Origin: Candidatus Hermodarchaeota archaeon
Lineage (GTDB): Archaea > Asgardarchaeota > Hermodarchaeia > Hermodarchaeales > Hermodarchaeaceae
Reading direction: 5' to 3'
Assembly (NCBI GenBank): GCA_016839805.1
Contig: JAEOTO010000001.1
Span: 1-35,320, forward strand
DNA: 35,320 nt
Shown: piece after piece, positions 1 to 35,320 of the stretch
How positions within the stretch are numbered: the first letter of the stretch is position 1
Layout: each line of letters opens with the position of its first letter
Translations under genes and position numbers: made by a program
The notes under the pieces: generated by a model
What the model was told of the DNA's origin: nothing
What the model saw: only the letters and a program-made list of their open reading frames with translations
Database searches by the model: none

Positions 1-82
1 ACCGGTTTGAACGAGCGGCCGTGTACGCACCAAGCCTCGGCGAGGTGTTGAGCGGGCCGCCACGTACCGCCTAAGTGTGTCG
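1..82 (+). rRNA. rrl: 23S rRNA, 3'-terminal helices (H99-H101), partial; the 3' boundary is approximate
   Basis: ACCGGTTTGA-ACG-A-GCGGCC-GTGTACGCACC-AAGC-CTCG-GCGA-GGTGTTGAGC-GGGCCGC-CA-CGT matches the LSU 3'-end pattern (GTGTA.GC...GC/TGTTGAGC in H101), with paired arms GCGGCC/GGCCGC, GCACC/GGTGT and ACG/CGT. GC-rich and non-coding. Confidence 0.8.
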
Positions 83-146
83 GTTTCGAAAGGAGCCATA
101 AGCGCTGGTTCTGGAGCGATATTAGTCCGGGGGTATGCGACCACCA

Positions 147-157
147 CTTTCTTTTTC
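147..157 (+). terminator. Oligo-T archaeal terminator after the pre-23S 3' trailer
   Basis: CTTTCTTTTTC directly follows the GC-rich structured trailer (83-146). Confidence 0.5.
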
Positions 158-218
158 ATCGAAATATTTCGTAGGGATTTATACCAAGTTAGTTGTGAAT
201 AGTGCCAGGTCGGCAAGC

Positions 219-878
219 ATGACAACTCAAAACAAAGCATGGATTGAAGAGTATCAGAAAGTTGTTGTTAATTGGGGAATTGAGCCAGATTGGGTATTGA
301 TGAGATATCACCAATTGGTTTCGCAGGGTCCTGTGTTAGACTTGGGAATGGGTAATGGTCGAAATGCATTGTTTTTCGCAGAGTTGGGTCATGCCGTTGA
401 TTGTGTTGATGTATCTAAGACGTGGGTAAAAAAATGCCAAGAGCGGGCTAAGGCAAAGAACCTGCAAATGACCGCGTATAATGTAGATCTACGTTCGTTT
501 GAGATTCCAAAAAGACACTATTCGCTGATCATCGCATCCAAAGTCCTGCAGTTTTTCATCAAATCAGATATCAAAGCGCTAGTGGAAAAAATGTACCATG
601 GGCTAGCCCGTAGAGGTTTGATTTACCTTCAGGTATTTTCACTCGAAGAGTTTGAATACTATTTGAAACACAAAAGGGAAATTCATTTGGTTGAACCGAA
701 CACCTACTACGTACCCAAGTACAAATTACACTACCATTTCTATACAAAGGAGGAAGTATTGTCATTATTTCCAAAGTTGAAAGTCATTCATTGTGTTGAG
801 GGCTTAGAGTCAGATTTACGGTTCAAGAAACCTCGGAAAGAGTGGATTATCAATTTTCTCGGACAACGCATTCGCTAG
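219..878 (+). CDS. Class I SAM-dependent methyltransferase (TehB-like)
   Basis: Motif I VLDLGMGNGRNALFFA, motif II VDCVDVS, and YSLIIASKVLQF. ATG 219 is preferred over 135, which lies in the rRNA trailer; TTTATA at 178-183. Confidence 0.85.
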   Translation: MTTQNKAWIEEYQKVVVNWGIEPDWVLMRYHQLVSQGPVLDLGMGNGRNALFFAELGHAVDCVDVSKTWVKKCQERAKAKNLQMTAYNVDLRSFEIPKRHYSLIIASKVLQFFIKSDIKALVEKMYHGLARRGLIYLQVFSLEEFEYYLKHKREIHLVEPNTYYVPKYKLHYHFYTKEEVLSLFPKLKVIHCVEGLESDLRFKKPRKEWIINFLGQRIR

Positions 879-956
879 TCCAACTCAAAATAGGTACCTA
901 TTTAAAATGCCTGTCAGCGAATAGTACTCTCCGCCAATTTTGTGGGAGGTTTCAAG

Positions 957-1382
957 GTGCTTCAAATCGTTAGATTCGCGATTTTTCTTATCACAGGATT
1001 AGTGACGGGGTTGGTGGTTGGTTTTATTGGTTGGTTACTTCTTCGAGTCCTTTCTAAGACCAAGCTGTCTCCACTCCAGTTCGTCCTTCTTGTTGTGATC
1101 GCAATGATTGGCATTCCAATCTATTACTGGGTCCATACGTTTATTCACGATATGACTAATTGGGCATTGCCTTGGCATTATAACTATTTTTCACCAGTGT
1201 TCGCATTTATTGGGGGAACCATAGTCTGCATGATCTACTACTTTCTGCTGTTGGTCTATCTTTTCAAAACCACTCGACAATCAGCGATTGTAATTGCCAT
1301 AATCTTAGGTCTTATCACGTTCCCAATCTTCGGAGTTCTCTTGACTCTGTGGATACCTATTCTCCCTTACCTGCCACCCTGA
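957..1382 (+). CDS. Hypothetical membrane protein (about 4 TM)
   Basis: Four hydrophobic segments; GGAGGT RBS at 945-950 ahead of GTG 957. Confidence 0.75.
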   Translation: MLQIVRFAIFLITGLVTGLVVGFIGWLLLRVLSKTKLSPLQFVLLVVIAMIGIPIYYWVHTFIHDMTNWALPWHYNYFSPVFAFIGGTIVCMIYYFLLLVYLFKTTRQSAIVIAIILGLITFPIFGVLLTLWIPILPYLPP

Positions 1383-1485
1383 TTGCCTCGAATGTGGTAT
1401 TCAAGTGCAGTTCCTTAGGGAATCATATATGATTGGAATTAGTGGAGACTATAAGGCTCATTGCAACTGATGCAATGAATAGAAC

Positions 1486-2052
1486 ATGGTAAATGAAAGA
1501 CCTGCCATCGCAAAGGTTCTCATAGCAGGCGCGAGTGGTGTTGGGAAAACCAGTCTTGTCCATAGTTACGTCTTTGATGGATTCACCGAAGTAGCACCAA
1601 CCATTGGGGTGAATTTTGCTCAGAAACTTTGGAATGGAGAAAACGGGCCAATCAACCTGAGTATCTGGGATTTAAGCGGACACCCACGATTTCGGTGTCT
1701 AATGCCCCGGTTCTGTACAGGGACAACAGGAGTTGTCCTCATGTTTGATCTCACCGCTCCAGAATCGCTGGAAACAGCACGGAAATGGTTACATTACATT
1801 TCTTCCTGGAATGCGCCCGACCACGAGTATTCGGTGGTTTTGGTAGGCAATAAAGCCGACCTTACACCCCATATTCAACCCAAAACAATACATAGTGTGT
1901 GTGCCGAAGAGCGTATCACAGAATACATTCAATGTTCAGCCAAATCAGGGAAAAATATCAAACGCGTTTTTGACACGCTATGTTCTGCAATGCAACGGAC
2001 TCATCTTGAATTTAATGAACAACCTCACAATCTGATACATAGCTCAACGTAA
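1486..2052 (+). CDS. Rab-like small GTPase (Ras superfamily; eukaryotic signature protein type)
   Basis: G1 GASGVGKT, G2 PTIGVNF, G3 WDLSG, G4 NKAD, G5 SAK; RabF-like motifs IGVNF, LSIWD, RFRCL, FCTGT, LMFDLT. Confidence 0.92.
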   Translation: MVNERPAIAKVLIAGASGVGKTSLVHSYVFDGFTEVAPTIGVNFAQKLWNGENGPINLSIWDLSGHPRFRCLMPRFCTGTTGVVLMFDLTAPESLETARKWLHYISSWNAPDHEYSVVLVGNKADLTPHIQPKTIHSVCAEERITEYIQCSAKSGKNIKRVFDTLCSAMQRTHLEFNEQPHNLIHSST

Positions 2053-2099
2053 TACAGAATTAATAAGGCTAATACCGCTAAAGACACGTCCAGACGAGG

Positions 2100-3335
2100 T
2101 TGTCGATGATGGGTTCGAAAAAGAAATACAACGGCTATCAAGCCTATCAATACCTGACCCCTGGAAAAGATTACAAAGCCTTCAAATTACGTAAAGCGAT
2201 TAAACGCGACTGGTCCTACAAAGTACCCGTTTCCGGTTCGGAGGAGGAAAGAGTTCAAGAAATCCTCGAAAAGTATATTGTCATCGACTTGCACAATCAT
2301 CCCGTTTTCATGACAGAAGATTACAGTCAATGCCTCAATCACAATAGTGAAGGTCGCGAGTTCATGGCCTATGAGGCACTTAGCATCTCGGGAATCGATG
2401 CGGTTTTTGACAATCTAATGAACGGCGCCGTAACTATCACATCCAAACATGGATGGAAATGGACTGACACCATCCATGATCTAGGCCAACGATTATGTGA
2501 TATTGCTCACCAAGATTTCGTCATTCATTGCAAAAAAGTAGACGACATTATCCTAGCTCATCAAACAGGAAAGTTAGCTTGGGTTCCAGTTCTCGAATCA
2601 TCTTCGTGCATTGAGAATGAAGTTGATCGGATTGATGTGCTCTACGGGCTGGGAATACGATCGATGGGATTAGCCTATAGTGAATCCAACATGCTCGGTT
2701 CGGGATTAGGTGAACTCCGAGATGGAGGTCTCACAGACTTTGGCTACGATGCTGTTGTTCGTATGAACAAGGTAGGCATGCTTGTCGATGTAAGCCATAC
2801 CAGTGATCAGACAGCACTGGACGCCATTGACGCCAGTAAAAAGCCAATTGTCATTTCCCATGCAGGCGCCCAGTCCGTCATGCCCATTATTCGCATGTTT
2901 CCAGATGAAGTCCTCAAAGCGTTATCTGAAAAAGGGGGGGTTATCGGCATTGAAGCTGCTCCAGGAACCACAGGGACTACAAAACAACCCAAAAACGACA
3001 TCGAAACTTACATGGCCCACGTTGAATACTGTATCAAGCTTATGGGTTTGAATCATGTTGGATGCGGACCAGACACCATCTATGGGGACCATGTCGGTTA
3101 TTATCGAGCTCTCGAGGAAGCCCTTACAACAGCTGGACTAGGTCACTATTCACGTCCGGGAGGAAAAGTAGACGAAGGTCTTAACACGCTCCCAAGATAC
3201 GTTAAGGGCTTAGAAAACCCAACCGAAGCTCTCCAAAACGTGACCCGTTGGATGGTAAAACATGGCTACTCTGACAGTGAAATCGCCAAAATCATAGGGG
3301 GAAATGCTCTGGAATTATTGAAGAAAGTCTGGTGA
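2100..3335 (+). CDS. Membrane dipeptidase family (peptidase M19) metallohydrolase
   Basis: DLHNH, GLTDFGYDAVVRMNKVGMLVDVSH, ISHAG, HVGCGPD, and C-terminal KIIGGNAL. Confidence 0.9.
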   Translation: MSMMGSKKKYNGYQAYQYLTPGKDYKAFKLRKAIKRDWSYKVPVSGSEEERVQEILEKYIVIDLHNHPVFMTEDYSQCLNHNSEGREFMAYEALSISGIDAVFDNLMNGAVTITSKHGWKWTDTIHDLGQRLCDIAHQDFVIHCKKVDDIILAHQTGKLAWVPVLESSSCIENEVDRIDVLYGLGIRSMGLAYSESNMLGSGLGELRDGGLTDFGYDAVVRMNKVGMLVDVSHTSDQTALDAIDASKKPIVISHAGAQSVMPIIRMFPDEVLKALSEKGGVIGIEAAPGTTGTTKQPKNDIETYMAHVEYCIKLMGLNHVGCGPDTIYGDHVGYYRALEEALTTAGLGHYSRPGGKVDEGLNTLPRYVKGLENPTEALQNVTRWMVKHGYSDSEIAKIIGGNALELLKKVW

Positions 3336-3468
3336 AGTAGTCCCCTTATCAATTCATCTTTCTCATTTATCATAGATGAGGCAAATTAAGGGCGTTTTGA
3401 GGGGTTTTTAACCGGTTTCGAAAGATTTCCGGTGGTAAATAACGGTGCGGTTAATACCAGGAGGTGAC

Positions 3469-3699
3469 ATGCTCATTACCCAATTCATTGAACAACTCTT
3501 CCTCTACCTCAATCTTAGTTGGGGGGTTATCATCCTAATTGGTGATTTCATTGCAATGTTTCTCATCGCACTTGGATTCATAAGCTGGCTAACGGACAGG
3601 CAACCCATTAGAGGAAAACGTATGATAATCGGAGGCATTCTTCTGTTTCTCATCATCCAATGGATGGCAATCTCTTCACCCTTGATGCTAATTTTTTAA
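3469..3699 (+). CDS. Small two-TM membrane protein, TrbC/VirB2 pilin-like
   Basis: GGAGGTGA RBS before ATG 3469; two hydrophobic helices joined by a basic loop, RGKRMIIGGILL. The CDS is well supported; the family call is by resemblance only. Confidence 0.55.
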   Translation: MLITQFIEQLFLYLNLSWGVIILIGDFIAMFLIALGFISWLTDRQPIRGKRMIIGGILLFLIIQWMAISSPLMLIF

Positions 3700-3735
3700 G
3701 TTCAGCAACTAGTACGGGAGTCAAAGGGATGGAGA

Positions 3736-4194
3736 TTAAGTTCCCAGAGGATTTGGTGGGCGTAGCTCAATTAATTCAATAATAGTCCCAAACCGCTGTT
3801 GTGTATCCAAGTAAGTAAAAGGGACAGAATAGATCGTGCCGCTCCAAAGCACTTTAATTCCCTCATCAGAAACTCCGTCAAGAGCCTTACGCAAGTTAGG
3901 GACGTTAATACCAACATGATGTAATCCCTCACCACACTGAACAAGAAAGTCGGTGTATATCTTCGGGGTTCCATCTAAGACTTGAATAAATTCTAGCTGC
4001 AGCTCCCCAAGTGTCAAAAAGGCAATTTTAATCTTATATGGGGGAATTGCCTGTTCCCAAAGGTTCTCCTTTACCTCTGCTTCCATGATGACTGGGGAAT
4101 CACAATCAAAAAGGATTTGCTGGCGTGTCGCAATATCAGTTGCATCCTTTACAACAAAGCCTAACTGATTAATACCTTGAAACGGAAAACCCAT
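3736..4194 (-). CDS. VOC/glyoxalase family protein (methylmalonyl-CoA epimerase-like)
   Basis: QLGFVVKD, IAFLTLGELQLEFIQ, GEGLHHVG, YLDT...GTIIELIE. Confidence 0.88.
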   Translation of the reverse strand: MGFPFQGINQLGFVVKDATDIATRQQILFDCDSPVIMEAEVKENLWEQAIPPYKIKIAFLTLGELQLEFIQVLDGTPKIYTDFLVQCGEGLHHVGINVPNLRKALDGVSDEGIKVLWSGTIYSVPFTYLDTQQRFGTIIELIELRPPNPLGT

Positions 4195-4240
4195 GGCGCC
4201 TATCACAACCCAATTACTAGTGATAAGGCAGTCAAGTTAC

Positions 4241-4912
4241 TTATTTACCCAGGATATTCTTGAACTGATCACAAAGTTCAGGGTTCCGTAACATCACTCC
4301 CAGTACAGCTACAACATCTGAGAGGTATTTTATCTCATACAAATTTTCCTTACTGAAAAGGTCGGAGAGAGCCTCGTTTTCTGGTACTTTACGCCATAAC
4401 TCCATGATGTTTCCATCATGCTTTTCAAAATACTGTTCCATTAGCTTCTTGAAGGCTGCCTTATCCTTGAGTTTGACACCAAATAATTCTTGGACAAGAA
4501 CAGTTAATCTCTGAATTATTCGTGCTCCTTTGTCTGATATCCACCATTTCGTTTTGGCTTCATCTTCTTGAAGAATGAAGATGTTAGCTGTACGACAAAA
4601 CAACTTCTCGGTCAATCGACTATCATGGGGTTTCCGATGACCACACGCTTTAACCAAACCATTCTGTTCTAGCGTTTCAAGATACCGGTAAACGGTCTTG
4701 ATGGTCTTATTATACTTCTCTTTGTCTGGATTCCAATACAAGGCATGGATCTCTTTAACCGTGAGATTTTTTCCAACAAGCGCTTTTATAATGTCGCCAT
4801 GATCTTTTACTACGGCTTCTTGTTCTTTTGATAGAAAGAGAATAGGTTCAGGACGTTCTTTTAAGAAGTCATCATAATCTTTCGGCTTGTCCTTTTTCTC
4901 GTAATCGCCCAT
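4241..4912 (-). CDS. Winged-helix (ArsR-like) transcriptional regulator, Asgard-type
   Basis: IIKALVGKNLTVKEIH...KTIKTVYRYLETLEQNGLV...TEKLFCRTA wHTH signature followed by a helical C-terminal domain. Start at M37 of the ORF-track protein. Confidence 0.8.
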   Translation of the reverse strand: MGDYEKKDKPKDYDDFLKERPEPILFLSKEQEAVVKDHGDIIKALVGKNLTVKEIHALYWNPDKEKYNKTIKTVYRYLETLEQNGLVKACGHRKPHDSRLTEKLFCRTANIFILQEDEAKTKWWISDKGARIIQRLTVLVQELFGVKLKDKAAFKKLMEQYFEKHDGNIMELWRKVPENEALSDLFSKENLYEIKYLSDVVAVLGVMLRNPELCDQFKNILGK

Positions 4913-5129
4913 AATTATCAATCCTGTGTTGCTGTCTAGGGGTGTTTTATTATAATTGGTATTGTCACATACAGTAATATTAATATACCGGAATGACACA
5001 TAAGGGACGTGGCGTGACATTCAAATGACAGTAAGCGTGAATAAGAGCTGTATCACCGGCGCCTTAAGCTGTAACCTCTCGGACTACCATGAAGAAAAAA
5101 CGGAATCAAAACTAAGAGGTGAGGTAACG

Positions 5130-5243
5130 ATGTCCCCCACCCCAAATTGTGAGCACAGCACCGAACCTCAAATCACCGTCGAGGATGAGAAGAAACGCAA
5201 AAACCGAATCTTTGAGTCATATCTAAGGGAGAAAATACTCTAA
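5130..5243 (+). CDS. Small hypothetical protein (37 aa)
   Basis: Strong GAGGTGAGGT RBS immediately before ATG 5130; divergent from the wHTH gene. Confidence 0.5.
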   Translation: MSPTPNCEHSTEPQITVEDEKKRKNRIFESYLREKIL

Positions 5244-5361
5244 CTCTCATATAGGCCGAAGCGCTACGCGTAGATAGGTCATTTGCTAATAAATTCCTTT
5301 TTTCCAATTCTCGGATGCAGATAAATCCGATACACAAGAATCAAGATCACGGTAAAGACTT

Positions 5362-5412
5362 AGGAGGGAGCATTCCTTGTTGTTGAGGTTCTCCCTCCTC
5401 TTCTCCTTTTTC
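5362..5412 (+). terminator. Hairpin plus pyrimidine tract, putative terminator
   Basis: AGGAGGGAG (5362-70) pairs with CTCCCTCCT (5391-99), followed by CTTCTCCTTTTTC. Confidence 0.5.
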
Positions 5413-5491
5413 AACAAATCATTTTTGAGTAATGTCTTAGTAACCTAATTGTTTAATGCCACCCTAGAAGGGGAAAGGAGGAAATAAGCCA

Positions 5492-5911
5492 ATGTCTAGT
5501 TCTAGTGTTGAAATCAAAAAATTGCATGAAATTTTACGCACGTTTCATGAAGCTCAAGAAACCGCAAACGAAAAACTGTTCCTCCAGGTTTGGCATCCTG
5601 AAGCACGTCGCTTTGGTTTTGGGTCTAATAACGAGCTCTACATCTTCTCTACTGAAGACATACTCTCAAACCAGTTTCAAGGCATTAAACAGGCAAAACA
5701 AGAAAATCCTGGGTATTCGCTCAGCTTCTTCATAAAACGGATAAGAAACATTGACGTGGATCCAGATCACCTAATCGCCTCGGCTACAGTAGAATGGCAA
5801 ATGGTAAGCATGGGACGCGCTGTTGGTGTCCACTATACCTACTATCACTTTGTAAAACACAATGGTAAATGGGTCATCGCCAATGTTACTGATTGTGGAA
5901 AGGTAATTTAA
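5492..5911 (+). CDS. NTF2-like / SnoaL-like (lumazine-binding-like) protein
   Basis: VWHPEARR near the N-terminus and YYHFVKHNGKWVIAN at the C-terminus; GGAGG RBS. Confidence 0.8.
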   Translation: MSSSSVEIKKLHEILRTFHEAQETANEKLFLQVWHPEARRFGFGSNNELYIFSTEDILSNQFQGIKQAKQENPGYSLSFFIKRIRNIDVDPDHLIASATVEWQMVSMGRAVGVHYTYYHFVKHNGKWVIANVTDCGKVI

Positions 5912-5941
5912 TATTTTGATGAATCGATAAGAACTAGTTCT

Positions 5942-6424
5942 TCAATCGTTAATTTCTGGAAGCTCCTTTACAATCCTGACACCCTGATCCGTTAGCAGAA
6001 ATTCTTCCTTGTCATCTCTGTATGATCGAGTAAAATATGAGTAAGTCTCGATGGCTTTTTGGAGCACTTGGGCTACATTACTAATTTTGTAAGCTGAAAA
6101 CAGGAGTTGGCTCTCAATAAAATCCACTGTTAAGCTCTTTTCGTCACCCATATACTGTTGCTGATAATATGCAACACAACATAAGATTTCGATATCAGTA
6201 CGAGGACGCTTCGCTAATAAAAATTCATTCAATGTTAATGGACGGGTTATGGTCGGAACCGGTGCAGGAATATCAAACACTTTACACGCTAGCCGTCGCA
6301 ATCGAACTAAACAAATTCCGTGTGCACAAAATTGTTTACCGGCATGCTGCACGTGGCGTAATTCTTCAATTCGTTCAATTGGTCTTGAACAAATTGCACA
6401 AAGGCTCGGTTTGCCACGTACCAT
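5942..6424 (-). CDS. Hypothetical protein with N-terminal Zn-finger and C-terminal winged-helix-like domain
   Basis: CAIC...HGIC ligand set; C-terminal LNEFL...VAYY...FLLTDQGVRIV wing pattern; GGAGTGA RBS. Confidence 0.7.
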   Translation of the reverse strand: MVRGKPSLCAICSRPIERIEELRHVQHAGKQFCAHGICLVRLRRLACKVFDIPAPVPTITRPLTLNEFLLAKRPRTDIEILCCVAYYQQQYMGDEKSLTVDFIESQLLFSAYKISNVAQVLQKAIETYSYFTRSYRDDKEEFLLTDQGVRIVKELPEIND

Positions 6425-6474
6425 TCACTCCTCCCCTGTTAACCAGAGAATGGGAGTTGTGGAGATGAGGAAAG

Positions 6475-6741
6475 CTACTCCTCCTCTTCTTCCATGATGC
6501 TACTTTTTTCCCAAATACGGCCTAGGATAACTAATCCAAGAACTAATTCGGAGTTCTGAAGTTTTTGAGCCATGAATTCAATGCTTTTTGAAACCGTATC
6601 ATATTCCTGGGATCCCCAAGCCTCTTCAGCGACTGCATAGATCTCATCGAATTGTTCTTCTTTGAGATTCAATGCTACTGTAATGTTTTCGCTTTCATGA
6701 TCCCCAACAGTTAATTTTCCAAGTTCGTAGGTGTTAGCCAA
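6475..6741 (-). CDS. Small acidic hypothetical protein
   Basis: 88-aa ORF, AGGTGA upstream of a TTG start, poly-E tail; co-oriented with the downstream gene. Confidence 0.7.
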   Translation of the reverse strand: MANTYELGKLTVGDHESENITVALNLKEEQFDEIYAVAEEAWGSQEYDTVSKSIEFMAQKLQNSELVLGLVILGRIWEKSSIMEEEEE

Positions 6742-7005
6742 CCTAGTTCACCTATTGAATCGTCAATCGATACTATCTTATTAAGATGCTGCTCTTGCAC
6801 TTCGAGCATACAAGTTTTTAGTGAAGTCTTTTGAAAAATTCCTTGAAAACACTGAATCCAATACCATTGTGAAGTTGGGAGGCAAAACCTTTGAAGGGCG
6901 AAATCCTGTATTTTAGTGAAGAGTTCAAAAGTATTCAATGAATCAAACAGTACTAGCTGGTCCAAGAGCTCTGTTAGTTCCCTGGTTCATATGAGATGAC
7001 CTGTA

Positions 7006-8034
7006 ATGCATGAAGCCATGTTGTATACACCACTTCAAGACGGAAAAGTTGGCTGCCAGTTATGTGCACGCCGGTGTACAATATCGGATGGCAAACTAGG
7101 TTATTGTCGAGTGCGAAAAAATGAGGAGGGTACCCTTTACTCCCTCGTCTATGGTAAGGCTTGTTCTGCAAATCCTGATCCCATCGAAAAGAAACCCCTA
7201 TGGCATTTTCACCCTGGCTCACTAGTGATGTCGATTGCTACTGTTGGATGTAACTTTCGGTGTCAATTTTGTCAGAACTGGCAAATCAGTCATGAAAGAG
7301 AAATATTCGGTCGTGACCTCCTACCTGATAAAATCGTTGAACTTGCACTCAAGACAGGGTGTTCAGGCGTCTCTTATACGTATACAGAGCCCACCATCTT
7401 TTTCGAATATGCTTACGATACTGCAAAAATCGCGAAACAGAAAGGGTTGTTCAATACCTTTGTCACGAATGGTTATCTAACACCTGAAGCCATTGAAACA
7501 ATAGCACCATACCTTGACGCCGCAACCGTTGATTTCAAAGGCAATGCTAATCCGAAATTCTATGAAAGGTACTGCCACGTCCCCTCTGTAGATCCAATCT
7601 TTACTGCGCTTAAAGCTATGAAAAACGCGGGAATACATATCGAAATCACGAATCTTGTGGTTACCGATGTCGGTGATGACGTTAAAGATGCTGAAAAACT
7701 TGCTAAATGGATTGTAGAAGAACTTGGAGAGGAAACTCCCCTACATCTCCTCCGTTTCTATCCCCACCATCAAATGAGTAATCTTCCTCCCACATCCATT
7801 AAAGCCCTTGAAGCCGCAGCTAACGCTTCAACTCAAGCAGGATTAAAATATGTCTACTTAGGTAACGTTCCAGGGCATCAGGGTGCAAATACGATTTGTG
7901 CCAACTGTGGAGCTCTCCTTATCGAACGGTTGGGGGTACACACCACGTCAGTGCGATTAACACGGCAAGGTCACTGTCCTGCATGCAATTTACCCATTCC
8001 TATCATTCTACCAGAAGACCTATCTTCAACCTAA
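7006..8034 (+). CDS. amrS: AmmeMemoRadiSam system radical SAM enzyme
   Basis: N-terminal CQLCARRC...GYCRVR, DPIEKKPLWHFHPG, CNFRCQFCQNWQIS (CxxxCxxC), YTYTEP, YVYLGNV, and C-terminal Zn ribbons. Confidence 0.93.
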   Translation: MHEAMLYTPLQDGKVGCQLCARRCTISDGKLGYCRVRKNEEGTLYSLVYGKACSANPDPIEKKPLWHFHPGSLVMSIATVGCNFRCQFCQNWQISHEREIFGRDLLPDKIVELALKTGCSGVSYTYTEPTIFFEYAYDTAKIAKQKGLFNTFVTNGYLTPEAIETIAPYLDAATVDFKGNANPKFYERYCHVPSVDPIFTALKAMKNAGIHIEITNLVVTDVGDDVKDAEKLAKWIVEELGEETPLHLLRFYPHHQMSNLPPTSIKALEAAANASTQAGLKYVYLGNVPGHQGANTICANCGALLIERLGVHTTSVRLTRQGHCPACNLPIPIILPEDLSST

Positions 8035-8136
8035 TCAATGAGGTTCCAAATCTGCGAATAGCACTAGAAATCAGACTGCTGATTTTTTCCAACGTCATCT
8101 TTAAGTGGTTAATAACGCTGAATTCAAATAAGGAGG

Positions 8137-9006
8137 GTGATGAACGTTCGCCTCATTGCATCCCAGGAAACGGAAATAGCTAATTTCCAAGACCAATTTC
8201 TAGGACTCAAAACTATCTTTGAGGAAACCCAATATCCCTATTGGATTCTTGTCGATGATCAAACCGTTATGGGACTAATTGTCGTGTCCAAAGAACCTCG
8301 TGAATTTCTCCAACCCGCGAGTACTACATTTGTCCAAGTTTATCTTTTCCGCCATCAGCCTGACGCAGTTAAACAACTTCTTTCTCAAGCATTAAACATC
8401 GCCGCGGAACACCAAGCTGCGTACATCTGTTGCAAAGTTAGTGCTGACCAGCATGAGACCGTGCAGTTGTTAGAACAAGCAGAGTTAACCTTGTACGATG
8501 AAACGGTTAAAATGGGAACTCCCCTGGACAACATCGTTCCACCAGAGACAACGTTGACTTTCAATCGCACTTCTCCTGAGGAAACAGCTCTCGTGCTTGA
8601 AAACTTGGCATCTTCGTTAGCAGATACCCCTGGACGGCTCTTAAAAAGCGTCGTCCATAACATACAGCGTCTCCCCTCAAACCAGCTAGACACTACCCTA
8701 TCTCAAATGGAGGTAGTTTTAGTTCAAGATGCCACAAAACCGGTTGGAATACTGAGTCTCGAAGGGCCTACCATTAGCATGCTTGGCGTTCAACCTGAAG
8801 CTCGTGGGAAAGGATACGGTCAAGTAATCACCCAATGGGCTAAAAATCATCTCTCCCAACAAGGACATTTTCGGGCCTGGCTCCGTGTATCCGTAGCAAA
8901 CACCAAAGCAATCCACATTTTTGAAAAATTCGGTTTCAAAGTCACCGAGAATATCCGATATTATCTCAAAACAAATCCAAATATCTGGCAGGAAAATCCT
9001 CCATAA
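8137..9006 (+). CDS. Tandem GNAT-family acetyltransferase
   Basis: C-terminal motif A LGVQPEARGKGYG and NTKAIHIFEKFGF; degenerate N-terminal GNAT domain. Confidence 0.88.
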   Translation: MMNVRLIASQETEIANFQDQFLGLKTIFEETQYPYWILVDDQTVMGLIVVSKEPREFLQPASTTFVQVYLFRHQPDAVKQLLSQALNIAAEHQAAYICCKVSADQHETVQLLEQAELTLYDETVKMGTPLDNIVPPETTLTFNRTSPEETALVLENLASSLADTPGRLLKSVVHNIQRLPSNQLDTTLSQMEVVLVQDATKPVGILSLEGPTISMLGVQPEARGKGYGQVITQWAKNHLSQQGHFRAWLRVSVANTKAIHIFEKFGFKVTENIRYYLKTNPNIWQENPP

Positions 9007-9013
9007 CCAGTTA

Positions 9014-9265
9014 CTACCTCAAGTCATCCGTTTTATCAGATGATCGACGAAACGCATTGCGAACCCGCTCTTCCACACTGTGCATAGGTAACTGTTGGAC
9101 TCCTTCACGTAACATCTTAAGTAAAGGGTATCCAGCTTCTTTCTCCTTCCTCCATCCCTCAGATTCAGGGCTTGGGCACGTCCCTGATTTCCATACCCAA
9201 TAATTTCCGATTGTGCAGTTCATTAAATGCGTCAAATCAGCATCTTCATCATAAAAGAAATGCAA
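9014..9265 (-). pseudogene. ilvC: Ketol-acid reductoisomerase remnant (frameshifted, large internal deletion)
   Basis: N-terminus FYDEDADL; after a +1 shift at ~9205 it reads IIGYGNQGRAQALNLRD, then joins directly to an IlvC C-terminal-like helix, W.KEKEAGYPLLKMLR...VEERVR. Confidence 0.85.
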
Positions 9266-9345
9266 CCCAACTCACTTCCTGCAAATATGACCCAGATGTC
9301 ATCATCTTAAAGGTGATTTAGCCTCAAAATTTCGAATCAAATGAG

Positions 9346-10344
9346 CTATTTCGATTGACTGCGAAGATCTTCCGGAGATACAGGACAATCGATGTAATCT
9401 GTATCAACACAGGTACAAACACTTTCTCCGCCCACATATTTGTACGCTTCATAAACGGCTAATACACCTTCAGCTACGCCAGTAATTGCTTGTTTGAATT
9501 CCGTATCGGTAACATCTCCTGCAGCGTAAATTCCATTGATGTTGGTTTCGGTTTGACGGTTGATTATAATCTCTCCCTTCGGGTTAGTCTTGACTCCTAG
9601 AGTTTTTGCCAGATCAGATAGGGGAGAACTACCGATTGCAATAAAAACACCTTGCACCGGAAGTTCGTTATTCCCCTGGTAAGGCTTATCCAAGAGAACC
9701 CTCTCGATATGCTCGCTACCTTCGATGCTAGTCACGTTCGTTTCCGAAATCATACGAATCTTGTTATTATTATTGACCCGCTCTAGGTTGACAGGTTCAG
9801 CTTTCAACCGTTCGCCTCGAATGATAATGTAGATTTCCTTAGCCCACTGTGAAAGTATCAACGCCTCTTTTGCTGCACTATCTCCACCCCCGATTACAGC
9901 TAATGTTTTATCCTGAAACAGGGGGCCATCACACAGACCACAAAACTGGACACCCTTCCCTTCATACTCAGCGGCACCTGGTACATCCAGCTTCCGATAT
10001 TGGCTTCCAGTAGCAAAAACGATTGTTTTTGTGGTGTACTGGCCAAACGCCGTATAGGCAATGAAACAATTATTCTGGTGTTCGACTTTGGTAACATTAT
10101 CAAGGATAATCTCGGTGTCATATTCTCTTGCATGTGCCGTGATTTTATCTGCTAGCTCCTTCCCGGAGAGAGAGATAAAACCGGGATAATTTTCAATCCA
10201 ATCGGTTGTGGCAATTACACCCCCGGGTGGGTATCCAATGAGGATGCTTTTGAGTTTCATTCGACCAGCATACATGGCGGCAGCGAGTCCAGTGACGCCA
10301 CCACCAATAATAACTATGTCATACATTTCTTGTGGGTCAGTCAT
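9346..10344 (-). CDS. trxB: Thioredoxin-disulfide reductase
   Basis: IIGGGVTGLAAAMY, IENYPG, CGLCDG (CxxC), VIGGGDSA, GIYAAGD, QAITGVAEG. Confidence 0.93.
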   Translation of the reverse strand: MTDPQEMYDIVIIGGGVTGLAAAMYAGRMKLKSILIGYPPGGVIATTDWIENYPGFISLSGKELADKITAHAREYDTEIILDNVTKVEHQNNCFIAYTAFGQYTTKTIVFATGSQYRKLDVPGAAEYEGKGVQFCGLCDGPLFQDKTLAVIGGGDSAAKEALILSQWAKEIYIIIRGERLKAEPVNLERVNNNNKIRMISETNVTSIEGSEHIERVLLDKPYQGNNELPVQGVFIAIGSSPLSDLAKTLGVKTNPKGEIIINRQTETNINGIYAAGDVTDTEFKQAITGVAEGVLAVYEAYKYVGGESVCTCVDTDYIDCPVSPEDLRSQSK

Positions 10345-10380
10345 CTTGTTCACAACCACAAATTTCTCTATTGTTTCCCC

Positions 10381-11058
10381 TTAGATAGTAGGTAAGATAC
10401 CTGTAGGTGATCCTTGTGCCGCTTTTTGAATGAAATTAATAAATTCAGCAGGTGGGACAAGCCCCTCGAACTGCGTCGTCTCATTAATCACAGTTTTTGG
10501 TGTGCCAATTACATCATACTTGTTTGCTAAATGAGGAAACTCCGCAATCTCTACGATACTTACAGAAATATTATCATTCGTCACAGCATATTGAAATGCC
10601 ATCGCGCCTAACACTGGACAGACAGGGCAGGTAGGAATAACAAACACCTGAATAAGTACTGGTTTTGTCGCTGCTTTAGTCAGGGCTGCTTTAACAGGTT
10701 CAGGTAACTGGCTATCCTCGCTAGAAACAAGTGTAATCCCCTCAATTAACGTCTGAAATTCATACCCTGAAGGAATACCAAAGAATCGCAGCCCGAAATC
10801 CTTCTCACCCAAAATAGCTAAGGCTGGAATCTTATCAACACCCAGCTCATCGGCTGTATCTTTGTCCTTTACAAAATCATAGACTTCAAGGCTAATTTTA
10901 TCGGAAAAAGTCGCTACTTCTTCGATCATCTGACGAGTTTGAGTACAAAATGGGCATTCCATTTCTTGCGTGAAAAACACTAACCGAACTGGCTTCTTTA
11001 ATTCCTCGTTAAATCGATTCACTACAGTTTCCTTCACATCATCAGGAACCGTCGTCAT
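10381..11058 (-). CDS. Protein disulfide oxidoreductase (PDO; two thioredoxin folds, AhpF N-terminal-like)
   Basis: CPFC and CPVC motifs, GIPSGYEF, GTPKTVIN; immediately upstream of trxB. Confidence 0.92.
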   Translation of the reverse strand: MTTVPDDVKETVVNRFNEELKKPVRLVFFTQEMECPFCTQTRQMIEEVATFSDKISLEVYDFVKDKDTADELGVDKIPALAILGEKDFGLRFFGIPSGYEFQTLIEGITLVSSEDSQLPEPVKAALTKAATKPVLIQVFVIPTCPVCPVLGAMAFQYAVTNDNISVSIVEIAEFPHLANKYDVIGTPKTVINETTQFEGLVPPAEFINFIQKAAQGSPTGILPTI

Positions 11059-11222
11059 TCAAGCCACCTAAAGGGAAATATCACTTCTCACCAAAAAAGG
11101 TAGGGCTTTTCTATATATGATATTCCGTTAATGAAATGTATGTCTGGCAATCATAAGTGATGTACTTTCATTTGTAATTGAAGTAGAATTTCCAAAAAAA
11201 CTTCCGGGGAATGCGGCATTAC

Positions 11223-12122
11223 TTATTTTCCTTTAGCAATGGGTCTGACTCCATATCGTCTTACAAAGTTAACGAACTCGTGTGCAAGCCAATTATCATC
11301 TTTGACTGACATGGTTTCTTGTTCAAGGTCGATCCAATCATTGTGTTTCCAACAAGACTCAGGTATATCAAACGAAATGAGTGTTTTATTTCTAATTTTC
11401 TGGGATTGAATTGATTTACAATAAGTCAATTCGGTTTTCCCCTTAACATCTGTTATAACAATGATTCCATCTTCTTCACTCAAATCTACTTTTCTTCCTT
11501 TGAACTCGTTCATGTAACCCATGAAATCCCTAAGTGTATTTTTCGCAATTTTATCCTTCTCTTCGATGGTCTGTTGTTTCGGGTAGCCCTCCATTTTGAT
11601 CACTTTGGCTGGAACACCCACAGCGAGGCTGTATGGGGGAATATTTTTCGTTACGAGTGATCCTGCACCAAGTGTGGCTCCCTTTCCAATAATGACATCA
11701 GGCAAAACCATTACGTGCCAAGGTAACCATGCGTCATCTTCTATCACAATCTTTCCAAAACTCACAGGATAGCCCTGAAAGATATTTTGCCACGTGCCGT
11801 GGGTAAACAGCATACAACGACCACCAATTCCAACGTTATTCCCAATTATGACCTCTCTGGTCGTGTTGATGTAAGATTCATGAAGAATGACACATCGACT
11901 ACCAACTTCGAAGTAACTGTGCTGACTTTGAAGTCCGCCAATAATCACCCGTCTATCAATGATGGTATCATCGCCAATTTTGATGCCATTATAGGCATTA
12001 ATAACGACACCTTCCTTGATCTGAACGTTACTTCCAATTTCGAGTTTACCAGCAGTTAACAGAATACAATCTTCAACAACTGTGCCCTTTCCAATCTTTT
12101 TTTCCTTGGCCTCAATACGCAT
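11223..12122 (-). CDS. Hexapeptide-repeat (left-handed beta-helix) acyltransferase
   Basis: Repeated IG-x-x-x-x-I hexapeptides, LFTHG, IVIEDDAWL, GAGSLVTKNIP..AVGVPAKVI. True start taken as MRIEAK (ATG 12122, GAGGGAG upstream); the longer ORF runs through the mini-IS. Confidence 0.88.
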   Translation of the reverse strand: MRIEAKEKKIGKGTVVEDCILLTAGKLEIGSNVQIKEGVVINAYNGIKIGDDTIIDRRVIIGGLQSQHSYFEVGSRCVILHESYINTTREVIIGNNVGIGGRCMLFTHGTWQNIFQGYPVSFGKIVIEDDAWLPWHVMVLPDVIIGKGATLGAGSLVTKNIPPYSLAVGVPAKVIKMEGYPKQQTIEEKDKIAKNTLRDFMGYMNEFKGRKVDLSEEDGIIVITDVKGKTELTYCKSIQSQKIRNKTLISFDIPESCWKHNDWIDLEQETMSVKDDNWLAHEFVNFVRRYGVRPIAKGK

Positions 12123-12242
12123 GTTATAAGCTCCCTCAGGTTCAATAATAGTTGTTGGTACTCCGACTTCACCTAAGAACTTTTTTGGCACATCCCGGCT
12201 CCTATACTCTAGTAATCGGTGGGTAATACTAGCAATCCTTAT

Positions 12243-12461
12243 TTTAGACCTCAAGACGACCCCGTCCTTCAGGTCGGGAGTAATCGTGAGGTTTAAATTA
12301 TCCTCCGCATATCCAGGATTGAGGTTCCGGTGGGGACCGAGAATCAAGGTCCCATGAGACCGGGCAACATCGCTGGAACGGCGAGTAGAGCTTGTGGACC
12401 AGTCGGCAATAGTCGATGGTATGAAGCAGGAAGCTCCGTCCTTCAGGTCGGGGTAGTTCAC
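12243..12461 (+). mobile_element. Non-autonomous IS200/IS605-family mini-element (PATE/MITE-like), copy 1, 219 bp
   Basis: Near-identical subterminal hairpins CCCCGTCCTTCAGGTCGGGAG (left) and CTCCGTCCTTCAGGTCGGGG (right); right end GAAG...GTAGTTCAC; preceded by CCTTAT in the same register as copy 2; no ORF. Confidence 0.82.
12292..12297 (+). promoter_or_regulatory. TATA box inside mini-element copy 1
   Basis: TTTAAA conserved in both copies, 24-25 nt ahead of the conserved scaffold start GAGGT.CCGG. Confidence 0.6.
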
Positions 12462-12481
12462 AGGTTTCAGCTATTCATGGA
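12321..12481 (+). ncRNA. TnpB omegaRNA/reRNA-like scaffold (12321-12461) plus putative guide AGGTTTCAGCTATTCATGGA
   Basis: About 88% identical to 17651-17792, with pairing-preserving substitutions; TGAA/TTCA pseudoknot potential; ends at the IS right end. Confidence 0.7.
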
Positions 12482-12574
12482 AATTGGTGTTTCCTACATA
12501 CCCTATGTTAAGGTATTACCTTCAATCTAAAGCAGAAATTACTAACGTCCCAAAGATAAGAAGAGGAAAACAGC

Positions 12575-13330
12575 ATGAAAATTATCTTGACCCATGATGC
12601 GGACTCCATCGCCAAACCCATTGAACATATTCTTGCACGCCACGACCGGTTCACAAAACAAGATCTCAAAGCCGCGGAAAAGGGCACTATTAATCTTTAC
12701 AATAATATTGAAGAAATTGTAGAACTGGAATCCGAGCTGGGGTTCCATTCAACATTTTTCATTCCGGCTTTCTTGTTTAATTTACATGCAATCTCGGGCA
12801 CGCTCAAGAGAATTCAACGAAAAGGTTCAGAAGTTCAGCTGCACTACGTCCATGAACAACACCCACAATACGAGGGGCTATTTGCAATGCAAAAAGATTT
12901 TTTCATGGAGCTCATTGGTCCCGTGGATGGTGTGCGCTGTCATAATCTCTGGGTTACTGAAGCTCTCCTGAAACTTTTTCACGATAATGGGTTTCATTAT
13001 GATTCCTCCTATCGCGCAGAAACAGTTAACACCGTTGAACCCTTTGCAATCCATGAAAACCTCATCGAAATCCCCATTGGGATTATGGATACGGACCTAT
13101 TTGGTCGCTTCCACTTTACAGAAAAAGAAGCCTGGAAATATATCCTCAAGGAATTAGAGACAGCCAAAGACCATAGAAGTCAATCTTTTACCCTACTTTT
13201 TCACCAAGAATCATTTCGCATGAAAGGCGGACGGCTTTATGCAAAGCTCCTCAAACATTTCGCCCAGCAAGGTTATGAGTGCATCTGTTGCTGTGATGTG
13301 CCTTTAGTGCAAAAAGCCAAGGAACAATAA
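12575..13330 (+). CDS. Polysaccharide deacetylase-like (NodB/CE4 fold) protein
   Basis: ILTHDAD, STFF, EVQLH, GVRCHNL, FHYDSS, EIPIGIMD, LLFHQ. Confidence 0.85.
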   Translation: MKIILTHDADSIAKPIEHILARHDRFTKQDLKAAEKGTINLYNNIEEIVELESELGFHSTFFIPAFLFNLHAISGTLKRIQRKGSEVQLHYVHEQHPQYEGLFAMQKDFFMELIGPVDGVRCHNLWVTEALLKLFHDNGFHYDSSYRAETVNTVEPFAIHENLIEIPIGIMDTDLFGRFHFTEKEAWKYILKELETAKDHRSQSFTLLFHQESFRMKGGRLYAKLLKHFAQQGYECICCCDVPLVQKAKEQ

Positions 13331-13336
13331 CTCTTG

Positions 13337-14533
13337 TTATCGTAAAGGAATAGTCAGGTAATCAAGATCACGCGGATAATACGTTACCCATTCCATCCCA
13401 TCTTCGGTAATAAACACTGTATCTGAATGTCGGAATCCACCAAGCGAACGATCATAGATTCCTGGCTCCACAGTGAACACCATCCCCGGCTCCATAATCA
13501 CATCCATACCATGATCCAGAAACGGTTTTTCATGTCCTTCTAGGCCAATCGCATGACCGGTATGATGTTGCACCATGTTCATCACACCATGCTGCTTGAA
13601 GACAGCACGGCTCGCCTTATCAACCTTTGAACATGGTTCTCCTGGGGCAAATGCGTTTAATGCCGCATCTTGCGCCTCCATCATGATGTCAAAGTACTTT
13701 CGTTGTTTTTCATTTGGTGGACCCAAAAACATAGTTCGTTCCAATTCCGCATAATATCCCGCAACATTAGCTGTGGCTCCAGTCACCAGTGTATCACCAG
13801 GTTGAAACACCGCAAAGCGAGTCATTGCATGGGGAATCGCTGAATAGGTTCCTATCTGTCCCCGATATCCAGCATGAACTGGTAGACCACGAAACGTAAA
13901 TGGTCGATAAGAAATGCCCAGAGCTTTACCCATGGCCATTGATGCTTCTAGCGAAGCTGCAGTAGTAACTTCAACCTCGTTGGCTCCAACAGTGGTCTTC
14001 TCTTGGAGAAGTTGATGTGCTAAATTCGCCCACATCGAAGACTCACGAATACAAGCCAGTTCATCAGCATCTTTGACCACCCGCATGTTCGTGAGTAACT
14101 CAGGAAAAACCTTCACAGGGAAGCCCATCACCTCCTCTAATTTAGGGCCTTCATATCCCCAACGACCTGGGCTACCTGGAGTCTCTGCTCCTAAATTCCC
14201 GGAAATACCGAGCTTGTTTTTCAGAAAGTTTGCAAAAAGCCTCATGGGGTGCGTCGCATCAGGATAATCAAAGTAGGCCTCAATTTTAGCTGCTTGAGGT
14301 ACCTCTTCTTCAACATGCTGTTTCTCCAATTCAGGCACAAAAAAACTAAATTCCGAATCTTGGATCACCAACGCAAATGGACGTTCCGTGGGAATATGGA
14401 CAAAACCTGTCAGATAATAGATGTGGGTTGGGTTAAACACGATAAAATGCTTAATTTTTTCATATGTCAACTTCTTACGAAGCTTTGTCAAACGTTCATC
14501 AAACCGGTGATCAGGTATTTTCGCAATTGGCAA
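13337..14533 (-). CDS. Xaa-Pro aminopeptidase/prolidase family (M24B)
   Basis: YYLTGF, RVVKDADE, HHTGHAIGLEGHE, GMVFTVEPGIY, GGFRHSDT. Confidence 0.92.
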   Translation of the reverse strand: MPIAKIPDHRFDERLTKLRKKLTYEKIKHFIVFNPTHIYYLTGFVHIPTERPFALVIQDSEFSFFVPELEKQHVEEEVPQAAKIEAYFDYPDATHPMRLFANFLKNKLGISGNLGAETPGSPGRWGYEGPKLEEVMGFPVKVFPELLTNMRVVKDADELACIRESSMWANLAHQLLQEKTTVGANEVEVTTAASLEASMAMGKALGISYRPFTFRGLPVHAGYRGQIGTYSAIPHAMTRFAVFQPGDTLVTGATANVAGYYAELERTMFLGPPNEKQRKYFDIMMEAQDAALNAFAPGEPCSKVDKASRAVFKQHGVMNMVQHHTGHAIGLEGHEKPFLDHGMDVIMEPGMVFTVEPGIYDRSLGGFRHSDTVFITEDGMEWVTYYPRDLDYLTIPLR

Positions 14534-14643
14534 CCTAAACTACCTCCAATAGAACATGTTGGTACACATCAACTAAATTAACTTCCAAAAGGATTTCCAT
14601 TATTCATTAAATCAGTTCATTTAAAAAAGTGAGAGGAAGGAGC

Positions 14644-15018
14644 TTAAGCTCCTCCACCTTCCGATTCGATGAAGAATAGAATGGCTCCAACTAGACAAAG
14701 GACCGCACCTGGTCCTCCGATTATCCCCCACTCATAGGCAAACACTGCACCAATGATTCCAAAGATTAGAATAATAATCGCTGCATTGATTCGATTTGTA
14801 TCAACCATTCGTAAGAAAATGAAAAAGATTAGAAATCCAAAGATAACCGCGATAACACCTGAAACTAAACCAAAGGCTGGCCAGAAGTAAATTCCACCAT
14901 AATTGATGAGATCATTTACAACATAAATCGCATATTCACCGATTTGTACAACGCCGGCAATAATGATGAGTAGTGCACCGATTCGGGTTAAGAGTTTTCC
15001 AACATCTATATTATCCAT
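14644..15018 (-). CDS. Hypothetical 4-TM membrane protein
   Basis: Four Gly-rich hydrophobic helices; GGAGG RBS. Confidence 0.8.
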   Translation of the reverse strand: MDNIDVGKLLTRIGALLIIIAGVVQIGEYAIYVVNDLINYGGIYFWPAFGLVSGVIAVIFGFLIFFIFLRMVDTNRINAAIIILIFGIIGAVFAYEWGIIGGPGAVLCLVGAILFFIESEGGGA

Positions 15019-15117
15019 GACGGGTTCCTCCTATCAAGGAACACTAACTAATGCCTCTATCCTATGGAACTTTGACAAAAGATTTTCGTGCCCACCAAAA
15101 TGAGGTGTTTTGAGAGC

Positions 15118-15957
15118 TTAAGGTTCTCCTTGACAACATGTGAATACTCGATGCGTTTCGTCTATGAGCTTCCTTACTCGGGTCTCCGGGAGTCCTACAT
15201 CATTAGGATTTGTGTCGACTAATTGCTTTAATGTGAGTATTTTACGGGCATATATCTGATCCCTTTCAACTTCTGTAAGACTACGTAGAATTGTCACTGG
15301 ATAGAGTTTCTTTTCTTCAATAAACCAGTCTAACCCTCGACCACGTGGAGTATTCCACCCGAAATGCTCAATCCCGACACACTCCGCATAGCGTTGAGCA
15401 TGCTTCGTCAGCCGGGTATTGGTGACAATCAGTGCTCGATCAAAATTACAATCATTTAGTCCTTTTTCGCACCCCTCTTTCAAATCATCAAGTTTCGCTT
15501 TCGCTGCCAACGTAACTTCAAAGGGGGTATATCGTTCTAACACGCTGTGATGCTTCATTTCCACATACAATGTTTCCCCATCTCGTTCAGCAATGCCATC
15601 AACCTCATGGGTCACACAGGCTCCTTGAACCACAATATTTCCGGTAACTTTGTATCCATATTCTTCCAGGAGTAATCGAACGTATTCTTCAAAATGTAAG
15701 CCGCTACCAATTCGGGCCAATCCATCACGCAAGTCAAGGCGAAATTCCACGATTTCTTTGTGAGCTTCGAGTTCTCCAACCGCCATCTCATAGATTTCCT
15801 TTGTCGTCATGCCCTCCTCAATCCGATCTCCCAAATCCTCGGCAATCTCTTCAGCTACACCCTGTGGGGCACCCATTCGTGTCAAAGTACGCACAATTTT
15901 TAGCGGATCAAACTCCTCTGACCGCCCATCCCATTTCACAACCATAACCATCATCAA
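15118..15957 (-). CDS. ATP-cone domain plus Mrr-like PD-(D/E)xK restriction-endonuclease domain protein
   Basis: VVKWDGRSEEFDPLKI (ATP cone); FEEYV, HEVDGIA, VEMKHH, IVTNTRLT (Mrr_cat-like); helical C-terminal tail. Confidence 0.85.
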   Translation of the reverse strand: MMMVMVVKWDGRSEEFDPLKIVRTLTRMGAPQGVAEEIAEDLGDRIEEGMTTKEIYEMAVGELEAHKEIVEFRLDLRDGLARIGSGLHFEEYVRLLLEEYGYKVTGNIVVQGACVTHEVDGIAERDGETLYVEMKHHSVLERYTPFEVTLAAKAKLDDLKEGCEKGLNDCNFDRALIVTNTRLTKHAQRYAECVGIEHFGWNTPRGRGLDWFIEEKKLYPVTILRSLTEVERDQIYARKILTLKQLVDTNPNDVGLPETRVRKLIDETHRVFTCCQGEP

Positions 15958-15980
15958 TCGCCTTCATGACAACTTTTAAT

Positions 15981-16352
15981 TCATTTTGATTTGGTTTTAT
16001 TCTTTTTCACAGGATATGTGTACTGCTTAGAAATATAATGACTACGTGTCCGTCTAAACACATGATAGAAGGTTCCGGGTGGCTTTTTCTTCGCCCGCCG
16101 TCCATGATAGGTAATAGTAATGTGTTCACCAATACGGACAGCTGTACGTCCGGAACCACCCTGAAGATAGTCTTTCAGCATCTTGGCCATCGCTTGAATA
16201 ACAATAAGGCGACTATTTGCGTCATCGAAGAGCAGAAACACAGGAACCTCACCAAAACGCGTGGTTCGGAAAAATTTACCTACAACTAAACCGGTTACCT
16301 CATCACCTGACCTTTCAAAGACAGCTTCTTCCAAAGTTATCCAATCGGGCAT
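15981..16352 (-). CDS. Hypothetical basic protein, possible single OB-fold (phage SSB-like)
   Basis: GDEVTG...TRFGEVPV...IGEHITITYHG.R.K...YHVF beta-strand pattern; start uncertain (16352 or 16379). Confidence 0.6.
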   Translation of the reverse strand: MPDWITLEEAVFERSGDEVTGLVVGKFFRTTRFGEVPVFLLFDDANSRLIVIQAMAKMLKDYLQGGSGRTAVRIGEHITITYHGRRAKKKPPGTFYHVFRRTRSHYISKQYTYPVKKNKTKSK

Positions 16353-16463
16353 ACGATATTGCACCAAAACCACCTGCATTCCATTGAGTCATAAAATCTG
16401 AAGCTTATTATTATAGGAACCAGAGAATATCAAACCTTAGGAACTTCGGAGGTTTGAATAACT

Positions 16464-16943
16464 ATGAGACACAAGAGTCTAATCCTTGGCGCTTTGACAG
16501 TAATTTCTTTACTAGCATTTATTCCTGTGCCTACACGTGCTCATACTCCATCAAATATGACCCTCTCCTATGACTACGATAACCAAATTCTTACCGTCAC
16601 AGTAATTCACTCCGTGGCAGATGTGAACACCCATTACATCGAGCAAATCATCATCAACAAGAACAGTCAATTTGTAATGGACCGCAACTATACAAGCCAG
16701 GCTAGCACCTCTTCAATGTCTGATACCTTTAACGTTGCTGCGGCTGATGATGACATCTTACAGGTCACTGCCATCTGCAGCATTTCAGGGCAAATAACTC
16801 GCCAACTGACCGTATCCAGCGGGGGATTAGAAACGGTGCCACCCCCTCAGATACCCGGATTCCCATTAGCTGCAATAGCGATGGGTCTCGTGTTTGGACT
16901 AGCATATACGCTATATCGGCGTCGAACACGTTCACCAGGATAA
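16464..16943 (+). CDS. Secreted, surface-anchored SOR/desulfoferrodoxin-like metal-binding protein with PGF-type C-terminal sorting signal
   Basis: Signal peptide ending TRA|H; H-T-P, IHSV, THYI, CSISG; C-terminal IPGF, TM helix and RRR. Confidence 0.7.
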   Translation: MRHKSLILGALTVISLLAFIPVPTRAHTPSNMTLSYDYDNQILTVTVIHSVADVNTHYIEQIIINKNSQFVMDRNYTSQASTSSMSDTFNVAAADDDILQVTAICSISGQITRQLTVSSGGLETVPPPQIPGFPLAAIAMGLVFGLAYTLYRRRTRSPG

Positions 16944-16971
16944 CCATAAATTCCAAGGACGCCTTCCTACA

Positions 16972-17460
16972 TTATTTTCCCTGAAGCCGTGTGACAAGGC
17001 GCGCAACACGTTCTCCTAATGCATGACAGGACTTTTGCTCTTTTTCATCGGGAGCACCTTTAGCAGCAGCACCATAATGCTCCATAGGTCCTCGAGCATT
17101 ACCTTGAACAATCATTCCATGAACTAACATCGCTTCAAGGATCGACAAAATCGTTGTTTCAGCTCCCGTCGCATAACCGCCAGCTGATGCGAATGCCCCG
17201 CCAATTTTACCATCGAGTTTCCCATGGATTTTCACGGAGGCATCAAATACCGCCTTCAAGTTTGCCGACATCAACCCATAATAGACTGGTGAACCTGCAA
17301 TAATGCCCTCCACGTTCAAAAGATCATCATTCGTTGTATCTGTTGCACGTTTCACAACGACATCAATACCGTCAATTTGTTGAGCACCTCTCGCCACGAC
17401 TTGAGCCATTTTTTCAGTATTACCCGTTTCTGAATCATATACGATAAGTACAGTTGCCAT
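16972..17460 (-). CDS. WrbA-like flavodoxin-fold NAD(P)H:quinone oxidoreductase
   Basis: YDSETGNTEKMA, GSPVYYG, GKIGGAFASAGG, GAETTILS..HGMIV. Confidence 0.9.
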   Translation of the reverse strand: MATVLIVYDSETGNTEKMAQVVARGAQQIDGIDVVVKRATDTTNDDLLNVEGIIAGSPVYYGLMSANLKAVFDASVKIHGKLDGKIGGAFASAGGYATGAETTILSILEAMLVHGMIVQGNARGPMEHYGAAAKGAPDEKEQKSCHALGERVARLVTRLQGK

Positions 17461-17569
17461 TTCACACACTTTCCACTTTATCATAATTTTATACTGTTCT
17501 CCCTTGTACACTATCCCCTACTTATAGGAATATCACCGCGAAAGAACCTTCCAGGACGCTCTCCCTTAT

Positions 17570-17792
17570 CTAAGGCTTCGAGAAGACTCCGTACTTTCAG
17601 GGTAGGATTGAATAGTGGAGTTTAAATAGATTTTTAAAAGCTCCTTAGTCGAGGTCCCGGTCGGTGACCAAGAACCAAGGTCCACAGCGACCGGGCAACA
17701 TCGCCGGAACGGCGAGTAGAGCCTGTGGACCAGTCGACAATAGTCGATGGCATGAAGCAGGAAGCCTCGTCCTTCAAGTCGGAGTAGTTCAC
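17570..17792 (+). mobile_element. Non-autonomous IS200/IS605-family mini-element, copy 2, 223 bp (left hairpin degraded)
   Basis: Colinear with 12243-12461: CCTTAT flank, left-end remnant AGAAGACTCCGTACTTTCAGG, TTTAAA, scaffold, and GAAG...GTAGTTCAC right end. Confidence 0.8.
17621..17626 (+). promoter_or_regulatory. TATA box inside mini-element copy 2
   Basis: TTTAAA at the same position relative to the scaffold as in copy 1. Confidence 0.6.
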
Positions 17793-17812
17793 AGTTGTCC
17801 TTCCAGGCACCA
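17651..17812 (+). ncRNA. TnpB omegaRNA/reRNA-like scaffold (17651-17792) plus putative guide AGTTGTCCTTCCAGGCACCA
   Basis: Stems CCCGGTCG/CGACCGGG, TCGCCG-GAA-CGGCGA, CCTGT/GCAGG and TCGAC-AATA-GTCGA; homologous to copy 1. Confidence 0.7.
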
Positions 17813-17900
17813 CTATGGTTTGCCCCGTAGTAATCAAATACTTTTAAGGAAAAACCACATAGGAAGTCCGCCTTCAACTCATCTTAACAGGGTGAATGCA

Positions 17901-18290
17901 ATGGCTGAAGAATATGGAGTAGTATTACGCATCACATTCATCATCCACGTCATCGTCGGGTTCATCTATGGGCTTGGTTTCTTACTGATTCCTGACTTTC
18001 TTGCACCAATGTTCGGCCTCACTTTCACTGACCCAACCGTTCGAGTCTTAGGAGCAGTGTTGATCGCTTTCACAATCGGATCTCTCCTCTGTTTAATGGC
18101 CAAAGAATGGGTAAGAGTTAAAGTCGTTGTTGAAATGAATCTCATTTGGACCGTCCTCGGAGCCATCGTTATCACTTATCATTTCTTTTTCCCACCAATA
18201 TACAACATTAATGCCTGGCTTAACGTTGGAATCTTTACGCTGCTCTTCTTTCTCTTCCTCGTTTCCTACATCCGAGAAGTCCGAAGCTAA
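17901..18290 (+). CDS. Hypothetical 4-TM membrane protein
   Basis: GGGTGA RBS before ATG 17901; the upstream ORF extension is mini-IS sequence. Confidence 0.8.
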   Translation: MAEEYGVVLRITFIIHVIVGFIYGLGFLLIPDFLAPMFGLTFTDPTVRVLGAVLIAFTIGSLLCLMAKEWVRVKVVVEMNLIWTVLGAIVITYHFFFPPIYNINAWLNVGIFTLLFFLFLVSYIREVRS

Positions 18291-18319
18291 TCAACATTTC
18301 ATCCTACTCCCCACGGGGT

Positions 18320-18359
18320 TGACTGATAGGGGTTACTTCTATCAGTCACCTTCTCTTTT
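18320..18359 (+). terminator. 10-bp inverted repeat plus pyrimidine tract, putative terminator
   Basis: TGACTGATAG (18320-29) / CTATCAGTCA (18339-48), then CCTTCTCTTTT, 30 nt after a stop codon. Confidence 0.6.
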
Positions 18360-18461
18360 ATTACAATCCAGAAATGCAATGATTAGAGATATTCGGGTGT
18401 ACCAAAAAATAAATAATTAGGCAAGCCTAAAATATAAATCGTATGTCTGGAGTTTAACTTC

Positions 18462-19058
18462 ATGCAATTCTTTGGAATAGAATTTTTTCCCTTGCTCACA
18501 ATTGGCATCTGGAATGGATGGATTCTCCTTCTCATTTTCTGGGTGGTTGAGCTTGTCTTAGTGGTGTCCTTTCCGAAGGGAACGCGAGGTCGGCTCTTTG
18601 AATATGATCATGCTACCTGGACAAAACGACACCGGGGCTTCCTCTACATTGGTAAAAGCTTCTCTCTCATCAGTCTTATCCTGTTCTTTTTTACTTCCTT
18701 GAAATTTGGCACGCCAGTATTCTATATCGGGCTCGTCATCTACGCCATCGGATTAATCGCATTTAGCATCGCTGTTATTAATTTCCGTAACACTCCCATC
18801 GATGAGCCGGTCACTCGAGGCATCTATCGGTATTCCCGCAACCCACAGGTGCTTACAATTCTAATCACGACCGTGGGCATTAGCCTGGCAGTAGGCTCAG
18901 GTATTGCTCTTTGCATTATGGTCATCTCAGCGATTTTTAACCGAGCACGGCTCATTGAAGAAGAAAAGGCCTGTCTAGTTAAATACGGTAACTCCTACCG
19001 CGAATACATGGAACGAGTCCCCCGATACCTGCTAATTAAAACCAAGATCACCAACTAG
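18462..19058 (+). CDS. Isoprenylcysteine carboxyl methyltransferase / PEMT family membrane protein
   Basis: VTRGIYRYSRNPQ and EEKACLVKYGNSYREYMERVPRY motifs; multiple TM helices. Confidence 0.88.
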   Translation: MQFFGIEFFPLLTIGIWNGWILLLIFWVVELVLVVSFPKGTRGRLFEYDHATWTKRHRGFLYIGKSFSLISLILFFFTSLKFGTPVFYIGLVIYAIGLIAFSIAVINFRNTPIDEPVTRGIYRYSRNPQVLTILITTVGISLAVGSGIALCIMVISAIFNRARLIEEEKACLVKYGNSYREYMERVPRYLLIKTKITN

Positions 19059-19348
19059 CTTTCCCATTCATTAGCATAAGCTTCACATGCTTCTGCAATC
19101 TCCAATGCATAGCCTTTTGCGATATTGAATTTCTGGCGAATTCGCCACTCCCCCTCTTTATTCCGTTGCCATCCCACCAATCGTAACTGCTGACCTTTAG
19201 CCTGTTCAATTAGGATAATTGCCTTATGCCAATTCGGTGTTTTCGTCAAGGTCTTACCACGAAGAATTTTCAACTTCGAACGATGTGGAAACGAATCACC
19301 TGGCTCATCTAACAGTGTAGATAGTCCTTTGAAGTACACTTCACACAC
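19055..19348 (-). CDS. Small basic hypothetical protein, possible PC4/Whirly-like nucleic-acid-binding fold
   Basis: Trp/Lys/Arg-rich beta meander (WHKAIILIE, LRLVGWQ, WRIRQKFNI) followed by one helix; start uncertain. Confidence 0.6.
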   Translation of the reverse strand: MCEVYFKGLSTLLDEPGDSFPHRSKLKILRGKTLTKTPNWHKAIILIEQAKGQQLRLVGWQRNKEGEWRIRQKFNIAKGYALEIAEACEAYANEWES

Positions 19349-19402
19349 CCAGTAAATACCTTAAGAATAGAATAACGGATGAATGTTTTCATTCCCGGGT
19401 GA

Positions 19403-20506
19403 TTAAAAATATTCAGCCAATGACACTTGTCCCCTCATCCGTGTCAGATTCGTCACCCGAACGCCAACCAAACGTAACGCGGTATCTGGCTTCCGATGTT
19501 CCTCAAACAACGATGTTACCGTCTTGTACAATGTTTCTGGATTATTTGTACTCACGGGTAAAGTACGACTCCGTTGTATCGTTGTGTAATCCCGGTACCG
19601 GATTTTCACTGTCACGGTTCGGAAATGATAGGATTTCGACTGGAGCTTTTGGCTAATCCTTGTTGAAAGAGCTTCCAAGGTTTCCAGTGCAACCTCCATT
19701 GAGTTTGGGTCAACATCCTTAGAAAACGTCCGATCTTTACCCATTGATTTGCGGCGCCATGGACCAGATCGGATGATTCCTCGGTTATCAATGCCCCATG
19801 CTCGATCATACAACCATTTCGCTCCCTTTCCCATGCTGGGAAAGAGTTCTTGAAGGGTCATCTGCTGAATCTGACCAAGTGTCGTAATACCGAATTTCTT
19901 CAGGCGATTACCTGTGACTCGACCAATGCCATTTATCGCTGTTACTTCTAACGGAGCAAGAAATCTGGCAACCGCCTTTGGATCCTGTGGAACCAAAGTA
20001 ATACCCATCGGCTTATTCTGATCAGTAGCAATTTTTGCCACTGCCATATTAGGCGCAATGCCAATCGAACAGGGGAGCTTCGTCTCCTCACGAATGGTTT
20101 TTTGAATTTCTTGTGCTAACGCCTTCGGACCTGGATACTTTTTTACGCTTTCTGTCACCTCAAGGTAGGCCTCATCTATACTCGCCTTACGAATCCTGTG
20201 CTCATCCGCAAACCGTGTAATTACCTTCATGACTTCATCAGAAGCTTCGAAGTAGTTCGAAAAATCCCCAAATACAAAGACTGCTTCAGGACACAAGTTG
20301 TACGCCTTCAGCACAGACATGGCTGATTTGATACCAAATGCCCGTGCCTCATATGACGCTGCACGAACCACTCCACGACCTTTACCCTGCTTGGGATCAG
20401 GACCCACACAAAGCGGGCGCCCAATATATTCAGGATGGAGTCGAAACTGCTCAACCGAAGCATAGAATGCATCCATGTCAATGTGAAAAATCCAACGGGC
20501 CATCAT
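19403..20506 (-). CDS. dinB: DNA polymerase IV (Y family)
   Basis: HIDMDAFYASVE, AASYEARAFGIKSAM, SIDEAYL, AKIATD.NKP.G, little-finger VTVKIRY and LRLVGV. Confidence 0.96.
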   Translation of the reverse strand: MMARWIFHIDMDAFYASVEQFRLHPEYIGRPLCVGPDPKQGKGRGVVRAASYEARAFGIKSAMSVLKAYNLCPEAVFVFGDFSNYFEASDEVMKVITRFADEHRIRKASIDEAYLEVTESVKKYPGPKALAQEIQKTIREETKLPCSIGIAPNMAVAKIATDQNKPMGITLVPQDPKAVARFLAPLEVTAINGIGRVTGNRLKKFGITTLGQIQQMTLQELFPSMGKGAKWLYDRAWGIDNRGIIRSGPWRRKSMGKDRTFSKDVDPNSMEVALETLEALSTRISQKLQSKSYHFRTVTVKIRYRDYTTIQRSRTLPVSTNNPETLYKTVTSLFEEHRKPDTALRLVGVRVTNLTRMRGQVSLAEYF

Positions 20507-20631
20507 ACCGACCTAGATACAAAGGTGTCTATACGCAGTGCTTCTAGGAACTGAGTATTAAATGGGAAGAGGGACCCAAAGCGAAGTGGGTTATTACCAG
20601 CAGCCCTTTCATACTCATGTTGGACTGAACG

Positions 20632-21483
20632 TTATTTCCGCCAGATGAACGTTTGCAAGTGTTCATCAATTGAAAATCCCAGTTTTTCATAAACATGGAT
20701 GGCCCGTGTGTTCACAGCACTCACACCCAACTTCGCCTCTTTACAACCTTCATCTTGAAACAATTTTAAGCAAAACTGCAACATTTCACTCCCTACTCCC
20801 TTCCCCCGATGCGACGGTGCCACACCAATGTTACTAACCCATCCTGCTTGAGGACGCAAATCAAGGACACCCACAATCTCATCACCCAAATACACGAAGA
20901 ACAACGTAATTTGAGCAAACCACATATCAAGTAACTGTTCAGGGATATTTTCCAGATTTTGTAATACGAGATCCAATACATTATCAGAAGACCCACTCAT
21001 GAACTTCTTCATCAAGGGGAAAAATTGATCCAATTCCTCCCGAGCTAGTCTTCTAAAGCGGAGGTTTCCTGGCTGGTCAATTGGTTTATCCAAGGGGCGT
21101 GTCATCTCATATCGGTTTGCGAGTTCGTCAAATCCAATCCTCGCTAAATGGTGTGCAATACCGGTTTGTTCAGCAGGAAAAATCACATACGCATAATCCA
21201 CCTTCTTGGCTTTGGACAATTTCAAGGCCTCCGAAAGAAACTCCTCCAGCACTGATGTAGGCTGTTCGTAATCTACAACATGAAATCGGGATAACGGGGT
21301 TCCCACAGGGGCTAGTAATTGGAGAGGCTCCTTTCCGACAAAGAAAAGTCCCACGACATCTTTGTCAAAAAGAAATACCCAGTAGGGTAAACCAAGTGGT
21401 TCATACTGTGACGTATAGGCAGATATGCTCTCTTTTACCGAGGCCAATTCTGCATCATTATGAGCGATAACACGCAAAACCAT
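20632..21483 (-). CDS. Tandem GNAT-family acetyltransferase (paralog of 8137-9006)
   Basis: IGVAPSHRGKGVG and NTRAIHVYEKLGF; N-terminal PYW...VG...KEP shared with 8137-9006. Confidence 0.88.
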   Translation of the reverse strand: MVLRVIAHNDAELASVKESISAYTSQYEPLGLPYWVFLFDKDVVGLFFVGKEPLQLLAPVGTPLSRFHVVDYEQPTSVLEEFLSEALKLSKAKKVDYAYVIFPAEQTGIAHHLARIGFDELANRYEMTRPLDKPIDQPGNLRFRRLAREELDQFFPLMKKFMSGSSDNVLDLVLQNLENIPEQLLDMWFAQITLFFVYLGDEIVGVLDLRPQAGWVSNIGVAPSHRGKGVGSEMLQFCLKLFQDEGCKEAKLGVSAVNTRAIHVYEKLGFSIDEHLQTFIWRK

Positions 21484-21751
21484 ATCCAAAGAACCCCGTT
21501 TGATGATTAATAGCCTTTCTTGAGAGTTTATACTTATAATCACTCACAATACACCGCAACTAGTTTAGATCCTTTTTGAAAACACACTTGTCACTCACAA
21601 CGACCACAAACGAAAAGCTACGAACGGTGAAGGCAAGTCCCTAGAGGGCTCTCAAGAGATATTGCGAATTCGACAACCAAAAGATACCAAAATCACGCTT
21701 TTAGCAGGGCTTAAAATCCTAAACTGCCTTAATCTAAGGACTGGTGATGGC

Positions 21752-22240
21752 TTGGGAGAAAATAATGACCTGTTCCAGCGGTCAGTCGCCGCCTTCACTG
21801 GCGGTAACCCCGAACGCGCGAAACAACAAATTCTAAAGCTTCTCGAAAAAGATCAAAATAACCTTGAACTCCTCACGTTCCTCACTGCAATCTACCAGCA
21901 ATACCAGCAACCCCAAGACGCCCTTCACACCGCCCAACGTATCACCCAACTCGAACCTACCAACCCACAACATTGGAACAACTTGGGTTATCTCAACATC
22001 ATCTTAGGTCGATGGAAAGAAGCGGAAGCATGCTACGCAAAAGCTACCTCGCTCCCCAACGCATCTCCCACCATTTTTCTTCACCATGCACTGACCCTTA
22101 TTGAACTTAAGCAACAGAAAGCCGCCCTCAAAGATCTTCAGCATGCGCTGGCAATATCGCTCTCTGGTGAACTTGAATCCACCATCCAAACCGATCCCCA
22201 GTTCACTAAACTCCGCCCCCTCCTAGCAAAATTAGAGTGA
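21752..22240 (+). CDS. Tetratricopeptide repeat protein
   Basis: WNNLGYLNIILGRWKEAEACYAKA TPR; terminal IQTDPQFTKLR capping motif; GGTGA RBS before TTG 21752. Confidence 0.85.
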   Translation: MGENNDLFQRSVAAFTGGNPERAKQQILKLLEKDQNNLELLTFLTAIYQQYQQPQDALHTAQRITQLEPTNPQHWNNLGYLNIILGRWKEAEACYAKATSLPNASPTIFLHHALTLIELKQQKAALKDLQHALAISLSGELESTIQTDPQFTKLRPLLAKLE

Positions 22241-22413
22241 TAATCAACTCTTTGAAATTCTAATAGTATTTTTTTTCTGGTTTTCCTCAAAGCGAGTAGT
22301 TATACTGAAAGGACAGCGACTCTTACAAGAAGGGCAGGTTAAAAAAGAAATATGAACTGGCATAACTAGTAGCAGGAGGAAATAATCGCTAGAACTTCCG
22401 GGGAAGAAATAAC

Positions 22414-24981
22414 TTGACTGGTACGCCTCTCAAAGAACTGTCTCGTGCGAAACGGTTGTTGGAAAAGGGTGAATACCAAAAATCATTCGTTTTGGCAGAT
22501 GAGCTCTTAGAATCCTGTCGTGATACTGAGAATCCTTTGATTGTTGTGGACATCTTGAGAGTCAAAGCCGAGACTGCTTGGCGCTCAGGTCAACTGGAGG
22601 CGGGGCTTAATGCAGTGACAGAAGGTAAAGCATTACTCAAAGCCATAGAAAACAAACAAGGTGCAGACCAGGAAAACCAAATTAGGCAAAAGAAAGGAGA
22701 CTTCCTGCATCACGAGGGAATTATCTACTGGTATAAGGGTGACCTCGAAGCCGCATTAGAGCATCACAGGCAAAGCCAAGCAATTAAAGAACAATTAGGC
22801 GACAGAAAGGGGCTTGCGGCCTCGTATAATAATTTAGGCCTCGTTTATTGGTCCAAAGGGGATCTTGATCAAGCGCTGGAATATTTTCAGCGGGCTTTAG
22901 CCATCAATAAAGAGCTGGGTGACAAACGGAACATTGCCGTGACACTTACTAACTTGGGTAATGTGTATACAAGAGCAGGGGATCTCGATCAAGCATTAGA
23001 GTACCAAACACAGAGTTTAGCCATCAAAGAGGAGCTGGATGACAAACATGACATTGTCATGTCGCTTATCAACTTAGGCGTCGTTTATCAATTGAAGGGA
23101 GACCTCATCGAAGCACTTGAGTATTATCAGCAGAGCTTAGTACTCAGCGAGGAGCGGGGAATCAAACGTGATATCGCTTTGGTGATCAATAATCTCGGTA
23201 ATATCTACCAGTTGAAAGGCGACCTCGACCAAGCGTTGGAGTACTTTCAGAGGAGCTTGGAAATCTATCAGGAATTGGGCAGCAAAGAGAATACAGCCTT
23301 ATTACTAGCCAATATTAGTGAAATTTACCGGAAGAAAGGCAATCTCAAAGAAGCGCAAAAATACTATCAACAAAGTTTGAAAATATATGATGCGATGGGC
23401 AACGCTCCGTTAACTGCCATCGTCCTTTTAGAACTCGTGTGGATTGGTTTAGAACGAGAAAATCCTCGTCTGGTAGAACAATCCCTTCAAAGACTCCAGC
23501 AAATCAATGAGCAAACCGATAACCGGATCATCAACCAGCGGTATCGTATTGCCACAGCCCTAGTCCTTAAGGCTAGCAAACGTGCCCGGGACAAGATGAA
23601 GGCAGGAGAAATACTTGAGCAAGTGGTCGAAGAAGAAGTCGGAGATCACTCACTTACCGTCACTGCAATGATCCATTTATGCGATCTGTTACTTTCTGAA
23701 CTGAAGATGACGGGAGAAGACGAGTTGTTTGGGAAAATCAAGAATCTGACCAAACAGCTCCTCGAAATTGCCGAACGACAAACTTCACACTCACTGCTCG
23801 CAGAAACTTACTTGCTTCAATCTAAACTCGCCCTAATCGAACTGGACATGGGACGAGCTAAGAAATTACTAACAACGGCCCATCATATCGCACAAGAGAA
23901 AGGATTAGACAAACTCTCCTCCACATTAGAGAATGAACGAAATCAGCTCCAGTCTCAAATGCAAAAATGGGAACTACTCATCAAAGAAAATCCCTCTAAG
24001 CAAGAGCTAATAGACCTAACAAAACTTGACGACTTCCTTGACACAATGATTCAAAAAACAGTAGCAGACCTCATGGAAGAAAGGGGGATCTCGGACACTT
24101 CACTAAAAACAAAATACAAACTAGAATATCTTGACCTACTCAAAGTCACTCCCAAAATCGTGAAAAACCAATACCGTGTAGGCATCGCCCAAATTGGTTT
24201 ATCACAAACCGATGACATCCTCCACGAATTCTACGAAGAACAAGCACCTGGACTTTTTAGTATCCGCCAGGACAAAATAAACCTAGTTCGAACTACACTT
24301 AGAAAAATGGTCAAACTTGCCAATTCCAAGAACATCAACATCCTCATCCTCCCAGAACTCACCATCGACCTAAATTACACCGAATTATATGACGACGTAT
24401 TAACCCTAGCAAAAACCTACAATATGTACATCATTCCTGGATCCTATCATGATCCGAAAACCAAACGTAACCTCAGCATCGTCGTCGCCCCCGAAGGGAT
24501 TCTGTGGAACCAAGAAAAGCACATCCCCGCTAACATCAACTTCAAAGGAAAACGGATTACCGAAGGCATCAACACAACAACACCCCGAACAATCATAATC
24601 GGCAATACCGAATATGGACGAATCGCCATTGTTCTCTGCCGTGATTTTCTTGACATGGACTTACGAGTCGAACTGAAAAACTTCGAACCTCCAATTGACC
24701 TCCTCATCAACCCCGCATTCACCCCCGTAACCGCCGACTTCAAGGCGGCACACTTCGACGCTCGCCGATCAATCTACGCATACTGCTTTTTTGCCAATGT
24801 TGCCGAATTCGGCGACTCCCTCATCTACACTCCCGAAAAAGAACGAACTGAACGAACCATTCCACCAAAAGAAGAAAATCTAATCTACAAAGACATCGAC
24901 TTATTCAAATTACGCTCCGAACGCAAAAAATGGGAACACGAGCAAAAGAAACAACGTCCCTTCATTCAAAGCACTCGATAA
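22414..24981 (+). CDS. TPR-repeat protein with C-terminal carbon-nitrogen hydrolase (nitrilase-fold) domain
   Basis: 40-aa TPRs (NNLG.VY..KGDLDQALEY); nitrilase triad motifs LPEL, QEKHIP and LCRDF, plus VGIAQ, IIPGS and ANVAEFGDS. Confidence 0.9.
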   Translation: MTGTPLKELSRAKRLLEKGEYQKSFVLADELLESCRDTENPLIVVDILRVKAETAWRSGQLEAGLNAVTEGKALLKAIENKQGADQENQIRQKKGDFLHHEGIIYWYKGDLEAALEHHRQSQAIKEQLGDRKGLAASYNNLGLVYWSKGDLDQALEYFQRALAINKELGDKRNIAVTLTNLGNVYTRAGDLDQALEYQTQSLAIKEELDDKHDIVMSLINLGVVYQLKGDLIEALEYYQQSLVLSEERGIKRDIALVINNLGNIYQLKGDLDQALEYFQRSLEIYQELGSKENTALLLANISEIYRKKGNLKEAQKYYQQSLKIYDAMGNAPLTAIVLLELVWIGLERENPRLVEQSLQRLQQINEQTDNRIINQRYRIATALVLKASKRARDKMKAGEILEQVVEEEVGDHSLTVTAMIHLCDLLLSELKMTGEDELFGKIKNLTKQLLEIAERQTSHSLLAETYLLQSKLALIELDMGRAKKLLTTAHHIAQEKGLDKLSSTLENERNQLQSQMQKWELLIKENPSKQELIDLTKLDDFLDTMIQKTVADLMEERGISDTSLKTKYKLEYLDLLKVTPKIVKNQYRVGIAQIGLSQTDDILHEFYEEQAPGLFSIRQDKINLVRTTLRKMVKLANSKNINILILPELTIDLNYTELYDDVLTLAKTYNMYIIPGSYHDPKTKRNLSIVVAPEGILWNQEKHIPANINFKGKRITEGINTTTPRTIIIGNTEYGRIAIVLCRDFLDMDLRVELKNFEPPIDLLINPAFTPVTADFKAAHFDARRSIYAYCFFANVAEFGDSLIYTPEKERTERTIPPKEENLIYKDIDLFKLRSERKKWEHEQKKQRPFIQSTR
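22741..23400 (+). repeat. Degenerate 120-bp tandem coding repeat (TPR units)
   Basis: GA(T/C)CT.GA.CAAGC-like units start at 22741, 22861, 22981, 23101, 23221 and 23341. Confidence 0.85.
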
Positions 24982-25124
24982 CTGATCAACGTGATGAACA
25001 GACAAAGACAGAAATAAACCAGAACCTTAATTGTTCTCATACCATAATAATTAAATATCAATTAGAAATATAACATTCACAAATCATGAGAACAATACAT
25101 GAATCTCATGGAGGTTGATTCATT

Positions 25125-26063
25125 TTGAAAATAATTTACCGAACCTATGAGCCCGATCAAGGCTTAGATGAACTCCAAGCCCGAATCTACACCGAAGCCT
25201 CCGGTCTTCCTGTTCAAGCAGAACAGATCCGGCAACGTAACTTGAGTCGGCAACCCGAAATGACCCGTTACGCGCTCACCGACAAGGGCGAACCTCTAGC
25301 ATATATTACCGCCCGTGATTCCAGTTCAGAACTGGGTAGAACCTACATCGGTTATCCTTGGACCATGCAAGGCACTCCGATCGAAGTTCAAACCAAGCTG
25401 TTTAACGGTATGTTCGATTATCTTAAAAATCGGGAAAAGACCCTCGAAATCGCCACCACGATTGTCCTCACCGCTAAAATCGCAGATCAGCAATTTGACT
25501 TCTTCCACAGCAAAGGGTTCGTTGAAAAGAACCGTCTGTACCGTTACAACCTTGATTTCGATGCCATTGAGGTCAGCACCTGGAAGAAATCTAAAGAAAT
25601 TAGCAATTTCACCAGTCGTGGAGCTACCATAGACGATTTACATCTTCTTATCGAACTTTCTCAAGCCGATGCCTTTCTTAATCCCGCCTTTCCAACCCCC
25701 GAAGCACGTAAAATCTACTTTAAGGATCGTGTCCTCAAAGACGGGCACGCCGTAATAGTGTTTGATAACAGTCAACCCGTCGCGGCAAGTGCCTTACTTC
25801 GTCTCAAACCCAACCAACTTTTTCTGACAGGAAAAGAAGAACGGATTGTCATGCGGTTTACTGCCATTCGATCCGGCTTTCGTCACGCGTGGAAACGGCT
25901 CCTTATCGCCATGGCCAATGAAGTTCAAGCTGCTGGATGGGCAAAAATTCCATTAAGGGTGTCGTTTAACTTCCAAGCATCCGCACCTCTCGCAACAACA
26001 CTCGCTGAAATGCAATCCGAACTCGAATTATTCGAAGTCGTTCTTACCCTTCCCAACAAGTGA
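25125..26063 (+). CDS. Hypothetical protein, degenerate tandem GNAT-like fold
   Basis: IYRTYEP..., FFHSKGF, RGATIDDL, AIRSGFRHAW patterns; canonical motif A is absent; GGAGGTTGA RBS. Confidence 0.7.
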   Translation: MKIIYRTYEPDQGLDELQARIYTEASGLPVQAEQIRQRNLSRQPEMTRYALTDKGEPLAYITARDSSSELGRTYIGYPWTMQGTPIEVQTKLFNGMFDYLKNREKTLEIATTIVLTAKIADQQFDFFHSKGFVEKNRLYRYNLDFDAIEVSTWKKSKEISNFTSRGATIDDLHLLIELSQADAFLNPAFPTPEARKIYFKDRVLKDGHAVIVFDNSQPVAASALLRLKPNQLFLTGKEERIVMRFTAIRSGFRHAWKRLLIAMANEVQAAGWAKIPLRVSFNFQASAPLATTLAEMQSELELFEVVLTLPNK

Positions 26064-26408
26064 TGTGAAAAAACTTCCTTCTAAAATTATTCTCGATATA
26101 AATAAAATACGCAGAAGTCTCCTTGAAACATTTCAAGCTAACACAGACCAGAAAAAACCTTGTCACGATCGAACAAAATGAAATACTGTTAACACAGCTA
26201 TGGAAGAGAAACACCTTTAAACCATAAACGGCTTCCCCACTCCTAGTAGCAAATAGGATCTAGTTTCGTCTTTTTGAAGAAATTCAGCTTATCGTGCTAT
26301 ATCGCTATTCCAATGAATTCCATTCATGGAACAGCACGGTTACGTGACACAACCAACTGCACCTGAAAAGTAACCACAAACCAATCGATGCGAATCGAGG
26401 TGAATAAT

Positions 26409-26603
26409 ATGGAAAAAGGAACTGTCAAATGGTTTAATCCCGACCGCAACTATGGCTTCATCGAACGCGAAAACGGTTCAGATGTCTTCGTCCATGGCAG
26501 CGAAGTTCAAGGCGACCGCCTCCTCAAAGAAGGCGATAAAGTCACCTTCAACGTCGAAGAAGGCGACCGCGGCCTCAAAGCCACCAACGTCTCAGTCGAA
26601 TAA
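26409..26603 (+). CDS. cspA: Cold-shock protein (CSD)
   Basis: GTVKWFN, RNP1 YGFI, RNP2 VFVH, G..ATNV; GAGGTGA RBS. Confidence 0.95.
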
Positions 26604-26736
26604 ACCACCCACTCAACCCGAAACTGAAAGCCACGCTCATTGGTCTCATTTCGAGAATGATTTTTCTAAAATCCAAGCTGAGTAACGATACTGAGATTGA
26701 CCCTGAACCAACACAAAATTTACGAGTTGATCGTAT

Positions 26737-26919
26737 ATGAATGAAAAAACCAACACCCAAGAACAGAAAGAAGGACGTGTTATACGGGATTTACACCGAC
26801 GCCCACGATCCCGAAAACACCGTGAAATTGTTCTACTTTCCGGTGAACGTGTCAACCGAACGAGCATCGGATGGAAGGGCGCAGACAAAGAGGAAGACAC
26901 AGATAATACAGAAGATTAA
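26737..26919 (+). CDS. Small hypothetical protein (60 aa; basic core, acidic tail)
   Basis: GAGTTGA upstream of the ATG; fills the intergenic gap; an overlapping alternative frame exists. Confidence 0.45.
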   Translation: MNEKTNTQEQKEGRVIRDLHRRPRSRKHREIVLLSGERVNRTSIGWKGADKEEDTDNTED

Positions 26920-27128
26920 TCGCGTCTCTTCCGAACTCCCTCTTTTAATGAAATCGTAACAATCAGATAAACATCCAGCTCTCGAGACCTTAGATCTAGG
27001 GCATGTTTGTATCTCAATATTCTAGCCGATTCAAAAAATGAATGATATGCGTTAGGTATTTAGCAATCCTAAAAGTGAAATAAGGCAAGCCTGATTCGCA
27101 GGTCTATCTGCTAACGAGGTAAAACGCC

Positions 27129-27617
27129 ATGAGCGATGAGGAATCAGAACTTCAATCTTTTTTGGCGACTTTAAAGTCGCAATTTACCGTCAACAACTTC
27201 AAAATTCAAGGTAACCTCCTTTCACTTACAACGGACTCTACAACATATGTGGAACTTGCCACGTATCTCAAAGAGCACGATTTTGCACGGTGTTTAACCG
27301 TTTCTGCCACTGACTGGCTAGACACAAATGAATTCGAAATATACTACCTTGTTCACCATCTGAAAAACAACGTATACGTGAAGGTGGCTGTAAGCATTCC
27401 CCGAAACAAACCAGAGATTACAAGCTTATCTACAATCTGGAAATCCGCGGCTATGCATGAACGCGAGATGTGGGAGCTGTTCGGAATCACCTTTGTCGGA
27501 AATATGATGCTCAAGCCTCTATTCCTCGAAGATTGGACGAATCTGCCACCATTACGAAAAGACTTCAACTGGCGTGACTATGTTGCGCAAGAATATTACA
27601 AGACAGAGGAGGAGTAA
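27129..27617 (+). CDS. nuoC: NADH-quinone oxidoreductase subunit C-like (NuoC/MbsK-like)
   Basis: LTVSATDW, EREMWELFGITF.G, PPLRKDF. Confidence 0.9.
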   Translation: MSDEESELQSFLATLKSQFTVNNFKIQGNLLSLTTDSTTYVELATYLKEHDFARCLTVSATDWLDTNEFEIYYLVHHLKNNVYVKVAVSIPRNKPEITSLSTIWKSAAMHEREMWELFGITFVGNMMLKPLFLEDWTNLPPLRKDFNWRDYVAQEYYKTEEE

Positions 27618-27620
27618 GTC

Positions 27621-29633
27621 ATGTCTCAACTTCTTAAAGCAATTAAGACAATCTTGGGTATCGCTGTATCAAAGCCGATGACCTTTTCGTTTCCACCCGA
27701 TATGCCCCTAACTGAGCTACACCGTGGTCGCCAACTATACAAACCCGACTTGTGCAAAGGCTGTAAAATTTGTTCGATGGTATGTCCAAATAATGCAATC
27801 CTGATGGTTGAACGAGAGAAGAGTGAAGAAAATAAAACCGGTCTTCAACCTCAGATTGATTTCCGGAAATGCTGTTTCTGTGGGTTATGTGTAGACAATT
27901 GCCCAACCGGGGCCCTTTCTTTTACTAATTTCCCGATTTTACTGACGATGAAACCGGAAACTCTTAACTACACGCCAGAGATGTTGGCAATACCGCCTAC
28001 GCTGGAGCATCCCGAGGCCCCCAAAATAAAAAATACTGTGTCTTGGGCGCGTTCCAGAAGTATTTGGATCATCAATTACATGACCGGCTGTTGTTTCATT
28101 GAAGCTGTACCTTGGGTCGCCAGTTCCTTCGATATGGAACGCTTCGGGCTTATAGCTGTGGGCTCTCCCCGACACGCAGATGCCATGATCGTCGGTGGTT
28201 ATGTAACGCCAAAAACATTGAAGCGGATTATTCGCATTTACTCACTAATGCCGCAACCAAAATGGGTCATTTCCCTTGGCAATTGCCCTATGACGGGTGG
28301 AACCTATTGGGATAGCTATAACACAATCAAAGACATCAGCAAGTATATTCCTGTAGACATCTGGATTGCCGGATGTCCACCACGCCCTGAGCCCATTGGT
28401 GTTGCTGTTGTCCACGCCATCCAAGCAATTCAAGGCGGCTATATTGGTAAAGAGGAGAAGACGAATACTGATGCTGGCAAAATGAAGCTCCCTACCTATT
28501 CAATATTAGAAGCCGATTCAGGGCAAGCCCAGATGGACTTTGTCTTCGGATCACAACACTCGGCTTCAGGGAACTTCAATATGAGCCTCACATTAGATGG
28601 AGAAACTGTAGTCGATGCTACTCCGAACCCGGGCTACCTCCATCGTGGGTTCGAGAAACTCATGGAATACCGGACATGGCTACAGAACATCATGCTGGTC
28701 CCTCGAATATGTGTGCTTGACGGCGCCTCCTACGAACTAGCCTATAGTGGAGTCTCTGAGAAACTCGCTGGTATCGAGGTCCCTCTGCGAGGACAGTACT
28801 TACGTGTGATTCAGGCGGAACTCTCCCGAATCCAAAGCCACCAAATGAACCTTGGATTTGGCGGAGCTGCAACCGGCTTCGACACCAACGAACGTATCAT
28901 CTGGGGTGATCGCGACCAAGTACTTCTCCTACTTGAAGAACTCACAGGGGCTAGAATCTACCATATTTTCAACACCATTGGAGGCGTCCGACGCGACATA
29001 CAACCAGACTTTCCCACTAAAACAAACCAACTCATTAGTTACCTCCGTAAACGGCTTCAGATCTATGATGACCTCTTCTTTCACAACAAAACCTTTATCG
29101 ACCGGACTCAAGGACTCGGCGTTCTAACCCAAGAAACTGCCATTGCAAACGATGTCACAGGACCAAATCTACGGGCAACCGACGTTGATTTTGATATCCG
29201 AACAGCGACACCCTATGAAGCCTACAAAGACATAGGCGTTAAGGTGGTCACAGCCTCTAAAGGAGACGCCTATCACCGATTTCTCTGTCGGCGACAAGAA
29301 ATCGAAGAGAGCCTCAACATCATTGAACGAGCCCTGGATCAGCTTCCCAGTGGACCCGTTTGTACAACGAAGACACCCGAAGACAAGAAGATTACCTGGC
29401 GCCTAAAAATTCCCCAAGGCGAGGCATTCCATTGCATTGAGGCAGGTCGTGGAGAACTCTGTTTCCACGCAATTAGCACTGGTGAAAATACCCCCTATCG
29501 CGTCAAGGTACGAGGACCAACCTTCGGAACCATTCTCGTCATGTTTCCTAAACTGCTGCATGGTGTGAAAATCGCCGATGTCCCAGTTGTCTATTGGAGT
29601 CTTGACCAGTGCCCAGCAGACCACGACCGATAA
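27621..29633 (+). CDS. Fused NuoI-NuoB-NuoD-like protein (complex I / MBS-type peripheral arm)
   Basis: Two CxxCxxCxxxCP ferredoxin motifs; TGCCFIE...DMERFG...SPRHAD...GNC..GG...GCPPRPE; GYLHRGFEKLME...RICVLD...ELSRIQSH...RGE...KVRGPT...DQCPADHDR. Confidence 0.92.
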   Translation: MSQLLKAIKTILGIAVSKPMTFSFPPDMPLTELHRGRQLYKPDLCKGCKICSMVCPNNAILMVEREKSEENKTGLQPQIDFRKCCFCGLCVDNCPTGALSFTNFPILLTMKPETLNYTPEMLAIPPTLEHPEAPKIKNTVSWARSRSIWIINYMTGCCFIEAVPWVASSFDMERFGLIAVGSPRHADAMIVGGYVTPKTLKRIIRIYSLMPQPKWVISLGNCPMTGGTYWDSYNTIKDISKYIPVDIWIAGCPPRPEPIGVAVVHAIQAIQGGYIGKEEKTNTDAGKMKLPTYSILEADSGQAQMDFVFGSQHSASGNFNMSLTLDGETVVDATPNPGYLHRGFEKLMEYRTWLQNIMLVPRICVLDGASYELAYSGVSEKLAGIEVPLRGQYLRVIQAELSRIQSHQMNLGFGGAATGFDTNERIIWGDRDQVLLLLEELTGARIYHIFNTIGGVRRDIQPDFPTKTNQLISYLRKRLQIYDDLFFHNKTFIDRTQGLGVLTQETAIANDVTGPNLRATDVDFDIRTATPYEAYKDIGVKVVTASKGDAYHRFLCRRQEIEESLNIIERALDQLPSGPVCTTKTPEDKKITWRLKIPQGEAFHCIEAGRGELCFHAISTGENTPYRVKVRGPTFGTILVMFPKLLHGVKIADVPVVYWSLDQCPADHDR

Positions 29634-29805
29634 CACATTACAGACAGCTTACTCCAATCTTAAAATATTCCTAAACATACTTGGAAACATAATTCACCAA
29701 TTTTTACGCACCCATCACGTTCAGGACGTATAAAACAGCAACAACTTTTTGAACACCATAATAACCAGGTTGAAGAACTCATACTCTATTTGTTGATGTG
29801 GTTCT

Positions 29806-30273
29806 ATGAAACGTTTAGTCACATATTATTCACGAACTGGAACAACAAAACGGATTGGCGAAGAAATTGCCACATCCCTTGGAGCAGATTTAGACGAGAT
29901 TCTTGATCAGAAGAGTCGGAAAGGCATTATCGGATGGCTTAGGGCTGGCAGAGACAGCCAAACGTATAAAATGACTGAAATTAAGGTTCAAAAGAACCCC
30001 AATGACTATGATATGATTATCATTGGTACACCAATTTGGGCAAACAACTTGACCCCCCCTGTCAGAACTTATCTTACACAATACTCATTCAAAGGAAAAA
30101 AGGTCGCATTTTTTACTACTCAAGGTGGAGATGAGCCCATAGACGCCTTAGCTGAAATGAAAGAGAGGGTCGCGGAATCGGAGATCATTGCAACACTGAG
30201 CATAAAGCAAAACTTTGTCAAAACAAATAATTATGAAGCCCGACTTTCATCGTTTCTAGAACATCTAAGATAA
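29806..30273 (+). CDS. Flavodoxin family protein
   Basis: YYSRTGTT, IIGTPIW, GKKVAFFTTQGG. Confidence 0.9.
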   Translation: MKRLVTYYSRTGTTKRIGEEIATSLGADLDEILDQKSRKGIIGWLRAGRDSQTYKMTEIKVQKNPNDYDMIIIGTPIWANNLTPPVRTYLTQYSFKGKKVAFFTTQGGDEPIDALAEMKERVAESEIIATLSIKQNFVKTNNYEARLSSFLEHLR

Positions 30274-30407
30274 TACATCGGAAGGATATCGTCAACTCAC
30301 TAAATGCGAATGGCTAACAATTTTTTCATAACAGCTAACCCAAAATATTACAACGATTCAAATGGTAACGAGTCATCCAAATATCATGCTAAAGGGAAGC
30401 TTTTCAC

Positions 30408-31013
30408 TTGACGACAAGACCCACAAAACTTCAACACCCAGATATTAACCTTGAAGCCATTCTCGCCCTAATCGGAGTCCTTCTTGGTTTCCTCTTCATT
30501 GTGATAATTTACTTCCTCGAATACCCTGATGACGCTCTAACCACATGGGGAATGCCCCTCATCATGTTTCTAACCATCTGCTACGCCTTAGGCCTTGTCA
30601 TCATAGGATCGATCATAAGTTACGAAATTAATTTTTACTTAGCTAATCAAACCCTCAAAATGGACGCCGACAACTTCCCAGCAACGAAATTCACTGAACT
30701 GAAACAAAATACTCAACGAACCATTCGGCGAAGTATCCAAATGCTTCTCTATTTTATTTTCAGCTTTGGTTTATTCCTAATCAATTTAGCGAGTTTCGCC
30801 GCTGCTAAGTTCTTCTATCCCACATTTGTCAAAATTGAAGGTTCTATCCTACTGCTCTTCGGTCCAATAGCTCTCATCTTAATCCGATTACTGGTCATGT
30901 TCTTAGTCCAATTAATTCTAATAATTCCCTTTTCTAAATTCCAAGGCGATCTCTGGGAATCATACAAAACCATTGAACTTCTTCAGATCAAAAACAAAGA
31001 ATCTGAACTGTAA
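30408..31013 (+). CDS. Hypothetical 4-TM membrane protein
   Basis: Four hydrophobic segments; no recognised motif. Confidence 0.7.
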   Translation: MTTRPTKLQHPDINLEAILALIGVLLGFLFIVIIYFLEYPDDALTTWGMPLIMFLTICYALGLVIIGSIISYEINFYLANQTLKMDADNFPATKFTELKQNTQRTIRRSIQMLLYFIFSFGLFLINLASFAAAKFFYPTFVKIEGSILLLFGPIALILIRLLVMFLVQLILIIPFSKFQGDLWESYKTIELLQIKNKESEL

Positions 31014-31220
31014 TCACAATCGTTAGTCTTCAAAGCCAATTGAAAAGAGAACCTCCAAGCTTACTAGCTTACTCTAGCCAATATTTCTTAACTCGAATGG
31101 ATACTACCCTGCTGGCTTTTTCTCTTACCATTAAAATTTTAGTAAAACTAGGATGTAAAGAAATATGTGAGCATACAATATTATGTCGGCAGATCAACAA
31201 TTAGACGTAAGTGAGCCAAA

Positions 31221-32501
31221 TTGGAGTTATGGTTACTTATTTTAATTATTTTTTTCATAACCGTGTTGTTAATTATAACACAGAGGGTTCACCATACAAC
31301 AGCAGCATTGATTGGAGCGGTATTAGCCTCGATTGCGCTAATATTGAATGGTATCCCAGGAGAAGCAATATTAGCAATGGTGCGCTTAGAACCGATTCTT
31401 GTCATTACCGGAATGACCGTAGTGGCCGAGGTGATACGGGGAGCTGGAGTGTTTCAGTTTCTCGCCGTGTATTGTATTCGCTTGACTCGCGGGAACCCAA
31501 AAAAACTGTTCATTTTATTTTGCCTACTAACAGCGGTTTTATCGACAGTCTTGATAAATACAGTGGTCATCCTGATAATGGGGTATTTGGTGATATTGAC
31601 ATGTCACGCCCTCAAGCTAAAACCTCATACGTTTCTATTAGGGATAATGTTAGCTGTAGGTGTTGGTGGAGCCTTCACGCTGATTGGCACCTCCTCAAAT
31701 GTAATCGTTGCTGATTACGCAGGATTCAATTTCGGTTACTACATAATCCGATTTGGTGGGTTAGCACTCATTGTGTTCGCAGCGACGTTGGTTATCCTGT
31801 TTTTTATTATCCGACGTCAGTTAACCGTAACTGATCCAAAGGCGTTCGAACAAATCATGGAATTAGATCCTTGGATGATGGTACCAAATCGACGTCTGTT
31901 CTTAGTATATGCAGGGCTCTTTGTCCTGCTTATCGCAGCATTTATTGTATTCCCACAGGCATATGTTGTAGCCCTTGCAGGAATGACGATTTTTATGATT
32001 GTAAGTCACGCTGATCCACGGCTGAGCCTTCGTGATGTAGAGTGGGACATTATCTTTTTCATAGGCGGTCTCTTTGTCCTAGCAGGAGCGTTAGAGCTTG
32101 TCGGAATTCTTAGCGTCGTTTCAGGAGCAATTCTCACAGTAAGCGGAGGGCAACTGGTACCTGCATCCTTATTGTTGTTATGGGGAACATGGATCAGTGC
32201 TTTCGTAATTGGTAATTCTCCTGTTGCTACTATCTTTGCTCCTCTTGCCATTGAAATTTCAACCTTAATGGGGTGGCCAATCGGAATACGAGATCCCCTG
32301 TTTTGGGGAGTTGGATTCGGGACTGCTTTAGGTGGAATAGCGACACCCTTTGGAGCAGTACCATTGTTAGTTTTATCAATGATTAGTTTCAAAAATTCAA
32401 AGATGTCCTGGGGTCGATTTTTCATTATCGCAATACTAGTGAACATCCTTCAGATTGGAATCTGTTCAATCTATATTCTATTCCTTGCGCCTCCTGTGTA
32501 A
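31221..32501 (+). CDS. SLC13/ArsB/NhaD (ion transporter superfamily) permease
   Basis: LSTVLINT, GGAFTLIGTSSNVIV, VEWDIIFFIGGLFVL, LGGIATPFGA; about 11-12 TM. Confidence 0.9.
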   Translation: MELWLLILIIFFITVLLIITQRVHHTTAALIGAVLASIALILNGIPGEAILAMVRLEPILVITGMTVVAEVIRGAGVFQFLAVYCIRLTRGNPKKLFILFCLLTAVLSTVLINTVVILIMGYLVILTCHALKLKPHTFLLGIMLAVGVGGAFTLIGTSSNVIVADYAGFNFGYYIIRFGGLALIVFAATLVILFFIIRRQLTVTDPKAFEQIMELDPWMMVPNRRLFLVYAGLFVLLIAAFIVFPQAYVVALAGMTIFMIVSHADPRLSLRDVEWDIIFFIGGLFVLAGALELVGILSVVSGAILTVSGGQLVPASLLLLWGTWISAFVIGNSPVATIFAPLAIEISTLMGWPIGIRDPLFWGVGFGTALGGIATPFGAVPLLVLSMISFKNSKMSWGRFFIIAILVNILQIGICSIYILFLAPPV

Positions 32502-32579
32502 AAACCGCAACCTCTCCCACCCTTAATACCACTAATAGATTACGTACTAAACATTGCGCTATCATCGGTGTTATGAATT

Positions 32580-32804
32580 TTAAGCAGTAGAATCCGGCTC
32601 TTCCAAACCCCACGTAACCCTTTGAAATACCCGTTCTAGCAGATAGTAAACAATGGTCTTGATAAGATTCGCTACGATTGCTATTAAAAGCGACATCTCC
32701 AAACTACCAGTAAACAACCACGCTGCAAGATAAGTGATTGACAACGCTATTGCTCGCCAGGTCAAAGACTTGACTAATGATCGTGTTCGTGTTTCCTTCA
32801 TCAT
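32580..32804 (-). CDS. DUF2061 family membrane protein
   Basis: ETRTRSLVKSLTWR...YYLLERVFQRVTWG; GGAGG RBS. Confidence 0.9.
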   Translation of the reverse strand: MMKETRTRSLVKSLTWRAIALSITYLAAWLFTGSLEMSLLIAIVANLIKTIVYYLLERVFQRVTWGLEEPDSTA

Positions 32805-33047
32805 TTATCCTCCAAATATTCCTTAAATTCATCGTACTGGATAATTGGTTTTTCCAAAGGAAACAATAATAGCATAAAAATGGTTCTTCAATCCACTTCA
32901 ACCCACCTCAAAACCCTTGAAGAAAAACTTCTCTAACCCGTCTAAACGCGCATCCACAGGTATGGTCAATTTAGTAATTTGATTAATTTTTCAAACTAGA
33001 ATACAATTTATCTAACAGGTGTAAGAGAATCTAGGTAGTGAGGGATA

Positions 33048-33791
33048 GTGACTGGTACCAAAGTTGAAGAAAGTCTGCATCGCAAATCTGAGCGACGCGC
33101 GATGCACATCATCACTGATGCTGTATTCGGTCTAGCCCTCGGGCTTGCCGCCTTCAGCCTTGTCGATTACCAAATTACCATTGTAGAAGATGTTTACTTC
33201 GCCATTGGCTTCTTCGCCATAACCTTTTTCCTACTCGTCCTCTTTTGGATCTGGATCCGCCGATTCTTCGAGGATCTCCCTGTCTACGGTGGTGCACAAC
33301 TTGGGATTCTCTTTACACTATGCTTTCTAGTAGCGATTCTACCTTTTATCATGCGATTATTTTTCACAAACATGTATGGAGGCACACCCGAAGTCGCTAC
33401 ATTAGCCCTTGTCGCCCTATATCCCCTCGACATGGGCGCCATCGGACTACTCGTTGGACTATTACACCTGCTCTTCATAAAACAAGCCCGAGCAAGAACC
33501 CCCTGGGACGATTACAAGCACATAGCCTCCGATAGTGTCGCCGCGCTAGCCCTCGGATCCGGATTTCTCGTAACAGCACTAATTCCTCCAATCATGACCT
33601 TTGGAGAACTTCTCCCCATCGGACTCCCTCCCCCTCTGGCCACCCTTCCAGCCCGATTCGGCATTTGGATTCCCATCGCAATCATTTGCGTAATAATCTT
33701 CATTGTAGTGGAAGTTGCACTACGGAGAATGCAACCTACATCACCATTTCCTAATACAACTCCGGACCAAGCGTCAACTTCCACCGATTGA
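33048..33791 (+). CDS. TMEM175/DUF1211-like membrane protein (C-terminus derived from an IS end)
   Basis: RAMHIITDAVFGLALGL resembles the TMEM175 helix 1 (R...FSD.VFAIA.TL); F..TF......W and L...LPF follow; about 6 TM. Confidence 0.65.
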   Translation: MTGTKVEESLHRKSERRAMHIITDAVFGLALGLAAFSLVDYQITIVEDVYFAIGFFAITFFLLVLFWIWIRRFFEDLPVYGGAQLGILFTLCFLVAILPFIMRLFFTNMYGGTPEVATLALVALYPLDMGAIGLLVGLLHLLFIKQARARTPWDDYKHIASDSVAALALGSGFLVTALIPPIMTFGELLPIGLPPPLATLPARFGIWIPIAIICVIIFIVVEVALRRMQPTSPFPNTTPDQASTSTD

Positions 33792-34085
33792 AATTGGTGG
33801 CTTGTACTTCGCGTCCTATTACTGAACACGGTACGTCAGGGTGGTTGACGGCACCCCGGGTTCAATGCGGTCTACGTCATTGAGCCACAGCCATATAATA
33901 TTTGTAGCAGCGACTACATCGGCATTGTTCTGATACTTACACCTTTGACAACGATAGTTGTCACGCCGTCTGTGGCACTTCGAGACCATTCCACATGCGG
34001 GACAGCGTTGTGAGGTGTAAGCTGGATCCACTGTTGTCATAGGAAGACCCAGTTCCTCAGCTTTGTACTCTGTTTCCTTCTCTTC
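33773..34085 (-). mobile_element. IS200/IS605-family right-end remnant (tnpB 3' part plus right end)
   Basis: Minus strand ends CAAG-CCACCAATTTCAATCGGTGG-AAGTTGAC; left part missing. Confidence 0.85.
33819..34085 (-). pseudogene. tnpB: Truncated RNA-guided endonuclease TnpB (Zn ribbon and RuvC-III only)
   Basis: EYKAEELGLPMTTVDPAYTSQRCPACG...YRCQRC...NADVVAATNI; an in-frame stop at 34086-88 bounds it upstream. Confidence 0.9.
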
Positions 34086-34145
34086 CTATCTGCAAGTAGC
34101 TTCAATGTTCAAGCTAAGTCCTCAAAGACGACAATCAGTTGTGAT

Positions 34146-34538
34146 ATGATTCTTCATCCAACACCAGGAGAAGACCCTGATAGGTTTTGGCCATTCCCAC
34201 CAGAGCCCGGCATGACACACATTCGAGGAGGACCTCATGTCGGGTCTTTAACAGGAGACGATTTAGCTTGGGATATTTCCTACGATGGGAATAACAATCT
34301 TGATCTATTCACATTTACTGGTGTGGGCTGGGGACCAATCTTATTCTCAGGAACATGGGACGGCCTAACTGGTACTTTTGAGGGGCAACTGGTCATTCAT
34401 TTTGATAACTTCTATCTTACTGGGAAGTTCGTGTGTCACGGAACTGGTGATTACGAAGGAATGCATCTCAAAGGCACGTTTGAAGTAATGTATGGTACTA
34501 TTCCAACACCAATTGTAATTCACAATCCCCACGGGTAA
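34146..34538 (+). CDS. Beta-rich secreted-type protein, probably 5'-truncated
   Basis: Gly/aromatic beta pattern (GKFVCHGTGDYEGMHLKG); the upstream in-frame sequence encodes a start-less signal peptide, FLLFLSASSFNVQA|K. Confidence 0.65.
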   Translation: MILHPTPGEDPDRFWPFPPEPGMTHIRGGPHVGSLTGDDLAWDISYDGNNNLDLFTFTGVGWGPILFSGTWDGLTGTFEGQLVIHFDNFYLTGKFVCHGTGDYEGMHLKGTFEVMYGTIPTPIVIHNPHG

Positions 34539-34591
34539 TCAAACAGCTGCTAAATTTGCCCTATGAAGCAGATAATCAAACTTGTACTATT

Positions 34592-34624
34592 GGCGGGATT
34601 TCCCGCCCCTCCTCCTTTTTCTCC
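34592..34624 (+). terminator. GC hairpin plus pyrimidine tract between convergent genes
   Basis: GGCGGG-ATTT-CCCGCC followed by CCTCCTCCTTTTTCTCC. Confidence 0.55.
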
Positions 34625-34746
34625 TTGATTAGCGGGTTCTCATGAGACCAAAGAACATTGCTAAAAATATGAGACTCCAACTAAAATGGTGCATAACACA
34701 AAGAAAAACAGCCTGCTTTACCATCAAAAAAACAACATTTCCATAT

Positions 34747-35320
34747 TTAGAAAGTGTTCTGCTTTGGTATTCCTTTGGATTTTTTCCTGATGTAGTGTAT
34801 ACTGAAAGCGCTAATCACTATTGTTCCAACAAATAGACACACAACAAGAAGGACAGTCCCGATAAAGGGTGGGATGAGTTGTGTGAAGAGGTCTCCAATG
34901 CGAATCGCTTTAACAAGAACTGGCTCCTCGCTGATCACGCCCGCCGCTCCGGGTATAACCAGGTCCAGTTCCTCATCGAGATTTAATTTAATGACTTCGT
35001 TAAAGTTGTGCTTCTGATAAATGTAGATATCTCGATGAACAAGATCAAAGATATTACTATACGCCGTTACATCTTCTTGATGAACAGCCTCCAGAATGTC
35101 ACGACATGCTTCAATGGTTAAGTCACCCTCAGAAACAGTCTCATCCAGCATAGAACATGCGGTTTGATAACGCTCACAGGGATAATTGCCATTCGCATAA
35201 TTGGCGAGATTAAAGTTCGTCGACACTAGATGTGTCGCGTTCCCCATACGAGTATATGCCAATTCTCCATTGGTTCCCGCACTTATGACGACGGCATCGC
35301 CTGTCGCATCCGCAAAATGA
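34747..35320 (-). CDS. Ntn-hydrolase (peptidase C45 / choloylglycine hydrolase-like) with C-terminal membrane anchor; 5' part outside the window
   Basis: Frame open to the window edge: HFADATGDAVVIS, STNFN, CERY, TAYSNIFDL; C-terminal TM plus RKK. Confidence 0.8.
   Translation of the reverse strand, partial: HFADATGDAVVISAGTNGELAYTRMGNATHLVSTNFNLANYANGNYPCERYQTACSMLDETVSEGDLTIEACRDILEAVHQEDVTAYSNIFDLVHRDIYIYQKHNFNEVIKLNLDEELDLVIPGAAGVISEEPVLVKAIRIGDLFTQLIPPFIGTVLLVVCLFVGTIVISAFSIHYIRKKSKGIPKQNTF

Follow-up and report, generated by a model that had tools for sequence, protein, structure and literature searches.

Transposon derivatives that carry a guide RNA but no gene have been described in several organisms. 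PATEs often encode omegaRNAs that TnpB must use in trans (PMC10055086), and the passage of PMC10691335 that cites Altae-Tran 2021 states that stand-alone omegaRNAs work in trans with compatible effectors. For the DNA ends, the rule established for IS608 is that the cleavage sites pair with the 4 nt located 5' of the hairpin foot (PMC3201880). The window analyzed here, 35,320 nucleotides from the start of contig JAEOTO010000001.1 of a Candidatus Hermodarchaeota archaeon, contains two elements of this kind. Re-examination of the sequence showed that the coordinates and the layout given in the original prediction for two elements of about 220 bp are correct.

Element 1 (12243..12461, + strand, 219 bp) is a PATE-type non-autonomous IS200/IS605 derivative, which directly follows a TTAT (12239..12242), the predicted TAM, in host DNA outside the element. 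It is missing from the orthologous site in G013, the closest relative, where CCTTAT is followed immediately by AGGATTCAG. One contig of an independent metagenome run also skips it. The left end carries an imperfect palindrome (12261..12278; a stem of 7 bp interrupted by a T-T mismatch, with TTCA as the loop) with a guide-like tetranucleotide region before it, and the same hairpin type occurs at the left end of a full-length copy on contig C41. A TTTAAAT box (12292..12298), predicted to be an archaeal TATA box that stems from the promoter of tnpB, is followed by a variable spacer (12299..12318, its end lying at about 12318-12320), for which identity among copies is near the level of unrelated flanks. 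The omegaRNA-type scaffold (about 12319/12321-12461) ends with TAGTTCAC and includes the right-end hairpin (12434-12453) and the terminal TCAC (12458-12461). It is supported by covariation, by 153.6 bits to the covariance model R1 and by a fold z-score of -2.5 on the + strand vs -0.55 on the - strand; the 5' end of its transcript is predicted near 12321. Similarity between copies ends at 12461 and metagenome contigs part from the locus exactly at 12461/12462, which leaves 12462..12481 (+ strand) as the flank in guide position.

Element 2 (17570..17792, + strand, 223 bp) follows a TTAT at 17566..17569, again the predicted TAM, and exactly these 223 nt are absent in G013. Here the two matches abut, query position 6070 being joined to 6294, and the empty site reads TCCTTTAT followed by AGTTGCCCTTCC. 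Its left-end imperfect palindrome (about 17587..17607) and TTTAAAT box (17621..17627) were located from the sequence and the comparison of copies. The scaffold (about 17649/17651-17792) reaches 163.7 bits to R1 with a fold z-score of -3.1, is likewise supported by covariation, and contains the right-end hairpin (17765-17784) and terminal TCAC (17789-17792); a transcript 5' end is predicted near 17651. The flank in guide position (17793..17812, + strand) is homologous to the G013 sequence directly 3' of TTAT at the empty site. The two scaffolds share 88% identity over 144 columns (about 17 differences), and the shared sequence breaks off exactly at both element ends. The end geometry of both elements agrees with the IS608 cleavage-site/guide rule, as had been proposed. 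No ORF of at least 250 aa overlaps either element, and no matches to the TnpB or Y1 TnpA families were found on them. The statement that tnpA and tnpB ORFs are lacking thus holds for both elements but not for the window, which holds a TnpB C-terminal fragment (33897-34073, minus strand) from an unrelated IS605 type.

The mini-element is present in at least 10 copies in the 2.3-Mb source MAG, scoring 145-164 bits to R1, and in seven of the 15 Ca. Hermodarchaeum genomes (six besides the source genome), with 34 copies or more in total; it also occurs on JGI sediment metagenome contigs. This recurrence across genome, genus and metagenomes far exceeds chance. All copies end in AGTTCAC with few variants, and most are located directly 3' of TTAT. 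Exact empty sites, with TTAT joined to the flank, are present at both window loci in G013, and empty sites were found for two other copies in G005, G006 and G013. The mini-elements are therefore mobile and insert precisely 3' of TTAT, and they do not code for any protein. Their identification as IS200/IS605-type mini-elements with a TnpB omegaRNA-type scaffold and the flank in guide position is confirmed, and we regard elements 1 and 2 as almost certainly being mobile omegaRNA-bearing PATEs.

Comparison of 34 copies showed a mean pairwise identity of 0.85 for the TATA box and 0.76 for the scaffold, but only 0.35 for the spacer and 0.27-0.30 for the flanks. In the scaffold alignment 93% of cells are paired, vs 27-41% when the partners are slid, and for 24 of the 46 base pairs both partners have changed in a compensatory way. 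None of 500 shuffles reached the observed values. Scaffold divergence is strongly structure-preserving. Helices 2, 3 and 6 contribute much of the covariation, and none of them is a transposase hairpin. Purifying selection that preserves structure thus acts on TATA box and scaffold, whereas the spacer is free to drift. No Rfam family similar to the scaffold was found. The box centre lies 26-27 nt upstream of the scaffold start, a distance typical for an archaeal TATA box, which agrees with the proposed promoter. The full-length copies have TTCAAAT at the same position, 23 nt before the tnpB ATG (box centre 27 nt before it). Conservation of the box next to a spacer at flank level argues for transcription.

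Two full-length relatives with intact ISDra2-like TnpB are located on contigs C41 and C22. They have the left-end layout and the right end in common with the mini-elements, their right ends scoring 79 and 68 bits to R1, and the C41 copy is also inserted directly after TTAT. In these copies the last 125-140 nt or so combine the end of the TnpB coding sequence with the omegaRNA scaffold and the right-end hairpin, and the TAG of the tnpB ORF lies just 5 nt short of the element end. When translated in the frame of TnpB, the mini-element scaffolds still yield its C-terminus, but in a decayed form interrupted by stops and frameshifts. From these comparisons, the mini-elements are best described as internal-deletion derivatives of a tnpB-only IS200/IS605 (IS1341-type) element of Ca. 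Hermodarchaeum. Each retains the left end with linker, guide-like tetranucleotide and imperfect hairpin, the TATA box from which leaderless tnpB is transcribed in full-length elements, about 14 nt resembling the first tnpB codons, and the last 125-140 nt or so of the parent (the omegaRNA region), now fused to the tnpB TATA box.

The C41 TnpB (401 aa) contains OrfB_IS605, TNB and HTH domains, matches ISDra2 TnpB (8h1j) over its full length with E = 7e-68, and has kept the D-E-D motif and the zinc-ribbon cysteines. The RuvC D-E-D, for which the original prediction had suggested a check, is present in the related intact TnpBs. The expectation of a tnpB with the same right end was borne out in part: the genome does contain related intact tnpB genes that share the TTAT target and have a homologous right end, but a mini-type scaffold joined to a tnpB ORF was never found in the genus genomes and metagenome contigs. 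The mini-type scaffold also has its own 5' helix, unlike the resident full-length right ends. For these two reasons the partner is to be called a related TnpB rather than a proven cognate, and compatibility of the scaffold with the C41 and C22 TnpBs is assumed here. Of the 7 genus genomes carrying mini-elements, just 4 were found to have a C41-type TnpB (at least 67% identity), and G013 has it without any mini-element, both counts referring to incomplete MAGs.

Most likely, the mini-element is selfish, a PATE with an omegaRNA that guides a TnpB supplied in trans back to the vacated site to cut it again. Transcription driven by the box would begin with the first nucleotides of the scaffold (near 12321 and 17651) and would continue into the flank. 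TnpB from a related full-length element, with the 401-aa C41 protein as the best candidate, would bind this transcript in trans. Following the published homing model, the RNP would cut the resealed donor joint of TTAT and flank after excision, and recombination with a chromosome copy that still carries the element would then bring it back. Guides would differ between copies only because each copy occupies a different site. Movement itself would need a Y1 TnpA supplied in trans. The account as a whole, a PATE from a tnpB-only element with an omegaRNA used by TnpB in trans for homing, appears probable; for the use of the omegaRNA in trans for homing, taken alone and judged from sequence, our confidence is moderate.

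The structural data could also be read as those of mobile PATEs with a functionless RNA, in which the 140 nt and their helices are kept so that the transposed top DNA strand can fold for a Y1 transposase, or the copies are young descendants of few masters. Helix 7 is the transposase hairpin, the covariation test does not separate RNA from top-strand ssDNA, and both the covariation and the strand-specific G-U pairs present in the fold would fit folding of the transposed top DNA strand as well. However, IS608-type ends require only hairpin, 4-nt guide and cleavage site (PMC3201880), which leaves three further covarying helices and the invariant single-stranded blocks unexplained, and the TATA box is the best-conserved feature of the left side. 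With 77-88% identity to one another, the copies are not young. The outcome of keeping the DNA ends alone is illustrated by three 47-nt derivatives with a single hairpin. We consider a functionless RNA unlikely. Spread without Y1 transposase, by a TnpB/omegaRNA-dependent or repair-dependent route, is suggested by the lack of any Y1 TnpA in the source genome and of any with matching ends in the 15 genus genomes; the only one found there belongs to an IS605 that differs in its TnpB and in its hairpin stems. In addition, 2 of 37 copies have an 8-9 bp target duplication next to TTAT and lack the usual linker. The other 35 show a scarless junction of TTAT, element and flank, however, and the ends have the cleavage-site/guide geometry typical for Y1 TnpA (PMC3201880). 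ISDra2 TnpB cleaves well downstream of the TAM, and scarless junctions are therefore not expected from TnpB-driven spread. The MAGs, moreover, are 72-91% complete, and assembly often misses IS copies. Such a route is very improbable.

Domestication as a dispersed guide repertoire, in which the omegaRNAs would serve regulation or defence by guiding TnpB, whether active or dead, to sequences of the host or of invaders, had been offered in the original prediction. Several copies, including both in the window, are indeed located in divergent intergenic regions with the guide toward a gene start; in two copies 8-9 nt of the guide match a TTAT-adjacent site, their own left end; and two TnpB paralogues are missing the canonical RuvC-II glutamate. 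Yet the insertions are polymorphic between close relatives, with exact empty sites in G013, and the orientation to neighbours is mixed (4 of 10 toward gene starts, 6 of 10 toward gene ends). The guides are simply flanks, and searching the genome with TTAT plus guide gave no additional TTAT-adjacent site apart from partial matches at chance level. Viral 16-mer matches are chance: none has a TAM and none extends further. The D-E-D of the related TnpBs speaks against a nuclease-dead partner, and the glutamate-less paralogues have unrelated scaffolds that R1 does not match. Domestication thus has very little probability. The same holds for a portable promoter, selected for outward transcription from the retained TATA box into neighbour genes: both window copies and a copy on C8 aim at a downstream gene start 56-114 nt away, but 6 of 10 copies aim at the 3' end of a convergent gene, and conservation and covariation of the 140-nt scaffold would be left unexplained.

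The homing PATE proposed here resembles several described systems. PATE-like members of the IS605 family in Geobacillus stearothermophilus (Meers et al. 2023, PMC10055086) are also minimal and non-autonomous, have the ends of resident tnpB elements, lack a protein gene and insert after the TAM without duplication. The mini-elements differ by their archaeal (Asgard) host, the retained promoter (an archaeal TATA box joined to the sequence where transcription is predicted to begin), a family-specific 5' helix unseen on tnpB-linked copies and the lack of a matching TnpA among those found. Stand-alone omegaRNAs (Altae-Tran et al. 2021), as far as they are presented in PMC10691335, were likewise mobilised and lack effector and transposase, with effector loci in the same genomes; their function in trans was shown experimentally, whereas for the mini-elements it is suggested by conservation and a related TnpB. 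The PATEs of Haloquadratum walsbyi (Dyall-Smith et al. 2011, PMC3119063) are archaeal, too; they have palindromes close to their ends, lack inverted repeats and do not duplicate the target. They are core-deleted IS605-type elements which outnumber their parents and vary highly ahead of the palindrome (PMC3119063). Their description predates knowledge of omegaRNA, whereas the core retained here comprises a promoter and a complete omegaRNA region, with selection measured on both. The ISDra2 TnpB-omegaRNA complex (PDB 8h1j, 8exa) has the same catalytic motifs as the C41 TnpB and a scaffold of about 130-145 nt that also overlaps the tnpB 3' end and ends at the transposon boundary; its TAM is TTGAT instead of TTAT, and only the Hermodarchaeum tnpB ORF ends in TAG 5 nt from the element end. 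TldR proteins, TnpB-derived RNA-guided transcription factors (PMC10705468), also combine an omegaRNA-like guide with a TnpB-family protein, but they are nuclease-dead and immobile with guides to conserved host promoters, in contrast to the D-E-D TnpB relatives, polymorphic loci and arbitrary flank guides observed here. The original prediction had pointed out that PATEs and stand-alone omegaRNAs are known in other lineages, and both have been published, from bacteria and haloarchaea. The Hermodarchaeum mini-elements are therefore not a new system but a new and well-documented example of gene-less omegaRNA mini-transposons.

The window carries two gene-less elements of about 220 bp on the + strand, element 1 (12243-12461) and element 2 (17570-17792), which are directly preceded by a host TTAT (12239-12242 and 17566-17569, respectively). 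Both consist, in the same order, of a linker of 10-12 nt, a purine-rich block with the consensus GAGAAGA, an imperfect TTCA-loop hairpin, the invariant box TTTAAAT (12292-12298 in element 1, 17621-17627 in element 2), a spacer of about 21 nt and a GC-rich scaffold of 143-144 nt, the predicted omegaRNA region. The scaffold is closed by another hairpin of the left-end type and then TAGTTCAC. The scaffolds of the two elements are 88% identical and the similarity stops at both element borders. Both stretches had been described correctly in the original prediction, in coordinates as well as in layout. The subterminal imperfect palindromes at the two ends have one orientation, with a common stem and the TTCA loop on the + strand, and there are no terminal inverted repeats. 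With a length of 217-223 bp the members of this family, here called minis, are too short to encode a protein, and a start codon is not conserved. Searched at the gathering threshold, the window matched no Rfam 15 family, and element 2 matched none at E values up to 10. A tRNA scan of the window was also negative.

For identification of further copies, BLAST and a covariance model of the mini scaffold (R1, built from 10 genomic copies) were applied. The analysis revealed 10 full copies with 145-164 bits on 9 contigs of the 2.31-Mb, 87% complete source MAG. Matches to R1 were found in 6 further genomes among 15 of the genus, one of which is recorded as Candidatus Hermodarchaeum yapensis; the host is accordingly an Asgard archaeon of marine sediment. 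The two copies noticed at the outset belong to a larger set. An exact-pattern scan of genome contigs recovered 8 loci, 6 in Ca. Hermodarchaeum yapensis and 2 in Promethearchaeota MAGs, and a scan of JGI metagenome contigs recovered 17 loci, all of which show the mini architecture.

The minis are mobile elements. Nearly all copies lie directly 3' of TTAT or TTTAT and end in AGTTCAC, and their flanks are unrelated to one another. In the nearest relative, G013 (about 90% identity in the flanking genes), both window loci are present without the element, and the empty sites read CCTTAT/AGGATTCAG and TCCTTTAT/AGTTGCCCTTCC. Such scarless joints between TTAT and flank are what IS200/IS605 insertion or excision predicts. 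Locus 1 is also bridged without the element by a contig of an unrelated metagenome study, and the mini copies on contigs C41 and C4 are absent from the genomes G005, G006 and G013. A target duplication is lacking in the family except for 2 of 37 copies (8-9 bp). A short-linker insertion (TTTTAT/CCAT…) is common to L063 (G006:C60:~13600-13823) and L064 (G002:C104:~3994-4215), the flanks of which are orthologous. Therefore, some copies are old enough for vertical inheritance, and this pair could allow a comparison of rates between element and flank.

Two full-length relatives were identified in the genome, one on contig C41 (401-aa TnpB) and one on contig C22 (404-aa TnpB). The C41 element (about 9285-10575, - strand) follows TTAT, has the left-end hairpin of the minis and contains a TTCAAAT box 23 nt upstream of the tnpB ATG. 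Its tnpB stop TAG is part of the terminal TAGTTCAC, and in the full-length relatives the stop is located 5 nt from the element end. The C22 element (L039; C22:~21756-23000, - strand) has the right end TAGCTCAC. Both resemble the minis in left-end layout and in the position of the box and have the last ~95 nt in common with them, and alignment of R1 to these last ~95 nt revealed the same helices with 79 bits (C41) and 68 bits (C22). Translation of the mini scaffolds in the TnpB frame gives a decayed TnpB C-terminus (…EPVDQS…KQEAPSFRSG, then a stop), and in 6 of the 10 copies stops or frameshifts interrupt this former frame. The start of the mini scaffold corresponds in position to the tnpB start codon of the full-length elements; the initial ~14 nt of the scaffold are similar to the first tnpB codons. 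Given the shared ends, the decayed C-terminus and this start position, the minis are internal-deletion derivatives in which the tnpB promoter was fused to the omegaRNA region. A 10-nt motif in the minis, GAGAACCAAG, was also considered as a RENQ-coding remnant of tnpB, but the match is limited to these 10 nt and the reading was not upheld.

The C22 element immediately follows the 3' end of a tRNA (…TTCGAATCC…GCGCCA). It contains a TTCAAAT box, a recognisable left-end hairpin is absent, and its right flank begins with 20 nt that recur imperfectly 20 nt further on. Three micro-elements of ~47 nt with a single hairpin were also observed (C19:~8527-8575, + strand; C39:~4232-4281, + strand, 3' of TTAT; C45:~7722-7770, - strand). 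They consist of the left-end linker and GAGAAGA, one hairpin and then TAGTTCAC, and their make-up suggests that the left- and right-end hairpins, which are similar, recombined with loss of promoter and scaffold.

Mean pairwise identity over 34 copies was 0.27-0.30 in the flanks, 0.35 in the spacer, 0.43 in the linker and 0.48 in the left-end hairpin, the stems of which covary. It reached 0.74 in the GAGAAGA block, 0.76 in the scaffold and 0.85 in the TATA box. As the spacer is near the level of the flanks, neutral positions are nearly saturated, while box and scaffold are held; this points to function rather than decay. In the covariation alignment, which was fitted to R1 and consists of 34 related sequences, 93% of the scaffold cells are paired compared to 27-41% with the partners slid by 1-3 columns. 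Changes on both sides were found in 24 of 46 scaffold base pairs, and the observed values were reached by none of 500 shuffles. The divergence among the scaffolds is structure-preserving, as the original prediction required. Much of the covariation lies in helices 2, 3 and 6, which are distinct from the transposase hairpin. Single-sequence folds of the + strand gave z-scores of -2.5 and -3.1. The centre of the box precedes the start of the scaffold by 26-27 nt, and the distance from the box to the tnpB ATG is equal in the full-length copies. This is the usual distance between TATA box and transcription start in archaea.

By inspection, GAAG stands 5' of the hairpin foot at the right end, where the cut site is TCAC; at the left end the tetranucleotides in these two places are AAGA and TTAT. 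If the IS608 rule is read as pairing of cut-site positions 2 and 4 with guide positions 1 and 4, both ends agree with the IS608-type guide and cleavage rule, which had been proposed for GAAG and TCAC. As in IS608, the spacing between cut site and hairpin foot is fixed, and each foot is preceded on its 5' side by a 4-nt guide. Such guides exist in IS608 and pair with the cut sites (PMC3201880). Judged from the sequence, the geometry of the ends fits a Y1 enzyme. No match to a Y1 TnpA (PF01797) was found in the 87% complete MAG, which is weak evidence because the assembly is incomplete. The only PF01797 match among the 15 genus genomes belongs to L080 (G013:C208:1-2307), a divergent tnpA/tnpB IS605, the left end of which follows TTAT and the right end of which is GGTAGTTGAC with CAAG 5' of the hairpin. 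Its end logic is the same as that of the minis, cleavage and guide letters having co-varied. As cognate mobiliser of the minis it was rejected: R1 gives at most 4.4 bits, and the TnpB and the stems are others, although the terminus is similar. A TnpA with ends matching the minis was not found in any of the 15 genus genomes, which are incomplete MAGs. In the window, an 88-aa open frame (33897-34073, - strand) matches the TnpB TNB domain and resembles the L080 TnpB at its C-terminus. It is probably the remnant of an unrelated L080-type IS605; no tnpA remnant was detected in this genome.

The TnpB of the C41 element contains the domains OrfB_IS605, TNB and HTH and matches the ISDra2 TnpB structures with E = 7e-68. 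Its RuvC D-E-D and zinc-ribbon cysteines are intact, and homologues with at least 67% identity occur in G006, G010, G004 and G013. The related TnpBs keep the D-E-D residues, and the nuclease-dead partner that had been considered as an option is not supported. Two TnpB paralogues, C26:95408-96727 (+ strand; L019:517-1836; 439 aa) and one on C46 (L021:775-1836; 353 aa), show a G in place of the canonical RuvC-II glutamate (motifs LVLGALD and IALGALN) and may be rearranged in the catalytic site or inactive. Their elements end in a hairpin and ATAGTTCAC as the minis do, and their scaffold is unrelated to R1.

The best reading for the minis is the four-step homing mechanism published for such elements. 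A Y1 TnpA acting in trans would carry the mini in single-stranded form to a position 3' of TTAT. The mini's own promoter would yield an omegaRNA, the guide of which would be whichever flank adjoins the insertion. The TnpB of a full-length relative would use this omegaRNA and cut the resealed joint of TTAT and flank after excision, and recombination with a filled chromosome copy would restore the mini. What the analysis shows is the identity of the minis, their mobility, their derivation and the selection on them; transcription, loading into TnpB and homing are what we infer. Three observations weigh against this mechanism. The 5' helix of the mini scaffold is distinctive and was never joined to tnpB: among 24 intermediate- and high-scoring loci examined in relatives, a tnpB ORF was absent from all that reach 100 bits and from all with the mini layout, and the 17 JGI metagenome loci and the exact-pattern scans agree with this. 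Co-occurrence of minis and C41-type TnpB is only partial, the G013 assembly being without mini-type copies, and no TnpA with matching ends was found. The tnpB with the same right end that was anticipated is present on C41 and C22 as far as the homologous last ~95 nt are concerned, but not with the mini-type scaffold.

The original prediction had also considered guides aimed at host or viral targets and a repertoire domesticated for regulation or defence. For 12 guides, the search of the genome for a second TTAT-adjacent target gave only partial matches at chance level, besides two self matches at left ends. Exact 16-mers of the two window guides matched 20 viral contigs each; TTAT was upstream of none of these matches and extension never exceeded 2 nt, as chance predicts at that database size. 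The loci are insertion-polymorphic, they have no uniform orientation towards the genes beside them, and the related TnpBs are catalytically intact; together with the lack of extra targets, this speaks against domestication. The neighbours in the window are ordinary (hexapeptide transferase, deacetylase-like protein, flavodoxin). At the right ends C44:8816, C45:4643 and C26:79802, convergent ORFs (641, 149 and 283 aa) end in an element-derived TGA, to which the terminal TTCAC gives rise when read as its reverse complement. The opposite strand of TTAT contains TAA, so that insertion at a stop codon can swap TAA for TGA in frame; this could account for the 3 of 10 copies that lie right at gene ends.

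Two copies, C41:21397-21617 (- strand, L008) and C4:7585-7805 (+ strand, L010), lack the usual CTAA-type linker and carry instead 9 nt (AGCCTCCAC) or 8 nt (AGTGTCCG) which are identical to the start of the right flank. The empty sites in G005, G006 and G013 contain this sequence only once, directly after TTAT. The repeats look like a target duplication, unlike canonical IS200/IS605 insertion. They may have arisen by a one-ended strand transfer with subsequent repair, or by an insertion route other than the canonical one. The two are not sister copies, as their scaffold identity (79%) is no closer than that of other pairs. In both, 8-9 nt of the guide match the copy's own left end next to the TAM. 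The minis could also be read as an independent lineage, with its own 5' helix, unlinked from tnpB and of old star-like diversity, which hijacked TnpB for persistence and perhaps insertion; the two duplications would then record a one-ended or TnpA-independent route, possibly at a TnpB R-loop. We consider this very improbable. If it were true, the match between guide and own left end would allow self-binding or autoregulation.

The minis are a clean, quantified natural case of a guide RNA and its promoter under selection in derivatives stripped of protein genes. This selection supports the picture of TnpB, omegaRNA and TnpA as separable modules, which selfish elements can take over from each other, and extends it to Asgard archaea. 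For practical use, the family provides a compact scaffold of ~143 nt, which exists in 34 natural variants and the structure of which is supported by covariation, a prediction of TTAT as TAM and a candidate 401-aa ISDra2-like TnpB partner. Among the IS families of Asgard genomes, IS200/IS605 is the most frequent (PMC13343696). According to PMC10691335, Altae-Tran et al. showed that stand-alone, mobilised omegaRNAs function in trans if the effector is compatible, and the palindrome-associated elements (PATEs) of Haloquadratum derive from IS605-type elements by core deletion and have a variable sequence before the palindrome (PMC3119063). TldR-like domesticated guide systems have a nuclease-inactive partner, an immobile locus and a conserved host target; here, the related TnpBs keep D-E-D, the loci are insertion-polymorphic and the search of the genome gave no second TAM-adjacent target. 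In view of the published stand-alone omegaRNAs and archaeal PATEs, the minis belong to a kind already known and reveal no new kind of system; what they add is the missing TnpA, the mini-specific 5' helix, the Asgard host and a measure of the selection that acts on both promoter and scaffold.

Follow-up and report, generated by a model that had tools for sequence, protein, structure and literature searches.

Positions 12321-12461 of a 35,320-nt stretch of DNA (the window), taken from a metagenome-assembled genome (MAG) of the Asgard archaeon Candidatus Hermodarchaeum, recur further along in a second, diverged copy, and the differences between the two copies led an earlier note to propose that selection acts there on the structure of an RNA whose function might have outlasted the mobility of the DNA encoding it. 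The locus raises the question of what this RNA is, whether its fold is indeed maintained, and whether its carriers have stopped moving. The region is a TnpB omegaRNA scaffold in copy 1 of a gene-less IS200/IS605 mini-element, and compensatory substitutions maintain its fold, of which a GGAAC:GUUC pseudoknot is part. The best explanation, to which we attach a probability of about 80%, is that an ISDra2-like IS200/IS605 element (tnpB-only, IS1341-type) of Hermodarchaeum (Asgard) gave rise to a non-autonomous derivative without a protein gene, and that the region is the guide-RNA (omegaRNA) scaffold of this derivative. Five parts of the parental element are kept by the mini-element, namely the left end, the tnpB promoter box, a copy of a tnpB-internal hairpin, the 3' scaffold and the right end.

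The repeat pair lies in direct orientation and spans 137 nt in each copy (12332-12468 and 17663-17799, 88% identity). When copies 1 and 2 are compared together with their flanks, the similarity begins further left, at a common ...CCTTAT, and ends directly past GTAGTTCAC. The exact limits of both copies (Table 1) follow from the closest relative, genome G013, whose flanking sequences are 87-92% identical and in which both sites are empty and precise. At the site of copy 2, G013 reads ...TTTAT/AGTTG... (slashes mark junctions) where the window has TTAT/element/AGTTG, and the two G013 matches abut exactly; at the site of copy 1, the element is likewise absent from a second genome, G010. Insertion thus took place directly 3' of TTAT without target duplication and without inverted terminal repeats (TTAT/element/flank in the window, TTAT/flank in G013), which is the signature of the IS200/IS605 family. 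The TTAT motif is kept at the left junction of most copies and of full-length tnpB elements. Copy 1 contains no specific ORF, and both copies lie outside real genes. Copy 1 is flanked by a gene for a hexapeptide-repeat transferase and by one with a weak match, below threshold, to a polysaccharide-deacetylase family, and copy 2 is preceded by a gene for a flavodoxin-like protein. The combination of subterminal hairpins at both ends (weak at both ends in copy 2) with no protein-coding gene is that of non-autonomous IS200/IS605 elements, or PATEs.

The same layout recurs in 39 aligned copies, the first half of which comprises TTAT, the 5' part of the left end, the left hairpin and the pair of motifs GATGAATCGTGGAG-TTTAAATA, and the second half a spacer whose length does not vary (in copy 1 it is 19 nt), the scaffold, the right hairpin, AGTTCAC and an unrelated flank. 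The left-end hairpin of copy 1 is nearly the same as its right-end hairpin, and the region that contains it is homologous to the left end of a full-length element on another contig of the same genome (C41). At gathering thresholds, no Rfam family matched anywhere in the window. Sub-threshold scores were obtained for HgcC (16.5 bits), RAGATH-18 (19.9 bits) and sot0042 (8.5 bits), the respective thresholds being 50, 44.9 and 88 bits; all three families are associated with the guide RNAs of transposons or with transcripts that overlap tnpB. The HgcC match covers 12332-12476 (+) of the window and the full length of the model.

Table 1. Features of the two mini-elements in the window.
Feature	Position	Strand	Remarks
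TTAT target motif (TAM), copy 1	12239..12242	+	empty site in G013 reads ...CCTTAT/AGG...
Copy 1 mini-element, 219 nt	12243..12461	+	limits set by the empty site in G013
Left-end subterminal hairpin, CCCG-T-CC / TTCA / GG-T-CGGG	12261..12278	+	DNA fold -4.0 kcal/mol
Promoter-like GTGAGG-TTTAAATT (BRE/TATA)	12286..12299	+	TTTAAA begins 27 nt before the scaffold
Variable spacer, TATA box to scaffold	12300..12318	+	35% mean pairwise identity, conserved length
Scaffold 5' domain, loop GAGAAYCAA	12319..12366	+	outer stem 12326-12331/12359-12364, inner stem 12336-12338/12348-12350
Helix 4 (ISDra2 stem 1 equivalent), ACATCGCT / GGCGAGT, loop GGAAC 12375-12379	12367..12386	+	both-sided changes in 5/5 core pairs, 92 sequences
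Pseudoknot 5' strand GAAC	12376..12379	+	pairs with GUUC 12456-12459; helix 98% paired
Helix 5 (CTTGT/GCAGG, ISDra2 stem 2 equivalent), around helix 6	12391..12430	+	both-sided changes in 4/5 pairs, 92 sequences
Helix 6 (stem 3 equivalent)	12399-12407/12412-12419	+	both-sided changes in 8/8 pairs, 92 sequences
Right-end subterminal hairpin (omegaRNA stem 4)	12434..12453	+	both-sided changes in 6/7 pairs
Invariant 3' tail AGTTCAC	12455..12461	+	99-100% identity; element end confirmed by empty-site junction
Predicted 16-nt guide, flank AGGTTTCAGCTATTCA	12462..12477	+	same as the post-TTAT sequence of the empty site
TTAT target motif, copy 2	17566..17569	+	empty site in G013 reads ...TTTAT/AGTTG...
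Copy 2 mini-element, 223 nt; scaffold 17649-17792	17570..17792	+	G013 matches abut exactly; model R1 161.6 bits

Within the window, the case for RNA structure had rested on three switches between G-U and Watson-Crick pairs and on a nested 5' stem. The switches are real, at 12374 (T/C, U-G vs. C-G, in TCGC[T/C]G-GAA-CGGCGA), 12392 (T/C, in C[T/C]TGT...GCAGG) and 12406 (G/A, G-U vs. A-U, in TCG[G/A]C-AATA-GTCGA), and the nested stem is kept in both copies; a fourth switch occurs at 12326 (T/C) in the CCGGT/ACCGG stem, and all four replace a G-U pair of copy 1 by a Watson-Crick pair in copy 2. Altogether the two scaffolds differ at 18 positions, 10 of which lie in unpaired columns, 4 in non-terminal helices, where every change keeps the pair, and 4 in the right-end hairpin, where three break a pair in the register of the model. 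By our estimate, the chance that all four changes in the non-terminal helices would keep their pairs is about 1 in 16, if the C or the G of a C-G pair is equally likely to be hit. Since all four are single transitions, the two copies alone do not exclude a transition bias, and they are the observation that speaks for regarding the copies as neutral relics, alike through recent amplification and with pair-keeping changes produced by that bias.

The wider family renders such a neutral origin extremely improbable. Both-sided changes affect 27 of 44 predicted pairs in 52 sequences of the genus and, with the pseudoknot included, 37 of 41 pairs in 92 sequences of the phylum. In the latter set, 706 cells carry both-sided changes (208 +/- 13 in shuffles), and 91.5% of the cells are paired, compared with 31-46% when the partners are slid by 1-3 columns. 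The 34 gene-less copies, independently aligned with MAFFT without reference to structure, give the same picture: 18 of 40 pairs with both-sided changes, against 10.3 +/- 1.8 in shuffles (0 of 500 reach 18), and 93.3% of cells paired, against 26-44% with slid partners. Compensatory changes are found in every helix, in the 34 gene-less copies as in the 92 relatives, and they include transversion pairs (C-G to G-C, U-A to A-U), so a transition bias cannot produce the pattern. Between the gene-less and the tnpB-linked class, whole helices are swapped in compensatory fashion, TCGCCGG/CGGCGA in the former corresponding to CCGAGGG/CCTCGGG in the latter and CCAGTCGRC/GYCGATGG to GCTGTCAGC/GCTGAAGC. 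Recent amplification fares no better as an explanation, for the spacer is near saturation (35% identity) in the very copies whose core is 87-91% identical.

Mean pairwise identity among 31 copies is 26% in the flanks, 35% in the spacer, 49% in the left hairpin and 56% in the 5' part of the left end, and rises to 61% in the right hairpin, 68% in the 5' domain of the scaffold, 78-87% in the BRE/TATA box, 87% in the scaffold core (91% within this genome) and 99-100% in the tail. Unconstrained positions are thus close to saturated, and the core, the promoter and the tail are conserved. The promoter-like box is also held at a fixed distance: TTTAAA lies exactly at -27 relative to the scaffold in 24 of 33 gene-less copies (at least 100 bits) and at -28 in 3 more, most of the remaining gene-less copies carry variant boxes such as GTTAAATA, and none of the tnpB-linked copies has TTTAAA at this place. 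In archaeal promoters, a TATA box at such a spacing directs transcription to start at the first bases of what would here be the scaffold, and the position of TTTAAA would fit this geometry.

The claim that selection acts on RNA structure beyond the two hairpins used by TnpA is therefore upheld by compensatory changes in all helices, by the kept promoter box and by the contrast between spacer and core. A different objection is that the pairings are single-stranded DNA structures serving excision and insertion by TnpA, a view that draws on two facts: the RNA and the top DNA strand are identical in sequence, hence covariation alone cannot tell the two apart, and TnpA is known to act on the right-end hairpin (PMC10055086). 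TnpA, however, needs only the subterminal hairpins and cleavage motifs (PMC10055086), whereas five further helices and a pseudoknot co-vary here. Each helix of the fold moreover has its counterpart in the solved ISDra2 omegaRNA, many of the pairs are of the G-U type, which is weak in DNA (with DNA parameters, copy 2 reaches 0.0 kcal/mol in its right hairpin), and the promoter box is conserved at its fixed distance, all of which makes a purely DNA-level origin of the pairings scarcely credible.

The fold has the arrangement of a TnpB omegaRNA in several respects. In such RNAs the right-end hairpin lies at most 10 nt from the scaffold end (PMC10278001), and in the mini-element stems 2, 3 and 4 follow one another in the order of the solved ISDra2 structure, with the right-end hairpin no more than 10 nt from the 3' end. 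The scaffold stops at the right-end boundary of the transposon, after AGTTCAC, and the predicted guide, derived from the flank, comes next. ISDra2-like omegaRNAs also overlap tnpB or lie directly 3' of it; among the high-scoring copies, no tnpB was found overlapping the scaffold or directly upstream.

The partner of the 3' tail could be settled from the variation between relatives. The terminal GUUC pairs with the GGAAC hairpin loop of helix 4, as in the pseudoknot seen by cryo-EM in ISDra2, where -5U to -3C pair with -103A to -105G and -6G and -2A are engaged in non-canonical pairs (PMC10097598). Counted from the element end, the mini scaffold has G-U-U-C-A-C at -6 to -1, GAA at -32 to -30 and GCAGG at -36 to -32, that is, the same register as ISDra2, and the helix 4 loop is the only GGAA(C/U) strand upstream of stem 2 in all classes. 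At the pair formed by the loop A/G and position -5 (U/C) of the tail, the 92 sequences comprise 80 A-U, 10 G-C and 1 other combination; every tail with C at -5 is accompanied by a loop G, and no tail with U at -5 is. G-U variants also occur, and the combinations of loop and tail are GGAAC with AGUUCAC in 58 sequences, GGGAC with AGUUCAC in 13, GGGGC with AGCUCAC in 6, GGUGC with AGCUCAC in 3 and GGAGC with AGCUCAC in 1. The G-C state arose at least twice, in a Hermodarchaeum tnpB element (L016) and in a group from other genera.

This corrects the pairing partner that had been proposed for the tail. The earlier note had paired an invariant TGAA (12422-12425) with the terminal TTCA (12457-12460); the two motifs are identical in both copies and complementary, as it stated, and their pairing was rejected, with no both-sided change, 20 mismatched sequences and a fit no better than that of shuffles. 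Two other candidates were discarded as well. A closing stem drawn by RNAalifold between 5' UGAG and 3' UUCA shows no both-sided change, does not exceed shuffles and involves a part beyond the ISDra2 scaffold as resolved. No covariation with the tail was seen for the GAA at -32 to -30; the corresponding prediction for ISDra2, pairing of the tail with -30 to -32, was found to be wrong in the cryo-EM study (PMC10097598).

As regards its relatives, the window's genome (50 contigs, 2.31 Mb, 86.7% complete) contains 10 copies of the mini-element, all without a protein gene, from which a covariance model, R1, was built. With R1, gene-less copies were found in 6 other species of the genus and weaker relatives in other families of the phylum. 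Two diverged versions in the window's genome each overlap an ORF at its 3' end (414 aa in one case, 406 aa in the other), and the ORFs concerned, on contigs C41 and C22, encode TnpB (Pfam OrfB_IS605, Cas12f1-like TNB domain, HTH_OrfB_IS605). The C41 TnpB aligns over its full length with ISDra2 TnpB (8H1J/8EXA, E about 6e-68), and the alignment to its best match, a designed ISDra2-like nuclease, shows the three catalytic motifs (GIDVG, IIVES, DRDLN) where they are expected. The full-length element on C41 begins with TTAT/CGAAAACTGCGAGAAGAC, followed by a hairpin, GATGAATTGCGGACTTCAAATA and, about 22 nt further on, the ATG of tnpB; its left end is homologous to that of the mini-element, and an element of genome G006 has the same TTAT junction and a homologous left end. 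The mini-element is, by virtue of these shared left ends and TTAT junctions, a deletion derivative that has kept the left end and the box preceding tnpB, its own box being the counterpart of the one that the full-length element has ahead of the start codon of tnpB. Elsewhere in the window, an 88-aa open frame at 33822-34085 (-) consists only of the C-terminal TNB zinc-ribbon domain of TnpB (PF07282, E 5e-20); it is a truncated tnpB remnant, with no scaffold beside it by model R1.

Homologous scaffolds that score 68-87 bits overlap ORFs of 343-418 aa. A tnpB gene with a scaffold of the mini type was found neither in 15 genomes of the genus and 61 relatives, nor among the matches listed in a GTDB pattern scan, where the best listed outside the Hermodarchaeota score at most 81 bits and are of other types, nor in JGI metagenomes, whose 9 matches are all gene-less. 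The matches listed in the pattern scan, made on one genome per prokaryotic species, include many archaea and bacteria with the core motifs (TGTGGA ... GAAGCAGGAA ... AGTTCAC), here too with the helices swapped. Since the nearest tnpB-linked scaffolds differ from that of the mini-element in all helix sequences and are without its 5' domain, the use of the mini RNA by the C41 or C22 TnpB is an assumption. Use of one of these proteins in trans is plausible, given a shared left end, a shared TAM and the report that TnpB reads the omegaRNA scaffold mainly through its backbone (PMC10097598).

Related elements also occur outside the genus. A separate family of gene-less minis without the 5' domain (L313-L320) is present in other Asgard genera (genomes G056, G047 and G016); these have a left hairpin, GATGAATTG, TTTATATA, about 25 nt and a scaffold that begins directly at helix 4, together with a pseudoknot loop GGGGC or GGTGC and the tail AGCTCAC. 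Records of Methanogenium and Methanosarcinaceae (L085, L071, L076, L098) contain related scaffolds of 60-76 bits with no upstream ORF; L085 and L071 have a TATA-like box about 25 nt upstream, and L085 has a 5' hairpin with a GAGAACCAA loop. Such minis may be common in methanogens too.

Whether the copies are still mobile bears on the most far-reaching suggestion of the earlier note, namely that the left DNA hairpin of copy 2 has decayed while its scaffold is intact and that RNA function has therefore outlasted mobility. The hairpin is indeed weaker (-1.1 kcal/mol, compared with that of copy 1 in Table 1), and so is the right one (0.0 kcal/mol, against -2.8 in copy 1); weak left hairpins are common across the family, in which left hairpins average -1.9 and right hairpins -4.1 kcal/mol as DNA. 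Both copies in the window are insertion polymorphisms relative to G013 and have moved or been excised recently, the mini-element being polymorphic between close species; copy 2 cannot, for this reason, be called immobile, and the survival of RNA function beyond mobility is not established. A Y1 TnpA (PF01797) was not matched in the window's genome, an absence that is no proof in an incomplete MAG. Among 14 genomes of the genus, one encodes such a protein, and it is G013, the relative with both empty sites. This TnpA (L262, on contig C208) belongs to a divergent tnpA/tnpB pair with a hairpin unlike that of the minis, CCACCGATT-TCA-ATCGATGG, and with the tail GTAGTTGAC. As the mobiliser of the minis it is an unlikely candidate, its element having a different hairpin and no match to model R1.

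If the copies were immobile, their scaffolds could be kept because the host, or a regulator derived from TnpB, uses the RNA as a domesticated guide. We consider this improbable, even though some observations lean that way: in two orthologous pairs from different species, 124 of 130 core positions are identical, compared with 310 of 370 in the left hairpin, spacer and 3' flank (Fisher p = 4e-4), several high-scoring scaffolds are preceded by left hairpins that do not fold as DNA, and the genome yielded no TnpA. By the first of these, the scaffold core does seem to change more slowly after insertion, a hint drawn from only two pairs and small counts. Against domestication stand the empty sites themselves, precise in G013 for both copies and found again in G010 for copy 1, the patchy copy number across the genus, which ranges from 0 to about 15, and a copy (L200) with several changes at otherwise invariant core positions. 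Furthermore, each guide matches its own flank only: for 11 predicted 16-nt guides, no second TTAT-adjacent target exists in the genome, so a self-targeting (homing) role fits better than a regulatory one.

The reading of the region as the scaffold of a mobile, protein-less derivative suggests the following course of events. Directed by the TATA box of the element itself, transcription would begin at about 12320-12323 and run past the right end into flanking DNA, the first 16 nt of which would be transcribed as the guide. The resulting omegaRNA would carry a guide matching the element's own empty site (TTAT plus flank), and the TnpB of a full-length relative would load it, an intact candidate being that of contig C41, with the same left end and TTAT. 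After excision, TnpB would cut the empty site, and repair from a sister copy would restore the element. Selection on the RNA would then be part of the element's own persistence, not of a host function.

The scaffolds of tnpB-linked relatives lack the 5' domain of the mini-element. Its outer stem shows both-sided changes in 5 of 6 pairs in the gene-less set, and its loop, GAGAACCAA, is almost invariant. An exact CGAGAACCAAG is found inside the C41 tnpB of the window's genome (L015 in G000), in the codons for LIRENQAIIVE just before the RuvC-II Glu, and a nested hairpin with the same loop occurs at these codons in all 10 tnpB genes of the genus that were examined (including L015, L016 and L215-L228). 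Across the 10 genes, the inner stem of this internal hairpin undergoes synonymous compensatory changes (TGAT/ATCA vs. TAAT/ATTA), and the outer stem does so partially. The 5' domain of the mini-element is thus a copy of the tnpB-internal hairpin, joined in cis to the scaffold, and within the loop of this copy stands GAAC, the sequence of the pseudoknot strand. With regard to the tnpB-internal loop and the tail, L016, the one informative sequence, shows no co-change, and the elements with AGCTCAC tails that were compared are minis without the 5' domain.

These observations invite a bolder proposal, which we regard as doubtful: instead of being fresh products of deletion, the minis might form a guide-only lineage that is long-lived and evolves independently, and the borrowed hairpin might be an inbuilt decoy for the pseudoknot or a switch of its formation. 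The idea of such a lineage arises from this scaffold type having been found in gene-less form only, from the saturation of neutral positions and from the hint of constraint in orthologous copies. In the mRNA of AmaTnpB, an inhibitory region adjoins the RuvC-II codon, and its pairing with the omegaRNA has been suggested (Nety et al., 2023, PMC10278001). If the proposal were true, the hairpin would tune the use of the RNA by a foreign TnpB and would be a cis counterpart of that inhibitory region. The odd 5' domain of the mini-element is in any case linked to a tnpB-internal hairpin located where this published, mRNA-borne effect maps.

The basic phenomenon is already published, since PATE-like, protein-less IS200/IS605 derivatives of Geobacillus stearothermophilus encode omegaRNAs that are used in trans (Meers et al., 2023, PMC10055086), and the finding is for this reason solid and unsurprising. 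Its value lies in a data set of about 45 gene-less copies and 45 other relatives from which the ISDra2 architecture and its pseudoknot were recovered in Asgard archaea from covariation alone, and in showing that mini-elements of promoter plus guide can be more numerous and longer-lived than the nuclease-carrying elements from which they derive. With the PATE-like elements and the stand-alone omegaRNA loci cited in the same study (PMC10055086), the mini-element shares hairpin ends, the lack of a protein gene, multiple copies and an omegaRNA in need of TnpB in trans. It differs from PATEs in its Asgard host, in an archaeal TATA box that stems from the tnpB promoter and stands at a fixed distance, in an additional 5' domain copied from the interior of tnpB, and in that neither a tnpB with the same scaffold nor a matching TnpA was found.

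With the ISDra2 omegaRNA (Nakagawa et al., 2023, PMC10097598), the mini scaffold has in common the 3' GUUCAC, a GGAA(U/C) strand whose partner is -5 to -3, a stem 2 that occupies -36 to -32, a stem 3, and a stem 4 that is the right-end hairpin; the ISDra2 pseudoknot, GGAAU/GUUCA, has the same position and sequence as that of the mini-element (PMC10097598), and the class of protein partner, represented by the C41 TnpB, is the same. In contrast to ISDra2, the mini-element has a shorter stem 3, a stem 1 loop cut down to the 5-nt pseudoknot strand and TTAT instead of TTGAT as its TAM, and its scaffold overlaps no tnpB reading frame. Finally, the 5' domain resembles the AmaTnpB inhibitory region (PMC10278001) in that it copies a hairpin at the equivalent place of tnpB, an equivalence by position only, and it differs from that region in being fused in cis to the scaffold.
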